Shown here one piece after another: positions 1 through 64,000 of a DNA stretch of 64,000 nt (positions within the stretch are counted from its first letter, which is position 1; every line of letters begins with the position of its first letter). A program made the translations under genes and the position numbers. Origin of the DNA: Pseudomonadota bacterium (GTDB taxonomy: Bacteria > Pseudomonadota > Alphaproteobacteria > Rhizobiales > Beijerinckiaceae); contig JAJXYV010000001.1 of NCBI GenBank assembly GCA_021780435.1, forward strand, positions 1,862 through 65,861, written 5' to 3'. Under the pieces are notes generated by a model. The model was not told the origin of the DNA and ran no database searches. It saw only the letters and a list, made by a program, of their open reading frames with translations.

Positions 1-5
1 TGTCC

Positions 6-1193
6 GTGGTCGAGCGGCGTTCGCGCACGCCGGGCGCGTCGATCTATCTGGTGACGGCGCCGAACGGCGTCTCGGTCGCCGGAAATGTGCTCGAATTGCC
101 GCCGGGCGTGCTCGACCAGAAGACGGCGGTCGAGACGACCTATGAGCGGCTTGGCGAGCCCAATACCGAGCGCCGCGCCATGGCGCGCGTCTTCAAGCTC
201 CCTGGCGGTTTCCGCCTGTTGATCGGGCATGACCTCGAAGATCGCGAGCGGATTCGCCATATTCTCGGCTCGGCGCTCTTCACGTCCTTGATGTGGCTGC
301 TGGTGATCGCCACTTTCGGCGGCCTGTTTGTCGCTCGCCGCCTTCTGAAGCGGGTCGATGCGATGAGCGCCAAGGCCGCGACTCTCCTGCAGGAGGATTT
401 GAAGGGCCGCCTGCCCTTGTCGGGCGCCGATGACGAGCTGGACCGGCTGGCGCGTAACCTCAACGCCATGCTCGACCGCATCGCCAGCCTGATGGAAGGC
501 ATCCGGCAGGTCTCCGACAATATCGCCCATGATCTGCGCACGCCCCTGACCCGGCTGCGCAACAATGCCGAACAGGCCTTGCAGCTCGAATCGGGCGAGG
601 AGGGCGCCCGCGCCGCGCTGGAGCAGGTGATCGAGGAGGCTGACGGGTTGATTCGCATCTTCAACGCGCTGCTGATGATCGCGCGCGCAGAATCGCAGTC
701 CTCGCGCGAGAATTTCGTGGATCTCGACGGGGCGGAGCTCGCCCGCGACATGGCCGAGCTTTACGAGCCGTCGGCCGAGGAAGCCGGGGTGAACTTGCGC
801 GTGGAGGCGCCGTCGCCGGCGCCGATTCGGGGCCAGCGCGAATTGATCGGCCAGGCTCTGGCCAATCTCATCGACAATGCGCTCAAATATGGCGCGCCCG
901 ACGTTCCGGGAGCGGCGGCTGAGGTCGAGGTTCGGGTGGCGCGCGCGGGCGACAGGGTTGAGTTTTCGGTCGCCGATCGCGGTCCCGGCATTCCGGCAAA
1001 GGAGCGCGAGCGGGTTCTGGAGCGTTTCGTGCGTCTCGAGGCGTCGCGCAGCAGGCCCGGCTCGGGGCTCGGCCTTTCCCTCGCCGCCGCCGTCGCGCAC
1101 CTGCATGATGGGGTCTTGCGGGTTCAGGACAATGCGCCCGGTCTTCGCGTCGTTCTGGCGCTGCCGTTGCGCAAGGAGGGGAGCGAGTCATGA
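6..1193 (+). CDS. Two-component sensor histidine kinase (HAMP-HisKA-HATPase); probably 5'-truncated by the window edge
   Basis: TM segment, HAMP region, H-box IAHDLRTPL, N-box NLIDNALKY, G boxes DRGPGI and GSGLGL; frame is open to the window start. Confidence 0.9.
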   Translation: MVERRSRTPGASIYLVTAPNGVSVAGNVLELPPGVLDQKTAVETTYERLGEPNTERRAMARVFKLPGGFRLLIGHDLEDRERIRHILGSALFTSLMWLLVIATFGGLFVARRLLKRVDAMSAKAATLLQEDLKGRLPLSGADDELDRLARNLNAMLDRIASLMEGIRQVSDNIAHDLRTPLTRLRNNAEQALQLESGEEGARAALEQVIEEADGLIRIFNALLMIARAESQSSRENFVDLDGAELARDMAELYEPSAEEAGVNLRVEAPSPAPIRGQRELIGQALANLIDNALKYGAPDVPGAAAEVEVRVARAGDRVEFSVADRGPGIPAKERERVLERFVRLEASRSRPGSGLGLSLAAAVAHLHDGVLRVQDNAPGLRVVLALPLRKEGSES

Positions 1194-4129
1194 AGGCTAA
1201 AGATTCCCTTGGCGTTCCGCGCCCTAAGAAATTGGCCGCCGCCCGCTCGCGGGTCGCGGAGCTGCTGGCTTCCGCGGGCGAGGAGACGGCCTCCGGCTTG
1301 CGCGCCCTGCCGGACTGGGCGCGGCTCGAAGAGGTTCTGGTCGGGATCGCCGATCAATCGCCTTTCCTCTGGGGGCTGGCGCGGCGCAATCCCGCCGGGC
1401 TGCTGCGGTTGCGAAAAAGCGCGCCGGACGCGGCGCTGGACGAGGCGCTTCGGCGTCTCGCGGCATGCCATGCGCCCGATTGCACGGAGACACAGGCAAT
1501 GAGCCTGCTGCGCAAGGCGAAGCGGGAGACGGCTCTGATCATCGCGCTGGCGGATCTTGCGGGCGAATATGACGCCGTTGCGGCGACGAAGGCCCTGTCG
1601 CGCGCAGCGGATCGTTTCGTTGCGACCGCCCTGCGGGTCGCCTTGCGCCTCTCCGCCGACAAGCTGGCGCTTATCGATCCCGACGAGCCGGAACATGACT
1701 GTGGCCTTGTCATCCTCGCGCTCGGCAAACATGGCGCGATGGAGTTGAATTATTCTTCGGACGTCGATCTGGTCGTCTTTTTCGACGGGCGCTCGCCGGT
1801 TCTGGGAGCGGGGCCAGGGGCCAAGACCAATTCGCTGCGGCTGACCCAGCATCTCGTCAAGCTCCTGCAGGAGCGCACCGGCGACGGCTACGTGCTGCGG
1901 GTGGACTTGCGCCTGCGGCCGGATCCGGGTTCGACCGCCGCCGCCGTCTCGCTCGACGCCGCGCGGCATTATTACGAAACGCTCGGCCAGAACTGGGAGC
2001 GCGCCGCCATGATCAAGGCGCGGCCCATTGCCGGCGATCTTGCGCTCGGCGTCGATTTCCTCGACGAAATGGCCGCCTTCATCTGGCGAAAATATTTCGA
2101 CTACGCGACCATCGCCGACATCCATGCGATGAAGCGCCAGATCCACGCCGCCAAGGGCCATGCCGAAATTGCGGTCGCCGGCCATGACGTGAAACTTGGA
2201 CGCGGCGGCATCCGCGAGATCGAATTCTTCGTCCAGACCCAGCAGCTGATTTTCGGGGGACGCCGCCAGCAGTTGCGCGGCGCACGGACTCTCGAGATGC
2301 TGCGGCAACTCAGCGACGACCAGTGGATCACCCCGCAGGCGGCGGACGACCTCAGCGCCGCCTATCTCTATCTGCGCGCGGTGGAGCATCGCCTCCAGAT
2401 GCGGGACGATCATCAGACCCAGCGCCTGCCCGAGGACGAGGCGGAGTTGAAGGATTTCGCGCGCTTTTGCGGCTATGCGGGAACGGCGGGGTTTTCGAAA
2501 GACCTCCTGCGCCATTTCCGCGCGGTGGAGAAACATTATGCGCTGTTGTTCGAAAATGCGCCGGGCCTTGATTCGCGCGCTGGCAATCTGGTCTTCACCG
2601 GCGCGACCGACGATCCGGAGACGCTGGAAACCTTGCGCGAGATGGGCTTTCGCGATCCGGCGCGGGCCGCGGAGACGGTTCGCGGCTGGCATTTCGGACG
2701 CCGGCCGGCGGTCCGCAGCGCCCGCGCCCGCGAGGTGCTGACCGAACTCGTTCCGGCCCTGCTCGAAGCGTTTTCGAAATCGGGCGACGCCGATTCCTGC
2801 ATGGCCGCCCTCGACGCGGCTTTGGCCCGGATGCCGGCGGCGTCGGAACTGTTTTCGCTCCTGAAATCGAATGCGTCGATGCTCCAGCTTTTCGCCGATA
2901 TTCTTGGCGGGGCGCCGCGTCTCGCCCAAGTGATCGCCCAATCGCCCCATGTGCTGGACGTCGCGATCGATCGGGGCGTTGTCGCGGCGCCGATGCATGG
3001 CGCGGATTACGCCGGGCGCCTGGCCCATTTTCGCCATGCGGACCCCAGCCTCGAAGCCTTTCTCGACACCGCCCGCGTTTTTGCGAACGAGGAGAATTTC
3101 ATGATCGGCTTGCGGCTGTTCGCCGGGCTGATCGAGCCGGATCAGGCGGCGCGCGCCTATTCGGCGCTCGCGGAAACCATGATCGGCGCCTGCCTTGCCC
3201 GCGTCCAAACCGATTTCGCTGTCGAGCATGGGGCCGTTTCCGGCGGGCGTTGCGTCGTCCTCGGCTTCGGCAAGCTCGGCTCGCGAGAAATGACCGCGAC
3301 CTCCGATCTCGATCTGGTCCTGCTGTATGATTTTGATCCAGAGCGCGCGGAATCCGACGGAAACAGGCCACTTCACGCCACGCTCTATTACACTCGCCTC
3401 ACCCAGCGCCTGATTGCGGCGCTCACCGCGCCGACACGGCGAGGCAAGTTGTTCGAAGTGGACATGCGGCTGCGCCCCTCCGGCAACAAGGGGCCGGTGG
3501 CGACCCAGCTCGCGTCGTTCCGCGCCTATCAGGCCGGCGAGGCCGAAATCTGGGAACATATGGCGCTGACCCGGGCGCGTCCGGTCGCCGGCGACGAAAG
3601 CCTCGCCGCCGAGACCGCAGCCCTGGTCAGCGCCACGCTTTGCCGCCGGCGCGATGCGCCCGAACTGGCGAAGGCGGTGCGCGACATGCGCGCGCTGGTC
3701 GCGAAAGAAAAGGGCGAGGACGACGGCTGGAACCTGAAACTGGCCTCGGGCGGCCTGCTCGACGTCGAATTCATCGCGCAATATCTCGTATTGGCTCATG
3801 GCGGCGAGGCGCCGTCGCTGCGCAGCACTGCCACCGCGGAAATCCTGGCAGCGGCCGCGAAGGCCGGCTTCCTTGATGCGGATGCCGCCGAAACGCTGCT
3901 CAAGGCGCTGGCGCTTTACTCCAACGTCACCCAATGGCTGCGGCTGGCGCTCGAGGAAGGCGCCAACCCGCGCGAGGCCGCCGACGGCGTCAAACGCCGG
4001 ATCGCCGTCGCCACCGGCCTGCCGGATTTCGCCTTCCTGGAGCGCGAGCTGGCGGCGACGCGGAAGGCGGTGCGGAAAATCTTCACGCGCCTCATGGCGC
4101 GTGAGGAGAAGGCAAATAGCTCGGCCTGA
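1190..4129 (+). CDS. glnE: Bifunctional glutamine synthetase adenylyltransferase/adenylyl-removing enzyme
   Basis: 979 aa with two nucleotidyltransferase motifs (LGKHGAMELNYSSDVDL; FGKLGSREMTATSDLDL) and two DxRLRP motifs; ATGA overlap with the kinase stop. Confidence 0.95.
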   Translation: MKAKDSLGVPRPKKLAAARSRVAELLASAGEETASGLRALPDWARLEEVLVGIADQSPFLWGLARRNPAGLLRLRKSAPDAALDEALRRLAACHAPDCTETQAMSLLRKAKRETALIIALADLAGEYDAVAATKALSRAADRFVATALRVALRLSADKLALIDPDEPEHDCGLVILALGKHGAMELNYSSDVDLVVFFDGRSPVLGAGPGAKTNSLRLTQHLVKLLQERTGDGYVLRVDLRLRPDPGSTAAAVSLDAARHYYETLGQNWERAAMIKARPIAGDLALGVDFLDEMAAFIWRKYFDYATIADIHAMKRQIHAAKGHAEIAVAGHDVKLGRGGIREIEFFVQTQQLIFGGRRQQLRGARTLEMLRQLSDDQWITPQAADDLSAAYLYLRAVEHRLQMRDDHQTQRLPEDEAELKDFARFCGYAGTAGFSKDLLRHFRAVEKHYALLFENAPGLDSRAGNLVFTGATDDPETLETLREMGFRDPARAAETVRGWHFGRRPAVRSARAREVLTELVPALLEAFSKSGDADSCMAALDAALARMPAASELFSLLKSNASMLQLFADILGGAPRLAQVIAQSPHVLDVAIDRGVVAAPMHGADYAGRLAHFRHADPSLEAFLDTARVFANEENFMIGLRLFAGLIEPDQAARAYSALAETMIGACLARVQTDFAVEHGAVSGGRCVVLGFGKLGSREMTATSDLDLVLLYDFDPERAESDGNRPLHATLYYTRLTQRLIAALTAPTRRGKLFEVDMRLRPSGNKGPVATQLASFRAYQAGEAEIWEHMALTRARPVAGDESLAAETAALVSATLCRRRDAPELAKAVRDMRALVAKEKGEDDGWNLKLASGGLLDVEFIAQYLVLAHGGEAPSLRSTATAEILAAAAKAGFLDADAAETLLKALALYSNVTQWLRLALEEGANPREAADGVKRRIAVATGLPDFAFLERELAATRKAVRKIFTRLMAREEKANSSA

Positions 4130-4131
4130 AA

Positions 4132-4158
4132 CGCGCCGCCGCCATCGGCGGCGGCGCG
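4132..4158. terminator. GC-rich hairpin between convergent glnE and NRAMP genes
   Basis: cgcgccgccgcc-atc-ggcggcggcgcg, 12-bp perfect stem; no clear U-tract. Confidence 0.5.
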
Positions 4159-4165
4159 CGGCGCT

Positions 4166-5806
4166 TCACCCTTTGGTCAGCGCGAGCATGGCGATGCGGA
4201 TGAGGACGAGGCCTCCGGCCAGAACAAGGTAAAGCCGGAGGACGACCATCCAGCTTCGGGCCGAAAAGGACAGCCGGGCCGGCGGGAGTTGATCGAGAGG
4301 CGGCATCCGCCAGTTGGCGCGCTGCTCGCGTCCGACGACCGGGCGCGCGCCCTCCGTCTTCCTCGAGCCGGCGAAGAAAACCGGCAGGGCAGCAAGCGTC
4401 GCGAGCGCGGCGCCTCCCGCCAGGATCGAGAGGATGACCTTCTCATCGGTCGATTCCGGAAACAGCACCGACGCCGTCAGGATGATAGACAGGATCACCA
4501 GCGCGGCGATGACCAGGCCGGTGAACAGGTTCAGCCCGCGTCCGTTGACCCATGGGCCGAGCACGTCCTTGTCGTTGCACAACAGCAGCAGGAAGACTGT
4601 CGCGCTCGGCAGCAGGACGCCGGCGAGAGTCTGCACGGCGTTGGTGAGGAGGCCGAGCGGCGCGCCGGGCGTGAGCACGAGTCCGGCGGCGACGACGATC
4701 AGGCCGCAATAGACCAGGTAGAAGGCCTTGGCGTCCGAAGGCTTGCGGTGCAGCGAGTGCTTCAGGGACAGGACGTCGCCGATGGCGTAGGCGGTCGACA
4801 GCGACACCGCCGAAGCGCCGATGATCGAAGCGTCGATCAGGGCGAGGGCGAACATGATTCCCGCCACGCGGCCGGCATGTTTCTCCAGCCCCGCGGCGAC
4901 CGCGCCGGCGTCGGTGAAACCGCCGAACTCCGGGCGGCCCGCGAAGACGGCGGCGGTGAAGGCCATCATCGCCGCGGCGCCGAGGACGACCAGCACGATT
5001 CCGAGCCACAGATCGGCCTTTTCATAGGCCATGAAACGCGGCGTGATCCGCTTGTCGATGACATAGCTCTGCTGGAAGAACAGCTGCCAGGGAGCGATGG
5101 TCGTGCCGACGATGGCGATGATCAGCAGCATGACGTCGCTGAGCTTGGCCCCCTGCGGCAGCTGCGGCGTCACCATGTCGCGCGCGACCTGGCCGAGCGG
5201 CGGATGGGCCATCAGGAACACCGGGATGAGCAGCAGGCTTCCGAACACGAGAGCCATGGAGAAGCGCTCGAAACGACGAAAGCTTCCGGTGCTCGCGGCG
5301 GCCATGATGACGACGGCGGCCAAAGCCACGCCCAGTTGTTTCGAAACGCCGAGATAATCGAGCGCCAGCGCGACGCCGATGAATTCGGTGACGATCGTGA
5401 GGCCATTGAGCAGGAAGAGGTCGATCACCGAGAAGGCGCCCCAGAACTTGCCGAAACGCTCGAGGATCAGGCGAGCGTGGCCGACGCCGGTGACGACGCC
5501 GAGGCGCAGGACCATTTCCTGGTTCACGTAGAGCACCGGCACGAGCAGCAGCAGCGTCCACAAGAGGCTCGTGCCGTAATTCTGCCCGGCCTGGGTGTAG
5601 GTGCCGAAGGCGCCGGCGTCATTGTCGCCGACCATGACGATCAGGCCGGGGCCGAGAATGGCCAGCAGCGTCGTGAGGCGGTGTTTCCAGTTCGTGCGGG
5701 GGCCGTGATCGTCGTGAAGAATGACGCCGAAGGCGCCGTGGATGTGGCCGATATGCGCTTCATCCAGCACGGCGGCGCGCGCGTCGGGATTGGTGTGGAC
5801 GGTCAT
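4166..5806 (-). CDS. NRAMP-family divalent cation transporter, Mg2+-type (NRMT-like) clade
   Basis: About 11 hydrophobic segments; TM1 motif GPGLIVMVGDNDAG and TM6 motif GTTIAPW in place of MntH-type DPGN and MPH; RBS AGGAG upstream. Confidence 0.85.
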   Translation of the reverse strand: MTVHTNPDARAAVLDEAHIGHIHGAFGVILHDDHGPRTNWKHRLTTLLAILGPGLIVMVGDNDAGAFGTYTQAGQNYGTSLLWTLLLLVPVLYVNQEMVLRLGVVTGVGHARLILERFGKFWGAFSVIDLFLLNGLTIVTEFIGVALALDYLGVSKQLGVALAAVVIMAAASTGSFRRFERFSMALVFGSLLLIPVFLMAHPPLGQVARDMVTPQLPQGAKLSDVMLLIIAIVGTTIAPWQLFFQQSYVIDKRITPRFMAYEKADLWLGIVLVVLGAAAMMAFTAAVFAGRPEFGGFTDAGAVAAGLEKHAGRVAGIMFALALIDASIIGASAVSLSTAYAIGDVLSLKHSLHRKPSDAKAFYLVYCGLIVVAAGLVLTPGAPLGLLTNAVQTLAGVLLPSATVFLLLLCNDKDVLGPWVNGRGLNLFTGLVIAALVILSIILTASVLFPESTDEKVILSILAGGAALATLAALPVFFAGSRKTEGARPVVGREQRANWRMPPLDQLPPARLSFSARSWMVVLRLYLVLAGGLVLIRIAMLALTKG

Positions 5807-5851
5807 TTGCTTCTCCTGGCCCCGCGGCGTCCGGCGCGGCGCCGGGAGCCG

Positions 5852-5974
5852 TCACCAGCTCCGGATCGCCAAGCCCGCCGAACACGCGGGGAATTGAGTC
5901 TGGTCTTCTGTCGAAAGGGGGCCCGCGGACACGTCGAAATCGAGCGCCGCGGGGCTACTAGGGCCGTCTTTCAA
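5852..5974 (-). CDS. Candidate 40-aa small protein (MKDGPSSPAALDFDVSAGPLSTEDQTQFPACSAGLAIRSW), TTG start
   Basis: Hand-translated; AGGAG 7 nt upstream of TTG; fills the gap between the 69-aa ORF and the NRAMP gene on the same strand. Confidence 0.35.
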   Translation of the reverse strand: MKDGPSSPAALDFDVSAGPLSTEDQTQFPACSAGLAIRSW

Positions 5975-5992
5975 AGCGGGTCTCCTTTTGGT

Positions 5993-6202
5993 TCACGCCG
6001 CGCGCCGAATGGATATTCGGCCGGATTCGTCGAGTTGGACGACGTCAGGTCCGACCGTGGCGGATGCGGAAATCCAGACGGCGCCCAGGCGCCCGGTCGC
6101 CGGGTCCCTGACCCAGCGGCAGGTCAACGGGCTGCGCGCCACCGAACGATGGTTGCGGGGGGTGGGGACGTTCGTCCCCCGGTGTTTGAACTTGATGATC
6201 AT
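5993..6202 (-). CDS. 69-aa hypothetical protein upstream of NRAMP
   Basis: Strong Shine-Dalgarno GGAGGTGA just upstream of ATG; non-low-complexity core LTCRWVRDPATGRLGAVW. Confidence 0.6.
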   Translation of the reverse strand: MIIKFKHRGTNVPTPRNHRSVARSPLTCRWVRDPATGRLGAVWISASATVGPDVVQLDESGRISIRRAA

Positions 6203-6203
6203 G

Positions 6204-6349
6204 GCTCACCTCCGGCCCGCAGGCCTCATGGTGAGCGACATATAGCCCTCAGACGGGCTTCATATCCCTCACGCGGTCGGCGCCGCGAGCTTTCTGCAAT
6301 GTGACGGCGCCACTTGCCCGAATAACTCCGGGGTCATGCCGCCTGAGGG
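6204..6349 (-). promoter_or_regulatory. Candidate structured 5' leader with an 11-aa uORF and an SD-sequestering hairpin
   Basis: 11-bp helix 6339-6349/6246-6256 enclosing three hairpins; GCTCACC/GGTGAGC pairing (6230-6236/6204-6210) overlaps the SD; uORF 6241-6206. Confidence 0.45.
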
Positions 6350-6608
6350 GATACTGCCCATATGTCCTTGACTGGGGTTGGGAAACGGCGCGCGTCATGC
6401 GCCCGCATGTGTTCCGAATGCGCCTCGCCTTTCGCATTGTCAAGTTCAAAATGCCCGGCCGGCCTGGCTTGTCGCGCGGCGCCGCGCGACCCTGACGCGC
6501 CCCCTGACGGATGGACTATGGCGCCGCAATATTGACCGGCGTATAAGTTCACGAAGACCTTTTTACGCCCTTTCAGGGCGCGCTGCTGTTTGGATGATGG
6601 AAAAGCGA

Positions 6609-8768
6609 ATGAGCCGCATTCCCGATTTCTCGAATCTCGCCCTCGACACGGATCAGAGCGCCGCGGCGCCGGCCTTCGCCGCCGAGCCCTGGCTGACCCC
6701 GGAGGGCGTCGAGGTGAAAAGCGTTTACGGCCCCGAAGACGTCCAAGGTCTTCCGGCGGTCGATTCCTACCCCGGCGTGGCGCCTTTCCTGCGCGGTCCT
6801 TACCCCACCATGTATGTCAACCAGCCCTGGACGGTGCGGCAATATGCCGGCTTCTCCACCGCCGAGGATTCCAACGCCTTTTACCGCCGCAATCTCGCAG
6901 CGGGCCAGAAGGGCCTTTCGGTCGCCTTCGACCTCGCCACCCATCGCGGCTACGATTCCGATCATCCGCGCGTCGCCGGCGATGTCGGCATGGCGGGCGT
7001 CGCCATCGATTCCATCTATGACATGCGAACGCTCTTTTCCGGCATTCCGCTCGACCAGATGTCGGTGTCGATGACCATGAACGGCGCGGTGCTTCCGGTG
7101 CTCGCGCTCTATATCGTCGCGGCGGAAGAGCAGGGCGTGCCGGCCGAAAAGCTCTCCGGCACGATCCAGAACGACATTCTGAAAGAATTCATGGTGCGGA
7201 ACACCTATATCTATCCGCCCAAGGATTCGATGCGCATCATCTCGGATATTTTTGCCTATACTTCGCAACATATGCCGAAATTCAACTCGATCTCGATCTC
7301 CGGCTACCACATGCAGGAGGCGGGGGCGACGCAGGATCTCGAGCTCGCCTATACGCTGGCCGACGGCGTCGAATATATCCGCGCCGGCGTCAACGCCGGC
7401 CTGACGGTGGATCAGTTCGCGCCGCGCCTGTCATTCTTCTGGGCGATCGGCATGAATTTCTTCATGGAGGTGGCCAAGCTGCGCGCCGCGCGCCTGATCT
7501 GGGCCAATCTCGTGAAGCAGTTCAATCCGAAATCGGAAAAGAGCCTGCCTTTGCGCACGCACAGCCAGACCTCCGGCTGGTCGCTGACCGCTCAGGACGT
7601 CTTCAACAATGTCATCCGCACCCAGATCGAGGCCATGGCGGCGACGCAGGGGCACACCCAGTCGCTGCACACCAATGCGCTCGACGAGGCGCTGGCGCTG
7701 CCGACCGATTTTTCCGCGCGCATCGCCCGCAATACCCAGCTCTTCCTGCAGCAGGAATCGGGGACGACCCGGATCATCGATCCCTGGGGCGGCTCCTATT
7801 ATGTCGAGAAACTGACCGCCGAACTGACCCAGAAGGCCTGGGTCCATATTCAGGAGGTCGAGGCGCTCGGCGGCATGGCCAAGGCCATCGACGCCGGCAT
7901 TCCGAAACTGCGCATCGAGGAGGCGGCGGCCAAGACGCAGGCGCGCATCGATTCCGGCAAGCAGGCGGTGATCGGGGTCAACAAGTTCCGCCCCGAAAAC
8001 GAAAAGCCGATCGATGTGCTCAAGGTCGAGAACGCCGCGGTGCGCGCCCAGCAGATCGAAAAGCTGAAGCGGCTGCGCGCCGAGCGCAACGAGGCCGAGA
8101 CTCAAGGAGCGCTCGACGCTTTGACCGAGGGCGCGAAGAGCGGCGCCAATCTTTTGGCCTTGGCGATCGAAGCCGCGCGGAAAAAGGCGACGGTCGGCGA
8201 GATCTCCTTCGCGCTCGAGAAGGTGTTCGGACGCCATCGCGCCGAGATCAAGAGCATTTCCGGTGTTTACAAGCGGGAGGCCGGCGTGAATTCCACCGCC
8301 ATCGCGTCAGTGCAGCGCCAGGTCGAGGCCTTCGTCGAGAACGACGGCCGCCGGCCGCGCATCCTCGTCGCCAAGGTCGGCCAGGACGGCCATGATCGCG
8401 GCCAGAAGGTCATCGCCTCGGCCTTCGCCGATCTCGGTTTCGACGTTGACATCGGCCCGCTCTTCGCCACGCCGGAGGAGGCCGCGCGTCAGGCGGTCGA
8501 GAACGACGTTCATATCGTCGGCATTTCCTCGCTCGCGGCCGGCCATCTGACCCTTGTGCCCGAATTGCGCGCCGCGCTGGAGAAGGAAGGCCGCCCGGAT
8601 ATCATGATCGTGGTCGGGGGCGTCATTCCGCCGCAGGACTTCGACGCGCTCACCAAGGCGGGCGCCTCCGCGATCTTCCCGCCCGGCACCGTGATCGCCG
8701 AAGCCGCCGGCAAGCTGATCGACGAACTGAACCAGCGCCTCGGCTATTCCAAAGCCGCCGCGGAATGA
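6609..8768 (+). CDS. scpA: Methylmalonyl-CoA mutase, B12-dependent large subunit
   Basis: [35 protein letters not shown] and the B12-binding motif [10 protein letters not shown]; start moved to ATG 6609 (MSRIPDF). Confidence 0.95.
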
Positions 8769-9232
8769 CCGAAACCCAGGCTCCGGTCGGCGCGGGCGAC
8801 GGTTTTGTCGTCGCCCTCGAAGATCCGCCAAACGAGACCACGCAGATCATCCTGCTGAGCGGTCTCGCCAGCTTTAACGAATCCTGCATCGGTCCCGATC
8901 CCGTGCGCGATCCGCGCAATCATGTCTGCTTCGTGGCGCGCGACGCGGAAGGGAGGGTGCGCGGGGGCCTGCAGGGCGTGATCGTCGGGGCCTGGCTGGC
9001 GATGGACCTCGTCTGGGTCGAAGAAGCCTTCCGCCACAACGGGCTCGGCTCGCGCCTTCTTGACGGGGCCGAGGCGGAAGGGCGCCGTCGCGGCTGCAAA
9101 TGGGCCATTCTCGCAACATTTGATTATCAGGCCCCAGGCTTTTATACACGCCGGGGCTATGTCGAATATGCGCGGATGGAAGATTTTCCCTGGGGCTCGA
9201 CGCGATACCAATTAAGAAAGACGCTTGGGTGA
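8765..9232 (+). CDS. GNAT-family N-acetyltransferase
   Basis: Acetyl-CoA motif [17 protein letters not shown] and C-terminal [15 protein letters not shown]; ATGA overlap with scpA. Confidence 0.85.
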
Positions 9233-10539
9233 GCGGTAAGAAAACGGGCGCCGGCCCCACGCCTGACAAGAGATCGGGTTGGAAGAAGATCCGTTTTGCC
9301 TTGTCCCGCGCAACCAGCAAGGCGATCCGCGAGCCTTTGCGTCGTGTCCGCGAGCCCCTGCGCCAGATCGCCCTGAAATTCATCCCCGGCTACCCCATCG
9401 TCATCGAGCAGCCCGAGACGCTGCCGCTCGCGCCCTTTACGGGCGTCTTGCCGCAGGCGGGGACGCGCTGTCTCGTCTATGAGGACGCGCCGGTCGTCAT
9501 CCGCTCCCATCCCTTGAGCCGCCATTCATCCGAAGACGAAAGCCGCCATTATCTCGACCACATCGTGACGGCGCCGGGGCTGACACTCGAAAGCCCGGGC
9601 CCGCATTTCTGGTTCGCGCGCTCGGGCCTGATGGTGTCGCCCAAAGGCGGAATCTGGCGTCATTCCTTCATGGCGCCTTTCCGGATGGAGCGGGTGCGGA
9701 CCGTGAAATCCATCAGCCGCGCCGAACAGGGCGGCGGTGAAGGCGGGCTGGTTTTCCACCCCTCGCTGGTCAGGGGAGCGGAGCGGATCGCGGGGCCGCA
9801 TCTCGTCGTCGCGCAGACGGAATCGCCGAATTTCGGCCATTTCCTGCTCGACGTCGTCCCTCTCATCCATCTTGGCAAGGAGATGGGCGCGCCGATGCTC
9901 GCCTGGCCCTTCAAGCCGTGGCAGAAGGACATCATCGCCCGGATCGGGGTTGCGCCCGGCCAAATTCGCGAGCTGCCGGCCAAGACCCACCTGCTGGAAC
10001 AGCCGGTGGTGAGCAATCGGCTTGCGGGGCTTGGCGCCCATATCGCCCATCCGATGGCGAAGCGCGTTTTCGACGCCATTCGAGACCGCACCCCAGTCGA
10101 GCGTTACGGCAGCTTGCCGCGGCGGTTCTTCCTGATGCGCGGCTTGCGTCACGGCCGTTCGCTCAAGAACCGCGTCGAACTTGGCGAGGCGCTCGCCAGT
10201 CACGGGGTTGCCTCCGTGCAGCCGGAAATGATGAGTTTCGAGGAGCAGGTGGCCCTCTTTGCCCGCGCCGAACTGGTGGTGGCGGAATTTGGAGCCGCGA
10301 TGGCCAATGTCGTCTTCTGTCCGGCCGGCGCGAAGGTTCTGGAAATCATCAGCGAGGGGCAGCATGACCCGTGGTCGGCCCGCCTGTGCGGCATGCTCGG
10401 GCTTGAGCATGTCGTCCATTTCCAGAAGTTGAGCGAGGACGAGCGGCTTTCGCGCGGCGACCGTTTCGCGCCGTCTCCGGATTTCGCCTTCGCCGCGGAT
10501 ATCGCCGCGATCTGCGCGACGGTCGATCACTTGCGCTGA
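9229..10539 (+). CDS. Glycosyltransferase family 61 / DUF563 protein
   Basis: NFGHFLLDVVP and PEMMSFEEQVALFARAELVVAEFGAAMANVVF, typical of GT61; GTGA overlap with the GNAT stop. Confidence 0.75.
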   Translation: MSGKKTGAGPTPDKRSGWKKIRFALSRATSKAIREPLRRVREPLRQIALKFIPGYPIVIEQPETLPLAPFTGVLPQAGTRCLVYEDAPVVIRSHPLSRHSSEDESRHYLDHIVTAPGLTLESPGPHFWFARSGLMVSPKGGIWRHSFMAPFRMERVRTVKSISRAEQGGGEGGLVFHPSLVRGAERIAGPHLVVAQTESPNFGHFLLDVVPLIHLGKEMGAPMLAWPFKPWQKDIIARIGVAPGQIRELPAKTHLLEQPVVSNRLAGLGAHIAHPMAKRVFDAIRDRTPVERYGSLPRRFFLMRGLRHGRSLKNRVELGEALASHGVASVQPEMMSFEEQVALFARAELVVAEFGAAMANVVFCPAGAKVLEIISEGQHDPWSARLCGMLGLEHVVHFQKLSEDERLSRGDRFAPSPDFAFAADIAAICATVDHLR

Positions 10540-10546
10540 AGATTCG

Positions 10547-10568
10547 GGGCCGCCCGACAGGGCGGCCC
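10547..10568. terminator. Hairpin between convergent GT61 and sodB genes
   Basis: gggccgccc-gaca-gggcggccc, 9-bp stem. Confidence 0.5.
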
Positions 10569-10581
10569 AGGTCGCCAAAAA

Positions 10582-11193
10582 TCAGCCCATCGCCTTCGCA
10601 TACTGGGCCTCGACATATTCCCAGTTCACGAGATGGGCCAGCACCGTCTTGATGAAGTCGGGACGGCGGTTGCGATAGTCGATGTAATAGGCGTGCTCCC
10701 AGACGTCGACGGTCAGGATCGGGGTTGCGCCGTGAATCAGCGGGTTTTCGGCGTTCGGGGTCTTGGAGACGGAAACCTTGCCGTCCTTGACCTGCAGCCA
10801 AGCCCAGCCGGAGCCGAACTGGGTGACGCCGGCGTTGGCCAGGTCTTCCAGAGCCTTGTCCACCGAGCCAAAGGCTTCGACGAGGCCCTTCTCGACCTTG
10901 CCCGGAACCTTGCCCGACGAATTGCCCTTTGCGGCCGGCTTCAGATATTTCCAGAATTCGGCGTGGTTGTAGATCTGGGCGACATTGTTGAACACGGCCG
11001 GATTCTTGCCATGGGAGCCGGTGATGACCTGCTCCATTGGCAGGCCTTCCCATTCGGTGCCTTTGATGAGATTGTTGGCGTTGTTCACGTAAGCGGCATG
11101 ATGCTTGTCGTGATGGAATTCGAGCGTTTCGGCCGACATATGCGGCGCGAGCGCGTCATAGGCGTAGGGAAGGGGATCGAGAACGAAGGACAT
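10582..11193 (-). CDS. sodB: Fe/Mn superoxide dismutase, probably Fe type
   Basis: LPYAYDALAPHMSAETLEFHHDKHH, FNNVAQIYNH, TQFGSGWAW, DVWEHAYY; start moved to ATG 11193 with an AGGAGA RBS. Confidence 0.93.
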   Translation of the reverse strand: MSFVLDPLPYAYDALAPHMSAETLEFHHDKHHAAYVNNANNLIKGTEWEGLPMEQVITGSHGKNPAVFNNVAQIYNHAEFWKYLKPAAKGNSSGKVPGKVEKGLVEAFGSVDKALEDLANAGVTQFGSGWAWLQVKDGKVSVSKTPNAENPLIHGATPILTVDVWEHAYYIDYRNRRPDFIKTVLAHLVNWEYVEAQYAKAMG

Positions 11194-11397
11194 TTGTCTC
11201 TCCTGCACAAGTCCGGCGCCGGCGAGAGGCGGCGCGGCGGCCCGATTGGGCGCGGGCGCAGGGTAGAAAGATCGTTTCCGCGACGCAAGAACGCAAAAGC
11301 GGCGAAGCGGCGGAAATGGTGGAATCAATTTTAAGCAATATGCTTCTATAATGGCGATTCAGGGCGCACTTGCCCCAAGAATAGGTCGCAGAGAAAG

Positions 11398-12438
11398 GTG
11401 CCTGTCAGCGTGAAAGCAGATCGCACGATCGTCGTCTTCGGCGTCTTTCTGTTCCTGATCGGATTTGCCGTCGCCTGGAACGGTTATGGCTATATTCAGA
11501 TCGAACGCGGCTGGTCGATGGTCATTTCCGGGACGATCGCATTCTGTTCGGGCCTGATCCTGACCGCTTTGGGTCTATTGCTGCGGCAATTGCAGATCCT
11601 GTCCGCTTCCGCCGCGCAGAGCACGCTTTTCCTCGCCAAGGCGAAGAACGAAGGTCTGCCGCCGCATCCGCTTGCGCCGTTGGCGGCCGCGCCCTTGCCC
11701 GCTGGGCTCGACGACGAGCAGGAGCCAATCGCGGCCGAAGCCCAGGTCCAAGGCGCGCTGGAGACTCCGGATTTCGGCTCCGCGACCGCGCGCGGCCTCG
11801 GAGCGCCTTCGCCGGCGCCAGCGAGCGAAAGCCCCGCGCCTCAGCCGCCTGCCTGGATGACCCGGGCAAGCGGCTATGCGGCGTTATTTGCGGCCGCGAA
11901 AGTTCCCGACGCGCCGGACGTCGGGGAGAAGCAACCTGAAACCGATTCGCTCGCCTGGATGGAGGAAGCGCTCGCCGAACATGCGGCGACGATCGAGGCG
12001 CACCACGAAGCCAGCTTCGACGAAGCGCTTCCTGAGTCTGAAATCCATGAAGAAATGGCGCCGGCGGCGCTGCCCGAGATGACCTTTTCCGAAATCCATG
12101 TCGAGGCGCCCGTCGAGAGCCCGCTCGAACATTTCGAAACGCCCGCGGCCGATCTGCACGAGATCGAACCTTCGCCGGAATACGAAACCGATTTCGGGCG
12201 CGAAGCCGAGGTGCGGGCTCACGGGGAGACTGCGCAAGAACGGGAGCCCGAAACGGGCCACGAACCGAAACCGGAACCAGAGGTCGCGGAAGGTCCCGCC
12301 GTCATGGGCCAGTATGAAGCCCATGGCGCCCGTTACACCATGTATGTCGACGGATCGATCGACGCCGAGACGGCGCATGGCGTCTATCACTTCTCGTCGA
12401 TGGACGAGTTGAAGCGATTCATCGAACAGAGCGAATGA
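11398..12438 (+). CDS. Membrane-anchored hypothetical protein with an acidic Pro/Glu/Ala-rich linker and a small C-terminal domain
   Basis: Two N-terminal TM helices; low-complexity middle; C-terminal YTMYVDGSIDAETAHGVYHFSSMDELKRFI. Confidence 0.7.
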   Translation: MPVSVKADRTIVVFGVFLFLIGFAVAWNGYGYIQIERGWSMVISGTIAFCSGLILTALGLLLRQLQILSASAAQSTLFLAKAKNEGLPPHPLAPLAAAPLPAGLDDEQEPIAAEAQVQGALETPDFGSATARGLGAPSPAPASESPAPQPPAWMTRASGYAALFAAAKVPDAPDVGEKQPETDSLAWMEEALAEHAATIEAHHEASFDEALPESEIHEEMAPAALPEMTFSEIHVEAPVESPLEHFETPAADLHEIEPSPEYETDFGREAEVRAHGETAQEREPETGHEPKPEPEVAEGPAVMGQYEAHGARYTMYVDGSIDAETAHGVYHFSSMDELKRFIEQSE

Positions 12439-12493
12439 TCTCTCTCAGCGGAATTGCAGCGCGGTCGGGCGACCGCGGTGCGCTGGGAAAAGC

Positions 12494-14596
12494 TCAGGCG
12501 GAGGGACCGCCGCCGACCGCCGCCACCGCGAAAGCCTGGCGTAACGCCGCCTCCTCGAGTTCATCGTAGCGTCCTGCCGCGCCTCCGTGGCCCGCGTCCA
12601 TATTGGTCTTCAGCAGGATCGGGCCGCCGCCGGTCATCCGCTCGCGCAGAACCTGCGCCCATTTGGCCGGTTCCCAATAAGTGACGCGCGGGTCGGTCAG
12701 TCCGGCCTCGATCAACATCGGCGGATAGCTCTGGGCCGCAACATTGTCATAGGGCGAATAGGACAGAAGCCGGACGAAGACCTCGGCGTCCTCGATCGGG
12801 TTGCCCCATTCCCGCCATTCCGGCGGCGTCAGGGGCAGGCTCGCGTCGCAGATTGTGTTGACCACATCGACGAAGGGCACTTCCGCGATGATCCCGGCAA
12901 AGAGTTCGGGGGCAAGATTGGCGACCGCGCCCATGAGCATGCCGCCCGCGCTGCCGCCCTCGGCGACGATCTTGCCCGGTTCCGTCAGCCCGAGAGCGCA
13001 CAGATGGCGGGCGCAGGCGATGAAATCGGAAAAGCTGTTGGCCTTATGCTCCAGCTTGCCGGCCTCATACCAGCGCGAGCCCTTTTCCGTCCCGCCGCGC
13101 ACATGGGCGATGGCGTAAACGAAGCCGCGGTCGATCAGGCTGAAGCGCGATTCGTCGAAGGAATCGGGAAGCGCCACGCCATAGGCGCCATAGCCATAGA
13201 GCAGTACGGGGCCTGGACGCGCCGCGCGGTCGCGGCGCCAGACCATCGAAATCGGAACCGCCTCGCCGTCAGGCGCCGGGGCGAAGACGAGCCTCGTTTC
13301 GTAGCTGGCGGCGTCATGCCCGCTTGGTATGATCTGGCGCTTGACAAGGACGCGCTCGCGGGTCGCGAGGTTGTAGTCGTAAATTTCCTCGGGTTCCGCG
13401 AGTGAGGAATAGGAAAAGCGCAGGATCGGCTCTTCGAAATCGAAATTGGGCTGGAGCCGCAGATGATGGCAGGGCGTGGCGAAGTCGAGACGATGCTCGT
13501 CGTCGTCCAATCGTTTCACGACCAGGCGCGGCGCACAATTTTCGCGCTCCAGCCAGACGAGAAAATCGGCGAAGACCGTGGCGTTGAAAATCATGCGCCC
13601 GGGGCGATGTGGCGCTTCCTCGCGCCACGGCTCCTTGCCCAGCGCGCCGAGGGGGATGCTCACGAGCTTGAAGTCGAAGGCGTCGTCGGCGTTGGTGCGC
13701 ATGTAAAGCCTGTCGCGTCCCGGCTCCACGTCGTAACGCAGGCCCGGGCTGCGCGGGAGAACCAGACGCGCGGGGGCGTCAGGCCGTTCCAGATCGATCA
13801 GCCAGCATTCGGCGCAATCGTGATCGCTGACCTTGACGATCGCAATCCGTCGTGACCGCGAAGCGCGCAAGTGCACGAACCAGGCGGGGTCCTTTTCCGA
13901 AAAGACAAGGCGGTCGGTCGCCGGGTCGGCGCCGAGCCGGTGCAGATAGACCTCGCTGGATCGGAAATCCTCGTCCATCCGGGTGTAAAGGAAAGCCGAC
14001 GAATCGCGCGTCCAGACGATTGTCCCGTCGCTGTTTTCGACGACATCCGCGCCGATCTTGCCGGTGGCGAGGTCGCGCCAGCAGATGCGGTGCAGTTCAT
14101 TGCCGCGATCGTCGAAACTATAGGCGAGCAGGCGGTGGTTCGGCGAATGAACGGCGTCGTCGAGACTGAAGAAGTCCTTGCCTTCGGCGAGCTGGTCGCC
14201 ATCGAGCATGATCTGCTCCTCCCCGCCCGAATCAGGCTTGCGGCAGACGAGCTCGTGCTGGCCTCCTGCGCGAAAGCGGCGGTAATAGAGCCAGTCGCCG
14301 TCGCGGGCCGGGGGATCGCCTTCGGTTTCGTCAACCCGCCCGACCATTTCCGCATAGATCCTGTCGGCGAGCGGCTTGATCTCGGCCAGAGTCGAATCGG
14401 CATAGGCGTTCTCCGCCTCGAGCAGCGCCCGAATCTTCTTCGGCAAGGCCGTCGGATCGTGAATCGCCTCGCGCCAATTGTCGGCCCGTATCCAGGCGTA
14501 ATCGTCCCAGATTTCGACATCATGCGCCGCGAATCGGCGCGGCCGCTTTTCAGCGCGCGGCGGCTGGAAGGATCTGTTTTTCGAGAATGGGGTCAT
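12494..14596 (-). CDS. ptrB: Oligopeptidase B (peptidase S9A)
   Basis: D.YAWIR N-terminus, YGYGAYG, GGSAGG nucleophile elbow, DPRVTYWEPAKW, AGHGG. Confidence 0.92.
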   Translation of the reverse strand: MTPFSKNRSFQPPRAEKRPRRFAAHDVEIWDDYAWIRADNWREAIHDPTALPKKIRALLEAENAYADSTLAEIKPLADRIYAEMVGRVDETEGDPPARDGDWLYYRRFRAGGQHELVCRKPDSGGEEQIMLDGDQLAEGKDFFSLDDAVHSPNHRLLAYSFDDRGNELHRICWRDLATGKIGADVVENSDGTIVWTRDSSAFLYTRMDEDFRSSEVYLHRLGADPATDRLVFSEKDPAWFVHLRASRSRRIAIVKVSDHDCAECWLIDLERPDAPARLVLPRSPGLRYDVEPGRDRLYMRTNADDAFDFKLVSIPLGALGKEPWREEAPHRPGRMIFNATVFADFLVWLERENCAPRLVVKRLDDDEHRLDFATPCHHLRLQPNFDFEEPILRFSYSSLAEPEEIYDYNLATRERVLVKRQIIPSGHDAASYETRLVFAPAPDGEAVPISMVWRRDRAARPGPVLLYGYGAYGVALPDSFDESRFSLIDRGFVYAIAHVRGGTEKGSRWYEAGKLEHKANSFSDFIACARHLCALGLTEPGKIVAEGGSAGGMLMGAVANLAPELFAGIIAEVPFVDVVNTICDASLPLTPPEWREWGNPIEDAEVFVRLLSYSPYDNVAAQSYPPMLIEAGLTDPRVTYWEPAKWAQVLRERMTGGGPILLKTNMDAGHGGAAGRYDELEEAALRQAFAVAAVGGGPSA

Positions 14597-15024
14597 GACT
14601 ACGGGAACTGTGGCTGGGCGAAGAACGAGACACTAATATTTCCCGCGGCAGCCCATTCGCCAAGCCGGATTTTGCCTTGCTGTTTGAACACATCTGCATT
14701 TGTAGCGAAGAGAGCCGTATCGCCTTGATTTCCAAGCGTCATCGCAGTGTCCGAAGCAAGAATTCCTGTTTGCTCGCGCGGCCCCGCCGCACTTTTATTT
14801 GGGCGTCTCCTCGGCTTGACGAGTTGATGTGCGGCGCGAAAAGCATGTTTGCGAATAAAGGCGTCGAAAATGTTTTCAGAGATATTGCAAATCAAAAAGA
14901 CCTGCCTTATTTAGAAGATTAACACGTGGTTCAAGTGCTCAAGGCAAGCTATTTTTTGCGGAATTCGCGAAAGCTGGCGCGTCTTGGAAAAAATCACAAC
15001 GTCCTTGAGGAAAGTCCGATTACC

Positions 15025-15441
15025 ATGAGCGACGCAGGCTCCCAGAATTACATTGAATTGGCTGCTGACATTGTTTCCGCCTATGTCAGCAACAATTCGG
15101 TCCCGGCTTCTGACCTTCCGGGCCTTATCAATGATGTCCACTCAGCGCTTCTGCGTGTGACGAGCGGCGCCGCGCCGATTGTAACCGAAGCGCCTAAGCC
15201 TGCCGTCCCGGTCAAGAAATCGATCACGAACGACTATATCATCTGCCTTGAGGACGGAAAACAGTTCAAATCGCTGAAGCGTCACTTGCGCACACAATAT
15301 AACATGTCGCCGGAAGACTATCGTGAGAAGTGGGGTCTTCCCGCGGATTACCCGATGGTCGCGCCAAATTACGCCAAAGCGCGTTCTCATCTCGCCAAGC
15401 AGATGGGGTTGGGCCAACAGCGTCGCCGCGGCCGCAAGTAA
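15025..15441 (+). CDS. mucR: Ros/MucR-family transcriptional regulator
   Basis: [17 protein letters not shown]...[18 protein letters not shown] signature; start moved to ATG 15025. Confidence 0.95.
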
Positions 15442-15472
15442 TAGCAGGCTCGCGCTTTCCTATAAAATTTTC

Positions 15473-15507
15473 GCCCGGAGTGACGTTTCGCTCCGGGCTT
15501 TTTCTTT
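15473..15507 (+). terminator. Rho-independent terminator after mucR
   Basis: gcccggagtga-cgtt-tcgctccgggc followed by tttttcttt. Confidence 0.8.
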
Positions 15508-15524
15508 GGTTGGGCGATCTTGCG

Positions 15525-15839
15525 TCAGCCGCGTTCGCCGTTCGGAGCGATCTTGCGCCAGACGGGAGCCCGATCGGCGCCCGAAAGTGTGTCGCGACTG
15601 CGCGCCGAGGCGTCTGTTTTCAAGACCTTCGTCGCGGAGGCCGCGAGCGCCAGGCATTTCCCGGGGTCTGCGCGGCATTGCGTTTCAACGGCGGAGGTCG
15701 CGGCATGCCCAAGCAAGGCGCCCCGTTCCTCGGCGACGGAGTTGGCCGAACTGAAGAAAGCGGCAGGATCGGCGCTTTCTCTCATGGCGATTTGGCTGAA
15801 CACAAGTCCGAGCCAGAACAGGCAGCGCAGCAGGAACAT
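15525..15839 (-). CDS. Small exported protein, DUF5330-like
   Basis: Hydrophobic N-terminus MFLLRCLFWLGLVF, Cys pair C-x5-C, C-terminal DTLSGADRAPVW; position between mucR and the divJ-like gene as I recall it for Rhizobiales. Confidence 0.6.
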   Translation of the reverse strand: MFLLRCLFWLGLVFSQIAMRESADPAAFFSSANSVAEERGALLGHAATSAVETQCRADPGKCLALAASATKVLKTDASARSRDTLSGADRAPVWRKIAPNGERG

Positions 15840-16109
15840 TTCGGAACGCCTTTGACGTTAGCGTGAGGAAGATTAGCAACGTCGCGTCGAAATGAATTCA
15901 AGATCTTCGGTTAAATGCAAGGTTTCAACTTTACAGAAATTTAATCGTCGCCGGGCTCCACGGAAACAAAGCTGAAACCATAAAGGCACAATATCAACGC
16001 TCGGACCTCCTTTGCGCACTGGCGCCTTAGAGGTCACTTAACGAGCGGGGCGCATTGTAGCCGCGGAATTGGCGTCCTCAGGCGCCGTGTTTGTATCGAG
16101 TAGAGGCCG

Positions 16110-17924
16110 ATGTCGCGCTTCCCCGGGCTAAAGTCTGCGGCGCTCGAATATCCAGCGCAACCCGCTGATTTCGAGCGTTGGCGCCGCGACCAGTTCGTCA
16201 CCCTTCGGCTGGCGCTGAGCCTGCCTTTCATGGCGCTCGCGCCGGCGTTCCTTTTTCTTCGCGGCGCGCCGAACGCCTTCGACGTCGCCGCGTTCGCGCT
16301 CCTGCTTGCCCCCCTGATCGGGGTTTATATCCTCAATCGTAATGCTCGTATCGACATAGCCCAGGGGATCTGCGCCGCCGCGACCCTTCTGCTCGGCGTG
16401 GTTCTGACTGTCGCCAATGGTGGCGTCACGATCGGGGCCGTCGCCTTTTTCCTTCTCGGTCCGCTCGAGGCGACGGTTGGCGGCGTGTCGCGTTTTGCCC
16501 TTGGCGTCGCCGCGGCGTCCATTATCGCATTGGCAGCCATGATCGCCGCGACTGAGCTTGGTTGGCTGGAGGCGCGCGCGGGCATCGGCTTTGTCGATTT
16601 CGCCGCGGTCGTCGCGGCGATGATTTACGGGGCGCTGCTTGCCGTCTGGAGCGCGCGAATGGGCGACATGCGCGACCATTGCGTCCGCGCAGGCATGGAA
16701 GCCTATCGTGAACTCACCGAAACGGTCGGCGATCTCGTGATCCAATTCGATCGCGGCGGCGCGGTGCTCGATCTCGTGACCGATCCCGCCGACGCATTCC
16801 GACATGCGCGGCGCGATCTCATGGGACGCGGCCTGTTCGAGCGAATTCAGGTCGGCGACCGTCCAGCCTTTCTCAAGACGATCGCGGACGCGGCGATGGC
16901 CGATGGCGTCGTCCAGGTCGAATTTCGCCTGCGCGCTGGTCTCAACGGCGAAGAAGAAACGAAGACCGCCGCGCCGAGTTTCATCTGGGTCGAGATGCGC
17001 GCCCATCGTCCGCGTTCGACCGAGGGCAAGGTCATGGCGATCCTTCGCGACGTGACGCCGATGAAGGACGCGCGCGAGGCAACGGAGCGCGCACGCGAAC
17101 ATAGCGAACAGGCCAGCGCCTGGAAGGACCGGTTCCTCGCCAATGTCAGCCATGAATTGCGCACGCCGCTCAACGCCATCATCGGCTTTTCCGAAATGCT
17201 CGGAAATCCCGCCGTGGCGCCGAAGGATCCCGCTCGGGCGCGTGAATATGCGGGCATCATCCAGCACTCTGGCGAACATCTGCTCGGGCTCGTCAATACG
17301 ATCCTCGACATGTCGAAGATTGAAACCGGCAATTTCGAAATTGCGCCGGAAGCTTTCGACCTTGCCGGCCTGATCGACTTCGCGTGCGACGTCGTGAAGC
17401 TGAAGGCCGCGGAAAAGCGAATTGCGCTTTCGCGCGCATGCCCTGCGCATATCGGCGAGATCGTCGCCGACAAGCGAGCCTGCAAGCAGATCCTCCTGAA
17501 CCTGCTCTCGAATGCTCTGAAATTCACGCCCGAGGGCGGAAGCGTCGCGGTCCAGGCGCGGGCGGATGGCCCTTTCATCGAGATTGTCGTCATGGACACC
17601 GGCATCGGCGTGACCCAGGCCGATCTCGGCCGGCTGGGCGATCCTTTCTTCCAGGCCAAGGCGACCTATGACCGGCCCTATGAAGGAGCGGGCCTCGGCC
17701 TTTCCATCGTGCGCGGCCTCGTTGGTTTGCATGGCGGCGCGCTTGCCTTCGAAAGCGCGCCAAACGAAGGCGCCTGCGTTACTGTGCGCTTGCCGCGCGA
17801 TTGCCGCGACAAGCGGGACGCCTCCACCGCTTCCGTCAAGATCCAAACCCTGGCGCGCCGGAATCATATGCCGGCTTTGCCGGATGTCGCCCGCTCCAAC
17901 GATCAGGTGATGAAAATTGCGTGA
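16110..17924 (+). CDS. divJ: Membrane PAS-domain histidine kinase, DivJ-like
   Basis: About 5 TM helices, PAS-like region, H-box FLANVSHELRTPLNAIIGFSE, NLLSNALKFT, DTGIG, GAGLGL; synteny with PG-binding/DUF1491 genes. Confidence 0.7.
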   Translation: MSRFPGLKSAALEYPAQPADFERWRRDQFVTLRLALSLPFMALAPAFLFLRGAPNAFDVAAFALLLAPLIGVYILNRNARIDIAQGICAAATLLLGVVLTVANGGVTIGAVAFFLLGPLEATVGGVSRFALGVAAASIIALAAMIAATELGWLEARAGIGFVDFAAVVAAMIYGALLAVWSARMGDMRDHCVRAGMEAYRELTETVGDLVIQFDRGGAVLDLVTDPADAFRHARRDLMGRGLFERIQVGDRPAFLKTIADAAMADGVVQVEFRLRAGLNGEEETKTAAPSFIWVEMRAHRPRSTEGKVMAILRDVTPMKDAREATERAREHSEQASAWKDRFLANVSHELRTPLNAIIGFSEMLGNPAVAPKDPARAREYAGIIQHSGEHLLGLVNTILDMSKIETGNFEIAPEAFDLAGLIDFACDVVKLKAAEKRIALSRACPAHIGEIVADKRACKQILLNLLSNALKFTPEGGSVAVQARADGPFIEIVVMDTGIGVTQADLGRLGDPFFQAKATYDRPYEGAGLGLSIVRGLVGLHGGALAFESAPNEGACVTVRLPRDCRDKRDASTASVKIQTLARRNHMPALPDVARSNDQVMKIA

Positions 17925-18645
17925 GATCGCCGCCGCCTCCGATTTCGACTTTGTCGCGCTCGAACCGCGCCGCGCCGCCAAGGGCGCGACGCGGAAGAGA
18001 TCCAAATCCCAAAAGAAGGGCGCCGACGTCGGCGCCGCGCGCTTCTCCATCCTTTGGCGTTACCGGACGCCCGCGCTCGGATCTTTCATCCTCGTCGGCC
18101 TGCTCGCCGCGATCGTCGTCAATGCGATGTTCTTGCAGCGCGGTCGCCACCCGGCGCCTTTGTTCGGCTCAACAGTCCGGATCGCGCCGCCGGCGCCGCC
18201 CGTTCGGCCCGCTTCCTTCGAGCCGTTGCTGGGCGATTCCATCCCGCAGGCGGCGCTTCGTCCGGTCGATCCGGCGACGGAAGCCGCCTTCTCTGCGCCG
18301 GTTGTCGATGACAAGCCGGCGCCTGCCGAGACGGCGCCCGCACCTGCGTCCCACGCCGCCACCCAGCCGGTCAGGAAGGCGCATGATGTTATTGGGGACC
18401 TGATCGACGGCAAGACGCCGCCGGCGAGCCCAAGCCCCGCGAAAAGCGCTTCCACCAGCGTTCTTACGGCGCAGCGCGCGCTTGCAAAGCTCGGCGCGCC
18501 CGTGAAGCCCGACGGGGAATTGGGACCGGGAACGCGCAAGGCCATCGAGGCCTTCCAGCGCCAGAATCAGCTGCCCGTCACGGGCGAATTGAATGCGAAG
18601 ACCCGTCGCCAGCTGTCGGCGCGCTCGGGCGTCGCGGTCGAGTGA
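17917..18645 (+). CDS. Membrane-anchored peptidoglycan-binding domain protein
   Basis: One TM plus QRGRHPAPLF, Pro-rich linker, C-terminal PG_binding_1-like AQRALAKLG..PDGELGPGTRKAIEAFQR. Confidence 0.8.
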   Translation: MREIAAASDFDFVALEPRRAAKGATRKRSKSQKKGADVGAARFSILWRYRTPALGSFILVGLLAAIVVNAMFLQRGRHPAPLFGSTVRIAPPAPPVRPASFEPLLGDSIPQAALRPVDPATEAAFSAPVVDDKPAPAETAPAPASHAATQPVRKAHDVIGDLIDGKTPPASPSPAKSASTSVLTAQRALAKLGAPVKPDGELGPGTRKAIEAFQRQNQLPVTGELNAKTRRQLSARSGVAVE

Positions 18646-19004
18646 GGGCTTCGCCCGTGGTTTCAGCCGTGCGCCTGCGCTCCGACATATGGGTCGCCGC
18701 TTTCCTGCGCCGTTGCGCCAGCGCGAATGTGGCGGCTTACCTTCGGCGACGCGGCGCGCCTGAAGCCGGCGCGATTTTCGTCAAGATCGATCGACTCGAT
18801 GGAAGCGCGGCCCTGTTCGCGCCAGCGCCGCAAAGCGAGGCGCGGGACGATGGCGCGCGTCTCTTCACCCGCGCGCATGACGCAGATTGGATTGAATCTG
18901 CCGCTGTCGAGGAAAAACTCGCACGCGAAATCAAATTCGATTCCGATCTTTGGATCGTCGAAGTCGAAGATCGCGAGGGCCGCGTCTTCCTCGATCTCGC
19001 TTGA
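18642..19004 (+). CDS. DUF1491 family protein
   Basis: RLRSDIWVAAFLRRC...GAIFVK...FDSDLWIVEVEDREGR. Confidence 0.8.
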   Translation: MRASPVVSAVRLRSDIWVAAFLRRCASANVAAYLRRRGAPEAGAIFVKIDRLDGSAALFAPAPQSEARDDGARLFTRAHDADWIESAAVEEKLAREIKFDSDLWIVEVEDREGRVFLDLA

Positions 19005-19012
19005 GGGGAGGA

Positions 19013-20134
19013 TCAGGCGCGCTGCTGGCCGCCGCCATCCTGCGTCGAGTCTCGACGCTCGCCTTGCCCGACTTTTGTCGGCAATTCTTCGGCGCTGGGC
19101 TGGCGCGCATGAGCGCGGGCGAAGAGCGCAGGCTCGCTCCGCGGCGCGTCGATCATCGCTTCGACGATCCGTCGGGCGACGCGCCAGGGGACGGTCCGGA
19201 TCAGCCTCATGGCGTGATCAAAGGCTTCGGCCGATAGCGCGACCTTCGGGAAGGCGATGAGAAAGATGCGCGCGGCGGCTGCTTCGGGCAGGTTGATGGC
19301 GCGGAAGGTCAGCGCCAGGGCGTCGCCGCTTTCGTCATCGACGATTCGCCGCGCGATCACGGGGTCGCATTTCAACACGTCCGCGAGGACGAGCGCGAAA
19401 CTCGCGCGCTTCCGGCGTGTGGCCGCGATTTCGATGCGCTCCGCGCTCTGTTCGTCGAGGGCGACGCCCGCGCCGGGCCTTCCGGCGCGCAGGATATTGG
19501 CTTCGAGCGCGAGGGCGAGAAGCCGCGAACGCTCCCGTCGGTCGGCCGATAAATAGAGGGGCAGGACGTCGAGGCTTGGTTCGCCCCGGTCGAGCAGCGC
19601 CCGCGCCAGAATGGGATCGTCCCGACCGCGCCCGGCAAGCGCCTTGACGTCCTCGACGCCAAGCGGCGCGGCCCGGTTTTCGGCGACGGCGCGGGCGACT
19701 TCCCGTTCCGGCCGAGCCGTGAGAATTCGGACGATCTCGCGGTCCAGGTCGCGTCGTCCGGCGACAGAGCTGGCCTGGTCGCAGGCGCCGTTGAAGGCGA
19801 TCCGGCGCAACTCGCCGCGATCGATTTGCGGGTCCTGCAGCAGGAGTTCGCGCGCGGGTTCGCCGCCCCGGGCCTGGATGCGCTTGAGGATCGCGGTCGG
19901 GGCGTCGGCGCAGTGCGCAAGTTTGCGCGCGACGGCGAGGAGCGTCGCTTCGTCGGCGTCGTCGATCAGCTTGCCAGCCATTTCCTCGTAGAGACGAATT
20001 TCCTCGGCGGTGTGTACAGTGTGGAGCGCGAAGAGATCGGTCGTGACGCGCAGCAATACAGGGCGCATTTCCGCCGGCTTCGCCTCGGCCGAAGCGGCGA
20101 GATCGCGCAAGCGGGCATAGATGTCGGTTGGCAT
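19013..20134 (-). CDS. DUF2336 domain protein
   Basis: RPVLLRVTTDLF N-terminus, helical Ala/Arg/Leu-rich repeats, position after DUF1491. Confidence 0.7.
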   Translation of the reverse strand: MPTDIYARLRDLAASAEAKPAEMRPVLLRVTTDLFALHTVHTAEEIRLYEEMAGKLIDDADEATLLAVARKLAHCADAPTAILKRIQARGGEPARELLLQDPQIDRGELRRIAFNGACDQASSVAGRRDLDREIVRILTARPEREVARAVAENRAAPLGVEDVKALAGRGRDDPILARALLDRGEPSLDVLPLYLSADRRERSRLLALALEANILRAGRPGAGVALDEQSAERIEIAATRRKRASFALVLADVLKCDPVIARRIVDDESGDALALTFRAINLPEAAAARIFLIAFPKVALSAEAFDHAMRLIRTVPWRVARRIVEAMIDAPRSEPALFARAHARQPSAEELPTKVGQGERRDSTQDGGGQQRA

Positions 20135-20333
20135 GCAAGGGGTCCGGATATTTACGGATGAATCGACCCTAGACGAGCTTTATTGACGCATCATTAACCA
20201 TCACGACCCATTAATGGGGCAGGCGAAATTCGTAGGCTATTTCTTAACCGTTTCGCCGTTTCATTTTTCTCGTCCTTGTCCGCGAGGTGATTCGGCTGGG
20301 GCAGGTCGAGGATCAGCGCCAGGGGTGGCTCCG

Positions 20334-20525
20334 ATGGGCGAGATCGTTCCGTTCCACAAGGCCAGGCGGCTGCGCGCCGCCGTCAACCCGCCGGGGGGCT
20401 CGGCGGAGATCCTGTTCTTTCTCGGCGTCCGTTATGTCCGGCACGAAGACACGGCGGATAGCTCGAAGAAGCAAAATACGGAAAGGCGCGCCCCGGGCCG
20501 CGCGCGCCGCAAGAAGCGGGCCTGA
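20334..20525 (+). CDS. 63-aa basic hypothetical protein
   Basis: MGEIVPF start and AEILFFLGVRYVR motif, which I recall from small Rhizobiales proteins; basic C-terminus. Confidence 0.55.
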   Translation: MGEIVPFHKARRLRAAVNPPGGSAEILFFLGVRYVRHEDTADSSKKQNTERRAPGRARRKKRA

Positions 20526-20552
20526 TCTCCTCGACCAAGACCTTTCGGCGCA

Positions 20553-21212
20553 TCAGGTCGCCGGCTTTTCCACGCTGCACTGCACGCTCGAACGCGCCAT
20601 CGCGGCGGCGTCATAATCGCCTTCGCGCAAGGCGAGAACGCGGAATACCGCGAACCCCCGCAAACCCGGCGAAACAAGACGCAAAGGATCGACCGAAGCG
20701 TCGCTCGCCGCGTTCTGATCCGGGCTGTCGCTGCCTGAATCCTGAGCCGCATCCAGAGCATCGGCCTGGGCCTGGGTCACGATCAGGACATCGAATGCGC
20801 CCTGCGGGGTCTGGCGATCATTGCCGGAAAAGATGATTGTGCCGTCGGTCAGCCGCACCGAAACCGAAAAGGGGTGATCGCCATCGGCCTTGGCGCGCAG
20901 GCGAAGAGGGCCCTGAGAAAGGTCGAAGCGGCAGACGGCCAGGGCGGCGAAGGGATCGGCGAATGTCGGCTCACGGCTGGCGGCGTCGGGGCGCGGGAGC
21001 AGAACTGTTTCGCCCAGCGGGAGATGAAGCGCCAGCCTGCGGTAGGCGGCTGTCGGCCAGAGCGTCGGCAGGGCGAGGATGGTCAGAAGGTGGATCGCGA
21101 CCGCGCCGAACAGCGCTCCCAGGATCCAGGGAATCGGGCCGAGGGCGCGGTCCGTCCATGAGAGGCGGAGGGCTCTGGCGAAGCGGGGCCGGTTCGAGAG
21201 AAGCGCGCTCAC
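20553..21212 (-). CDS. DUF1254-like membrane-anchored protein
   Basis: TM helix then FADPFAALAVCRFDLSQGPLRL; GTGA overlap with the DUF1214 gene. Confidence 0.6.
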   Translation of the reverse strand: MSALLSNRPRFARALRLSWTDRALGPIPWILGALFGAVAIHLLTILALPTLWPTAAYRRLALHLPLGETVLLPRPDAASREPTFADPFAALAVCRFDLSQGPLRLRAKADGDHPFSVSVRLTDGTIIFSGNDRQTPQGAFDVLIVTQAQADALDAAQDSGSDSPDQNAASDASVDPLRLVSPGLRGFAVFRVLALREGDYDAAAMARSSVQCSVEKPAT

Positions 21213-21793
21213 GAGCAGGGGCCTCGGGCGATCGTTGGCAGAGTCATCTCCGAATAGGCGTTGCCAACCGCGCTGGTCGTGGCCTGGTAGGCGCGCAGGA
21301 TCAGGATGAAGCGGCTTTTTTCGCCCAGAGGCAGCCAGTTGCCGGACCGGGCCTCGCGCGCGGCGTCGATGACGAAATCGCCGTCGGCGCCGCGCAGCAC
21401 GGCGGCCGAGGAAAGGGCGTAGCGATTGGCCGGGTTGGGACGCAGATGGCCGTCGACGTCATAGGCGGTCAGGGTCCAGAATCGCGCCGAGGGGGCCGCC
21501 CCGGCGATAACATAATCGCAGCGGGCGTCGAGCGGGGCGCCAGAATTGTCGCTTTCCGCCATGAAGGCGAGGCCCTCGTGTGAGCCAAGGGGCAAGGCCC
21601 CGTCAACCGCGATGCTCGCCCGCGCATAAGGATCGATGTCGGAATTGCCGATCTGCGGCCAGCTCGTCCAGGCGCCGATCCGAACCGCGCCGAAACCCGG
21701 GCCGCCCTGAAGCGAGGCCAGCGTCGCCGCCGAGCCGAGGACAAGGGCCGCGATCGCCGCGAACGGCAAGGCTTTCAGACCGCTCAATTTCAA
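21209..21793 (-). CDS. DUF1214 domain protein
   Basis: GAWTSWP..G...DPYARA, DNSGAPLDARCDYVI, ARFWTLTAYD, GNWLP..F.LILRAY; start placed at a TTG below the upstream gene (uncertain). Confidence 0.7.
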   Translation of the reverse strand: MKLSGLKALPFAAIAALVLGSAATLASLQGGPGFGAVRIGAWTSWPQIGNSDIDPYARASIAVDGALPLGSHEGLAFMAESDNSGAPLDARCDYVIAGAAPSARFWTLTAYDVDGHLRPNPANRYALSSAAVLRGADGDFVIDAAREARSGNWLPLGEKSRFILILRAYQATTSAVGNAYSEMTLPTIARGPCS

Positions 21794-21896
21794 CCCCCGC
21801 ACCGGCGCGTTCGCGGCCGGGCGCGCTAGCGCCGCGCGGCGCGCGAATGGCGCATTCGTCGCACAAAGCCGGATCGTCTGGCAAGCCGGACAGCCC

Positions 21897-22481
21897 TCAA
21901 CGCCAGAGGCTGGCGATCCGGCCGCCAGCGCTCCAAACCGTTTCTCCCCAACGGGAGACGCTGTCGCGCAGGGCTGCGGCGCGTTCGCCAACGGCGGCTG
22001 ATCCCGGAACAGCCATGCCAAGAATGCTGACGGACCGATCCGGCGTCGGCTCCGCGCCCGTAACGGTGGTCGCGACATGCGGCGGAGCGGTCGCGGCGAC
22101 CAGCTTGGCTTTGGCCTCGGCGTGGCGGGTCGTTTTCACGGCGGTCGCGGATGACGGAGGGGCCGGGCTCGTGGCGGGCTCGGTCTCCGAACCGCCCGCG
22201 CTGGCGGCAGGCTCGAAGCTGGACAGGCTTGTCAGAGCCGCGAGCTGTTCGGGGTAATAGGTCAGGTTGTGAACGCCGGGCTGATCGGCCGCCGTCGCGA
22301 TGGGGATGGGCGCCGCCAACCCCGGCGCCGGCGCGGCCGCAGGGACCGCGGCGGACGGCGGTCGGGAATGGTCGAGCCCGGCGTCAAGCGCGAGCAGGGC
22401 GAAAGCGCCGGCGGCGAGTGCGGCGGCAAATTTCACGCGCGCGGGCGCCGAATCAAAAGTTTCGATCGAAATGCTTTTCAT
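21897..22481 (-). CDS. Hypothetical membrane-anchored Ala/Pro-rich protein
   Basis: ATG with GAGG RBS, TM helix KFAAALAAGAFALLAL, low-complexity body, C-terminal ILGMAVPG..VSRWG. Confidence 0.55.
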   Translation of the reverse strand: MKSISIETFDSAPARVKFAAALAAGAFALLALDAGLDHSRPPSAAVPAAAPAPGLAAPIPIATAADQPGVHNLTYYPEQLAALTSLSSFEPAASAGGSETEPATSPAPPSSATAVKTTRHAEAKAKLVAATAPPHVATTVTGAEPTPDRSVSILGMAVPGSAAVGERAAALRDSVSRWGETVWSAGGRIASLWR

Positions 22482-22628
22482 CGTGGCCTCTGGCAAATCA
22501 CCATTGGCATTGAATGAAGCCATTGCGGCCAAAGCTCGACGCCATTCCGGCCTTCCCATGGCCGCGCGCCGCAATTGGGAATGAAGGTGGTTCACGCGAC
22601 GTTCAGCTTCTCGCGGCCAAATTGTGGC

Positions 22629-23135
22629 ATGGCCAAGATCCGCGCGCTGGCTTTGATTCTTTGCCTTCAGGGTCCGTTCGTCCTCGGCATGTCGCTCGTG
22701 GGCGCGGGTGGCGCTTGGGCCGGAGGCTATGGCTTTGGCGGCTGGGGATTGGGCGCGCCGCTGCTGGGCGGTCCCCGGTTCGTCGGGCCGAATTTCGCGG
22801 GTCCGCGTTACGATGGCCCGCCTCCCTACGACGTCGAGCCTCTGCCGCCCGACGCGCGCGCCGTCCTGCCGGCCGGGCCACCGCCAGGCCCGCGCAAATG
22901 CTATTCCTCGGCCGAAACGCGCGAGCGCGTCGCGGGTGGCCGGCTACGTGAGCCTCTGGAGCTGATGCGCAAGGCCAGCGCCATGACCCGGGCCGAGGCG
23001 CTTGCCGTAAAATTGTGCCATTGGAATGACGTGGATATCTATGAGATCAGTCTGCTGCGCCGCGACGGCGCGCTGATTCGCGTTTTCATGAACGCCATGA
23101 CCGGGCAGGTCATCGGCGGGCCGGGCGGCCATTGA
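22629..23135 (+). CDS. Exported protein with a C-terminal PepSY-like domain (FeuN-like position)
   Basis: Signal-like N-terminus, Gly/Pro-rich linker, YEISLLRRDGALIRVFMNAMTG; directly upstream of the RR/HK pair. Confidence 0.6.
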   Translation: MAKIRALALILCLQGPFVLGMSLVGAGGAWAGGYGFGGWGLGAPLLGGPRFVGPNFAGPRYDGPPPYDVEPLPPDARAVLPAGPPPGPRKCYSSAETRERVAGGRLREPLELMRKASAMTRAEALAVKLCHWNDVDIYEISLLRRDGALIRVFMNAMTGQVIGGPGGH

Positions 23136-23147
23136 TGGGAGACGACA

Positions 23148-23846
23148 TTGCGCCTTCTCGTGATCGAAGACGACAAGGACCTCAACCGCCAGCTGGTCGC
23201 CGCGCTTGAGGCGGCGGGCTATGCCGTGGATACGGCGCTGGATGGCGAGGAGGGACATTATCTCGGCGAAACAGAGCCTTATGACGCTGTGATCCTCGAT
23301 ATCGGCCTGCCGAAAATGGACGGGATTTCCGTGCTGACGGCCTGGCGCAAGGCCGGGCGGACCATGCCGGTGCTGATCCTGACCGCGCGCGACGGATGGA
23401 CCGAAAAAGTTCAGGGCTTCGACGCCGGCGCCGACGACTATGTCGCCAAGCCCTTCCATGTCGAGGAAATCCTCGCCCGCCTGCGCGCGCTTCTGCGCCG
23501 TGCGGCGGGCCACGCCTCCAGTGAACTCGTCTGCGGCCCTGTCGCGCTGGACACGCGCTCCGGACGGGTTCTCGTTTCCGGCGCGCCGGTGAAGCTCACC
23601 TCGCACGAATACCGGCTGCTCGCCTATCTCATGCACCACGCCGGGCGGGTCGTCTCGCGCACGGAAATCGTCGAACATCTCTACGATCAGGATTTCGATC
23701 GGGATTCCAACACGATCGAGGTATTCGTCGGGCGCCTGCGCAAGAAGCTCGGCGTCGATGTCCTGCATACGGTGCGCGGCCTCGGCTATGTCCTCGAACC
23801 CGATGTCGTCGAGGGGAAGCCGCAGGCGACGAGCCCGGCGCGTTAG
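23148..23846 (+). CDS. feuP: OmpR-family response regulator, FeuP-like
   Basis: MRLLVIEDD, ILDIGLP, GADDYVAKPF, winged helix SNTIEVFVGRLRKKL..TVRGLGY. Confidence 0.7.
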   Translation: MRLLVIEDDKDLNRQLVAALEAAGYAVDTALDGEEGHYLGETEPYDAVILDIGLPKMDGISVLTAWRKAGRTMPVLILTARDGWTEKVQGFDAGADDYVAKPFHVEEILARLRALLRRAAGHASSELVCGPVALDTRSGRVLVSGAPVKLTSHEYRLLAYLMHHAGRVVSRTEIVEHLYDQDFDRDSNTIEVFVGRLRKKLGVDVLHTVRGLGYVLEPDVVEGKPQATSPAR

Positions 23847-23880
23847 AATTTGCAGCGATCCGCCGCTGGGGAGAATTGAC

Positions 23881-25260
23881 ATGTGGCGTTTCGGCGCGCG
23901 ATCGATCGCGCGGCGTCTGTTCCTTGCCTCGGCGGCCGCTTGCATTGTCGTCCTGACAGCCGCCGGCCTTGTGCTGACCGCGCTCTATCGCGACACCGCC
24001 GAAGCGGCGCTCGACGATCAGCTGAGCGTCTATCTGCGGGCGCTCGTCGCCAATATCGCGGCGTCGCGCGACGAGGCCGGCGACGCCGGACAACTCGCCG
24101 AGCCCCAGTTCGACCTGCCTTTCTCCGGGTGGTACTGGCAGGTGACCCGGCTCGACGTCAGCCCTCCGGACATTCGCGCGTCGCGCTCGCTTTTCGCCTC
24201 GCGCCTGCCGCGCCTGCCCGAAGCGGACGCCGATCCTGATCAGGATGGCCGGCGGCGCGGCAATGTCGTCGGCCCGGACAAGAAGCCGCTGCACATGCTG
24301 GAGCGGGTGATCAACGCGGGCGACCAGGGGCAGTTTCTGGTGCAGGTCGCCGCCACGACCCAGACCGTCGACCAGCAGGTCAAGGAATTCGAGATCGATC
24401 TCGGCGTGACCTTTTTCATCCTCGCTTTGCTGCTGGTCGCGGCCATGGGAATTCAGGTGCGGTACGGCTTGCGGCCATTGCGGCAATTGCGGCGCGACGT
24501 TGTCGCAGTCCGCCGCGGCCGGGCCGAGGGCGTGTCGGGCGAGTTTCCCCGGGAGATCGCGCCGCTCGCCGACGAGCTGAACCTGCTGATCGGGGCCAAT
24601 CGTGAGATCGTCGAGCGCGCCAGGATCCAGGTGGGCAATCTCGCCCACGCCTTGAAGACGCCGCTGAGCGTCATCGTCAACGAGGCCGACGCCGAAGATT
24701 CGCCCTTGGCCCGCAAGGTTTCGGAACAGGCCGAAGTCATGCGGGACCAGGTGAAATTTTACCTGGACCGCGCCCGCGCGGCGACCCGCGCCGGGGCGAT
24801 CGGCGCCTCCGCCGATGCGGCTGCCGCTCTCGCGGCGATGGAGCGCGCATTCGCCAAGATCTATCCGGCGATCGACCTCGCCGTGGATTGCCCGTCGGAT
24901 TTGCGCTTTCGCGGCGAAAAGCAGGATTTCGACGACATGGCCGGCAATCTGATCGACAACGCCTGTAAATGGGCGAAGGCCGAGGCCCGGGTCACGGTTG
25001 AGCCGTTGAATTCGCCTGACCGCGATCGCCTGTTCTTGCGCCTGACGATCGATGACGATGGGCCGGGATTGGTCGCTGAGCGGCGCGAGGAAGCCATGCG
25101 TCGAGGGCGCCGGCTCGACGAGAGCAAGCCCGGTTCGGGACTTGGTCTGTCCATCGTCGCCGATCTTGCCGCGGCCTATGGCGGCAGGCTGGAACTCGCG
25201 GATTCGCCGCTCGGCGGTCTGCGCGCGCTGCTGACGCTGCCGGCCTTGCCGCGGGATTGA
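23881..25260 (+). CDS. feuQ: Sensor histidine kinase, FeuQ/PhoQ-like
   Basis: Two TM helices, PLSGWYW-like FSGWYWQ, H-box NLAHALKTPL, DDDGPG, GSGLGL; start moved to ATG 23881. Confidence 0.65.
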   Translation: MWRFGARSIARRLFLASAAACIVVLTAAGLVLTALYRDTAEAALDDQLSVYLRALVANIAASRDEAGDAGQLAEPQFDLPFSGWYWQVTRLDVSPPDIRASRSLFASRLPRLPEADADPDQDGRRRGNVVGPDKKPLHMLERVINAGDQGQFLVQVAATTQTVDQQVKEFEIDLGVTFFILALLLVAAMGIQVRYGLRPLRQLRRDVVAVRRGRAEGVSGEFPREIAPLADELNLLIGANREIVERARIQVGNLAHALKTPLSVIVNEADAEDSPLARKVSEQAEVMRDQVKFYLDRARAATRAGAIGASADAAAALAAMERAFAKIYPAIDLAVDCPSDLRFRGEKQDFDDMAGNLIDNACKWAKAEARVTVEPLNSPDRDRLFLRLTIDDDGPGLVAERREEAMRRGRRLDESKPGSGLGLSIVADLAAAYGGRLELADSPLGGLRALLTLPALPRD

Positions 25261-25347
25261 AGCTATGCAAGCTTTCGCCTTTCGCAGCGCGTCATCGCTC
25301 GCTAATATCCTGCTTCGTTCACGATCGATATTCCTTGGAGGTTTGCT

Positions 25348-25731
25348 GTGATGATTTTGGCCCGCGTCGGCTTCGCCAGCGCGCTGCTGCTCTTTGTTGC
25401 CGGCTGCGCGACCCAATTGGGCGGGGCCTCGGCGCCTCCCGCCGCCGCGCCGGCTCCGCCGCCGCCCTATGAGGGGCTGGCGAGCGGCGCGTTCGGCGCC
25501 AGTCTGAGCCCAGCGGACAAGACGGCGGCCAACAATGCCGAAGTGGCCGCGCTCAACGGCGGCGACCGTAAGACCTGGCGCGGCGACGACGGCGCCTATG
25601 GCTATGTCGCGCCCGGCGCGTCCAGTGGCGATTGCCGCGACTTCGTCCACACGGTCTACATCAACGGCCGTCCGAAGGTCGGCAACGGCACGGCCTGCAA
25701 GGCCGATGGCGGCTGGAAGCTGAAGAGCTGA
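25348..25731 (+). CDS. Lipoprotein, 17-kDa surface antigen-like
   Basis: Lipobox FVAGC; C-terminal DCRDFVHTVYING...GTACK..DGGW. Confidence 0.7.
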   Translation: MMILARVGFASALLLFVAGCATQLGGASAPPAAAPAPPPPYEGLASGAFGASLSPADKTAANNAEVAALNGGDRKTWRGDDGAYGYVAPGASSGDCRDFVHTVYINGRPKVGNGTACKADGGWKLKS

Positions 25732-25734
25732 AAA

Positions 25735-26619
25735 TTACGCCTCGAGTTGCGAGCGGATGGCCTTGAGCTCCTTCCGCCGCTCCTCGCTCACTTCGGGGAA
25801 GGCAAGTTTCATCGACTCCAGCTTCTCCAGGATGATGTGCGAGACGATCAACCGTGCGGACAACTTGTCGTCGGCCGGCACGACGAACCAGGGCGCGTCC
25901 TTCGTGCTGGTCTCGGATAGGCATTTCTCGTAGGCCTTGCGGTAATCTTCCCAGAATCCACGCTCCTCGATGTCGGATTGGGAGAATTTCCAGTTTTTCT
26001 CCGGCTCGTCGATGCGCGCGAGGAAGCGCTTGCGCTGCTCCTCATGCGAAAGATGGAGGAAGAACTTCAACACATGGACATTGTTGGCGGCCAGGTGCCG
26101 CTCAAGGTCGGCGATCGAGCGATAGCGCTTGCGCCAGAAGTCGCCATCGGCCTTGTCGGGGTCAAAGCCTTCCGCGCTCAACAGCTCCGGGTGCACGCGG
26201 AGTATCAGCACGCTCTCGTAATAGGAGCGGTTGAAAATGCCGATCATGCCGCGTTCGGGCAATTCGCGCGTCACGCGCCAAAGAAAATCATGCTCCAGCT
26301 CGACGCCGCTTGGGTGCTTGAACGAGGTGACCTGGCAGCCTTGGGGGTTCACGCCCGACATGATGTGGCGGATCGTGCCGTCCTTGCCCGCAGCGTCCAT
26401 GGCCTGGAAGATCAGCAGAAGCGAGTCTCGGTTTCGGGCGTAGAGCTTCTGCTGGAGATCGCTCAGCCGTTCGATATGGTCGGCGAGAATGGCGTGGTAA
26501 TCGTCCTTCGAGCGATAGACCGGAGCGACCAGCGTTGGCCAATCCGCGAGATCGACCCTGGCGCCTTCCTTGACCCGGAATTTGCTGGCGTCGATGGCCT
26601 TTTTCTTCTTCCTGGCCAT
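25735..26619 (-). CDS. ppk2: Polyphosphate kinase 2 family (class III-like)
   Basis: Walker [41 protein letters not shown]; start moved to ATG 26619. Confidence 0.9.
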
Positions 26620-26632
26620 GGTGTCTCCCTCT

Positions 26633-27628
26633 TCAAGGAACCAGTACAGCAGCTCCGTCGAAGGTCCCGGCGCGCAGATCGGCCAGCGCGGCGTTGGCTT
26701 CGGCGAGCGGGTAGATCTTCGTGGTTGTTTCGATGCCCAGTTGTGGCGCGAGGCGCAGGAATTCGACGCCGTCACGCCGGGTGAGATTGGCGACCGAGAC
26801 GAGTTGACGCTCCTCCCACAGGATCGAGTAGGGGAAACTCGGAATGTCGCTCATGTGGATGCCGGCGCAGACGACGGCGCCGCCTTTGCGCACCGCGCGC
26901 AGCGCCGGCGGGACAAGCGCGCCGACCGGCGCGAAAATAATGGCGGCGTCGAGCTTTTCCGGCGGCGCTTCGTCCGAACCGCCTGCCCAGACGGCGCCGA
27001 GCGCGCGGGCGAAATCCTGGCTGGACCTGTCTCCGGGCCTGGTGAAGGCGAAAACCTCGTGGCCTTGCCTGGCCGCGACCTGCGCCAGGATATGGGCGGC
27101 GGCGCCGAAGCCAAAAAGGCCGATCCGTTCGATGCGGCCCGCGCTGCGACCGGCGATCTTGAAGGCGCGCCAGCCGATAAGGCCGGCGCAGAGCAAAGGC
27201 GCGAGTGCAGCGTCCTCGCCCTTGTCGCCGAGAGGAAAGGCGAAGCGCGCGTCCGCGACGGTCATCGTCGCATAGCCGCCGTCTCGGGAATAGCCCGTGA
27301 ATTCCGGGTGGTCGCAGAGATTTTCGTGCCCGCTCAGGCAAGGTCCGCAAGCCTGGCACGTATGGCCGAGCCAGGGAACGCCGACCCGCTCGCCGACCTC
27401 GAAGCCGCTGACGCCGGGGCCGATCAGGTCCACCCGTCCGACGATCTCGTGGCCAGGGATGATCGGGACATGCGGATGAGGCAGTTCGCCATCAACGACA
27501 TGGAGGTCGGTGCGACAGACGCCACAGGCCGAAACCTTCAGGCGGATCTGACCGGGGCCGGGTAGGGGATCCGGACGCACGGTCCATTCCAGGGGCGCGC
27601 CGATCTTTTGGAGAACCATCGCATGCAT
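26633..27628 (-). CDS. Zinc-dependent alcohol dehydrogenase family protein
   Basis: [16 protein letters not shown], structural Zn motif [22 protein letters not shown]. Confidence 0.9.
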
Positions 27629-27685
27629 GAGGCAGCCTCCTCATGCGGCGCAGTTTCGACCCGGCGGCCTTGGGAAGTCAAACCT

Positions 27686-28114
27686 TCATGCAAGGGTCCA
27701 GGCAAAGACCGACGCAGAGGCGAGGCCGAGCGCGAAAAGCCCCCATTCGAGCTGGCCCCAGAAGGTGACGATCTCGCGCGCGTCGGCGTCCGGCCGCGCG
27801 GCCGAGGTCGCGAGCAGCCTGTTGTTGAGCGGCACGATGACGAAAAAGGTATAGGGCCAGCTTCCCAGAATGACGAGCGCGCCGATCAGCCAGCGGATGT
27901 CGGCGCCCTGGCTGAAGGCGGCGAGGCCGGCAAGGGCGGCGAGCACGGCCAGGCCGCCGAGCAACGCGAATCCGCGCCGGTCGCTTGGCGCCCATTCGCG
28001 AATCATGGAGGCGTCGTCGAGCGCGAGGCGGGCCGGCTGCTCGACGAGGACCACATAAAGCGCCGCGCCCGCGAAGGCCGAGGCGAAGACCAGAGCAAGC
28101 AGACCAGAAAGCAT
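27686..28114 (-). CDS. DUF1772 / anthrone oxygenase-like membrane protein
   Basis: FAGAALYVVLVEQPAR, WPYTFFVIVPLNNRL, four TM helices. Confidence 0.75.
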   Translation of the reverse strand: MLSGLLALVFASAFAGAALYVVLVEQPARLALDDASMIREWAPSDRRGFALLGGLAVLAALAGLAAFSQGADIRWLIGALVILGSWPYTFFVIVPLNNRLLATSAARPDADAREIVTFWGQLEWGLFALGLASASVFAWTLA

Positions 28115-28191
28115 GAAATCGTTCCAATGTTCGGCGCGACCCGCGTTGTTGCGTCATAGCTCTTTTGTTCCGCCTCCGGAAGCCTTTTCGC

Positions 28192-28207
28192 GTTAAGCGT
28201 CCATTAA
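28192..28207 (-). promoter_or_regulatory. Perfect CtrA-type box
   Basis: Plus strand gTTAA-gcgtcca-TTAA, which reads TTAA-N7-TTAAC on the minus strand. Confidence 0.6.
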
Positions 28208-28359
28208 GGCTGTGATTGGCATGATCCATGCTTGGTGTTGTCATGAACTGGTCGCATCAAGCGATCGGACTGAAAAGCGAGGCGAGGTTCGGGCAAGGGG
28301 GCGTTCGGATTGGCGACAATCCGGGCGACTGGTTCAACACGAACGAGCGAGGACTTCCC

Positions 28360-28539
28360 ATGCCGATGACCCGTTGCGCTTATTGCCAGTTGCCCACCCG
28401 CATCCATTTCGCCTGGTGCCAGGAAAGCGGCGTCAAGGGCAACATGCCGCCCGAGGCCTTGCGTCCCGGAAGCATCGTGGCCGACGCCCGCGAGCTGCGG
28501 TGGTGCAAGCCGGTGACTGCGATCAAGTCTTCCCGTTGA
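28360..28539 (+). CDS. Candidate 59-aa Cys-rich small protein
   Basis: MPMTRCAYCQ...WCQ...WCK; GAGGA upstream; inner start of track ORF 28228..28539. Confidence 0.4.
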   Translation: MPMTRCAYCQLPTRIHFAWCQESGVKGNMPPEALRPGSIVADARELRWCKPVTAIKSSR

Positions 28540-28702
28540 TCCCGCGGCTCGTTCCCTTCGCGGGGCGACCATGACAGGGGCGCGCAACAGCGGATCAGAG
28601 GAAATCAATCGTTGATTTTCCCCGATCCGCGCCCGCGCCGCGCGTTGCAAGTTTCCGGCGGCAAGCTATCATCCGCGAGCTGACTCAATGGAGGGCTGCG
28701 GT

Positions 28703-28948
28703 ATGAAACGAATTGTTCTCGCGACAACGGTTCTGCTTTTTGCAATGGGAAGCGCCTTCGCGCAGACTTCCTGCGAGGCTCAGGCCGTTGGCAAGGATGG
28801 GAAGCCGTTGGCGGGCGCGGCCAAGACGAGCTTCATGACCAAGTGCGCGAAGGACGCCTGCGAAGCCAAGGCCGTTGGAAGCGACGGGAAAAAACTCGCG
28901 GGCGCGGCAAAGGCGAGCTTCATGAAGAAGTGCGCGGCCGGCGGCTAA
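28703..28948 (+). CDS. Small exported protein with two PsiF-like Cys repeats
   Basis: Signal peptide ending AFA; two repeats C-EA.AVG.DGK.LAGAAK.SFM.KC; GGAGG RBS. Confidence 0.75.
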   Translation: MKRIVLATTVLLFAMGSAFAQTSCEAQAVGKDGKPLAGAAKTSFMTKCAKDACEAKAVGSDGKKLAGAAKASFMKKCAAGG

Positions 28949-29019
28949 TTCGACGCGCGACAAATTGGCGCCCGGGTTTTGATGGAAATGCCGGGCAAGT
29001 CGAGAAAACTGAACCCCGG

Positions 29020-29125
29020 TCCGATGACGCATCATCGGAACAAAGAAGTATTACGTTCGTCGCCTGCGCAATGGCGACTGGTTCATGGCGCCGATCATCC
29101 GCTACTGGATGATCGCTGCGCCATG
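29020..29125. ncRNA. Candidate structured RNA: three consecutive hairpins
   Basis: 8-bp, 6-bp and 17-bp (2-nt bulge) stems within 106 nt of non-coding DNA. Confidence 0.3.
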
Positions 29126-29354
29126 CCATCCTGCGATAAAATCCCAAGACCTCGCCAGAGCGTCGACGGTTTCCCTGATTTTTTTGCAAGCGATCGGCCG
29201 TCTGCGCGTCGCTGATGGGCGCTGACGGCGAGTCGTCGGCGAGAAGGCGCGGCGGCGCCGCGCTGGGCGGAAACCGTCTTGCCGCGACGTTGCAAAGAGC
29301 GCGATTTCAGTCCATCAACGGCGCAGTCCCGCCCACGTCGCAACGGCCCGAAAC

Positions 29355-30902
29355 ATGAAGCGCGCTCTCCCCGTCACCCGCGAAGACAATTTTCCCGAAT
29401 GGTACCAGGCCGTCGTCGATCAGGCCGATCTCGCGGAAACCTCCCCGGTTCGCGGCTGCATGATCGTCAAGCCGTGGGGCTGGGGGATCTGGGAGCTGGT
29501 CCAGGCCGCGCTCGACCGCCGCATCAAGGAAACCGGCCACGAGAACTGCTATTTCCCGCTCTTCATCCCGATGAGCTTCATCGCCCAGGAGGCAAGCCAT
29601 GTCGAAGGCTTCGCCAAGGAGATGGCGGTCGTCACCCATCACCGCCTCAAGGCGCAGGACGGCAAGCTGGTCGTTGATCCGGCCTCGCAGCTCGAGGAGC
29701 CGCTCGTCGTGCGCCCGACCTCGGAGACGATTATCGGCGACGCTTTCCGGCGCTGGGTCAGCTCCTATCGCGATCTGCCGATCCTGATCAATCAATGGGC
29801 CAATGTCGTGCGCTGGGAGATGCGCACGCGCATGTTCCTGCGCACCGCGGAATTCCTTTGGCAGGAGGGCCATACGGCGCACGCCACGAAAGACGATGCG
29901 CTGGCCGAGACCCTCAAGATGCTCGAAGTCTATCGCGAACTGGCGGAAGACGTGCTCGCCATGCCGGTCGTCGTCGGCGAGAAGCCGGAGAACGAGCGTT
30001 TTCCCGGCGCCGATTCGACCTTCTCCATCGAGGCCATGATGCAGGACGGCAAGGCGCTGCAGGCCGGCACCTCGCATTATCTCGGGACCAATTTCGCGAA
30101 GGCGCAGAACATCCGCTACCAATCGGCGACCGGCGAACTCGAATATTGCCACACCACCTCCTGGGGCGTGTCCACGCGTCTAATCGGCGGGGTCATCATG
30201 ACCCATGGCGACGATGACGGTCTGCGCCTGCCGCCGCGCATCGCGCCGAAACAGGTGGTCATCGTGCCCATGCTGCGCGAAAAGCCGGAGGACGCCGATC
30301 TTCTGGCCTATTGCGAAAAGTTGAAAACCGAACTCGACGGCGTCGCCGCTTTCGGCCAGCCCTTGCGCGCCCATCTCGACAAGAAGCCGATCCGCTCCGC
30401 CAACAAGCGCTGGGACTGGCTTCGTCGCGGCGCGCCGATCCTGCTCGAAGTCGGCCCGCGCGACATGGCGTCCGACCATGTGACCATGATTCGCCGCGAT
30501 CGGCTGCGCGACGGCGACAAGGTCGTCTCGCACGGTCTTCCCCGCGCCGATTTTCTCGCCCAGGCCCCTGGGTTGCTCGCCGAAATTCAGGCCAATCTCT
30601 TCGCCGAGGCCAAGGCGCGGCTCGACGGCAATATCCGTGACGATCTCAAGGATTTCGACTCCATCGCCGCTTATTTCGGCGCGGCCTCGGAGGACGACGA
30701 CGCGAAATCAGGTTTCAAGGGCTGGGTGCGCGCGCCTTGGGCGCGTCCGACGGGCGCCGAGCTTGAAGCGGTCGAGGCGCGGCTCAAGGCGTTGAAGCTG
30801 ACCTTGCGCAATGTTCCCGTCGGCCAGACCGCGACCGAGGACGCCTGCGTCTTCACCGGCCGCCCCGCGGTCGAGGAAATCATCATCGCCCGCGCCTATT
30901 GA
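29355..30902 (+). CDS. proS: Proline--tRNA ligase, archaeal/eukaryote-like type
   Basis: PWGWGIWE, HENCYFPLFIP, RPTSET, FLRTAEFLWQEGHT, LQAGTSH, SWGVSTR, C-terminal ARAY; no INS editing insertion. Confidence 0.95.
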   Translation: MKRALPVTREDNFPEWYQAVVDQADLAETSPVRGCMIVKPWGWGIWELVQAALDRRIKETGHENCYFPLFIPMSFIAQEASHVEGFAKEMAVVTHHRLKAQDGKLVVDPASQLEEPLVVRPTSETIIGDAFRRWVSSYRDLPILINQWANVVRWEMRTRMFLRTAEFLWQEGHTAHATKDDALAETLKMLEVYRELAEDVLAMPVVVGEKPENERFPGADSTFSIEAMMQDGKALQAGTSHYLGTNFAKAQNIRYQSATGELEYCHTTSWGVSTRLIGGVIMTHGDDDGLRLPPRIAPKQVVIVPMLREKPEDADLLAYCEKLKTELDGVAAFGQPLRAHLDKKPIRSANKRWDWLRRGAPILLEVGPRDMASDHVTMIRRDRLRDGDKVVSHGLPRADFLAQAPGLLAEIQANLFAEAKARLDGNIRDDLKDFDSIAAYFGAASEDDDAKSGFKGWVRAPWARPTGAELEAVEARLKALKLTLRNVPVGQTATEDACVFTGRPAVEEIIIARAY

Positions 30903-30933
30903 GGCGCGGGCGGCGTTCTTCTCTGTTCGAGCC

Positions 30934-31305
30934 TTACATCATGCGGCCTTGCGGGTGATGCACGGCCCAAAGCTCGGTCGCCGCTGATATGACAATCAGC
31001 AGGCCGAGAACGTAATGGGCCGCCACTGCGTGCATGACATGCATGAAGCCGAAAACGTAAGGCGACGCGAAAACGGCGATCCCGATCAGGAGATTGACCC
31101 ATTCTTCCCATTCCGCGAACCGGATGATCGCGGCGAAGGAAAGGATGGCGACGATCAATCCGCCGATCACGGCGACGCGCATAGCCATGAGCTGATCGGA
31201 ATAGCCCAAAGCCCAGGGCGATATGAACAGGAGCGCGCCAAGTACAAAATTGGCGTAATCCTGGAAACGTGTGCCTGTCCGGTGGAAGTCAGCGAGGCCA
31301 GCCAT
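30934..31305 (-). CDS. SPW-repeat membrane protein
   Basis: GALLFISPWALGY, WEEWVNLLIG.AVFASPYVFGF; start moved to ATG 31305 with an AAGGAGG RBS. Confidence 0.8.
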   Translation of the reverse strand: MAGLADFHRTGTRFQDYANFVLGALLFISPWALGYSDQLMAMRVAVIGGLIVAILSFAAIIRFAEWEEWVNLLIGIAVFASPYVFGFMHVMHAVAAHYVLGLLIVISAATELWAVHHPQGRMM

Positions 31306-31562
31306 AGCAGCCTCCTTATCTGTGCGACCGACGCCATGTCGGCGCTTCAAGTCGTATCTGATGTAGATTGTCTTTATGTCTTTTCAAGTAGATCGGGCGG
31401 CAGGATGGCATGAGCCCGTTATTTGGCCGTCGGCATTCCGGAACAGACCGGCGCCCGTAAGGTGTTCGTCGCCGGTCGGCGTGGCCCTGCGCACCGGAAT
31501 GAATTGCGCTGGATCATTCTCATCGATATGGACTTTACAGATCGAAATGATGCGCTTAAGGC

Positions 31563-31591
31563 CTGTCATAAAAAAGTCATCTAATTGTCAT
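31563..31591 (+). promoter_or_regulatory. Pho box (PhoB site), three 11-bp-period repeats
   Basis: CTGTCAT-aaaa-AAGTCAT-ctaa-TTGTCAT, ending 20 nt upstream of the DUF47 ATG. Confidence 0.8.
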
Positions 31592-31610
31592 CTTCGAAAA
31601 GGGGGCGTTC

Positions 31611-32255
31611 ATGCTCGGCTGGCTTCAGGCCCTGATGCCGAAAGAGGACAGGTTCTTCGACCTGTTCGAGCGCCATGCCCAGATCTCGCTCGAATGCGCG
31701 AAGATTTTGCGCACGCTGCTCGACGGCGGCGAGCGGGTTCCGCAACTCTCCGAAGCGGTGATCCGCCATGAGCATCAGGCCGACGAGGTTTCGGCGGAAG
31801 TCCTGTTCGCCCTGCGGCGCAGTTTCATTACGCCCTTCGATCGCAGCGACATTCACGGCCTGATCAATGACATGGACGACGCCATCGACCAGATGCGTCA
31901 GGCCGTGAAGACCATTTCCCTGTTCGATGTCGCTGAATTCGCCCCCGACATGAAGCGCATTGGCGACCTGATCGTCGCCACGGCGCAGATTTCGCGCGAG
32001 ACGCTTCCCCTGTTGCGCGCGATGAACGCCAACGCCGGGAAGATCAACGAGGCCACGGCGAAGATCATTGAGATCGAGGAGGAATCCGACCATCTCTACA
32101 TGCGCGGGCTCAAGGAGCTTTACCGCGCCCACAAGGACAGCCAGCCGATGGCCTATATCGTCGGCTCGGAAATCTTCTCGCATCTGGAGAAGGTCGTGGA
32201 CTGCTTCGAGAATGTCGCGCATCGGATGAGCGGCATCCTGCTCGAACATTTGTGA
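31611..32255 (+). CDS. DUF47 / Pit-accessory protein (PhoU-like fold)
   Basis: MPKEDRFFDLF, EHQADEV, SFITPFDRSDI..L...MDD, LEKVVDCFE. Confidence 0.88.
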   Translation: MLGWLQALMPKEDRFFDLFERHAQISLECAKILRTLLDGGERVPQLSEAVIRHEHQADEVSAEVLFALRRSFITPFDRSDIHGLINDMDDAIDQMRQAVKTISLFDVAEFAPDMKRIGDLIVATAQISRETLPLLRAMNANAGKINEATAKIIEIEEESDHLYMRGLKELYRAHKDSQPMAYIVGSEIFSHLEKVVDCFENVAHRMSGILLEHL

Positions 32256-32264
32256 GTCGCGGCG

Positions 32265-33266
32265 ATGGCTGGCGTCTCCCCGATCCTTGTGACGCTGATC
32301 GTTGTCGCGCTGCTTTTCGACTTCCTGAACGGGCTGCATGATGCGGCCAATTCCATCGCGACCATCGTGTCGACCCGCGTGCTGAGGCCGCAATACGCCG
32401 TCTTCTGGGCCGCCTTCTTCAACTTCGTCGCCTTTGCCGTTTTCGGCCTGCATGTGGCCAATACGGTGGGCAGCGGCATCGTCGACGCCCATATCGTGGA
32501 CGACAGGCTCGTCTTCGCGGCGTTGGCCGGCGCAATTGTCTGGAATGTCGTGACCTGGCTGCTCGGCATCCCCTCGTCCAGCTCGCATGCGCTCATCGGC
32601 GGCCTTGTCGGCGCCGGTTTCGGCAAGGCGGGAACCTCGGCGATCGTCTGGGCCGGCATTATCAAGACCAGCGCCGCCATCGTTCTTTCGCCGCTGCTCG
32701 GCTTTTTCCTGGCGCTGCTCCTTGTGCTCGCCGTGTCCTGGATCTGTTTGCGCGCCGCGCCGATCACTGTGGATTCGACGTTCCGCGTGCTGCAATTCGT
32801 CTCGGCCTCGCTCTATTCTCTTGGCCATGGCGGAAATGACGCGCAAAAGACAATGGGCGTCATCGCCGTTCTTCTGTTCTCGCACGGCTTGAGCGGCGAC
32901 ACGTTCCACGTTCCGCTCTGGGTGGTGCTCTCCTGCCAGGCGGCCATGGCGCTCGGCACTTTGTTCGGCGGCTGGCGGATCGTGCACACGATGGGTTCGA
33001 AGATCACGCGACTGACGCCGATGCAAGGGTTCTGCGCCGAGACAGGCGGCGCCATCACCTTGTTCCTCGCTACCGCTTTGGGCGTTCCGGTTTCGACGAC
33101 GCACACGATCACCGGCGCCATTGTCGGCGTCGGCGCCGCCCGCCGCGTTTCGGCCGTGCGCTGGAACGTGGCGCAGGGCATTGTCGTCGCCTGGGTGATC
33201 ACCATGCCGGCGGCGGCTCTGATCTCGGCTCTGGCTTATTTCGGCGTGGGGGCGTTCACGCCATGA
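32265..33266 (+). CDS. pit: Inorganic phosphate transporter, PiT family
   Basis: FLNGLHDAANSIAT, GIPSSSSHA, HGGNDAQK, PVSTTH. Confidence 0.93.
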   Translation: MAGVSPILVTLIVVALLFDFLNGLHDAANSIATIVSTRVLRPQYAVFWAAFFNFVAFAVFGLHVANTVGSGIVDAHIVDDRLVFAALAGAIVWNVVTWLLGIPSSSSHALIGGLVGAGFGKAGTSAIVWAGIIKTSAAIVLSPLLGFFLALLLVLAVSWICLRAAPITVDSTFRVLQFVSASLYSLGHGGNDAQKTMGVIAVLLFSHGLSGDTFHVPLWVVLSCQAAMALGTLFGGWRIVHTMGSKITRLTPMQGFCAETGGAITLFLATALGVPVSTTHTITGAIVGVGAARRVSAVRWNVAQGIVVAWVITMPAAALISALAYFGVGAFTP

Positions 33267-33742
33267 TCGCCAAGCCCCGCAAGAAGGCGAAAAAGGTCGA
33301 AAAGGTTCCGCTCATCGAGTCGGAGGCCCCGGAGCGCCTGCAGTACGGCGCCCTGCCTTGGCGCGAATCCAAAGGCGGGCTTGAGATCATGCTGGTTTCC
33401 TCGCGCGAGACGCGGCGCTGGATCATTCCCAAGGGCTGGCCAATGAGCGGACGCAGCGGTTCTGCGGCGGCGACGATCGAGGCTATGGAGGAGGCGGGCC
33501 TGCTCGGCGTGATTTCCGAAAAGCCGATCGGCGCCTTCCACTATGTGAAGCGCTTTTCGCGCGGCGAGGAATTGTGCCGGGTGGAGGTCTTCGCCCTGCG
33601 AGTCGTCCGCCAGCGCGAAAGCTGGCCGGAGAAACACGAGCGCGACACGCGATGGTTCCCTGCTGCCGAGGCGGCAGTGCTGGTGTCGGACGCCGAACTC
33701 GGCGACCTGATCGTCGAATTCGCCGGCTCCTTCAGGAATTGA
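33263..33742 (+). CDS. Nudix hydrolase, DIPP/Ddp1-like
   Basis: QYGALPWR, LVSSRETRRWIIPKGWP and Nudix box AATIEAMEEAGLLG; ATGA overlap with pit. Confidence 0.85.
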   Translation: MIAKPRKKAKKVEKVPLIESEAPERLQYGALPWRESKGGLEIMLVSSRETRRWIIPKGWPMSGRSGSAAATIEAMEEAGLLGVISEKPIGAFHYVKRFSRGEELCRVEVFALRVVRQRESWPEKHERDTRWFPAAEAAVLVSDAELGDLIVEFAGSFRN

Positions 33743-35789
33743 GCGGCGCCAAGCCCGCTCGCATGGCGCGCGCCAAGGCCATCAGCGGGAAGTAATGGCT
33801 GTAGAGGCCATAACGCAGCATGAAGGCGCGCGAGAGTTCCGGCCCCTGTTGCAGGCGCTCGGACAGAAGCGGGTCGTTGAGCTTGATTGTCTGGCCGACG
33901 CCATAGCCGGGGAAGCCGGTCCCTGTAAATTCCGGCTCCGGCCAGGTCCCTTCGCTCTGTCGTTCGACGAGGAACTGGCAGCCGCGGGCAATGGCTTCAT
34001 GATCCTGCGGACGGTTGGCGGCGAGCAGGCCCATGAGCGCCCAGCCGGTCTGCGAGGCGGTGGCGGTCCCGCGCCCGGCCATCTCCGCCTGCATGTAGGA
34101 GGCGCAGCTCTCCCCCCAGCCGCCGGTCTCCTGCTGGCGCGATTTCAGCCAGTCGCAGGCGCGGGCGACCGAGGGCTGGGCCATGTCCTCGCCAATGGCG
34201 GCGAGCGCCGGCAGGACGGCGCCAGTCCCGTAAATGTAATTGACGCCCCAGCGACCGAACCAGGCGCCGTCCGGCTCCTGCTGGTCACGGAGGAAGGCGA
34301 GCGCCCGGATCATGGCGGGATGCTGGCGCGACAGTCCGAGCTTGCCGAAGGCCTCGATGACATGGGCGGTCACGTCCACCGAGGGCGGATCGAGCGCCTC
34401 GCCGAAATCGCAGAAGGGAATCTTGGTGAGGAGCTGGTTGGTGTTGTCCTTGTCGAAGGCGCCCCAGCCGCCGCTCGCGCTCTGCATGGCGACCAGCCAG
34501 TCCACCCCGCGCCGGATCGCCTCCTCGATTCCGCGCGCCCGCCATTTCGGATCCTTGCGGAACGGCGCGAGCGCGATCAGCGCGACGGCGGTGTCGTCGA
34601 CGTCGGGGTAGGCATTATTGGCGTATTCAAACGCCCAGCCGCCCGGCTCGACCTGGGGCAGCTTGACCGACCAGTCGCCGCGAACCAGGACCTGGCGCTT
34701 GAGGACCCAATCGACCGCCTTTTCGACCGCCTCTGATTGCGCCTCGGGAGCGCCTGCGTCGTCGAAGGCGAGCAGGGTCAGGATCGTATCCCAGACCGGC
34801 GAATTGGTCGCCTGGATGAAGGTGGTTTCGCCGATATCGACCCGCCAGCCAGGATCGTTGAGGCAGTCAAGCCCCTTGGCCATGACCGGATGGTCGAGCG
34901 CATAGCCTTCGACATGGAGGGCCATCAGGCTGTAAATCCACGGGGGCTGGATGCCGCCCCAGCCGCCGTCGGCGTCCTGATGGCGGATGATCCATTCCAG
35001 GCTATGCCGCACTGCGGCGTTGCGCCAGAGGTTCAGGCCGTGGCGATGACCGAACGCCTGCAACGCGTGCAGAACCTTGTCCGTCTTGCGGAAGAAGATG
35101 TCCCAGCCGCCGGCGTTTTTCTTTTCGGGCAGATCGTAATCGAAAACGGCGCGGCCATGCGGGAAAAGCGCGTCGAGCCGGCGCTCCGGCGGCAGCGGAC
35201 GGCATGGGCGGCGCGCCGACAGGATCGCGATCGGCATGAGCGTCGCCCGCGCCCATTGCGCGAAATGATAGATGTTGAAAGGGAACCACAACGGCAGCCA
35301 GATCACTTCCGGCGGCAGGTTGGGCGTCTTTTCCCAAGGCCACTCGCCGATCAGGGCCAGCCAGTAGCGCGTGAAGACCCTTACGTTCCTCAGGCCGCCC
35401 TTGGACTCGATCCAATGTTGCGCCTTGACCAGCGCGGGGTGGTCGGAGGCATAGCCCGAGCAGCGCAGGGCGGCATAGGCCTCGACCGTCGTATTGATGT
35501 CGCCGTTCGGCGCGCCGTAATAGATCTCCCAGGCGCCGTCCTCGCGCTGTGTGTCGATGAGCGATTGGGCGAGCCGCGCGCAGAGCGGATGGTCGTCGAG
35601 GCCGAGAAACCACAAGCAGAGGCGCCATTGCGCCTCCATGCAGCCGTTCGATTCGGCGCGGGCGACCCAGTGGCCGTCGGGCTTCTGGCGGGCGAGCAGC
35701 CAGTTGGTGGCCGCCGTGACCGATGAGCGCAGCGCGGCGGTGAAATTGCTGGGGCTGACCGGAGGGCGCTCATCCATGTCAATTGTCAT
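33732..35789 (-). CDS. shc: Squalene--hopene cyclase
   Basis: DxDD motif YPDVDDTA, QW repeats (QKPDGHW, QDADGGWGG, QEPDGAWFGRWGVNYIYGT); start moved to ATG 35789. Confidence 0.93.
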   Translation of the reverse strand: MTIDMDERPPVSPSNFTAALRSSVTAATNWLLARQKPDGHWVARAESNGCMEAQWRLCLWFLGLDDHPLCARLAQSLIDTQREDGAWEIYYGAPNGDINTTVEAYAALRCSGYASDHPALVKAQHWIESKGGLRNVRVFTRYWLALIGEWPWEKTPNLPPEVIWLPLWFPFNIYHFAQWARATLMPIAILSARRPCRPLPPERRLDALFPHGRAVFDYDLPEKKNAGGWDIFFRKTDKVLHALQAFGHRHGLNLWRNAAVRHSLEWIIRHQDADGGWGGIQPPWIYSLMALHVEGYALDHPVMAKGLDCLNDPGWRVDIGETTFIQATNSPVWDTILTLLAFDDAGAPEAQSEAVEKAVDWVLKRQVLVRGDWSVKLPQVEPGGWAFEYANNAYPDVDDTAVALIALAPFRKDPKWRARGIEEAIRRGVDWLVAMQSASGGWGAFDKDNTNQLLTKIPFCDFGEALDPPSVDVTAHVIEAFGKLGLSRQHPAMIRALAFLRDQQEPDGAWFGRWGVNYIYGTGAVLPALAAIGEDMAQPSVARACDWLKSRQQETGGWGESCASYMQAEMAGRGTATASQTGWALMGLLAANRPQDHEAIARGCQFLVERQSEGTWPEPEFTGTGFPGYGVGQTIKLNDPLLSERLQQGPELSRAFMLRYGLYSHYFPLMALARAMRAGLAPLNS

Positions 35790-36345
35790 CGCAAAATGTT
35801 TCCGGCCTGGGACTGGATTTGATTGCGCTTCTTTAAAGCGTCCGCGCGGCGGCGCCAAGTCTTGACGGTTTGTTTGTTTACGATTTGGCTTCGGGAGAAA
35901 TCCGGTTGCAGTGGCAATGTTCTTGCCATTGTGGTCATCAGGGGCGCGCAAGCTTGGTAAGGTGAAATTCCACCTTCCGGGATCTTGCGCCAGAGCGTCG
36001 AGCCGAGAGGGGCGCCGTTCGAACGCGGTCCAGCCTTTCTGGCCGGCCCGGCAGGCTCCCGACGTGCTGAAATTTGCATCATCGGCGCCGCGGGCCTGTA
36101 TGGCGGCCCGCTGAATCTCGTCTTCGGGCGCTTGCGCTGCTGGCGCGCTCGCCTCTGATGGGCCGATGGCTTTATTATTTCACGGCTCTGGTCTCCTCGG
36201 CGCCCCGCGGTGGAATCGACGTCAGGCGCGCATGAGGAACGGTTGGTCGTTTGCGCGTTTGAAAGCACGCCATGGCTCCGGCGAATGGACGCGCCGAGCG
36301 CAAAGATGTAGGAGTGGCGCCAAACTTCGATCCCGGACGAGAAAC

Positions 36346-38184
36346 ATGCCTCCTTTTCGCTCCCGCACCTCTACCCACGGCCGCAACATGGCCGGCGCGC
36401 GCGGCCTGTGGCGCGCCACCGGCATGAAGGACGGCGATTTCGGCAAGCCCATCATCGCCGTGGTCAATTCCTTTACCCAATTCGTGCCTGGCCATGTCCA
36501 TCTGAAGGACCTCGGCCAGATGGTCGCTCGCGAGATCGAGGCGGCGGGCGGCGTCGCCAAGGAATTCAACACGATCGCGATCGACGACGGCATCGCCATG
36601 GGCCATGCCGGAATGCTCTACAGCCTGCCTTCGCGCGAGATCATCGCCGACAGCGTCGAATATATGGCCAACGCCCATTGCGCCGATGCGCTGGTTTGCA
36701 TCTCGAACTGTGACAAGATCACCCCCGGCATGCTGATGGCGGCGCTGCGCCTGAACATCCCCGCGGTCTTCGTCTCCGGCGGCCCGATGGAGGCCGGCAA
36801 GGTCGTGATCGGCGGCAAGACCAAGGCGGTGGACCTGATCGACGCCATGGTCGCGGCGGCGGATTCGCACAACAGCGACGAGGACGTCGCGGCGATGGAG
36901 CGTTCGGCCTGCCCGACCTGCGGTTCCTGCTCGGGGATGTTCACGGCCAATTCCATGAACTGCCTGACCGAGGCCCTCGGCCTGTCGCTGCCGGGCAACG
37001 GCACGATCGTCGCCACCCACGCCGACCGCAAGGAGCTATTCCTCCAGGCGGGCCGGCTCGCCGTCGAGCTGTGCCGCCGCTATTACGAGCAGGACGACGA
37101 ATCGGTTCTGCCGCGCAATGTCGCGACCTTCAAGGCCTTCGAGAACGCGATGACGCTCGATATCGCCATGGGCGGTTCGACCAACACGGTTCTGCACCTT
37201 CTCGCGGCCGCTTATGAAGGCGGCGTCAACTTCCAGATGTCCGACATCGACCGCTTGTCGCGTCGCGTTCCGGTGCTGTGCAAGGTCGCGCCTTCCGTGC
37301 CCGACGTCCATGTCGAGGATGTGCATCGCGCCGGCGGCATCATTGGGATCCTGGGCGAGCTCGACCGCGCCGGCCTGCTCAATCGCGACGTTCATTCCGT
37401 CCACGCGCCGAGCCTCGAGGCGGCGCTCGCGAAATGGGACATCAAGCGCAACGGCTCCGAGGCGTTGAAAACCTTCTTCCGCGCGTCACCGGGCGGCGTG
37501 CCGACCCAGCAAGCCTTCAGCCAGTCGCGCCGCTACGAATCGCTCGATGACGATCGCGCCAAGGGCGTGATCCGCGACGCCGAACACGCTTTCTCGAAGG
37601 ATGGCGGCCTCGCCGTTCTCTTCGGCAATCTCGCCGAGGAAGGCGCCATCGTGAAGACGGCTGGCGTCGATGAGAGCATCCTGAAATTCGCGGGTCCCGC
37701 TCTTGTCTTCGAGAGCCAGGACGCCGCGGTTCAGGCCATCCTATCCGGAAAGGTCAAGGCGGGCGATGTGGTGGTGATCCGCTACGAGGGTCCTCGCGGC
37801 GGCCCCGGCATGCAGGAAATGCTTTATCCGACGTCCTACCTCAAGAGCATGGGCCTCGGCAAAGCGTGCGCGCTCATCACCGACGGGCGATTCTCCGGCG
37901 GCACCGCGGGCCTCTCCATTGGCCATGTTTCTCCGGAAGCCGAGGAGGGCGGATTGATCGGGCTCGTCGAAACCGGCGACCGAATCGAGATCGACATTCC
38001 CAACCGCGTGCTGCGCCTCGCCGTCGCCGACGAGGAGCTGGCGGGCCGCCGCGCCGCCATGGAGGCGAAGGGCAAGGACGCCTGGAAGCCGGTCGAGCGT
38101 GACCGTCCGGTCAGCACGGCCTTGCGCGCTTATGCCGCGATGACCACCAGCGCCGCCAAGGGCGCGGTGCGCGTCGTGCCCTGA
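36346..38184 (+). CDS. ilvD: Dihydroxy-acid dehydratase
   Basis: [73 protein letters not shown]. Confidence 0.96.
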
Positions 38185-38219
38185 GCCCGACTTTTCCACA
38201 GAATCGAATAAAAATTGGA

Positions 38220-38260
38220 TCGCAACGTCCTCAATGGGGGCGTTGCGACGTTTTCTTTTG
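38220..38260 (+). terminator. Rho-independent terminator after ilvD
   Basis: tcgcaacgtcctc-aat-gggggcgttgcga (13 bp with G-U pairs) then cgttttctttt. Confidence 0.75.
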
Positions 38261-38432
38261 GCCGGTTAGACATTTATGTTCGACAAAGTGCTAGCTCACC
38301 ATGCCGCTTAGGCTGGGTTAGACATGGCGCAGTGTGCGTTTTTCGGAAAAGTCTATTCTCGCAAAGCGTCGGGAACGCCGTGGGGCGATAACAAACAGCC
38401 GAAAAACGCCGCGGAAATTGGGAGGAGCCGAT

Positions 38433-38738
38433 ATGGCCGCTACTGCACAAGAGATAGAAAACAATCCGAAATTCAAGGAGCTGGTCGCGGCGCGCAAGTC
38501 GCTTGGCTGGACCCTTTCGGTGATCATGCTGGTCATCTACTTCGGCTTCATCCTGCTCGTCGCCTTCAACAAGCCGTTGCTCGGCACGCCGGTCGCGGCC
38601 GGTTCTGTCACCACGGTTGGCATCCTCATCGGCCTCGCCGTCATCGTTTCCGCCTTCGTGCTGACGGGAATCTACGTCTCCAAGGCTAACGCCAGCTATG
38701 ACGTCCTGACCAAGCAAATCGTCGAGGAGAGCAAGTGA
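38433..38738 (+). CDS. DUF485 / YjcH-like membrane protein
   Basis: [34 protein letters not shown]; GGAGG RBS; overlaps actP start. Confidence 0.85.
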
Positions 38739-40432
38739 TGTCGCGCATTAAGACGGTCCTTTCCGCGGCGCTTCTTGCCGCGCTGTCCTCGCCGGCGCTC
38801 GCCGACGCCATCTCGGGCGCGACGGAAAAGCAGGCCACGAATTATCACGCCATTGCGATGTTCGGCTTCTTCGTCCTGCTGACGCTCGGCATCACCTACT
38901 GGGCGGCGAAACGCACGCGCTCGGCCGCGCAGTTCTATACGGCCGGCGGCGGCATCACCGGCTTCCAGAACGGCCTCGCGATCGCCGGCGACTATATGTC
39001 CGCCGCGTCCTTCCTCGGCATTTCCGGCCTGGTCTATCTGTCGGGCTTTGACGGTCTGATTTATTCGGTGGGCTGGCTGGTCGGCTGGCCCATCGTCACC
39101 TTCCTGATTGCGGAGCCCCTGCGCAACCTCGGCAAGTTTACTTTCGCCGACGTCGCGTCGTTCCGGTTCCAGCAGGCGCCGATCCGCATCCTCGCGGCCT
39201 GCGGCACGCTGGTCACCGTGGCCTTCTATCTGATCGCGCAGATGGTCGGCGCGGGCAGCCTCATCAAGCTGCTGTTCGGCCTCGATTACGCCTATGCGGT
39301 GATCATCGTCGGCATCCTGATGATCATTTACGTGACCTTCGGCGGCATGGTGGCGACGACCTGGGTGCAGATCATCAAGGCCTGCCTGCTGCTCGCCGGC
39401 GCGACCTTCATGGCTTTCATGGTTCTGTCCAAATTCGGCTTCAGCCCTGAGGCGCTCTTCGCCAAGGCGGTCGAAGTCCATCCGAAGAAGCTCGCGATCA
39501 TGGAGCCCGGCGCGCTGATCACCAGCCCGCTCTCGGCGCTCTCGCTCGGCCTGGCCTTGATGTTCGGCACGGCCGGGTTGCCGCACATCCTGATGCGCTT
39601 CTTCACCGTCGCCGACGCCAAGGCCGCCCGCAAGTCGGTGTTCTATGCGACCGGTTTCATCGGCTATTTCTATATCCTGACCTTCATCATCGGTTTCGGC
39701 GCGATCGTGCTGGTCTCAACCAATCCGGACTTCTTGAATCCGGCGTTGGTAGCCAAGGGCAAGTCGGGCATCGACGCAATTCGCGGCGGCAACAACATGG
39801 CGGCGATCGACCTCGCCGGCGCGGTGGGCGGGGACATCTTCCTCGGCTTCATCTCGGCGGTGGCGTTCGCGACGATCGTCGCGGTCGTCTCCGGCCTGAC
39901 CCTGGCGGGCGCCTCGGCGATCAGCCACGACCTCTACGCCACCGTCGTGAAGGGCGGTAAGGCGAACGAGCAGGACGAAATCCGCGTCTCGAAGATCGCG
40001 ACCATCATTCTCGGCATCGTTGCCGTGATCCTGGGCATCGTCTTTGAAAAGCAGAACGTCGCCTTCATGGTCGGCCTTGCCTTCTCGATCGCTGCGTCGT
40101 GCAACTTCCCGGTGCTGCTGATGTCGATGATGTGGCGCGGGATGACCACCCGCGGCGCGGTGATCGGCGGCTTCCTCGGACTGATCTCGGCGCTCGTCGG
40201 CGTGATCTTCTCGCCTGCGGTGTGGGAAGCGACGCTCGGCTATCCGAAGGGTTCGGCGCTGTTCCAGATCGCCAACCCGGCGCTGTTCTCGATGACCTTC
40301 GCCTTCGTCGGCATCTGGCTCTTCTCCAAGCTGGACAACAGCGAACGCGCGAAGATCGACCGCGCCGGCTTCGACGCCCAGTTCGTCCGCTCGCAGACGG
40401 GCATCGGCGCCTCCGGCGCTTCGGCCCACTGA
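38735..40432 (+). CDS. actP: Cation/acetate symporter ActP (SSS family)
   Basis: [54 protein letters not shown]. Confidence 0.93.
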
Positions 40433-40441
40433 TCGTGATTG

Positions 40442-40474
40442 GGGCGCGGCTGTTTCAGCCGCGCCCTCTTCTTT
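40442..40474 (+). terminator. Terminator-like hairpin between actP and the nucleotidyltransferase gene
   Basis: gggcgcggctg-ttt-cagccgcgccc followed by tcttcttt. Confidence 0.65.
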
Positions 40475-40496
40475 AGAAAATTTCGTCTAATTCATC

Positions 40497-42326
40497 TTGA
40501 ATGCGCCGCTGGCGCGCGGCGGCCTCCCCATGTCCGTCATTCTCGATACCGCGACGGCGCCTTTCGATCGACTCACACCCGATGAGGCGGAGATGTTGCG
40601 CGGCGCGATGGATGTCGCTTATTTCCGTCCCAACGAGACCATTATCGCGGAAGGCGGCGCGCCCGAGGGCCTCTATGTCATCATCAAGGGGGCCGTTGAA
40701 GAGCGGGAGCAGGGCGATCTGGTCGGTTTGCTCGGCCCCAAGGATTTCTTCGACAGCCGCGCCCTGGTTCAGGGCGCGGGCGTCAGCGGCTTCGTCGCAC
40801 GCGAGGAAACGCTATGCGCGCTGGCGCCGCGCGCGGAGGTTCTCCGCCTCATCAACTCCAATCCGCGCTTCGGCGCCTTCTTCTACACCGACATATCCCG
40901 CAAGCTCGAAGAACTGGCCCAAAAGGATGAGTCGAGCCAGATCGAATCCATGATGCGCGCGCGGGTCCGGGATCTTTATCTGATGCCCGCCGCCATCATC
41001 GATTCGGTCCAGCCAATTGTCTCCGCCGGCCGCATCATGCGCGACATCGACTGTAATGCGCTTCTGGTGCGCGACGGCGACCGCACTGGCGTCGTCACCG
41101 GCATGAACCTGGCGAAGGCCATGGTGCTCAAAGGCATGACCATCGACGAACCGGTCGGGAACATCGCTCAGTACGAACTGGTGACGATCGAACCGGACGA
41201 ATTCGTCTCGCAGGCCCTGCTGCTCATGACGAAATACAACAAGCGCCGCCTCGTGGTGAAAGAGGGCGACAATTTCGTCGGCATCCTTGAAGACATCAAC
41301 CTATTGAGTTTCTTCGCCGGCAATTCGCAACTCGTGGTCGGACGCATCGATCGGGCTGCAACGATTGCCGAACTGGGCGCTGCAGCGAAACAGATTGCGG
41401 AGCAGGTTCGCCCGCTGCGCCGGCAGGGCGTGAAATTCGAAGTGGTGGCGGAGATCATTTCCGACCTCAATCGGCGCCTCTTCGCCAAACTCTTTGATCT
41501 GCTCTGTCCGGACAAGCTGCATGACAAATGCTGCCTGATCGTCATGGGCAGCGAAGGCCGCGGCGAGCAGACGATCCGCACCGATCAGGACAACGGCCTG
41601 ATCCTTGGCGAAGGCGTCGACCCGGCGGTGCTCGACCGCTTTAGAAACGAATTCTCCGGCGCGCTGGCCGAGTTCGGGTTTCCGCCGTGTCCCGGCCAGG
41701 TAATGGTCAATAATCCGCTCTGGTCGCGCACGATCGGCGAATATATTGCCGATTTCAGTGTCTGGACCGCGACCGCCGACGATCAGTCGGCAATGAATGT
41801 CGCGATCTTCTACGACGCCGAGGCGGTCGCGGGAGACGCCTCGCTGCTTGCGCGCGCGAAAAAGGATCTTGTCGAGAAGGTCGCTAATGAACGGGTTTTC
41901 CTCGGCCGTTTCGCCAAGTCGATCGAAGCCTTCGAGCCGCCGATCGGACTCTTCAACACACTCAAGACGTCGGAAGGCGAGGGTGATGCGCTCGACCTGA
42001 AAAAGGGCGGCATTTTCCCGATTGTCCATGGCGTGCGCTCGCTCGCCATCGAACAGGGACTCGAAGAAACAAATACTTTCAAACGGCTGGCGAAACTGGC
42101 TGAACTCGGGCTCCTGAAAGAGGATTTCGCACGCGATCTGGCCCGGGCGCTGGATTATCTCATGACGATCCGCCTGGACGCCCAGATCAACGCCGCAAAA
42201 AGCGCAAGCCTGCTCAAGCCGGCGACCCTGACCAGCATGGATCGTGAATTGCTGCGCGATTCCTTCCAGGTGGTGAAGCAGCTGCGCGAGCTCGTGCGCC
42301 GCCGCTTCAACCTCAACATGTTCTGA
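40497..42326 (+). CDS. cNMP-binding + CBS-pair + DUF294 putative nucleotidyltransferase
   Basis: N-terminal cNMP-like domain, two CBS repeats, Pol-beta-type motif MGSEGRGEQTIRTDQDNG, C-terminal DLKKGGIFPIVHGVR. Confidence 0.88.
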   Translation: MNAPLARGGLPMSVILDTATAPFDRLTPDEAEMLRGAMDVAYFRPNETIIAEGGAPEGLYVIIKGAVEEREQGDLVGLLGPKDFFDSRALVQGAGVSGFVAREETLCALAPRAEVLRLINSNPRFGAFFYTDISRKLEELAQKDESSQIESMMRARVRDLYLMPAAIIDSVQPIVSAGRIMRDIDCNALLVRDGDRTGVVTGMNLAKAMVLKGMTIDEPVGNIAQYELVTIEPDEFVSQALLLMTKYNKRRLVVKEGDNFVGILEDINLLSFFAGNSQLVVGRIDRAATIAELGAAAKQIAEQVRPLRRQGVKFEVVAEIISDLNRRLFAKLFDLLCPDKLHDKCCLIVMGSEGRGEQTIRTDQDNGLILGEGVDPAVLDRFRNEFSGALAEFGFPPCPGQVMVNNPLWSRTIGEYIADFSVWTATADDQSAMNVAIFYDAEAVAGDASLLARAKKDLVEKVANERVFLGRFAKSIEAFEPPIGLFNTLKTSEGEGDALDLKKGGIFPIVHGVRSLAIEQGLEETNTFKRLAKLAELGLLKEDFARDLARALDYLMTIRLDAQINAAKSASLLKPATLTSMDRELLRDSFQVVKQLRELVRRRFNLNMF

Positions 42327-42336
42327 GCGCGCCGCC

Positions 42337-43008
42337 ATGGCGCTTCGCTGGCTCTCTCGCCTGATGGACAAGGCGACCCTCTCTGACAGGAGATACTCCT
42401 TCCTGTTTGAGCCAGGACCACCCGACGAAACCGTCTCGATTGATTGCGAAACCACGGGTCTCGATCCGCGCCGCGACGAAATCATTTCGGTCGCGGCCAT
42501 CAAAATCCGCGGCGATCGGATCCTCGCCAGCGAGACCTTTCAATCGGTCGTTCGGCCGCGCGTGGCCATCGCCGCCGAGGCGATCAAGATTCATGGTCTG
42601 CGTGAGGTTGATGTCGCAAGCGCCCGCCCTATCAAGGAAATTTTGCCTGATCTGCTGCATTTCATCGGCGGGAGGCCGCTGGTCGGCTATTACATCGATT
42701 TCGACATCGCCATGCTCAACAACCATGTCTCGGAAATGCTGGGCATACAGCTTCCGAACCCGCGGATCGAAGTATCGAGCATTTATTACGAGCGCAAATA
42801 TAGCGACGCCCCGCCCGGCACGCAGATCAACCTGACCTTTGCAAATATTCTTCGTGACCTGAAGCTGCCGCTGTTCAACCAGCATGACGCCTTTTCCGAC
42901 GCGCTGATGACGGCGATGATCTACGTAAATCTCAAAGATTATGTTGCGCGCGACATCCGCATCCCGCGCCCGCGGATAAAGCCCGCACAAGATTATCACG
43001 GCATGTAG
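42337..43008 (+). CDS. DEDDh 3'-5' exonuclease (DnaQ-like)
   Basis: IDCETTGLD, GYYIDFD, HDAFSDA. Confidence 0.88.
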   Translation: MALRWLSRLMDKATLSDRRYSFLFEPGPPDETVSIDCETTGLDPRRDEIISVAAIKIRGDRILASETFQSVVRPRVAIAAEAIKIHGLREVDVASARPIKEILPDLLHFIGGRPLVGYYIDFDIAMLNNHVSEMLGIQLPNPRIEVSSIYYERKYSDAPPGTQINLTFANILRDLKLPLFNQHDAFSDALMTAMIYVNLKDYVARDIRIPRPRIKPAQDYHGM

Positions 43009-43093
43009 GCAAGGTTCTTCGCGGATGCGAGCATTGTATGCGCGCTGGGAAACGCCTATTCAAAAATGCGGAAACTGAGCGCGGGAGCCTGGC

Positions 43094-43864
43094 TTGAACG
43101 ACGTCACCCTTTTCGAGAACCGCGACGGAATCGCGCATTTCGTCTTCAACCGGCCGCAGGCGCGGAATGCGCTGACCTTCGAAATGTACGAGCATCTGCG
43201 CGAGGCTTGTGAGAAGGCCGACGCCGACCGTTCGATCAAGGCCATGCTGATCTATGGCGCGGGCGACAAGGCTTTCGCGTCAGGCACGGACATTGCCGAA
43301 TTTCGCGCCCTGAAATCAGCGCAGGACGCCGTCGATTACGAGATCAAGATCGAACGCGTGCTCTCGACGCTGGAAAAGTGCCGCGTGCCGACCATTGCCG
43401 CGATCGCCGGCGCCTGCACGGGCGGCGGCGCCGCAATCGCGGCGTGCTGTGACTTGCGCCTTGCGGCGAGCAACGCCAAATTCGGCTTCCCGATCGCCCG
43501 CACGCTCGGAAACTGCCTGTCGGTCGCCAATTACGGCCGTCTCGCCGGGATCATGGGCGCCGCGCGCGTCAAGGACCTGCTTTTCACGGCGCGTTTGATC
43601 GACGCCGAAGAGGCGAAGGTTTTCGGCCTCGTCGGCGAGATTGTCGCGCCGGAGGCTCTGGCCACGCGCGCCGAGGATCTGGCCAGGACCGTTGCGGGCC
43701 ATGCCCCGCTTACCCTGCGCGCGACCAAGGAAGCGCTGCTGCGCCTGCGCCCGCCGATGGAGACCGGCGAGGATCTCGTCGTCATGTGCTATCGCAGCAC
43801 TGATTTCCAGGAGGGCATGGAGGCTTTCCTGGCAAAGAGGCCGCCGCAGTGGCGTGGCGAATGA
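43094..43864 (+). CDS. Enoyl-CoA hydratase/isomerase
   Basis: FNRPQARNAL, AFASGTDI, GGGAAIAACCDLR, FQEGMEAFLAKRPPQW. Confidence 0.9.
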   Translation: MNDVTLFENRDGIAHFVFNRPQARNALTFEMYEHLREACEKADADRSIKAMLIYGAGDKAFASGTDIAEFRALKSAQDAVDYEIKIERVLSTLEKCRVPTIAAIAGACTGGGAAIAACCDLRLAASNAKFGFPIARTLGNCLSVANYGRLAGIMGAARVKDLLFTARLIDAEEAKVFGLVGEIVAPEALATRAEDLARTVAGHAPLTLRATKEALLRLRPPMETGEDLVVMCYRSTDFQEGMEAFLAKRPPQWRGE

Positions 43865-43873
43865 GGGGCGCGT

Positions 43874-44638
43874 TTGGCGAAGGATCATGAAACGCTGACC
43901 GCCTCGCAATTCGGGGCGCATGCCCAAGCCTATGTGGCGAGCTCGGTTCACGCTTCGGGAGACGATCTGGAGGCGATTGCCGCCCTCGCAGCGCGCGAGA
44001 AGCCGGCGCGCGCGCTCGACCTCGGAACGGGCGGCGGGCACGTCGCCTATAAACTGGCGCAGGCCGCTCGCGCGGTCGTGGCGGTCGATCTTTCCGCCGA
44101 CATGCTGGCTTCCGTAACAGCGGAGGCGAAACGGCGCCGCCTCGGCAATATCGAGACTGCCCAGGCGAGTGCGGAGAAGCTGCCTTTTCGCGACGCCGAT
44201 TTCGATTTTCTTGCGAGCCGCTTTTCCGCGCATCATTGGCGCGACGCGCGACAGGGTTTGAGCGAGGCGCGTCGCGTTTTGCGGTCCGGGGCGCCAGCTT
44301 TTTTCATCGATATCGTTGGGCCAAGGGAGGTCGCCTTCGACACCCATCTCCAGACGGTCGAACTCCTGCGTGATGCCTCGCATGTGCGTGATTATAGCTG
44401 GGGCGAATGGCGCGATATGCTGAAACACGCGGGCTTCGACGTGATCGTGGAATCGTCCTGGCGCCTGCGGATGGACTTCGCCGTCTGGACCCGGCGGATC
44501 GGGACGCCGCCGCCGCTCGCGGAAGCAATCCGCCTGCTTCAGGAAAAGGCGGACGACGCGACGCGGGCCCGTTTTGCAATTGAAGACGATGGTTCGTTCT
44601 GGCTTGACGCGGCGATGTTCGAGGCGCGCGCCGTTTGA
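43874..44638 (+). CDS. Class I SAM-dependent methyltransferase
   Basis: Motif I LDLGTGGGH, DLSADML, AEKLPF.D..FD, SRFSAHHW. Confidence 0.88.
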   Translation: MAKDHETLTASQFGAHAQAYVASSVHASGDDLEAIAALAAREKPARALDLGTGGGHVAYKLAQAARAVVAVDLSADMLASVTAEAKRRRLGNIETAQASAEKLPFRDADFDFLASRFSAHHWRDARQGLSEARRVLRSGAPAFFIDIVGPREVAFDTHLQTVELLRDASHVRDYSWGEWRDMLKHAGFDVIVESSWRLRMDFAVWTRRIGTPPPLAEAIRLLQEKADDATRARFAIEDDGSFWLDAAMFEARAV

Positions 44639-44750
44639 GGCAAAAACCAGCCAGCTTCGATTTTCTTATCGTTGCAGAAGATTTATTCGGATTTGATCGT
44701 TACTCGCGTCATATTCCTTGCGTAGCGTGATATTTTACTGAAATTCATGA

Positions 44751-44766
44751 TTAACCAACCCTTAAC
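44751..44766 (+). promoter_or_regulatory. Perfect CtrA-type box
   Basis: TTAA-ccaaccc-TTAAC in AT-rich intergenic DNA upstream of the XRE gene. Confidence 0.7.
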
Positions 44767-44885
44767 TTGCATCGTTGGGGTTGAATGGTACAGAATTGAA
44801 CCGTCGAGGCCCTATGTTGTCGGGAACCTGTTTGGCGCTCCCGACTGGCCTCGTTCGATTCCGTTTTGATTGCGTGTTGGGGTTC

Positions 44886-45275
44886 ATGATAACGAAAAAC
44901 ACGATTGACCAGCATGTCGGCGCACGGTTGCGTAGCCTGAGGGAGAACCGCGGCATGACCGCGGAAAGCCTCGCGACGACGATCGGGATACCTGCGAGCC
45001 GCCTCGCTGATCTGGAAGAGGGCCGCGAGCGGATCGCTGCCAATCTGATGCGCCCATTGGCGCGCGCGCTAGGTGCGGTTCCGGCGGATTTCTTTGAAGG
45101 TTTTTCGGTCACCGCGCGCGGGGTCGTGCGCCTGTCGAGCGATGACGCCCGGGCGGCCGATGAAGAGGCGCGCCTGACGCGCGATTTCGCGCTGATTCGC
45201 GACAATGACGCGCGGCAACTCATTCTCGCGCTGGTTTCGAGCTACGCGGCGTTCGGGGAATTGGCCAAGGTTTGA
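44886..45275 (+). CDS. XRE-family HTH transcriptional regulator
   Basis: IDQHVGARLRSLRENRGMT...LEEGRERI....L..VP.DFFEG; start moved to ATG 44886. Confidence 0.85.
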   Translation: MITKNTIDQHVGARLRSLRENRGMTAESLATTIGIPASRLADLEEGRERIAANLMRPLARALGAVPADFFEGFSVTARGVVRLSSDDARAADEEARLTRDFALIRDNDARQLILALVSSYAAFGELAKV

Positions 45276-45349
45276 TCCGGGGCTGATCCAGATCATTTCT
45301 GCTGAAAACTTTCCTGTTGCAATCTGCCTGGCGCAGCAGTGGAGGTTCG

Positions 45350-47326
45350 ATGAATTTTCCCGCCGGCCGTCGGGGCCCAGCAACTCCTTCCCGCCGGAAC
45401 AGTCTCGACGGCGCGACGCACGCGCCGCGCGGCGGGGCGCCGCGATTGGCTTTGGCGGCCATCGGCGTCGTCTTTGGCGATATCGGCACATCGCCGCTTT
45501 ACGCCATGGACCAGATCTTTCACGAGGGCGTCGCGCGCACGCCGGAACATATCCTCGGCGGCGTTTCCCTCGTGATCTGGGCGATCACCATCATTGTCTC
45601 GTTCAAATATGCGATGCTTGTTCTGCGCGCGCAGAACGAGGGCGAGGGCGGAGTTTTCGCGCTCTATGGCCTTCTGCATGACAGGTCATGCAGGACGTCG
45701 CGGTTCGTGCTCTGGGCGCTGATGCTAGGGGCCGGGCTTCTGCTGGGCGACGGGATGATCACGCCGGCGATCAGCGTGCTCTCGGCGGTCGAGGGTCTGC
45801 ATGTCGCCGCGCCCAATCTTGGGCATCTCGCGATCGTCTCGCTGACCATTTTTTTGCTCGCAGGCCTTTTTTCACTGCAGTGGCGCGGTACGGCGGGTGT
45901 CGGCGGCATTTTCGGCCCGATCGTTCTGGTCTGGTTCGTGGTCATCGCCTTGATCGGCGCGTATGGCGTCGTCGCGCGCCCGGAAATCCTCGCCGCTTTC
46001 AATCCGGTCCATGGCCTGCGCTTTCTTGCCGAAGCCAGAGGCTGGGACATGCTGGAGATCCTGGGCGCCGTCATGCTGGTCATCACCGGCGGCGAGGCGA
46101 TGTACGCCGACCTTGGTCATTTCGGGGCCGCGCCGATCCGCCTCGGCTGGTTCGCCGTCGTTTTTCCGGCTCTGCTGCTCAATTATCTGGGGCAGGGAAG
46201 CTATCTGTTGTCCGGTGAACCGATCCGGGAGGGGCTGCTATTCTACAGCATGACTCCCCACGCGGCGCTTTATCCGATGGTCTCCCTGGCGACGCTCGCG
46301 ACGATCATCGCGTCTCAGTCCCTGATCTCCGGAGCCTTCTCGCTGATCTCGCAGGCTGTCCGCCTCGGCTTGTTTCCGAGGATTGCGCTGCTGCACACCC
46401 ATGCCGGCCATGCTGGCCAGATTTACGCGCCCTTCGTGAATTGGGCGCTGTTCTGCGGCTGCGTCGCGCTGGTGCTGGCCTTCGGATCGGCCTCTGCGCT
46501 CGCTGCGGCCTATGGCCTCGCAGTATCCGGGGTGATGGTCATCACCTCGGTTGCAATGTTCCTTGTGGCGCGGCGCTACTGGGGCTGGAGCCGCCTGCGC
46601 ACGGGTCTGGTCTGGGGCGCGCTGACGGCGATCAGCGGCGCTTTCTTTGCAGCCAGCACCTCGAAATTCCTCGACGGCGGGTTCATCCCTCTGTTCGTCG
46701 GCGTGGCGACCTTCATCGTCATGGCGACATGGCGCTGGGGCCGGAAGGCGACCTTTGCCGCCTATAGCGCCAAGGATACGATGACCATGGCGGAATTGGT
46801 CGAGAAATACCGCGCGAGCGCAGCTTTCATCGAGCGCAGCGCGCTGGTGATGTCGCCGAAATCCCTGAACTCTCTCGATGACCGCGTTCCAGCATTGGCC
46901 CAGATGATGTGGGATCGCTCGGGCGTTCTGCCTCGCCACTTCATCTTCATCGAGGTGACGCATATCAAGGCGCCCTATGTCGAGCAGAATCGCTACCGGG
47001 TGACGAATTTCTACCGCGCGCCTGACGGAGGAGGGATCATGGGCGTCGCTTTGCGCTTCGGCTTCATGGAGGAACCGGACGTCGAGGAATGGCTAGACGA
47101 TCTTGCGCGTCATAAACAGATTGACCTGCCGCCGCGGCATCGGCGCTGGATTGTTCATGTGGCGCATGAAAACCTGCTGCCGTCGCGGAAAATGTCGTTC
47201 TGGCGGCTCGTGCGTTTCCGCCTGTTCCAGTTTCTGCGCCTCGTGTCGCGGCCGACATCCTATTATTACGGGCTCGGAAACAATGTGCAGTTGACGGCGG
47301 AGATCTTTCCGGTGCGGTTGCGATGA
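45350..47326 (+). CDS. kup: KUP/HAK/KT potassium transporter
   Basis: GVVFGDIGTSPLY, GEGGVFAL, GDGMITPAISVLSAVEG, TGGEAMYADLGHFG, FGFMEEP; GGAGG RBS. Confidence 0.93.
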   Translation: MNFPAGRRGPATPSRRNSLDGATHAPRGGAPRLALAAIGVVFGDIGTSPLYAMDQIFHEGVARTPEHILGGVSLVIWAITIIVSFKYAMLVLRAQNEGEGGVFALYGLLHDRSCRTSRFVLWALMLGAGLLLGDGMITPAISVLSAVEGLHVAAPNLGHLAIVSLTIFLLAGLFSLQWRGTAGVGGIFGPIVLVWFVVIALIGAYGVVARPEILAAFNPVHGLRFLAEARGWDMLEILGAVMLVITGGEAMYADLGHFGAAPIRLGWFAVVFPALLLNYLGQGSYLLSGEPIREGLLFYSMTPHAALYPMVSLATLATIIASQSLISGAFSLISQAVRLGLFPRIALLHTHAGHAGQIYAPFVNWALFCGCVALVLAFGSASALAAAYGLAVSGVMVITSVAMFLVARRYWGWSRLRTGLVWGALTAISGAFFAASTSKFLDGGFIPLFVGVATFIVMATWRWGRKATFAAYSAKDTMTMAELVEKYRASAAFIERSALVMSPKSLNSLDDRVPALAQMMWDRSGVLPRHFIFIEVTHIKAPYVEQNRYRVTNFYRAPDGGGIMGVALRFGFMEEPDVEEWLDDLARHKQIDLPPRHRRWIVHVAHENLLPSRKMSFWRLVRFRLFQFLRLVSRPTSYYYGLGNNVQLTAEIFPVRLR

Positions 47327-47336
47327 GGCGTTCCGC

Positions 47337-48344
47337 TCACCGGCCGGCGAGCAGAACGATCTTCCCGAGATGGGCCGAGGACTCCATCAGTTCATGGGCG
47401 GCGCGCGCCTCTTCGAGCGGGAAGGTCGCATGGACGATCGGCTTGACCGCACCGCTGTCCAGCAGCGGCCAGACCTTTTCCCGCAAGGCATGCGCAATCG
47501 CCGCCTTGGTCGCGAGGGGGCGCGAGCGCAGGGTCGAGCCGGTGATCGTCAGGCGCTTGAGCATCACGCTCATGAAGTCGAAATCCTTGACCTTGCTGCC
47601 TTGCAGGAAAGCAATTTGAACCAGCCGGCCGTCGGGCGCCAGCGCCGAGACGTTCTTCTGGAGATAGGGCCCGCCGACCATGTCGAGGATGACGTCGACG
47701 CCCTTTTTCGCGGTCAGGGTTTTCACCTCGGCGACGAAGTCCTGTTCGCGGTAGTTGATGGCGACGTCCGCGCCGAGGCTCACGCAAAACTCGACCTTCT
47801 CCGCCGAGCCGGCGGTCGTGAAGACCCTGGCGCCGAAATGTTTCGCAAGCTGGATCGCGGTCGAGCCGATGCCGCTCGACCCGCCGTGGACGAGAAAACT
47901 CTCGTCCGGCTTCAGGGCGCCGCGATTGAAGACGTTGTCGTAGACAGTGAAGAAGGTTTCGGGGACGCCTGCGGCTTCAATCAGGCTCAGGGGCTTGGGC
48001 CTCGGCAGGCAGAGCGCCGCGTCCGCGACGCAATATTCGGCATAGCCGCCCGAACCGACCAGCGCGCAGATTTCGTCGCCGGTTTTCAGGCCTTCGACGC
48101 CCTCGCCGAGCGCGGCAATTTTTCCCGCGATTTCGAGCCCCGGAACTTCGCTTTCGCCGGGCGGCGGCGGATAGAGCCCGGCGCGCTGGATGCAGTCGGG
48201 CCGGTTGATTCCCGCGGCGGCGACTTCGACCAGAACCTTGCCTGGTCCCGGCGCAGGAACCGGCGCTTCCCGCAATTTGATGACCGCCGGACCGCCGGCG
48301 CCGTCAAAATAGATTTCGCGCATGATTGCGGGCGAGGCGGGCAT
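47337..48344 (-). CDS. NAD(P)H-quinone oxidoreductase, PIG3 family
   Basis: GINRPDCIQRAGLYPPP, HGGSSGIG, ILDMVGG, TGSTLR, HLGKIVL. Confidence 0.9.
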   Translation of the reverse strand: MPASPAIMREIYFDGAGGPAVIKLREAPVPAPGPGKVLVEVAAAGINRPDCIQRAGLYPPPPGESEVPGLEIAGKIAALGEGVEGLKTGDEICALVGSGGYAEYCVADAALCLPRPKPLSLIEAAGVPETFFTVYDNVFNRGALKPDESFLVHGGSSGIGSTAIQLAKHFGARVFTTAGSAEKVEFCVSLGADVAINYREQDFVAEVKTLTAKKGVDVILDMVGGPYLQKNVSALAPDGRLVQIAFLQGSKVKDFDFMSVMLKRLTITGSTLRSRPLATKAAIAHALREKVWPLLDSGAVKPIVHATFPLEEARAAHELMESSAHLGKIVLLAGR

Positions 48345-48356
48345 GGGCGGCTCCAG

Positions 48357-49106
48357 TCAGAACGTCTTGAGATAGAAATGCAGGCTTAGCACAAGGCCGA
48401 TGAAAATCACGAACAGCCGCACATAAAGCGGCGGGATCCGCGACCCGGCGTGGGCGCCGACGAAACCGCCTGCGACCGAACCGACGGAAAGGATGAGGCC
48501 TTCAAGCCAGTGGATCCGTCCGGACAGCAGAAAGACGCCGGTGGCCGTGGCGTTCATAAGCGTCGCCAGCAGCATTTTCAGGCTGTTCATCAATACAATG
48601 TCCTTCAGCCCGTAAAGCGTCAGGGCCGCCAGCATCAAGATGCCGATGCCGCCGCCGAAATAACCGCCATAGATCGCCACGAAACATTGGACGACGAGCA
48701 CCCCGGTCGCGCCCAGGAGCTGCTTTTCAGCCTGCTGGGGCATGACCATGCCCGCCGCGAAAACCAGCGTCGCGCCGAGCAGCAGGAAGGGCACGAGGCG
48801 TTCGAAAACCTGCTCGGAGGTCGAAAGCAGGAGAATCGCGCCGAAAAAGCCGCCAACGAGCGAAATGATCGCCAATTTTCGTCCGTCGATCCGCGGGTCT
48901 TCAAGCGATTTCTTCAAGCTGTGGCGATAAGCGAACGTTGTCGCCACCTGCGCCGGGAAGAGGGCGATGGTCGAGGTGGCGTTGGCGTCGATCCCGGGAA
49001 GGCCGGCCGCGAGTAAAGACGGAAAAGTCAGGAAGGAGCCGCCGCCGGCTAGGGCGTTAATGAAGCCCGCGCCGAAACCGGCGAGCGTGATGAGCAGGAG
49101 TTGCAT
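48357..49106 (-). CDS. TauE/SafE (TSUP) family membrane transporter
   Basis: AGFINALAGGGSFLTFP, YGGYFGGGIG; about 8 TM helices. Confidence 0.88.
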   Translation of the reverse strand: MQLLLITLAGFGAGFINALAGGGSFLTFPSLLAAGLPGIDANATSTIALFPAQVATTFAYRHSLKKSLEDPRIDGRKLAIISLVGGFFGAILLLSTSEQVFERLVPFLLLGATLVFAAGMVMPQQAEKQLLGATGVLVVQCFVAIYGGYFGGGIGILMLAALTLYGLKDIVLMNSLKMLLATLMNATATGVFLLSGRIHWLEGLILSVGSVAGGFVGAHAGSRIPPLYVRLFVIFIGLVLSLHFYLKTF

Positions 49107-49453
49107 GGGAGGATAGTCGGGCTGGGATGAATGACGGTCCTTTAACCTCTCTGTCGGCGAAAGGCCAAGGTTCTTGTTGAAATTCCGTACAAATTCGCCC
49201 TTGCGTCGGCGCCAGCGCGCCGCGGCGGCGCGAATTGGTCGTCGCGGGCCGATTCCCTTCTGACCCCGCCTCTAGTCGAGACGCTTGAGGCTCGCACTGC
49301 CGGGTTTGTCCTCACATGGAGTCGCCGCATCCACCAACTCGCGGTCCTTCGCACGAGAGTTGATCCACAAGGGCGAACGCTGCGAGGCGCGGACTTGACC
49401 GGAAGCGCCTGATCGCCTCTCCTGCCGAGGCTGTTCATTTGCGGAGGGAAGTC

Positions 49454-50500
49454 TTGATCCGCACCTTTCAGAAGCCTCGCGCGCTCCGTCGCCGCACCAG
49501 CCCGCTTGCGCTGCTCGCCGCGATCGCGCCTGCTTTCCTGGCGCTCGTTTCGCCCGCATTTGCAATCGATAAGGTGGTGTTCGCCTCAAATTGGCTGGCC
49601 GAGGCCGAACATGGCGGATTCTACCAGGCGATTGTCGACGGCACTTACGCGAAATACGGGCTCGACGTCACCATCCTTCCCGGCGGACCGGCGAAGAACA
49701 ACCGTCTGGCGCTCATCGCCGGCAAGGCCGATTTTTACATGGGCGATAATCTGATCGGAGAGTTTTCGGCGCTCAGCGAGAAAATCCCGATCGTCACCGT
49801 CGCGGCGATCTTCCAGAAGGACCCTCTTGTCTTCATGTCGCATCCCGGGGTGGGCCTGGACCGGTTCGAAGATCTTCCGAAGGCCAAGGCCTTTGTGGGG
49901 CTGGCGACGCTCACGACCGTCTGGCCCTGGATGGAGAAGAAATGGGGCTTCAAGCGAGCCAATGTCGCGACTTATAATTTCAATTCCGCGCCCTTCATCG
50001 CGGATAAGCACTCGATCCAGCAGGGCTATGCGACATCGGAGCCTTTCGCCATCGAGCGCGAAGGCGGCTTCAAACCCAATGTCTTCCTGCTCGCCGATCA
50101 TGGCTACGAGACTTACGCCACAACGATCGAGACACGCCGGGATCTCCTCGCGAAAAATCCGGATCTCGTCGCGCGCTTTGTCGAAGCTTCAATTCTGGGT
50201 TGGGTCCATTATCTGCATGGCGACAACCGCGCCGCCAATGAGAGGATCAAGCGTGAAAATCCGGATATCGACGACGCCCAGATCGCTTTTTCCATCGCAC
50301 AGATGAAGGCCTTCGGCATTGTCGAATCAGGCGATGCGCTCAAGCTCGGGATTGGGGCGATGGACCAAGCGCGGATCGCGCGGTTCTATGCTGACATGGC
50401 GGCGGCGGGCGCAGCGCCCGCCGGGATCGATCTCGGACCGGGCTTCGACTTTTCCTTCGTGAACAAGGGCCTCGGCGTGGAAGCGCCGGATCGTCATTGA
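49454..50500 (+). CDS. ABC transporter substrate-binding protein, NitT/TauT (NMT1/THI5-like)
   Basis: Signal peptide; NWLAEAEHGGFYQA; TTG start with GGAGG RBS. Confidence 0.85.
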   Translation: MIRTFQKPRALRRRTSPLALLAAIAPAFLALVSPAFAIDKVVFASNWLAEAEHGGFYQAIVDGTYAKYGLDVTILPGGPAKNNRLALIAGKADFYMGDNLIGEFSALSEKIPIVTVAAIFQKDPLVFMSHPGVGLDRFEDLPKAKAFVGLATLTTVWPWMEKKWGFKRANVATYNFNSAPFIADKHSIQQGYATSEPFAIEREGGFKPNVFLLADHGYETYATTIETRRDLLAKNPDLVARFVEASILGWVHYLHGDNRAANERIKRENPDIDDAQIAFSIAQMKAFGIVESGDALKLGIGAMDQARIARFYADMAAAGAAPAGIDLGPGFDFSFVNKGLGVEAPDRH

Positions 50501-51255
50501 CCGCGCCGCTCGCCAGCCTGCGCGATCTGCGCCTCGCGTTCGCGGATCGGGGCGCGCCGGCGCTCGATGACCTGCGGCTCGATATTATTTCCGGCGAGAC
50601 TCTTTGCGTGCTCGGTCCTTCGGGCTGCGGAAAATCGACGCTCCTGCGCCTCGTCGCCGGTCTTGAAAAGCCGAATTCCGGTCAGATCCTCTGGCGCGAC
50701 GGCGCTCCGCCAAGGATCGGCTTCGTCTTTCAGGAACCGACCTTGATGCCGTGGGCCGATCTCTTCGCCAATGTCTATCTGCCGCTGCGACTCGCTGGGA
50801 TAAGGCGGCGCGACGCGGCGCCCCGGGTGGAGGAGGCGCTCGCTCGCGTCGGCCTGGGCGACCGGCTTCGCGCCCTGCCGCGCGAATTATCCGGGGGCAT
50901 GAAAATGCGGGCGTCGATTGCGCGGGCTCTGGTGGACGAGCCCGAACTCCTGTTGCTCGACGAGCCCTTCGCGGCGCTCGATGAAATCACCCGTTGGCAG
51001 TTGAATGACACGCTTCTCGATGTGCGCCGCAAGAGCGCCGCGACCGTCGTCTTTGTCACCCATTCGGTTTACGAGAGCGCCTATCTCGCCGACCGCGTCG
51101 CGATCATGCGCGCGCGCCCCGGGCGGATCGATTCGATTTTGGGCCTCGAACGAGGCGCCGCGCGCGGGTTGGCTCTGCGGCGAAGCGCCGCCTTTGCCGA
51201 GGATTGCGCTCGAATCGGCGAAGGGCTGCAGCAGGCGATGGGAAGGGCGGCATGA
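50497..51255 (+). CDS. ABC transporter ATP-binding protein
   Basis: GPSGCGKST, LSGGMKMR, LLLDEPF, VTHS. Confidence 0.92.
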   Translation: MTAPLASLRDLRLAFADRGAPALDDLRLDIISGETLCVLGPSGCGKSTLLRLVAGLEKPNSGQILWRDGAPPRIGFVFQEPTLMPWADLFANVYLPLRLAGIRRRDAAPRVEEALARVGLGDRLRALPRELSGGMKMRASIARALVDEPELLLLDEPFAALDEITRWQLNDTLLDVRRKSAATVVFVTHSVYESAYLADRVAIMRARPGRIDSILGLERGAARGLALRRSAAFAEDCARIGEGLQQAMGRAA

Positions 51256-52022
51256 GCGGGCTGCCCGCGCGTCTTGCACCCGTTTTAGGCTTGCTGGCGC
51301 TGATCGGCCTGTGGGAGGCGCTGGTGCGGGTTTTTGGAGTCCCCCCTTCGCAGCTGCCGGCGCCCAGCCTCATTGCCACAACCCTGTTCGACAATGGTCC
51401 GCGATTGCTGGCGGCTACGGCGACGACTTTGACAGAGGCGTTGCAGGCGCTGGTTCTTGCTGCTGCTGGCGGCGTGGCGCTGGCGCTGCTCTTCGTCTGG
51501 TCGCCCTGGTTGGAAAAGACTTTCCTGCCCCTCGCCATCGCGCTTCAGGTCACGCCGCTCATCGCCGTCGCCCCCCTCCTGCTCATTTATCTGGAGCCGT
51601 CAGCGGCGGTCCTGGCCTGCGCCTTTCTCGTCGCCTTTTTCCCGGTCCTGTCCAACGCGTCGGCAGGGCTTAAGGCGACGGACCGCGGATTGATCGAGCT
51701 TTTCCGGTTAAAAGGGGCCTCGCGCGCGCAGACGCTTTTCCTGCTGCGGCTGCCCGCGGCCTTGCCGCAAATTTTCACGGGTTTCCGCATTGGCGGCGGG
51801 TTGGCGTTGATCGGGGCCGTGGCTGCCGAACTCGCGGCCGGCGCAGCTGGCCGCGGCGAAGGTCTTGCCTTCCGGATCGTCGAGGCTGGCTATCGCCTCA
51901 AAATTCCCGTGATGTATGCCGCCGTGGGCCTGCTCTGCCTGTGCGGCGTGGCGCTGTATGGAGGGCTTGCGGCGCTGGGCCAAATCCTGCTTCGGCGCTG
52001 GCGGGACGAGCCCCGGATTTGA
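51252..52022 (+). CDS. ABC transporter permease
   Basis: Six TM helices, EAA-like loop LFRLKGASRAQTL..LRLPAALP; start moved to ATG 51252. Confidence 0.9.
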   Translation: MSGLPARLAPVLGLLALIGLWEALVRVFGVPPSQLPAPSLIATTLFDNGPRLLAATATTLTEALQALVLAAAGGVALALLFVWSPWLEKTFLPLAIALQVTPLIAVAPLLLIYLEPSAAVLACAFLVAFFPVLSNASAGLKATDRGLIELFRLKGASRAQTLFLLRLPAALPQIFTGFRIGGGLALIGAVAAELAAGAAGRGEGLAFRIVEAGYRLKIPVMYAAVGLLCLCGVALYGGLAALGQILLRRWRDEPRI

Positions 52023-52578
52023 ACCGTGTCGGGAGAGACGGCGGCGGACTGCGACGTTTTGCCCTACTGCTTTTTCCTGTTGTTTTTTGGTCACTGTCAA
52101 ATAAAATTCCCGTGATCCGCAATTTCGCCTTTTTTTTCGCCTTTTTTTGACGTGCGCAAACGGCGGCGCATCCCCGAGTCTTGGATCCGGCGGAGGGCGT
52201 TGGAGCGCATTCGCGAAGCGGGAGAGTCGCGAAGGCGTTAAGTCATTGTGTTCGAGAGTGTTTAGCCTGGTCAGCAGAAGCTCTGGCCGGGAAATGCGAA
52301 TTGCTGCGCGACGCTCGGCCCCGATGGCGTCGCACTGAGCGCAGCGCTTGAGGCGGGGGCGGATGGGTAGGGTCTATGCAGCTTTTTCGGGAAGCCGTTA
52401 AGAGGAAATTAGGGATAATTCGTTTCAATTCAAGGACGTTCGGCGTCCAGACCTATTCGGCGAGTGTCATCGGCGCCCCGGCGCCGTCGATTTGCCGCCC
52501 CTCGTTCGTCGAGGCTGCACAGTTCGAAGCCGGACGGCGCCGCGGCGCGTCCAGTGTATCGTTTACGGGGTTCGGCGT

Positions 52579-53853
52579 ATGACTGACTGGAGCTACGAGA
52601 CCTGCGATCCGGTCGTGGAGGATCGCGCGAGCCTTTCGCGCAAGATTTTCGTCCGGACGGTTCCAGCTCTTGCTGCATTTTCCTTCAGCGCCGCTGTCGC
52701 GCTCCGCCTCGCGGGCGGACTCGCCGGGCAGGCCGCCGCGCCCGAACCCAAACCCGAAAAATTCGCTGTTGGCGCGCCGGCGCCGGTTGCGGCCGTTCCC
52801 AATGTCGAACTGGCCTCGGGCCCGATCAAACCCGACCTCGAAAAACCGCGCAATCCCTTCGGCGGCCTGTTCGATCCGGACGGCGAGGCGCGGGGCATGC
52901 CGGCGATGCAGGAAGCTCGGACCGATCCCGTTGGTCCGTCTTTTTCGCCGCTCCAGGCCCAGCCGCTTTTCGTCCTTGTCGAGACGCCCGACAGCGCGGC
53001 GCAGGTCGCCGAGGCGGACATGGACCAGCAGGTCGCCGAGGCCAGCCCAGCGCAGGACGTAGATCGTGCTGCGGAGCTGAAGCCCGGTTTGCCGCCGGTC
53101 CAGATGGCCCAGGCGCCGGAAGACGAGCAGCCTTCGCTGGCGCAGGCCGCCGGCTCGGCGCCATTGCCTCCCATCCGTCCGGCGGAGCTGATCTCGGTCG
53201 CTCGGGTCGCCGCCGTCGAGGCGCCGCGTCGCGAAATCGCCGCCCCGGCGACTCCGGCCGCTCCCGGCCCGACCCGCGCCGCCGCCCGCGAAGGCGCCCA
53301 GGCGGCCCAGACTGCTACCTTCGCGCACAATGACCCGCGTTCCTTCTTCGACAAGCTCTTCAGTAACAGTTCCGAACAGAAGGGCCCGCAACTGGCCTAT
53401 GCCGCGCCGGAGAGCGGTAGCGGGCTGTTCAATCTGTCGCGCGGCTTTCCTTCGTCTCCGCAGCCGCCGGCCTCGGCGCGCGGCGGAACGGCAGTCTATG
53501 ACATTTCCGCTCATACCGTCTATCTTCCCAACGGCACGGCGCTCGAAGCCCATTCGGGCCTTGGTCCCTATTTTGACGATCCGGGCCATGTTCATGTGCG
53601 CATGCGCGGCGCGACGCCGCCCGCGACCTACAAGCTCACGTTGCGCGAAAGCCTGTTCCACGGCGTCCAGGCGCTGCGCCTGACCCCGGTCGACGGCAAC
53701 GTCTATGGCCGCGCTGGCCTGCTTGCCCATACCTTCATGCTCGGCGCGCGCGGCGATTCCAACGGTTGCGTTTCCTTCCGCAACTATCGCGCCTTCCTCG
53801 ATGCTTACGTCCGCGGCGAGGTCCGTGAGTTGAAGGTGGTGGCGAGCCGCTGA
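52579..53853 (+). CDS. Membrane-anchored protein with a C-terminal DUF2778/Tlde1 (L,D-transpeptidase fold) domain
   Basis: AVYDISAHTVYLPNG..LEAHSG, GATPP, catalytic-type H-x8-SNGC (LAHTFMLGARGDSNGCVS); start moved to ATG 52579. Confidence 0.8.
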   Translation: MTDWSYETCDPVVEDRASLSRKIFVRTVPALAAFSFSAAVALRLAGGLAGQAAAPEPKPEKFAVGAPAPVAAVPNVELASGPIKPDLEKPRNPFGGLFDPDGEARGMPAMQEARTDPVGPSFSPLQAQPLFVLVETPDSAAQVAEADMDQQVAEASPAQDVDRAAELKPGLPPVQMAQAPEDEQPSLAQAAGSAPLPPIRPAELISVARVAAVEAPRREIAAPATPAAPGPTRAAAREGAQAAQTATFAHNDPRSFFDKLFSNSSEQKGPQLAYAAPESGSGLFNLSRGFPSSPQPPASARGGTAVYDISAHTVYLPNGTALEAHSGLGPYFDDPGHVHVRMRGATPPATYKLTLRESLFHGVQALRLTPVDGNVYGRAGLLAHTFMLGARGDSNGCVSFRNYRAFLDAYVRGEVRELKVVASR

Positions 53854-53914
53854 GGCGCGTCACCTGAAAAGATCCGCTGACAGCCGGCCCGTCCGGCCCT
53901 ATAAGACGACCTTC

Positions 53915-53950
53915 GCCCGCGCCGAAAACCGGCGCGGGCCTTTCGGCTTT
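53915..53950 (+). terminator. Terminator-like hairpin after the DUF2778 gene
   Basis: gcccgcgccg-aaaac-cggcgcgggc then ctttcggcttt. Confidence 0.45.
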
Positions 53951-53961
53951 GCGGGGGATTC

Positions 53962-54258
53962 ATGTCCGGGACGACAAGATCGAGCGAAGGTCTGGACGAG
54001 CGCCGCCGCCGCGTCCTTTTCCGTTGCTGGCACAGGGGCATGCGGGAGGTCGATCTCCTGCTCGGCCAGTTCGCCGACGCCCGCATCGGCGAATTGAGCG
54101 ACGCCGAGCTTGACCAGCTCGAACATTTCATGGAAGCGCAGGACGCCGATATTTTCTCCTGGTTCGCCGGGTCGAAGCCGGTCGATCCGGCCTTCGACCG
54201 CCCGATCTTCCATGTCATCAAGGCGTTTCATACGCACAGTGGTCCGATCAACGTTTAG
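53962..54258 (+). CDS. sdhE: Succinate dehydrogenase flavinylation/assembly factor (SdhE/SDHAF2)
   Basis: RRRRVLFRCWHRGMREVDLLLG (RGxxE motif). Confidence 0.88.
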   Translation: MSGTTRSSEGLDERRRRVLFRCWHRGMREVDLLLGQFADARIGELSDAELDQLEHFMEAQDADIFSWFAGSKPVDPAFDRPIFHVIKAFHTHSGPINV

Positions 54259-54266
54259 TTCTCGCA

Positions 54267-57200
54267 ATGCCTCCTGAAACGTCGCTGCGGCCACCGCAGA
54301 AATCCGCGAACGAACTCCTTCGCGCCAGCGCCGAACTGGAAAAGGGCCGCTCGCTCATCCTGTCGCGCGCGCCGGAGGGCTTTGACGCCTTCGTTGCCGC
54401 CGATCTCGCGCGCGCCCTCGCGAAATCCAGCGAGGGACGCTCCTGCGCTCTGGCCCATGCGGCGCGCGACAGCCAGCGGCTGCGCGCTTTCCGCGAGGCG
54501 CTTATCTTCGCTGCGCCGGACATTGAAATCCTCGAATTCCCCGAATGGGACTGCCAGCCTTACGACCGCGTCTCGCCCAATGCGGCGGTCGCCGCGCAAA
54601 GGATGACGGCGCTGGCGCGCCTTGCCCGGACGCGCTCCTCGCTCGAAAAGCCGCGCATCGTGCTGACGACCGTCGCTGCGCTCTCGCAGCGCGTTCCGCC
54701 GCGGAGGGACATGGCGGCCAGGAGTTTTTCCGCGACGCCGGGCTCGGCGATCGACCTGCATGACCTCGCGGCCTGGCTCGACGCCAACGGCTTTTTGCGC
54801 GCGTCGACCGTGCGAGAAAGCGGCGAATATGCTCTGCGCGGCGGCATTGTCGATCTCTATCCGCCGAGCCTGCCCGGCCCGGTGCGGCTCGACTTTTTCG
54901 GCGACGTGCTGGAGACGATTCGCGCCTTCGACCCCGAGAGCCAGCGGACCACGGGGCAGTTGCGCTCGCTCGATCTCGTGCCGGTGAACGAGGCGCCGAT
55001 CCTCACCGAGACGATCAAGCGCTTCCGACAAGGCTATATCGCGCAGTTCGGCGCCCAGACGCGCGGCGACACGCTTTATGAGGCGGTGAGCGAAGGCCGC
55101 CGTCCGCCGGGACTCGAACATTGGCTGCCGCTGCTCTATCCCGGCCTCGACACTTTGTTCGGCTATATCGACGACGCGCCGCTGCTGCTCGACGCCCAGG
55201 CCGAGGCGGCCGCCCACGAACGCTTCGACCAGATCAAGGATTATTACGAATCCCGCCGCAGCGTCTTCGCGCGCGACCCTGCCAATTGCAATTACAAGCC
55301 CCTGCCGCCAAACGAGCTCTATCTCTCGCCGGATGAATTTGCCGAGGCGCTGAAGAAGACGGCGACGGCGCGCTTCACGCCTTTCGCCGAGCCTGAAGGT
55401 GGCGCGAAGGTCATCGATTGCGGCGGCGTCGCCGGCCGCAATTTCGCCGCCGAACGCAACGATGAGAACGCCAACGTTTTCCAGGCGGCGGTCGATCACA
55501 TCCGCGCCTTGCAGGGTGAGGCGAAAAAGGTTGTGGTCGCCGGCTGGACGGATGGTTCGCGCGAGCGTCTCGCGTCGGTTCTCGCCGAACATGGACTGAA
55601 AAAGCAGGAGATCGTTTCCTCGCTCGGCCACGCTCTGAGCCTGCGCGACGCCCGCGTCGCCTTTGCGGTGATCGGACTCGAGGCAGGCTTCGTCGCCGGC
55701 GATCTGGCGGTGATCGGCGAGCAGGACATTCTCGGGGACCGCCTCGCGCCGCAACGGAAGCGCCGCAGGCGGCCCGAGAATTTCCTTGCAGAGGTCGCCG
55801 CGCTTTCCGCGGGCGACCTTGTCGTCCATGTCGATCACGGCATCGGGCGCTTCGTCGGCCTCAAGCATATCGAGGCGGCGGGCGCGCCGCATGATTGCCT
55901 GGAGTTGCATTACCACGGCGGCGACAAGCTCTTCCTGCCGGTCGAGAATATCGAGCTTCTCTCGCGCTATGGTTCGGAAGAAGCCGAGGTTCCGCTCGAC
56001 CGGCTCGGCCACACCGCTTGGCGCGAACGCAAGGCGCGCCTGAAACTGCGCATCCGCCAGATGGCGCAGGGGCTGATCAAGATCGCCGCCGCTCGCACCC
56101 TGCGCGAGGCGCCGAGGTTGACCCCGCCCGAAGGCCTCTACGAGGAATTCTGCGCCAAATTCCCCTATGACGAGACCGACGACCAGATTGCGGCGATCGA
56201 GGCGACTCTTTCCGACATGACTTCGGGCCGACCGATGGACCGGCTGATCTGCGGCGACGTCGGCTTCGGCAAGACCGAGGTCGCCCTGCGCGCCGCCTTC
56301 GCGGCGGCGATCAACGGCGTTCAGGTCGCGGTGGTCGTGCCGACGACCTTGCTTGCGCGCCAGCACTTCAAGAATTTCTCCGCGCGCTTCGCCGGACTGC
56401 CGGTGCGGATCGCGCAAATGTCGCGCATGGCCAGCGCCGCCGACATGCGCACGGCCCGCTCCGGCCTCGCGGACGGATCCATCGACATCGTCATCGGCAC
56501 TCATGCGGTGCTGGGCAAGACGGTCAATTTCAAAAATCTCGGCCTCGTCGTCATCGACGAGGAGCAGCATTTCGGCGTCGGCCACAAGGAGCGGCTGAAG
56601 GAGCTGCGCGCCGAAGTCCATGTGCTGACGCTCTCCGCCACGCCGATCCCGCGCACCCTGCAACTGGCCCTCACCGGCGTGCGCGAATTGTCGATCATCG
56701 CCACACCGCCGGTCGATCGCCTCGCGGTGCGGACCTTCGTCACGCCCTTCGACGATCTCATCCTGCGCGAGGCGCTGCTGCGCGAGCGGTTTCGCGGCGG
56801 CCAGAGCTTCTTTGTCTGCCCGCGGCTGGAAGACCTCGACGACGCGACGGCCTGGCTACGCCAGAACGTGCCCGAGGCCAAATTCACCATCGCCCACGGG
56901 CAGATGGCGGCGACCGAACTGGAGGAGCGCGTCGGCGCCTTCTACGACGGCAAATATGACGTGCTGGTTTCGACCAATATCGTCGAATCGGGCCTGGACA
57001 TCCCGACCGCCAACACCCTGATCGTCTATCGCGCCGACATGTTCGGCCTTGCGCAGCTCTATCAATTGCGCGGCCGGGTGGGGCGCTCCAAGACCCGCGC
57101 CTATGCCTTCTTCACCACGCCGGTCAACCGCACGATCACGCCGCAGGCGCAGAAGCGGCTGGAAGTGCTGCAATCGCTCGATACGCTTGGCGCCGGCTTC

Positions 57201-57818
57201 CAGCTCGCCAGCCACGATCTCGACCTGCGCGGCGCCGGCAATCTTCTGGGCGACGAGCAGTCCGGCCATATCCGCGAAGTTGGTTACGAGCTGTACCAGC
57301 AGATGCTGAACGAGACGATCGCCGCGCTCAAGGCGGGCGGCGGCGAGGCGGTGGAGGAGACCTGGTCGCCGCTCATCACGCTCGGCACGCCGGTCACGAT
57401 CCCGGAACATTATGTCGAGGACCTCGACCTGCGCCTGCAGCTCTATCGCCGCCTCGCGACGCTCGACGACGAGGCCGAGATCGAAAGCTTCGCCGCCGAA
57501 ATGATCGACCGTTTCGGCCCGATGCCCGACGAGGTGAACCAGCTGATGGTTCTGGTCGGCGTCAAGGCCCTGTGTCGCCACGCCCATGTCGAGAAGGTCG
57601 AGGCCGGGCCGAAGGGGATCATCGTCGGCTTCCGCAACAACAGCTTCGCCAATCCCGCTGGACTGGTGCGCTATATCGCCAAACAGGGCTCAGACGCCAA
57701 GGTCCGCCCGGACATGAAGATCGTCTTCATCGGCGATTTCGAGCGCGCCAAGGACCGCCTCGACGGCGCCAGGAAGATTCTCCGCGATCTGGTGCAGATC
57801 GCGGAAAAGAAGGGGTGA
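54267..57818 (+). CDS. mfd: Transcription-repair coupling factor
   Basis: WDCQPYD..SP, RGGIVD, GDLVVHVDHGIG, CGDVGFGKTEVA, IDEEQHFGV, LYQLRGRVGRS, TRCF C-terminus. Confidence 0.97.
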   Translation: MPPETSLRPPQKSANELLRASAELEKGRSLILSRAPEGFDAFVAADLARALAKSSEGRSCALAHAARDSQRLRAFREALIFAAPDIEILEFPEWDCQPYDRVSPNAAVAAQRMTALARLARTRSSLEKPRIVLTTVAALSQRVPPRRDMAARSFSATPGSAIDLHDLAAWLDANGFLRASTVRESGEYALRGGIVDLYPPSLPGPVRLDFFGDVLETIRAFDPESQRTTGQLRSLDLVPVNEAPILTETIKRFRQGYIAQFGAQTRGDTLYEAVSEGRRPPGLEHWLPLLYPGLDTLFGYIDDAPLLLDAQAEAAAHERFDQIKDYYESRRSVFARDPANCNYKPLPPNELYLSPDEFAEALKKTATARFTPFAEPEGGAKVIDCGGVAGRNFAAERNDENANVFQAAVDHIRALQGEAKKVVVAGWTDGSRERLASVLAEHGLKKQEIVSSLGHALSLRDARVAFAVIGLEAGFVAGDLAVIGEQDILGDRLAPQRKRRRRPENFLAEVAALSAGDLVVHVDHGIGRFVGLKHIEAAGAPHDCLELHYHGGDKLFLPVENIELLSRYGSEEAEVPLDRLGHTAWRERKARLKLRIRQMAQGLIKIAAARTLREAPRLTPPEGLYEEFCAKFPYDETDDQIAAIEATLSDMTSGRPMDRLICGDVGFGKTEVALRAAFAAAINGVQVAVVVPTTLLARQHFKNFSARFAGLPVRIAQMSRMASAADMRTARSGLADGSIDIVIGTHAVLGKTVNFKNLGLVVIDEEQHFGVGHKERLKELRAEVHVLTLSATPIPRTLQLALTGVRELSIIATPPVDRLAVRTFVTPFDDLILREALLRERFRGGQSFFVCPRLEDLDDATAWLRQNVPEAKFTIAHGQMAATELEERVGAFYDGKYDVLVSTNIVESGLDIPTANTLIVYRADMFGLAQLYQLRGRVGRSKTRAYAFFTTPVNRTITPQAQKRLEVLQSLDTLGAGFQLASHDLDLRGAGNLLGDEQSGHIREVGYELYQQMLNETIAALKAGGGEAVEETWSPLITLGTPVTIPEHYVEDLDLRLQLYRRLATLDDEAEIESFAAEMIDRFGPMPDEVNQLMVLVGVKALCRHAHVEKVEAGPKGIIVGFRNNSFANPAGLVRYIAKQGSDAKVRPDMKIVFIGDFERAKDRLDGARKILRDLVQIAEKKG

Positions 57819-58342
57819 GAATCTTTTTCCGCCGTTTTGCAGAAAGTGGAAATGGAAACGGGCGCCGCCGGCGCGAATCGACGCGGTGGGGTTGGATAGC
57901 CGATTGGTTTAATATGAAAAATGGCGCGCTCTCGCCGCCGCGCCTTGGACCACACAGGGTATTTCAACCCAAAGGTTGCAGAGGCCAAAGATGGCCGCTT
58001 ATTCCGACAATTCGGTCCGAATCCGGAGAAAATCGCGAGTCTTTTTCATGTTTTTCGGGGTTTTCTTCCACTTTTCATCACAGATTTTTTCTCGCGCCCC
58101 GTTGCAACCAAAGATTGCGGTTCGGCGGGTAGGGCGTCACGCCTTTGCCGTAAGAGAATCGGAGGCGTGGCCGTCGGCGCCGCGCGATGGAGGCTGGGGC
58201 GCAGTCAGGGCGCCGGTCGATCGCATGGCGGGCGAAAGCGGAAAACGAGATTTTTTTTGATGACCTTGAACAAAACCGCCAATCTGCGCGTTTTCTTATC
58301 ATCCGACGGGGTGCTGGGGCGGCGACGGACGGAAAAGGGATC

Positions 58343-60160
58343 ATGTTTCGTCGAATGTCGAAAATTTGCGCGGTGGCTTTAGCCATCGGCTTCACAACGC
58401 CTCTTCTGCCCAGCGTCACACGTGAGGCCTTCGCCTTCGGCCACTTTGGCGGCGGGGGGCATTTCGGCGGCGGCGGCCACTTTGGCGGCGGCGGCCACTT
58501 TGGTGGCGGCGGCCATTTCGGGGGCTTCCGTGGCGGTTTTGGCGGCGGTCACTTTGGCGGTTTCCGCGGCGGCCACTTCGGGGGCGGCCATTTTGGCGGT
58601 TTCCGTGGCGGCCACTTTGGCGGCGGTCACTTTGGCCACTTTGGCGGCAGACGTTTCGGCGGCGGGCATTTCGCTCGCGGCGGCGCCGGGAGGCATTTCG
58701 CCCATGGCGCCGCTGGCAGACGATTCGCGCATGGGGCCGGGGGTAGCCGATTCGCTCACGGCGCCGCTGGCAGGAATTTCAGTCGCGCCGCCGCCGGCAG
58801 GAATTTCACGCGCGGCGTCGCGGGCAGGAATTTCGGTCGCGGCTTCGCGGGCCGGCAGTTTGGCGCCGGAACGCGGTTCGGCGGCGGGGCGGCCTTCGCA
58901 GGCAACCGCATGGGGCATTTCGCCGCGTTCCAGGGCATTCGCGGATTGGCTCCGCAGGGGTTCAACCGCAATGGCTTCGGCAACATGCAGGGATGGAACC
59001 AGTGGGGTTCCAATAACTGGGGTCTGGGCTGGAACAATTGGGGCTCCGGCTATGGCTATTGGGCCGGGCCGGTATTTTGGCCATTTTTCTATGGCGACGT
59101 CATGACCTACGCCATGTGGCCTTATGGCTATTATGATCCCTTCTTCCTTTATGGCTCGAACTTCCTCCTGTCCTCGATCTTCTGGCCAGGGCCTTATGTC
59201 TGCCCGGTCTATGGTTACTGTCCTGATTACGGCTATAACTATGCTTACGGTCCGTATGATGACGCTTATGGCTACGACGACTATTCAATGTTCGATGTCT
59301 ATGGCGCTCCATATGATGGGCAATACTATACGGCCTACTCCTATGGGCGCCATCGCCACCATCGCCGCCATCATGTCATACATCGTTATGTGAACCCCGC
59401 GCCCGCTCCCGCTCCGGTCAATGTGGCGGCGAGTTGCGGCGGCCTGGCGCCCGGCGTGACCCAATTGCCGATCGACCGAATCAGGACGACGATCGGCGCT
59501 ACCGACGAGCAGATGACGTTGCTGGATCAACTCCAGGCGGCTTCGAGCCAGGCGAATGCGATTTTGCTCGCCTCCTGCCCGGCTTCGGTTCCGCTGACGC
59601 CGGTCGGGCGGCTCGACGCCGTCTCCGGGCGGCTCCTTGCCATGATCCAGGCGATGGACGTCTTGCGCGGGCCGCTGACGCGTTTTTACAACTCGCTCGA
59701 TGACAACCAGAGGCTTCAACTCGCCGCGGTCGCCGGGCGCGGCCGGAAAGGCCGCGCGAATATCGCCGTGAATGAGGCGCCGGCGCGCGATCTTGCGGCG
59801 CTTTGCCAGAAACAGGCGCAAAGCTTCACCCTTTTGCCCGTGCAGCGCATCGACGACGTCGTGAAGCCGACGGGAGAACAACAAACCGCCTTCGATGGGT
59901 TGAAAACCGCCTCGACCGCCGCCGCGACGGGCCTCGGCGCATCCTGCCCATCGGATGTGCCGCAAACGATGGAAGGCCGCCTCGATGCGGTCTCCGCGCG
60001 ACTGCACGCGCTGGAAGACGCCGTGAACACGGTCAGGCCTGCCTTGAAGGCGTTTTACGATTCGCTGAGCGATGAGCAAAAAGCGCGTTTCAACGTGATC
60101 GGTGGCGCAAATATGGCGGCGACGCCGCAAAACCAGGGGGCAAACGGGGCAGGGCGCTAG
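58343..60160 (+). CDS. Exported Gly/His/Phe-repeat protein with C-terminal Spy/CpxP (LTXXQ)-like helical domains
   Basis: Signal peptide ending AFA; low-complexity repeats; two domains ending FYNSLDDNQR and FYDSLSDEQKARF; start moved to ATG 58343. Confidence 0.8.
   Translation: MFRRMSKICAVALAIGFTTPLLPSVTREAFAFGHFGGGGHFGGGGHFGGGGHFGGGGHFGGFRGGFGGGHFGGFRGGHFGGGHFGGFRGGHFGGGHFGHFGGRRFGGGHFARGGAGRHFAHGAAGRRFAHGAGGSRFAHGAAGRNFSRAAAGRNFTRGVAGRNFGRGFAGRQFGAGTRFGGGAAFAGNRMGHFAAFQGIRGLAPQGFNRNGFGNMQGWNQWGSNNWGLGWNNWGSGYGYWAGPVFWPFFYGDVMTYAMWPYGYYDPFFLYGSNFLLSSIFWPGPYVCPVYGYCPDYGYNYAYGPYDDAYGYDDYSMFDVYGAPYDGQYYTAYSYGRHRHHRRHHVIHRYVNPAPAPAPVNVAASCGGLAPGVTQLPIDRIRTTIGATDEQMTLLDQLQAASSQANAILLASCPASVPLTPVGRLDAVSGRLLAMIQAMDVLRGPLTRFYNSLDDNQRLQLAAVAGRGRKGRANIAVNEAPARDLAALCQKQAQSFTLLPVQRIDDVVKPTGEQQTAFDGLKTASTAAATGLGASCPSDVPQTMEGRLDAVSARLHALEDAVNTVRPALKAFYDSLSDEQKARFNVIGGANMAATPQNQGANGAGR
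58436..58672 (+). repeat. Coding tandem repeat, (G)nGHF units
   Basis: 12 GHF tripeptides; synonymous codon variation (cac/cat, ttt/ttc, ggc/ggt/ggg) shows the repeat is kept at protein level. Confidence 0.9.
58688..58876 (+). repeat. Coding 27-nt (9-aa) tandem repeat, G-[RS]-x-F-x-x-[GA]-x-x, 7 copies
   Basis: GRHFAHGAA GRRFAHGAG GSRFAHGAA GRNFSRAAA GRNFTRGVA GRNFGRGFA GRQFGAGTR. Confidence 0.85.
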
Positions 60161-60354
60161 ATAACTTTCGGAAACGGGGCGCCCGTTTCACGCCGGCGGG
60201 ACGATCGGGTTGCGATGAGCGGCTTCGTGTCCGGACGCGTGGCTGTGCGCCACAAAAACTTCGGCGGCATGTTGGAGCCCCCACATGCCGCCGACTTTTC
60301 GATTCCGTCTGACGCTTCTCTTCCGGCGATGCGGCCTTCCGAGGCCAGCCGAAT

Positions 60355-61050
60355 TTATTTCAGCGTGCTGACATAGGCCGCGACCTCGGCAACCTGCTGC
60401 TTGGTCAGATTGTGCGCGATCGGCTTCATCAACGAGGACACATCCGCGTCGCTTGGCTTCAGGCCGCGCTCGTTCTCGAAATTGCTCAGTTTCCGAATGA
60501 CATAATCGTTCAACTGGCCCGCGAGCCGAGGAATCTTGTCGTTGCCCTTGGCGTCGTCGCCATGGCACGTGGCGCAGGGCGGGACATTCTCGCTCGGGAC
60601 TCCGTTTTGGAAAATTTCCTTGCCGGCGGGGACGAGAGCCTGGGGCGCGCCGCCGAGCGGGGCCGGGTTGAGGTCATGGAAGCTCTGCGACAGGTACTGG
60701 ACCATTTCCGGGCTCAGGACGTGGGCGACATTGTTCATGACGGGATTTGTGCGACGCTTTTCGATAAAGGCCTGCAGCTGGTTCTTGATATATTCAGGCT
60801 GCTGTCCCGCGAGACGCGGCATCGGGAAGGCGCCCCGGAACCCTTGCCCCTGCACGCCGTGACAGGTTTTGCAATAGAAGAGCTTAGCCTCCTCCGCCTT
60901 CTTGGAGGGCTCGACCGTCTTCTGCGCCGCCGGTTCAGCCTGTTGCGAAACCGCGCCCTTTTTCTGGTCCTCCGCTCGCGCCGCGACGCTTGCGCCCAGA
61001 ATGGCGACAGCCGCCGCCAGAGCGAAATATTTGCCGCCAATGCTCTTCAT
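60355..61050 (-). CDS. Periplasmic diheme cytochrome c4 (copy A)
   Basis: Signal peptide; CKTCH and CATCH; PRLAGQ after each heme; distal Met in NPVM and SLM. Confidence 0.9.
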   Translation of the reverse strand: MKSIGGKYFALAAAVAILGASVAARAEDQKKGAVSQQAEPAAQKTVEPSKKAEEAKLFYCKTCHGVQGQGFRGAFPMPRLAGQQPEYIKNQLQAFIEKRRTNPVMNNVAHVLSPEMVQYLSQSFHDLNPAPLGGAPQALVPAGKEIFQNGVPSENVPPCATCHGDDAKGNDKIPRLAGQLNDYVIRKLSNFENERGLKPSDADVSSLMKPIAHNLTKQQVAEVAAYVSTLK

Positions 61051-61470
61051 GATTCCACACCTTCCCTTTTTCGCTAACCCTCGCGCCGCGGCGCGCCGAG
61101 CGCATTGCCGCTTCCGCGACTCCGCTAACTCTATCCTTCCGAGACCGGCAATGATCTAGAACAATTCATGCCTCGGCGGCTCTTTTATTTGCATATGTTT
61201 CCTGATCGCCGTGCGGGCCACCGTGATCGCAAAGCCATCCTCGCCCGAACTGCACCACTGATTCATAGTACAGTTCCAACATATAGAGAAATCATAATGT
61301 AAGAATATAAACCCGAAAAAAGTTCGGAATCGCCCGCGCGGCCGCTGGATTGCGCCCATTCCTGACCGTTGACGCGATCCATCAGCCCGCCTGAAGGATC
61401 TTCCCTTTTTCTTCGAACCGCGGGCCAACGCGTGCATTTCTGAGGATGTTCGCGCAATTTCCCAAGAGAA

Positions 61471-61521
61471 CTTATGGCCGCGCTGACCATAAGGCGACAT
61501 TTTTGCAACATGCTATATAAT
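61471..61521 (+). promoter_or_regulatory. Inverted repeat next to a TATAAT element, candidate activator-dependent promoter
   Basis: CTTATGG-N9-CCATAAG (61471-61493); TATAAT at 61516-61521 with no canonical -35. Confidence 0.35.
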
Positions 61522-61715
61522 TGTAGCGAGCGAATACGGTTGATTGAGCCAAGACAATTGCCACGGGGAACGGAAGGGATAAACATTCGGTCGAATTCCA
61601 GTCCGGCCCAGGTCGAATCAGGCTCGCGCAACAAGCAAGTAAAACTTGTCTAAAAGCACGAGACCGGGCAGTAGAAATCTTGGACGGGGAATGTAAAATT
61701 GAGGGGTCGATAGCC

Positions 61716-62354
61716 ATGATAGCTATTCATGGGCGAAACGCATTATATTCGATTGCGCTCGCGTCGGCGGTCGTGGCGGCTGGTTTTTCCGGCTCCGCGG
61801 TCGCGGGGGCGGGCGGCGGCGTCCAGGACAAGATTGAATATTGCCAGGTCTGCCATGGTGAGACGGGCCGGGGCTTTTATGGCTATTACGCCATCCCGCG
61901 CCTCGCGGGGCAGCAGCCCGGTTATATCGAGAACCAGTTGCGCGACTATGCGAGCGGCCTGCGTCACAACTCGGTCATGGGCGGCGTCGCGCGTGGCGTG
62001 AGCCCGGCGACGTATGGCGCGATTGCTGCGCATTTCCACGCCATGAACCCGGCCCCGCTCGGCGGCGGCGGCGGCAATGTCGCGCTTGGCCGCGAGATTT
62101 TCGCGAATGGCCTTCCCGAATCGAATGTTCCCGCCTGCTCGGCCTGCCATGGGCCGGACGCCCATGGCACGGGGCAGATCCCGCGGCTCGCTGGCCAGTT
62201 GCCGTCCTATCTCGTCAAGACCTTGAGCAACTGGTCGCCGGAGCGCGGCCATTCCTCCGCGGGCGGCCTGTCCGCGCTCATGGTCCCGACCACACATAAT
62301 CTGACCGCGGCGCAGATCGCCGCTGTCGCCGCCTATGTTGGCGGTCTGCGTTAA
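61716..62354 (+). CDS. Periplasmic diheme cytochrome c4 (copy B)
   Basis: Signal peptide; CQVCH and CSACH; IPRLAGQ twice; Met in NSVM and ALM; start moved to ATG 61716. Confidence 0.9.
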   Translation: MIAIHGRNALYSIALASAVVAAGFSGSAVAGAGGGVQDKIEYCQVCHGETGRGFYGYYAIPRLAGQQPGYIENQLRDYASGLRHNSVMGGVARGVSPATYGAIAAHFHAMNPAPLGGGGGNVALGREIFANGLPESNVPACSACHGPDAHGTGQIPRLAGQLPSYLVKTLSNWSPERGHSSAGGLSALMVPTTHNLTAAQIAAVAAYVGGLR

Positions 62355-62415
62355 TGCGTTTCGCTCCGATCGGCCGGCGGGCATGCCCCGCGCCCCACAG
62401 ATGAGAACAGAGGCC

Positions 62416-63075
62416 ATGAAACATATCGGCTTGACGGTCGCGTCACTGGTGATTTCCCTTTGGGCGACAGGTCCGCTCTGCGCCCAACCTGACGCGTCTT
62501 ACCCCCTCGCGCTTCTTCCCCTGCCTGCCGCGAATGGGCCGCCCGTGAAAAACTGCACTTATTGTCACGGGGTGTCCGCGCAGGGACTCGCCACGGCGCC
62601 GCGTCTCGCGGGGCAAAGGGCGGCCTATATCGAGAAGGAGCTCAGCGCCTTCCGTGGTCACGAGCGCGACAATCCGCTGTCCCAGCTCTACATGTGGAAC
62701 GTGGCCGCAAACCTGAAACCCGAGACGGGCCGGGAGTTGGCGGTCTATTTTTCGCAGCTGCCGCCGCGCGCTGCGGCTGACGGCAACCGGGGCCTGTTCG
62801 ACGAGGGCCGCGCTCTCTATCAGCAGGGCGTCCCCAACGCCAACATCGTGACCTGCGTCGTTTGCCATGGGCCGAACGCCGAAGGCGTCCGCGACATTCC
62901 GCGCCTGGGCGGCCTCTCCTACCTCTATCTGAAACGCCGGATGGAAGAATGGAACAAGGGCTACCATCCGACGGCGCGGCCGATGCCGCAGGTCGCGCGG
63001 GAATTGTCGCCGGCCGAGATCGATGCGCTCGCCTCCTATCTGAGTTTTCTCGACGAGGAAACGGCGAGCAAATAG
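62416..63075 (+). CDS. Periplasmic diheme cytochrome c4 (copy C)
   Basis: Signal peptide; CTYCH and CVVCH; APRLAGQ and IPRLGG; Met in LYMW and RPMP; GAGG RBS before ATG 62416. Confidence 0.88.
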   Translation: MKHIGLTVASLVISLWATGPLCAQPDASYPLALLPLPAANGPPVKNCTYCHGVSAQGLATAPRLAGQRAAYIEKELSAFRGHERDNPLSQLYMWNVAANLKPETGRELAVYFSQLPPRAAADGNRGLFDEGRALYQQGVPNANIVTCVVCHGPNAEGVRDIPRLGGLSYLYLKRRMEEWNKGYHPTARPMPQVARELSPAEIDALASYLSFLDEETASK

Positions 63076-63174
63076 CGCTTTCGCCGTGAGCGTTATCCAT
63101 TTGGGCAAGGGTCAAGAACAGTCCGCGTCGGCGCTGAACCAGGCCATTAGCGGGAATTGAGGAGGGCCAAAAGA

Positions 63175-64000
63175 ATGGCCGGGACGAACGAATTATTCAA
63201 TGCAATGCACGCCGGGAATAAAATGCCCCGGCCATCGCGCATCGGCGCCGCGGCGGTCGTGGGCTTGGCCGCGTTCATGGGCGCGGGCGAACAGGCTTCC
63301 GCCTTGCCGAGCTTCGCGCGCCAGACCGGCCAGACCTGCTCGACCTGTCACACCGCCTTCCCGCAGCTCACGCCCTATGGCCGCCGCTTCAAGCTCGGCG
63401 GCTATACCGCGGGCGGCGGCATCGACACGCAACTGCCGCCTGTTTCCTTCATGCTGCAGTCGCAGTTCACCAATATCGGCAGAAGCCTCAACGCGCCGCT
63501 CGGCTCCAGCTCGGCCTATGCGCCCCCGCAGGCTCCGGGACTGGGCGGCTACAACGACACCAACAATTGGACCGACTTTTCGTCGCAGGTCAGCATTTTC
63601 TACGGAGGCAAGATCTGGGGCAATCTCGGCGCCTTCATCCAGGCGACCTATGCCCAGGATTACGGCGAGGCGTTCAACTGGGACAACAGCGACGTTCGCT
63701 ATGCCGACACGCTGCATATCGGCGGCTTCGATGTGCTCTGGGGTCTGGACTTCAACAACAACCCGACGGTCCAGGATCCCTGGAACACAACGCCGGCCTG
63801 GGGCTTCCCCTTCATTTCGTCGCCCTTCGCGCCCGGTCCCGCAGCCGCGACCATGCTCGAAGGCGCGGATTGGGGTCCCGGTCAGGTGGTCAGCGCCGGC
63901 GCCTATGCCTTCATCAACGACATGCTCTATCTTGAATTCTCGGCATATGGCGCGACATCGAAATCGTTCCAATGGGCCATTACGGGCGGACCTCCCTCCA
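63175..64000 (+). CDS. cyc2: Cyc2-like outer-membrane monoheme cytochrome c-porin fusion (3'-truncated by the window)
   Basis: Hand-translated, open to the window end; RBS GAGGAGG 63159-63165; signal ending QASA; LPSFARQTGQTCSTCHTAFPQLTPYGRRFKLGGY; later QVSIFYGGKI, WDNSDVRYA, NNNPTVQDPWNTTPAW. Confidence 0.8.
   Translation, partial: MAGTNELFNAMHAGNKMPRPSRIGAAAVVGLAAFMGAGEQASALPSFARQTGQTCSTCHTAFPQLTPYGRRFKLGGYTAGGGIDTQLPPVSFMLQSQFTNIGRSLNAPLGSSSAYAPPQAPGLGGYNDTNNWTDFSSQVSIFYGGKIWGNLGAFIQATYAQDYGEAFNWDNSDVRYADTLHIGGFDVLWGLDFNNNPTVQDPWNTTPAWGFPFISSPFAPGPAAATMLEGADWGPGQVVSAGAYAFINDMLYLEFSAYGATSKSFQWAITGGPPS

Follow-up and report, generated by a model that had tools for sequence, protein, structure and literature searches.

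To our knowledge, only two kinds of leader RNA are established as sensors of Mg2+, the M-box and the enterobacterial mgtA leader, and we know of no account of how alphaproteobacteria sense this ion; our literature searches on alphaproteobacterial Mg2+ sensing found nothing. The leaders of Salmonella mgtA and mgtCBR contain translated short ORFs, and ribosome occupancy of these selects between alternative stem-loops (PMC3641672), and for a mycobacterial M-box, translation of a small upstream ORF acts as a platform that prevents premature termination (PMC12810186). Linkage to the M-box is also how NrmT proteins were first recognised, and their association with either an M-box or a gene for the cytosolic fragment of MgtE has been reported (PMC4072509).

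The locus described here lies on the minus strand of a 64,000-nucleotide stretch of Beijerinckiaceae DNA (the window; all positions refer to it). Read along that strand, a TTGACA hexamer is followed by an intergenic region of about 240 nt, a 69-codon ORF, a 187-nt spacer and a gene of the Nramp family (Table 1). A methylmalonyl-CoA mutase gene lies upstream, in divergent orientation. The metal site of the Nramp-family protein reads DAGA and TTIA, that is, DxxA-TxxA. Set against the published signatures, DxxG-TxxA/T for NRMTs and DxxN-AxxM for classical Nramps (PMC8806188), it has the alpha-6 half of the NRMT signature (TxxA), has lost the classical Asn and Met, and carries Ala instead of Gly. 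The original prediction had placed in the intergenic region an undescribed, structured and metal-responsive leader, and had been unable to match it to the M-box or yybP-ykoY. The absence of a match was confirmed: none of the Rfam 15 covariance models hit window positions 5500–7200 or eight homologous loci at E <= 10, and a search of the published literature yielded no description of the element. The leader thus apparently represents a previously undescribed RNA family of the Hyphomicrobiales, about 185 nt long when measured between the leader SD and the AUG of the first gene. Our main reading, to which we give a probability of roughly 55%, is that it belongs to a family of 5'-leader RNAs that would switch Mg2+-acquisition operons at the level of translation.

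Table 1. Features of the leader and of the genes that follow it, ordered along the minus strand (window positions).
Feature	Position	Strand	Description
-35-like hexamer of the putative leader promoter	6438..6443	minus	TTGACA
5' hairpin	6381..6415	minus	variable sequence, then UUUCC; predicted (MFE and centroid fold)
CAACCCC box	6374..6380	minus	
SD-like sequence of the leader ORF	6365..6369	minus	AAGGA
P0 helix	6366-6360 / 6237..6243	minus	Rhodoblastus-specific; GACAUAU with 3' arm AUAUGUC
Leader ORF	6269..6361	minus	30 codons (MGSIPSGGMTPELFGQVAPSHCRKLAAPTA) and UGA; start in AUGGGCAGUA, stop in GCGUGAGGG
P1	6349-6344 / 6271-6266	minus	CCCUCA / UGAGGG; closing helix, MFE fold
P2 hairpin	6306..6343	minus	outer stem 6343-6337/6312-6306, inner stem 6332-6329/6320-6317
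J2/3	6288..6305	minus	single-stranded junction GUCACAUUGCAGAAAGCU; family consensus GCAACAYNG..AAG
P3 hairpin	6272..6287	minus	CGCGG 6287-6283 / CCGCG 6276-6272
Element B	6266..6272	minus	GUGAGGG; 3' strand of P1, candidate anti-sequestor; holds UGA 6271-6269
P4 hairpin	6245..6258	minus	GCCC-GUCUGA-GGGC; 6258-6255/6248-6245
P5 SD-sequestering hairpin	6204..6236	minus	GCUCACC 6236-6230 / GGUGAGC 6210-6204; inner stem GGCC 6225-6222 / GGCC 6217-6214; SD GGAGG at 6213-6209
First regulated gene	5993..6202	minus	69-aa Arg-rich small protein, CxW..D..G(R)L..(C/A)xW motif
NRMT-like Nramp transporter gene	4166..5806	minus	546 aa; PF01566, E = 2.5e-82

A BLAST search of 60 relatives gave matches covering exactly window positions 6394–6188 in eight genomes, all of them from Rhodoblastus like the window itself; R. 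acidophilus MO supplied the best Nramp orthologue locus. Among the 80 best Nramp orthologues, an nhmmer profile located the element before 13, each from an alphaproteobacterium, and the genera represented among the family members found in this way are Rhodoblastus, Bradyrhizobium, Rhodopseudomonas, Methylocystis, Methylocella and Roseiarcus. A covariance model run on the orthologue loci returned the same 13, the window and the same-genus copies, and no additional orthologue locus; neither the profile nor the covariance model found the element at the beta- and gammaproteobacterial or the actinobacterial Nramp orthologues. Far more productive for finding copies than covariance model R1 was a pattern built from three conserved blocks, which retrieved 116 stretches, of which about 110 are genuine, from the collection of species-representative genomes; the pattern fixed 24 bases, and the conservation of those bases rests on a smaller, unbiased set. 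The matches are mostly from Bradyrhizobium, with others in Nitrobacter, Methylovirgula, Xanthobacteraceae and many uncultured Alphaproteobacteria; some genomes carry two copies, and one contig carries three. Applied to an even sample of the order, 401 genomes, R1 reached E <= 0.01 in no more than five: besides the genome of the window itself there was one clear match, at E = 1.6e-7, and the three others were weak (E = 0.003). The element is patchy and tracks these operons. Its hosts are largely acid-soil bacteria.

The leader region of the window folds better than its dinucleotide shuffles (z = -3.1, with none of 200 shuffles as good). A global MAFFT alignment with an RNAalifold consensus was tried as a source of the structure and set aside: it gave only P5 and part of P3, the other helices being missed because their stems are misaligned in global MAFFT alignments. 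We therefore use a helix set obtained from subgroup folds and hand-defined pairs. One architecture is common to the individual folds, the subgroup folds, the model-guided alignment and a neutral MAFFT alignment of 58 representatives sharing less than 80% identity (A7); derived from comparison and predicted folds, it consists of a three-way junction (P1, a two-part P2, and P3) followed by P4 and then P5. Standard pairs occupy 85.5% of the 1802 cells in A7, as compared to 34–49% when the partners are slid by 1–3 columns, and doubly changed cells number 138 as opposed to 43–66 with slid partners. The covariation score is 0.262 (0.08–0.10 when slid), and none of 500 shuffles reached the observed values, in a comparison in which the sequences share phylogenetic kinship. 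The multi-stem RNA of the original prediction is thus a conserved domain, and more than chance. As judged by these comparisons of sequences, the leader is a real, conserved cis-regulatory family present in more than 100 loci.

The individual helices differ in how well they are supported. P2 is the best: about 90% of its cells are paired and compensatory changes occur in nine of its ten pairs (30 GC and 21 AU in one, 30 GC and 11 AU in another), and it is missing from the mini variants (G002 and Methylocella). P3 is paired in 97% of cells and varies little, with a register that is ambiguous by 2 nt; a change from G-C to A-U is seen in Roseiarcus-type copies (L027 and L030) and in L200. A hairpin occupies the position of P4 in all lineages, with double changes in all seven pairs and 68% pairing in a part of the MAFFT alignment that is imperfect, and its loop or 3' arm carries the leader stop codon in most copies. 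The hairpin that encloses the GGAGG SD, P5, had been predicted from the window and is well borne out: 92% of its cells are paired, and one pair shows compensation from A-U (40) to G-C (7). The UGA at 6208-6206, said to be in frame and one codon before the ATG at 6202, is likewise present. P1 is the weakest helix, especially so in the main Bradyrhizobium clade; its 4-bp core is paired in 78% across the family, and one pair appears as CG, UA, GC and AU. In Rhodoblastus an additional helix, P0, joins the leader SD/AUG region to a downstream segment, and pair 14-137 of alignment A4 is found, across seven sequences, as U-A, U-G, A-U and C-G.

An ORF runs through P1, P2 and P3, with its AUG at 6361 inside the near-invariant AUGGGCAGUA and a purine-rich AAGGA, GAAGG or AAGAG 5–8 nt before this AUG in most copies, missing in a few of the MgtC-ABC type. 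The frame is open for 30–41 codons in all 58 representatives, and the stop always lies between GUGAG (element B) and the 5' arm of P5 (58 of 58), at 10–19 nt from that arm in 52 copies and 31–36 nt in 6. The distance from the leader AUG to P5 ranges over 105–135 nt and falls into all three mod-3 classes, and all three stop codons are used (UAG 22, UGA 21, UAA 15). In none of 123 sequences does a stop interrupt the leader frame ahead of codon 28, and most of them contain early stops in both alternative frames; the P2-less mini variants keep a leader ORF of 17–21 codons with the same end sites. While the ORF and its stop are kept, the peptide varies: it is constant only at MGS, and the frame in which conserved RNA blocks such as GCAACACAU are translated depends on the lineage. 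We therefore rejected the leader peptide as a conserved protein and conclude that selection acts on the open frame and its end position, not on peptide sequence. Similarly, the nucleotides of J2/3 are kept although the frame across them differs between lineages. The prediction of a leader with an upstream ORF before a Mg2+-type (NRMT-like) Nramp gene is correct in outline, but the conserved ORF is this one, at 6361-6269, which is longer than the one originally picked out and overlaps the structured domain.

The ORF ends close to a segment with two possible partners. GUGAG (6272-6268) could pair with CUCAC, part of the 5' arm of P5, in 94.8% of cells (28–60% in slid controls), and the 5-bp duplex has a predicted median stability of -11.5 kcal/mol, as compared to -14.5 for P5 and -9.0 for shuffled controls. 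As GUGAG is complementary to both the 5' strand of P1 and CUCAC, the order P1 5' strand, GUGAG, CUCAC and SD would constitute a four-strand switch. Two further candidate pairings, CAUG:CGUG and UGGGC:GCCUA in the P4 loop, may bury the leader AUG; they are formed by invariant bases and hence lie beyond a covariation test.

We place the putative leader promoter solely by the conservation of its -35 box. The TTGACA noted originally is present, exceeds chance and is aligned in seven of the nine Rhodoblastus-genus copies, and 54 of 55 representatives have a TTGACA-like hexamer at a distance of 72–116 nt before the leader AUG; a scan with the sigma-70 consensus found no consensus -10 at the leader. 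Downstream of the -35 box, relatives have a hairpin of other sequence at the same place as the predicted 5' hairpin of the window, and 31 of the 55 representatives have an (A/C/U)AACC(C/U/A) box 13–20 nt before the leader AUG (30 of them at 16–20 nt). A terminator scan of the leader found no intrinsic terminator, which argues for SD sequestration rather than transcription attenuation as its output, and the SD hairpin indicates translational control.

Taken together with the fold, these elements suggest how the leader may work. With sufficient Mg2+, the junction domain would be compact, with GUGAG held in P1 and the leader start buried through CAUG:CGUG and UGGGC:GCCUA (and through P0 in Rhodoblastus); P5 would then be closed and the small protein and the downstream transporter genes would be off. 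At low Mg2+ the domain would loosen and ribosomes would translate the leader ORF, preventing P1, so that GUGAG could pair with CUCAC, the SD would be freed and the operon expressed. Premature termination of the transcript may in addition be prevented by translation of the first small ORF. The logic of the original prediction, in which a fold that prevents ORF translation keeps the SD hairpin closed and the operon silent, is a reasonable model once transferred to the ORF at 6361-6269. Against this reading stand the predicted stability of GUGAG:CUCAC, which is lower than that of P5, the incomplete pairing of P1, at only 78%, the loss of P2 from the mini variants and the few copies in which no SD-like stretch precedes the leader AUG.

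The family is, in our judgement, very probably bound up with Mg2+ homeostasis. We consider the signal likely to be linked to Mg2+, as suggested by the gene neighbourhood of about 110 copies and by the M-box that precedes actinobacterial orthologues. Our own ORF calling and clustering, checked against Pfam, placed an NRMT-type Nramp gene downstream of the leader in 45 copies, an OMP-barrel/OprB porin in 40, an ABC permease in 20, MgtC in 18, an ABC ATPase with AAA_assoc_C in 11 and an MgtE_N+CBS cytosolic protein in 2 (L123 and L173, in both of which it comes after the Nramp gene). Of 118 pattern matches, at least 72 have the Arg-rich small protein as the first ORF past the leader; its homologues, usually the first ORF after P5, are 49–124 aa long with a CxW..G(R)L..CxW motif, and in other copies the first ORF is a different short one of 31–49 codons. 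Comparison of the small protein with Pfam and NCBIfam gave no match, its homologues are annotated only as 'hypothetical protein', and neither the interval from M-box to Nramp in Arthrobacter nor the region preceding the Paraburkholderia Nramp gene contained a homologue. Six actinobacterial Nramp orthologues, 64–69% identical, have an M-box on the same strand 280–840 nt upstream (five of the six at 280–510 nt), scoring 111–131 bits in the same type of search that found none at the leader. The new leader thus occupies the position that the M-box has in another phylum. Mg2+ transport by NRMTs is published (PMC4072509, PMC8806188); the NrmT of A. capsulatum, however, behaves as a Mn2+ transporter (PMC4072509), which renders the identity of the metal uncertain.

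The alternative that survives best is an attenuator read by the ribosome, with no specific ligand pocket: ribosome occupancy or speed on the leader ORF, reduced at low cytosolic Mg2+, would choose between P1 plus P5 and GUGAG:CUCAC, in the manner of Salmonella mgtL, mgtP and mgtM. The leader ORF and its stop are very strongly conserved in position, as such a device would lead one to expect, and P1 5' strand, GUGAG, CUCAC and SD correspond to the classical 1:2 / 2:3 / 3:4 layout. However, the peptide varies past MGS with no conserved run of Pro or other regulatory codons, junction nucleotides (GCAACAY.. and AGUAG) are kept at the RNA level across frames, and P2 covaries as structure. The varying peptide, the frame-independent junction nucleotides and the covariation of P2 argue that the RNA forms a folded domain with its own role, and we hold this alternative to be unlikely, if the most serious one.

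Considerably less probable, in our view, is a leader that binds a protein: the downstream Arg-rich small protein, or another trans factor, would bind the junction domain and autoregulate, as in ribosomal-protein leaders. The frequency with which the small protein follows the leader (first ORF in at least 72 of 118 matches), its basic character and its lack of an assigned function are in keeping with this. Nevertheless, about a third of the copies have no adjacent small protein and stand before other short ORFs or MgtC/ABC operons, and both the conserved leader ORF and the replacement of the M-box would be left unexplained.

The same RNA switch could also answer to another signal, such as Mn2+, Ca2+, pH or Al3+ stress in acid soils, or ATP/Pi status, and to this we attach similarly little weight. 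Nramp relatives often carry Mn2+, and the hosts, as mentioned, live largely in acid soils. One NrmT does behave as a Mn2+ transporter (PMC4072509), and MgtC is reported to be linked to ATP/Pi homeostasis in Salmonella (PMC7980370). Conversely, orthologues are controlled by M-box riboswitches, and MgtC, the MgtE_N/CBS fragment and the TxxA metal-site signature all indicate Mg2+ (PMC8806188).

Finally, the mechanism of the original prediction, in which an 11-bp helix (6349-6339/6256-6246) occludes the SD of an 11-codon uORF (6241-6206, MSLTMRPAGRR) and translation of that uORF opens the SD hairpin, is very improbable: both components exist in the window and Rhodoblastus relatives retain an NUG at the uORF start, but the helix is paired in only 53% across the 58 family members (30–44% in slid controls), the uORF has no start codon outside Rhodoblastus and changes in frame and length from species to species (11 or 13 codons), and the variation of its first base (A/G/G/U) is accounted for by covariation with U/C/U/A in the 5' arm of P0, whose other arm lies in the segment containing the uORF AUG. 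In the window itself, CCCUCAGGCGG can indeed pair with CCGUCUGAGGG with one G-U, and GAGGG does stand 4 nt before the AUG at 6241; the helix, however, is not conserved as the enclosing one and competes with the conserved P1, P2 and P3, and neither is the uORF that GAGGG would serve conserved. A comparison of orthologue upstream regions, as originally suggested, thus yielded conserved, covarying helices other than this one, and we regard the 11-bp helix and the 11-codon uORF as lineage-specific by-products, since neither is conserved across the family. The overall idea of an undescribed, structured and probably metal-responsive leader is right; the specific helix and uORF are not.

Returning to the main reading, a leader switching Mg2+-acquisition operons at the level of translation, a more far-reaching version of it is possible, and we offer it tentatively. 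The leader would be a third class of Mg2+-sensing RNA, structurally unrelated to the others, in which the metal-binding domain is itself a translated ORF, so that the metal-stabilised fold and the ribosome compete for the same ~100 nt and, through translation of the leader, a thermodynamic signal that is weak in itself leads to all-or-none opening of the downstream SD hairpin. The family would then mark a low-Mg2+ regulon of Bradyrhizobium and its relatives, with the small protein and the OprB-type porins as components of Mg2+ uptake. A leader supported by covariation and present in more than 100 copies is a candidate Mg2+ sensor that can be tested directly, and the genes that follow it (NRMT, MgtC, OprB porins, an ABC transporter and a new small protein) provide a candidate low-Mg2+ regulon for the agriculturally important Bradyrhizobium. 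The leader also offers a clean natural case of an ORF within a regulatory fold, with a position-constrained stop, that may be useful for studies of the coupling between translation and folding.

Among known systems, yybP-ykoY (RF00080) is also a metal-sensing leader found before metal transporters. We take the likeness between GGGCAGUAG..GAGAG of the new leader and GGGGAGUAG..GAGAGAC of yybP-ykoY to be superficial. An identity of the two was rejected, as cmscan gave no match at E <= 10 in nine loci; the architecture of yybP-ykoY has four helices where the new leader has a three-way junction, and its genes are Mn2+ exporters, not uptake genes as here. The Salmonella mgtA and mgtCBR leaders (mgtL, mgtM, mgtP and mgtQ) are likewise long and stand before Mg2+ transporter and mgtC genes, and a feature of the enterobacterial leader type, a short ORF lying over alternative pairings, appears to be present in the new leader too (30–41 codons). 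No Rfam family of any kind matched the new leader at E <= 10, and its ORF is longer than those of the Salmonella leaders, spans the whole folded domain and has no conserved Pro or other sensing codons. The M-box (ykoK leader, RF00380) precedes orthologous NRMT-type Nramp genes in the corresponding place and orientation, and it has a similar regulon of Mg2+ transporters (PMC4072509) and presumably the same logic, in which the compact fold at high Mg2+ is the off state; one mycobacterial M-box, too, involves a translational platform on a small upstream ORF (PMC12810186). The new leader, which in the window and eight homologous loci matched the M-box in neither sequence nor structure at E <= 10, is built differently, as a three-way junction of about 125 nt followed by P4 and P5, and its structured domain is itself an ORF.

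Structurally reduced forms of the leader occur naturally. The mini variants at the loci L008 (genome G002), L028 and L029 have no P2, and the G002 variant is also missing the 5' strand of P1; all three retain AUGGGCAGUA, P3, GUGAG, P4 and the SD-sequestering hairpin P5, with a leader ORF of 17–21 codons. L012 (G018:C50) has lost its AUGGGCAGUA block as well as the SD hairpin but still has an identifiable central P2-P3-GUGAG portion; this degenerate copy is probably a decayed element. In the P4 region of Bradyrhizobium copies (e.g. L110 and L127) we found overlapping out-of-frame stops, GCCUAGCUGACC: two of the three frames end at the UAG and UGA inside UAGCUGA, shortly 5' of the SD hairpin, which fits with P2/P3 indels shifting the leader frame among species.

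Across the entire genome assembly that contains the window, the search recovered just one leader copy; a weak second covariance-model match in the window is probably spurious. The four-codon mini-ORF AUGAAGCCCGUCUGA (MKPV), together with its GAGGG, nearly duplicates the GAGGGCUAUAUG arrangement located 20 nt downstream of it; we have seen this mini-ORF in the window only.

Coordinates of leader copies, M-box riboswitches and associated features
Feature	Location	Strand	Remark
Small Arg-rich protein gene	window 5993-6202	minus	first ORF after leader
Mini-ORF AUGAAGCCCGUCUGA	window 6249-6263	minus	own GAGGG upstream
Weak covariance-model match	window 23468-23555	minus	19.5 bits, E = 0.003, 74% GC
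Leader copies	L168:3283-3441, 4307-4465, 6781-6939
M-box	L055:2545-2715		upstream of Nramp orthologue
M-box	L068:2490-2665		upstream of Nramp orthologue
M-box	L077:1784-1960		upstream of Nramp orthologue
M-box	L085:2495-2670		upstream of Nramp orthologue
Second M-box	L085:1482-1659	minus	divergent
M-box	L086:2551-2721		upstream of Nramp orthologue
M-box	L087:2566-2738		upstream of Nramp orthologue

In the Mg2+-type operons behind the leader, the first gene usually encodes a small Arg-rich protein. These proteins (~49–124 aa; encoded by the first ORF 3' of the leader in the window and in L025-L224) match no Pfam or NCBIfam model, are annotated solely as 'hypothetical protein' and constitute an uncharacterised family, the Bradyrhizobium members of which follow the pattern MFEKLAKFR..NDN..CHW..GRLECRW. 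On a single Xanthobacteraceae MAG contig (L168), three leader copies inside 3.7 kb are followed by an HMA_2-like ORF, by a short ORF plus NRMT, and by a small protein plus a porin, respectively.

In Actinobacteria, M-box riboswitches precede the genes orthologous to the Nramp gene of the window, and the M-box-to-gene gap of ~180–300 nt may leave room for a uORF (cf. M. tuberculosis). At the orthologous loci of beta- and gammaproteobacteria (L032, L035, L036, L038, L039, L041, L042, L043, L049 and L054; among them Paraburkholderia, Dyella, Pseudomonas and Polaromonas) we detected neither the leader nor any Rfam match upstream of position 3001; further leader types may be hidden there. Finally, in L123 and L173 the NRMT gene is followed by a gene for a cytosolic ~424-aa protein that combines MgtE_N with CBS domains and lacks a membrane part, a gene order like that of clostridial and acidobacterial nrmT, which shows the same pairing with a cytosolic MgtE_N/CBS protein (Shin et al. 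2014).

Follow-up and report, generated by a model that had tools for sequence, protein, structure and literature searches.

A conserved set of four genes at the end of the window (the whole 64,000-nt stretch of DNA that was analyzed) encodes a cytochrome-porin of the Cyc2 family together with three exported diheme c4 cytochromes. The gene set is real and conserved, and dissolved iron is its probable electron source. No genetic marker is in wider use for microbial iron oxidation than Cyc2, although to our knowledge most of its carriers other than the classical iron oxidizers lack functional tests.

Organization of the locus

Inspection of the open reading frames (ORFs) in positions 60355-64000 revealed three exported diheme c4 cytochrome genes and the 5' part of a monoheme cytochrome-porin gene, along with two candidate regulatory sites. 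The features are as follows:

60355-61050, minus strand: c4A, 231 aa, heme motifs CKTCH and CATCH, divergent from c4B/c4C/cyc2
61151-61164, no strand assigned: candidate FNR/FixK-type box ATGATCTAGAACAA, about 100 nt upstream of the c4A start codon
61494-61509, no strand assigned: imperfect inverted repeat GCGAC-N6-GCAAC, about 210 nt upstream of c4B
61716-62354, plus strand: c4B, 212 aa, heme motifs CQVCH and CSACH, first gene of a putative c4B-c4C-cyc2-ccmI operon
62416-63075, plus strand: c4C, 219 aa, heme motifs CTYCH and CVVCH, the paralog adjoining cyc2
63175-64000, plus strand: cyc2-like gene, first 275 of 502 codons, one CSTCH motif, 3'-open at the window end

The long ORFs of c4B and c4C open at 61680 and 62335, respectively, and their likely starts are the ATG codons at 61716 (behind a GAGGGG ribosome-binding site) and 62416 (behind GAGG), while the cyc2-like gene starts with the ATG at 63175, preceded by GAGGAGGG. 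Identical start positions were called independently for these genes on near-identical public contigs. Coordinate 64000 is the window edge rather than the end of the gene, as the cytochrome-porin runs 227 codons further (P0001; contigs L025-L027). The preliminary description had placed this gene in the same direction as two of the c4 genes, and indeed c4B, c4C, and cyc2 are all encoded on the plus strand. It had also placed the rest of the operon beyond the window, which holds in part: on the near-identical contigs, the remainder of cyc2 is followed by ccmI and then by unrelated genes, with no terminal oxidase, cupredoxin, or further cytochrome joining them. The ccmI product is a cytochrome-c maturation chaperone (TIGR03142, 79.8 bits; cut-off 29.3). 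The intergenic gaps are 61 nt (c4B/c4C), 99 nt (c4C/cyc2), and 43 nt (cyc2/ccmI), none of which contains a terminator-like site, and the four genes from c4B to ccmI are probably carried on a single transcript. The host itself appears to be a Rhodoblastus-like bacterium of soil or peat.

The cyc2-like product has the sequence and predicted fold of a Cyc2 cytochrome-porin

Keffer et al. 2021 (PMC8406198) characterize Cyc2 by an N-terminal Sec signal peptide, an AxPxFAR[Q/K][T/Y] motif upstream of a single CxxCH near the N-terminus, a PxL four residues downstream of it, a minimum length of 365 aa, and a 16-strand porin that follows the heme segment. The full cyc2-like protein (P0001) is 486 aa counted from an internal Met and 502 aa from the start at 63175, and the 502-aa form is identical on L025-L027, contigs that are 99.85% identical to the window. 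Its N-terminal segment reads ALPSFARQT-GQT-CSTCH-TAF-PQL, thus containing both motifs, and the product bears the motif ALPSFARQTGQTCSTCHTAFPQL. The single CSTCH lies at P0001 residues 39-43, and homologs with an intact N-terminus likewise have one CxxCH each. The full Cyc2 motif is present in most of the nearest homologs (94/120), while the remainder differ conservatively. By inspection, the protein also has a signal peptide (MAGTNELFNAMHAGNKMPRPSRIGAAAVVGLAAFMGAGEQASA, followed by LPSF), in which a basic n-region and hydrophobic core precede an ASA cleavage motif.

We found no sequence match for the cyc2-like product in Pfam, NCBIfam, or PDB. Its AlphaFold2 model, built from a 100-sequence alignment, is confident (pLDDT 84.8, pTM 0.85) and has exactly 16 strands of 9-18 residues, and the best Foldseek matches of the model are 16-18-strand outer-membrane porins at a probability of 1.0. 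Outer-membrane barrels usually end in an aromatic residue, and the C-terminus of P0001 is aromatic as well (...AWFMW). From its sequence and model, the protein is in agreement with every published sequence and architecture criterion for Cyc2 that was tested, and it would lie in the outer membrane. The assignment as a Cyc2-type cytochrome-porin made in the preliminary description is therefore borne out by the signal peptide, motifs, length, and predicted barrel, including the check for a full-length beta-barrel that it had proposed. No invariant Met or second His was evident as a distal heme ligand in the family alignment.

Among solved structures, the three c4 cytochromes best match that of Acidithiobacillus ferrooxidans

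As a family criterion for c4, we used a distal Met located about 40-55 residues downstream of CxxCH, with PDB entries 1H1O, 1ETP, and 6Q2U as references. All three proteins are exported and consist of two class-I domains, each with a CxxCH and a distal Met. Pfam Cytochrom_C matches range from E = 3e-16 (c4A) to 1.5e-12 (c4B), and the best solved-structure match of all three is the A. ferrooxidans c4 (1H1O), matched over the full length at E = 1e-24 to 1e-27 (c4A, 1.4e-24; c4B, 2.7e-25; c4C, 1.4e-27 with residues 72-238 aligned). These matches exceed chance, and the 1H1O alignment covers the two heme sites along with the two Met positions. Aligning 45 c4 homologs with 1H1O (n=46) shows no variation in either CxxCH or in the first distal Met, and the second distal Met is kept in at least 90% of the 46 sequences. 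Thus, the ORFs, Pfam, PDB, and alignment all agree with the earlier reading of three exported diheme c4 genes having six CxxCH motifs with distal Met residues. The signal peptide of c4A, by inspection, is MKSIGGKYFALAAAVAILGASVAARA. By these matches, A. ferrooxidans Cyc1/Cyc41 is the nearest solved structure to each of the three proteins, and c4C, which has a ...YMW... Met loop in common with 1H1O, is judged the most Cyc1-like of the three paralogs.

In a phylogenetic tree, c4A forms its own ortholog group across 13 loci, with c4B as its sister group (support 100/98) and c4C as a separate ortholog group (support 100/99). Since all three ortholog groups have been retained, the c4 triplication predates the split of Rhodoblastaceae and Roseiarcaceae.

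Conservation of the gene set

The c4A/c4B/c4C/cyc2 set was found at loci L001-L010, L012, L013, and L020/21, with a different gene order in L012, and it is kept in Rhodoblastaceae and Roseiarcaceae genomes as well as on a Methylocystis plasmid. A complete and well-conserved Cyc2-c4 set is therefore a stable feature of Rhodoblastaceae and Roseiarcaceae. The ortholog from Rhodoblastus acidophilus is 83% identical. More distant bacteria have cyc2-c4 pairs (L014, L019 (Myxococcaceae), and Caballeronia), and the Caballeronia locus also includes a HiPIP gene. The closest named relatives of the cyc2-like protein are Hyphomicrobiales, Acidiphilium, Ralstonia, and Caballeronia homologs, and these groups were linked to the A. 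ferrooxidans Cyc2 type in a network study (PMC10654088). The family is abundant in genome bins from peat, bog, and acid soil, such as Roseiarcus (SPRUCE), Acidobacteriaceae (palsa), and Methylocystis (alpine peat bog).

The Methylocystis copy, from the peat-bog isolate Methylocystis sp. MJC1 (plasmid NZ_CP107559.1), comprises a Cyc2-like protein of 43% identity and the same three c4 types, two of them c4A/B-like (48-56% identity) and one c4C-like (52%). Unlike the locus described here, the MJC1 genes are arranged in the order cyc2-c4-c4-c4 on one strand and are plasmid-borne beside an IS66 element, with a Crp/Fnr gene nearby. They are annotated only as a hypothetical protein and three c-type cytochromes.

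This plasmid location, together with the patchy distribution of Cyc2 in Bradyrhizobium, which has been ascribed to horizontal transfer (He et al. 2017, PMC5566968), could suggest an acquired cassette that is decaying or inactive and serves no present function. However, none of its four reading frames is disrupted, their ribosome-binding sites are good, their third-position GC of 0.75-0.80 is host-like, the ortholog groups are conserved over a span of 50-85% protein identity, and contigs from several samples carry the locus at 99.85% identity. We consider decay to be highly improbable.

The conservation pattern also bears upon whether the genes function together. c4 cytochromes are established cbb3 oxidase donors in other proteobacteria, so those encoded here might be ordinary respiratory or photosynthetic carriers, such as donors to cbb3 oxidase when oxygen is low, that merely neighbor an unrelated heme-porin, one involved in, e.g., heme-dependent gating or sensing. 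Weak ccoP-like matches, the position of the FNR-type box ahead of c4A rather than cyc2, and the adjoining housekeeping gene ccmI are all compatible with such a scenario. Against it, the adjacency of Cyc2 and c4 recurs in Alphaproteobacteria, Betaproteobacteria, and Myxococcota, in rearranged order and on mobile DNA, and is therefore hard to explain without functional coupling; the arrangement also has a counterpart in A. ferrooxidans, where cyc2 is paired with cyc1. A chance neighborhood thus seems unlikely. Rather, Cyc2-c4 linkage across families and phyla supports the outer-membrane-to-periplasm conduit that had been proposed for this locus, as do the Cyc2 sequence criteria and the identity of the c4 proteins, and we regard a Cyc2-family/c4 conduit as very probable.

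Comparison with known Cyc2 systems

The arrangement of a Cyc2 with three cytochromes c is not new, because a Bradyrhizobium cluster of this kind is already in print (He et al. 2017, PMC5566968). That Bradyrhizobium sp. belongs to the same order (Hyphomicrobiales), and by description its cluster, like the one here, encodes Cyc2 and three periplasmic cytochromes c. As Percak-Dennett et al. 2017 is reported in He et al. 2017 (PMC5566968), the cluster stems from a pyrite-oxidizing enrichment and its cytochromes include Cyc1 and CycA1 homologs; an outer- to inner-membrane electron relay was proposed for them (He et al. 2017, PMC5566968). The Bradyrhizobium cluster also encodes a HiPIP, whereas none is found within 10 kb here.

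The rus operon of A. ferrooxidans (cyc2-cyc1-cup-coxBACD-rus) encodes a Cyc2 of similar length (485 aa vs 486/502 aa here) with the same type of N-terminal heme motif, and a c4 gene adjoins cyc2 in both cases (cyc1 and c4C, respectively). In contrast, the rus operon has a single c4 and includes rusticyanin, Cup, and an aa3 oxidase (coxBACD), whereas the locus here has three c4 paralogs, one of them divergent, and a downstream ccmI, with none of the other rus components in the cluster or within 10 kb. The hosts differ too, as A. ferrooxidans is an extreme acidophilic lithotroph and the host here belongs to a probable organotroph/phototroph lineage. The fused cytochrome-porin architecture and defining motif are likewise shared with two neutrophilic Cluster 1 proteins, Cyc2PV-1 of Mariprofundus ferrooxydans and the Ghiorsea bivora Cyc2, for both of which Fe(II) oxidase activity was observed in vitro or in E. 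coli (PMC8406198). Mutual identity between the known Cyc2 clusters is only 17-30%.

With regard to electron carriers around the locus, no terminal oxidase, cupredoxin, or HiPIP was found within 10 kb on the near-identical contigs (L025-L030), which have no Copper-bind or COX families in the 10 kb on either side. tblastn searches with a Caballeronia HiPIP and the HiPIP-like protein of the relatives also gave no HiPIP in the window or in L025-L027. At eight related loci (L002, L004, L006, L009, L010, L011, L012, and L013), a small Tat-exported HiPIP-like gene with four Cys lies beside the cluster. Carbon-fixation genes linked to the locus were similarly absent from the near-identical contigs.

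Proposed function

The explanation we favor for the locus as a whole, with somewhat more confidence than doubt, is a Cyc2-type electron-uptake module with Fe(II) as the donor, a c4 relay, and induction at low oxygen. The 502-aa outer-membrane protein would combine a 16-strand porin with a short heme c segment that lies some 11 residues in from the N-terminus of the mature protein and would accept single electrons from dissolved Fe2+, as in characterized Cyc2 proteins. From there, the three periplasmic diheme c4 cytochromes would relay them to sinks in the inner membrane whose genes would lie in other parts of the genome. The most plausible sink is a cbb3-type oxidase of high affinity, joined in phototrophic relatives by the reaction center. 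c4A, which is divergently encoded behind the FNR/FixK-like box, would be induced at low oxygen, where Fe(II) persists.

Taken by itself, Fe(II) oxidation as the physiological role of the conduit is a nearly even call. The preliminary description had cautioned that Cyc2 homologs also occur in organisms not shown to oxidize iron, and the literature concurs that such homologs are common in bacteria not known to oxidize iron (He et al. 2017, PMC5566968). The same conduit could instead serve in Fe(II) detoxification at low pH, in the oxidation of reduced humics or quinones, which abound in peat, or in redox balancing by passing electrons outward to Fe(III) or humics. A large number of Cyc2 carriers are organotrophs for which iron oxidation is not known, forms of extracellular electron transfer besides Fe(II) oxidation have been raised explicitly (He et al. 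2017, PMC5566968), and both the abundance of the family in peat, bog, and acid-soil bins and the lack of linked carbon-fixation or oxidase genes would fit such a role. However, all biochemically tested Cyc2 proteins oxidize Fe(II) (A. ferrooxidans, Leptospirillum Cyt572, Mariprofundus PV-1, and Ghiorsea), and a published argument holds that the narrow monoheme porin is better matched to dissolved Fe2+ than to bulky organics (PMC8406198). Overall, we view these other roles as a minority prospect next to Fe(II) uptake.

Peat and bog soils that are acidic and rich in iron commonly harbor Rhodoblastaceae and Roseiarcaceae. If Fe(II) is oxidized, these organotrophic or phototrophic Alphaproteobacteria would take part in the iron cycle of peatlands, and photoferrotrophy in purple bacteria would gain a Cyc2 route. 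A more far-reaching proposal, which we consider fairly unlikely, is that in Rhodoblastus-type purple bacteria and their peat-dwelling relatives (Roseiarcus and Methylocystis) the module of Cyc2 and three c4 cytochromes is a functional Fe(II)-uptake pathway induced at low oxygen, with the conserved c4 paralogs directing electrons to separate sinks, namely cbb3 oxidase, the photosynthetic reaction center, or reverse flow through bc1. Known purple photoferrotrophs rely on PioAB or FoxE; if the proposal is true, iron oxidation that depends on Cyc2, perhaps as photoferrotrophy, would be a first among alphaproteobacterial phototrophs, and common peatland Hyphomicrobiales would be unrecognized iron oxidizers. 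A literature search found no paper linking Cyc2 with Rhodoblastus. If Fe(II) is not oxidized, surveys based on marker genes, FeGenie among them, would gain a useful counter-example from the locus. Since R. acidophilus is cultivable and has such a similar ortholog, the function is directly testable.

Candidate regulatory sites

The box at 61151-61164 agrees with 8/10 consensus positions of TTGAT-N4-ATCAA, a score at chance level for the window. Although the surrounding intergenic region varies, the position of the box is kept in L001-L004, L006, L007, and L020. Perfect boxes, expected by chance at a rate of 1e-5 per position, occur in L005 (TTGATCTATATCAA) and, ahead of cyc2, in the distant L014. 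The box is absent from Roseiarcus-type loci, and the Methylocystis copy of the cluster has a gene for a Crp/Fnr regulator next to it. These sequence comparisons suggest low-oxygen control via the FNR/FixK-like box upstream of c4A.

The inverted repeat at 61494-61509 overlaps a promoter-like GCGACA-16-TATAAT and is kept in an alignment of nine orthologous intergenic regions, in which the version of the relatives is GCGAC-N6-GTCAC. By our own count, the latter agrees at 10/12 positions with the PrrA pattern YSCGGC(5)GWCRMA (quoted in PMC5506826), and we speculate that the repeat upstream of c4B might be an operator.

Organization of the Cyc2/c4 locus

An ORF listing taken over window positions 56000-64000 agreed with the preliminary description, which had reported three genes with two CxxCH motifs each and a single monohaem ORF at the window end. 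The four genes are arranged as follows:

60355-61050, minus strand: c4A, an ORF with two CxxCH motifs (231 aa)
ORF from 61680, likely ATG at 61716, plus strand: c4B, with GAGGGG ahead of the start and two CxxCH motifs (212 aa)
ORF from 62335, likely ATG at 62416, plus strand: c4C, with GAGG ahead of the start and two CxxCH motifs (219 aa)
Likely ATG at 63175, running past the window end, plus strand: cyc2, the haem-porin gene, with GAGGAGGG ahead of the start and one CSTCH motif (502 aa)

All four starts were matched exactly by the gene calls on near-identical public contigs, which give the same four protein lengths. The third-position GC of the cluster (0.75-0.80) is like that of the adjacent genes, and an Rfam search of window positions 57500-64000 returned no match.

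The downstream DNA, in which the preliminary description had proposed looking for the remainder of the barrel and for an oxidase, a cupredoxin, or further cytochromes, was reached through exact-protein look-ups with c4C and c4A, and the contigs found in this way share 99.85-99.87% identity with the window across 11.6 kb. The rest of cyc2 was indeed present, its 502-aa product being P0001 (a 486-aa protein starting at an internal Met) with 16 additional N-terminal residues and otherwise identical, but genes for an oxidase, a cupredoxin, a HiPIP, or additional cytochromes do not occur within 10 kb on the near-identical contigs. Instead, ccmI starts 43 nt after cyc2 (TIGR03142, 79.8 bits vs. a cut-off of 29.3) and is followed by genes for shikimate dehydrogenase, FMN reductase, and patatin in convergent orientation. 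There is no terminator-like site in the c4B/c4C, c4C/cyc2, or cyc2/ccmI gaps, and a single putative c4B-c4C-cyc2-ccmI transcript is therefore plausible. An operon of the rus type was ruled out, since cupredoxin and oxidase genes are absent nearby; the locus thus differs from the rus operon of A. ferrooxidans.

The haem-porin has the sequence features and predicted fold of the Cyc2 family

A protein search with the haem-porin retrieved P0001, with 100% identity over the covered part of the query, as well as 3,776 related proteins. A match to a Pfam porin or Cyc2 domain is recorded for none of the best 120 hits, and P0001 had no match to Pfam, NCBIfam, or PDB sequences. The Cyc2 features described by Keffer et al. 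2021 (PMC8406198) are a signal peptide, one CxxCH with the motif AxPxFAR[Q/K][T/Y] upstream of it and PxL four residues downstream, a length of at least 365 aa, and a 16-strand porin. P0001 contains ...EQASALPSFARQTGQTCSTCHTAFPQLTPYGRRFKLGGY... and terminates in ...AYAWFMW, and it therefore has all of the sequence features; the full motif is also present in 94 of its 120 nearest homologues. A confident AlphaFold2 model of the haem-porin built with 100 homologues (pLDDT 84.8, pTM 0.85) consists of a short helical haem segment followed by exactly 16 long strands, and a Foldseek comparison of this model with the PDB returned the outer-membrane porins VhChiP, OmpT, OmpF, and AlgE. Together, the sequence features and the predicted 16-strand barrel support the earlier proposal that the protein is a Cyc2-type cytochrome-porin.

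A tblastn search against plasmids identified full-length homologues with 32-43% identity in Methylocystis, Acidiphilium, Ralstonia, Caballeronia, and Paraburkholderia. Ralstonia is among the heavily sampled genera in the Cyc2 homologue set of Keffer et al. (PMC8406198), and a published similarity network ties Acidiphilium, Burkholderiales, and Hyphomicrobiales homologues to A. ferrooxidans Cyc2 (PMC10654088). It should be noted that the Cyc2-like matches on plasmid CP084173.1, which is labelled Acidithiobacillus ferrooxidans, and on Acidiphilium cryptum pACRY03 have equal identity, E-value, and bit score, and the former plasmid may therefore be Acidiphilium's or shared by co-cultured acidophiles.

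Three old c4 paralogues

The c4A, c4B, and c4C proteins all have Pfam Cytochrom_C and Cytochrome_CBB3 matches, each aligns full-length with dihaem c4 cytochromes of solved structure, and the top structure match in each case is 1H1O (E = 1.4e-24, 2.7e-25, and 1.4e-27, respectively), which is the A. ferrooxidans c4 cytochrome Cyc41/Cyc1. Matches to the NCBIfam models PdsA and ccoP were discarded, as they fell far under the curated cut-offs. When c4C is aligned residue by residue with 1H1O, the two haem sites and the two Met ligands fall within the aligned region, and a YMW loop is common to the two proteins. Across 45 c4 proteins of the present and related loci, aligned together with 1H1O, the two C..CH motifs and the first Met never vary, and the second Met is conserved in at least 90% of the sequences. 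The dihaem c4 identity and distal Met ligands previously noted for these proteins are thus upheld by the 1H1O matches and the conserved Met positions.

A maximum-likelihood tree resolved three c4 orthologue groups, with c4A and c4B as sisters (100/98) and c4C apart (100/99). Each group holds both Rhodoblastaceae and Roseiarcaceae sequences, so the three-way paralogy is old, and all three copies have been retained.

The gene set in related genomes

Scanning species-representative genomes yielded 19 related loci. In L001-L010, L013, and Candidatus Rhodoblastus alkanivorans (L020/21), c4A is transcribed divergently from c4B-c4C-cyc2, and L012 has the same four genes in a changed order. An intact orthologous cluster is also carried by Rhodoblastus acidophilus. 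Among close relatives, those examined (L001, L002, L004, L006, L007, and L020/21) have ccmI after cyc2, but the Roseiarcus-type loci do not, and the upstream flanks of the cluster vary between lineages. Further afield, cyc2 precedes a single c4 gene in an alphaproteobacterium (L014) and in Myxococcaceae (L019), and the order on a Caballeronia plasmid is HiPIP-cyc2-c4. A peat-bog plasmid of Methylocystis sp. MJC1 (NZ_CP107559.1, 238461-251993) carries cyc2 and, after it, c4 genes of the same three types, adjoining an IS66 element and with a Crp/Fnr regulator gene nearby; in its record, the cluster genes have no annotation beyond hypothetical protein and c-type cytochromes. In the Acidobacteriaceae bin palsa_142 (L016:2924-17170), a Cyc2-like gene with 35% identity is followed by genes for a cupredoxin-domain protein, a Rieske protein, and cytochrome b, and multihaem cytochromes with 6, 11, and 8 CxxCH motifs lie on the flanks, a setting far richer in electron-transfer genes than that of the window.

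The pairing of the haem-porin with periplasmic electron carriers recurs across phyla in varied gene orders, and it is chiefly this recurrence that suggests that the haem-porin and c4 proteins act together. The function of the Cyc2/c4 locus, the location of its proteins, its expression, and its electron sinks are inferences. A literature search found no paper connecting Cyc2 with Rhodoblastus or Roseiarcus and nothing useful for peat Alphaproteobacteria. The gene set is of an already-known kind: a Bradyrhizobium cluster from a pyrite-oxidising enrichment combines Cyc2 with three periplasmic cytochromes c, including Cyc1 and CycA1 homologues, for which a relay of electrons from the outer to the inner membrane has been proposed (He et al. 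2017, PMC5566968). A few aspects have gone unreported, namely the divergent position of c4A and the candidate FNR-like box in front of it, the inclusion of ccmI in the putative operon, and the age of the three-way paralogy among the c4 genes.

Neighbouring genes

Directly adjoining c4A is the gene of an exported repeat protein:

58187-60160, plus strand: LTXXQ repeat protein (605-657 aa)

Its product has ~150 residues of Gly/His/Phe/Arg repeats, then two LTXXQ (Spy/CpxP-like) domains (PF07813, E = 2.3e-28). None of the related loci has a counterpart next to the cytochrome cluster; we therefore rejected it as a component, and it probably lies outside the Cyc2/c4 module.

A small four-Cys HiPIP-like gene adjoins the cluster in eight loci (L002, L004, L006, and L009-L013) and is directly upstream of cyc2 in L011. 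Two examples are:

L009:6208-6522, minus strand: HiPIP-like gene (~100 aa)
L006:6385-6678, plus strand: HiPIP-like gene (~100 aa)

The protein has a twin-arginine signal for Tat export and the pattern C-x2-C-x8-C-x11-C-x-C-W, with no Pfam HiPIP match. The gene is present neither in the window nor in the 10 kb of downstream DNA, and in this the locus differs from the Bradyrhizobium Cyc2 cluster, which includes a HiPIP (He et al. 2017, PMC5566968).

Just past c4A, Ca. Rhodoblastus alkanivorans encodes a membrane protein of the cytochrome b561 family (L020:6440-6982; PF01292, E = 2.5e-29). This protein has no counterpart at the corresponding position in the window and could be a candidate inner-membrane acceptor in that relative.

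Candidate regulatory sites

The c4A/c4B intergenic region (665 bp) has a lowered GC content and is largely unconserved among relatives. Two putative sites were found within it:

61151-61164, ~100 nt upstream of c4A: candidate FNR/FixK box ATGATCTAGAACAA, 8/10 consensus positions
61494-61509, upstream of c4B: second conserved island, an imperfect inverted repeat, here GCGAC-N6-GCAAC

Scored on the window alone, the FNR-like box is at chance level and not significant; we retain it as a candidate solely because its position is conserved, which is the case in nine loci. A perfect box (TTGATCTATATCAA) is present in L005, and the distant L014 has another (TTGATCTAGATCAA) within the 134 bp ahead of cyc2, against a background rate of 1e-5 per position. 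The c4B-side repeat reads GCGAC-N6-GTCAC in relatives, at the aligned position in L001-L008, and the conserved blocks CAATTGCCAC and GAAGCAAAGCCCGTCCA lie ~45 and 130 nt downstream of it. This candidate repeat bears a loose resemblance to PrrA/RegR patterns given in PMC5506826, a paper that also shows RegA to bind the A. ferrooxidans rus promoter.
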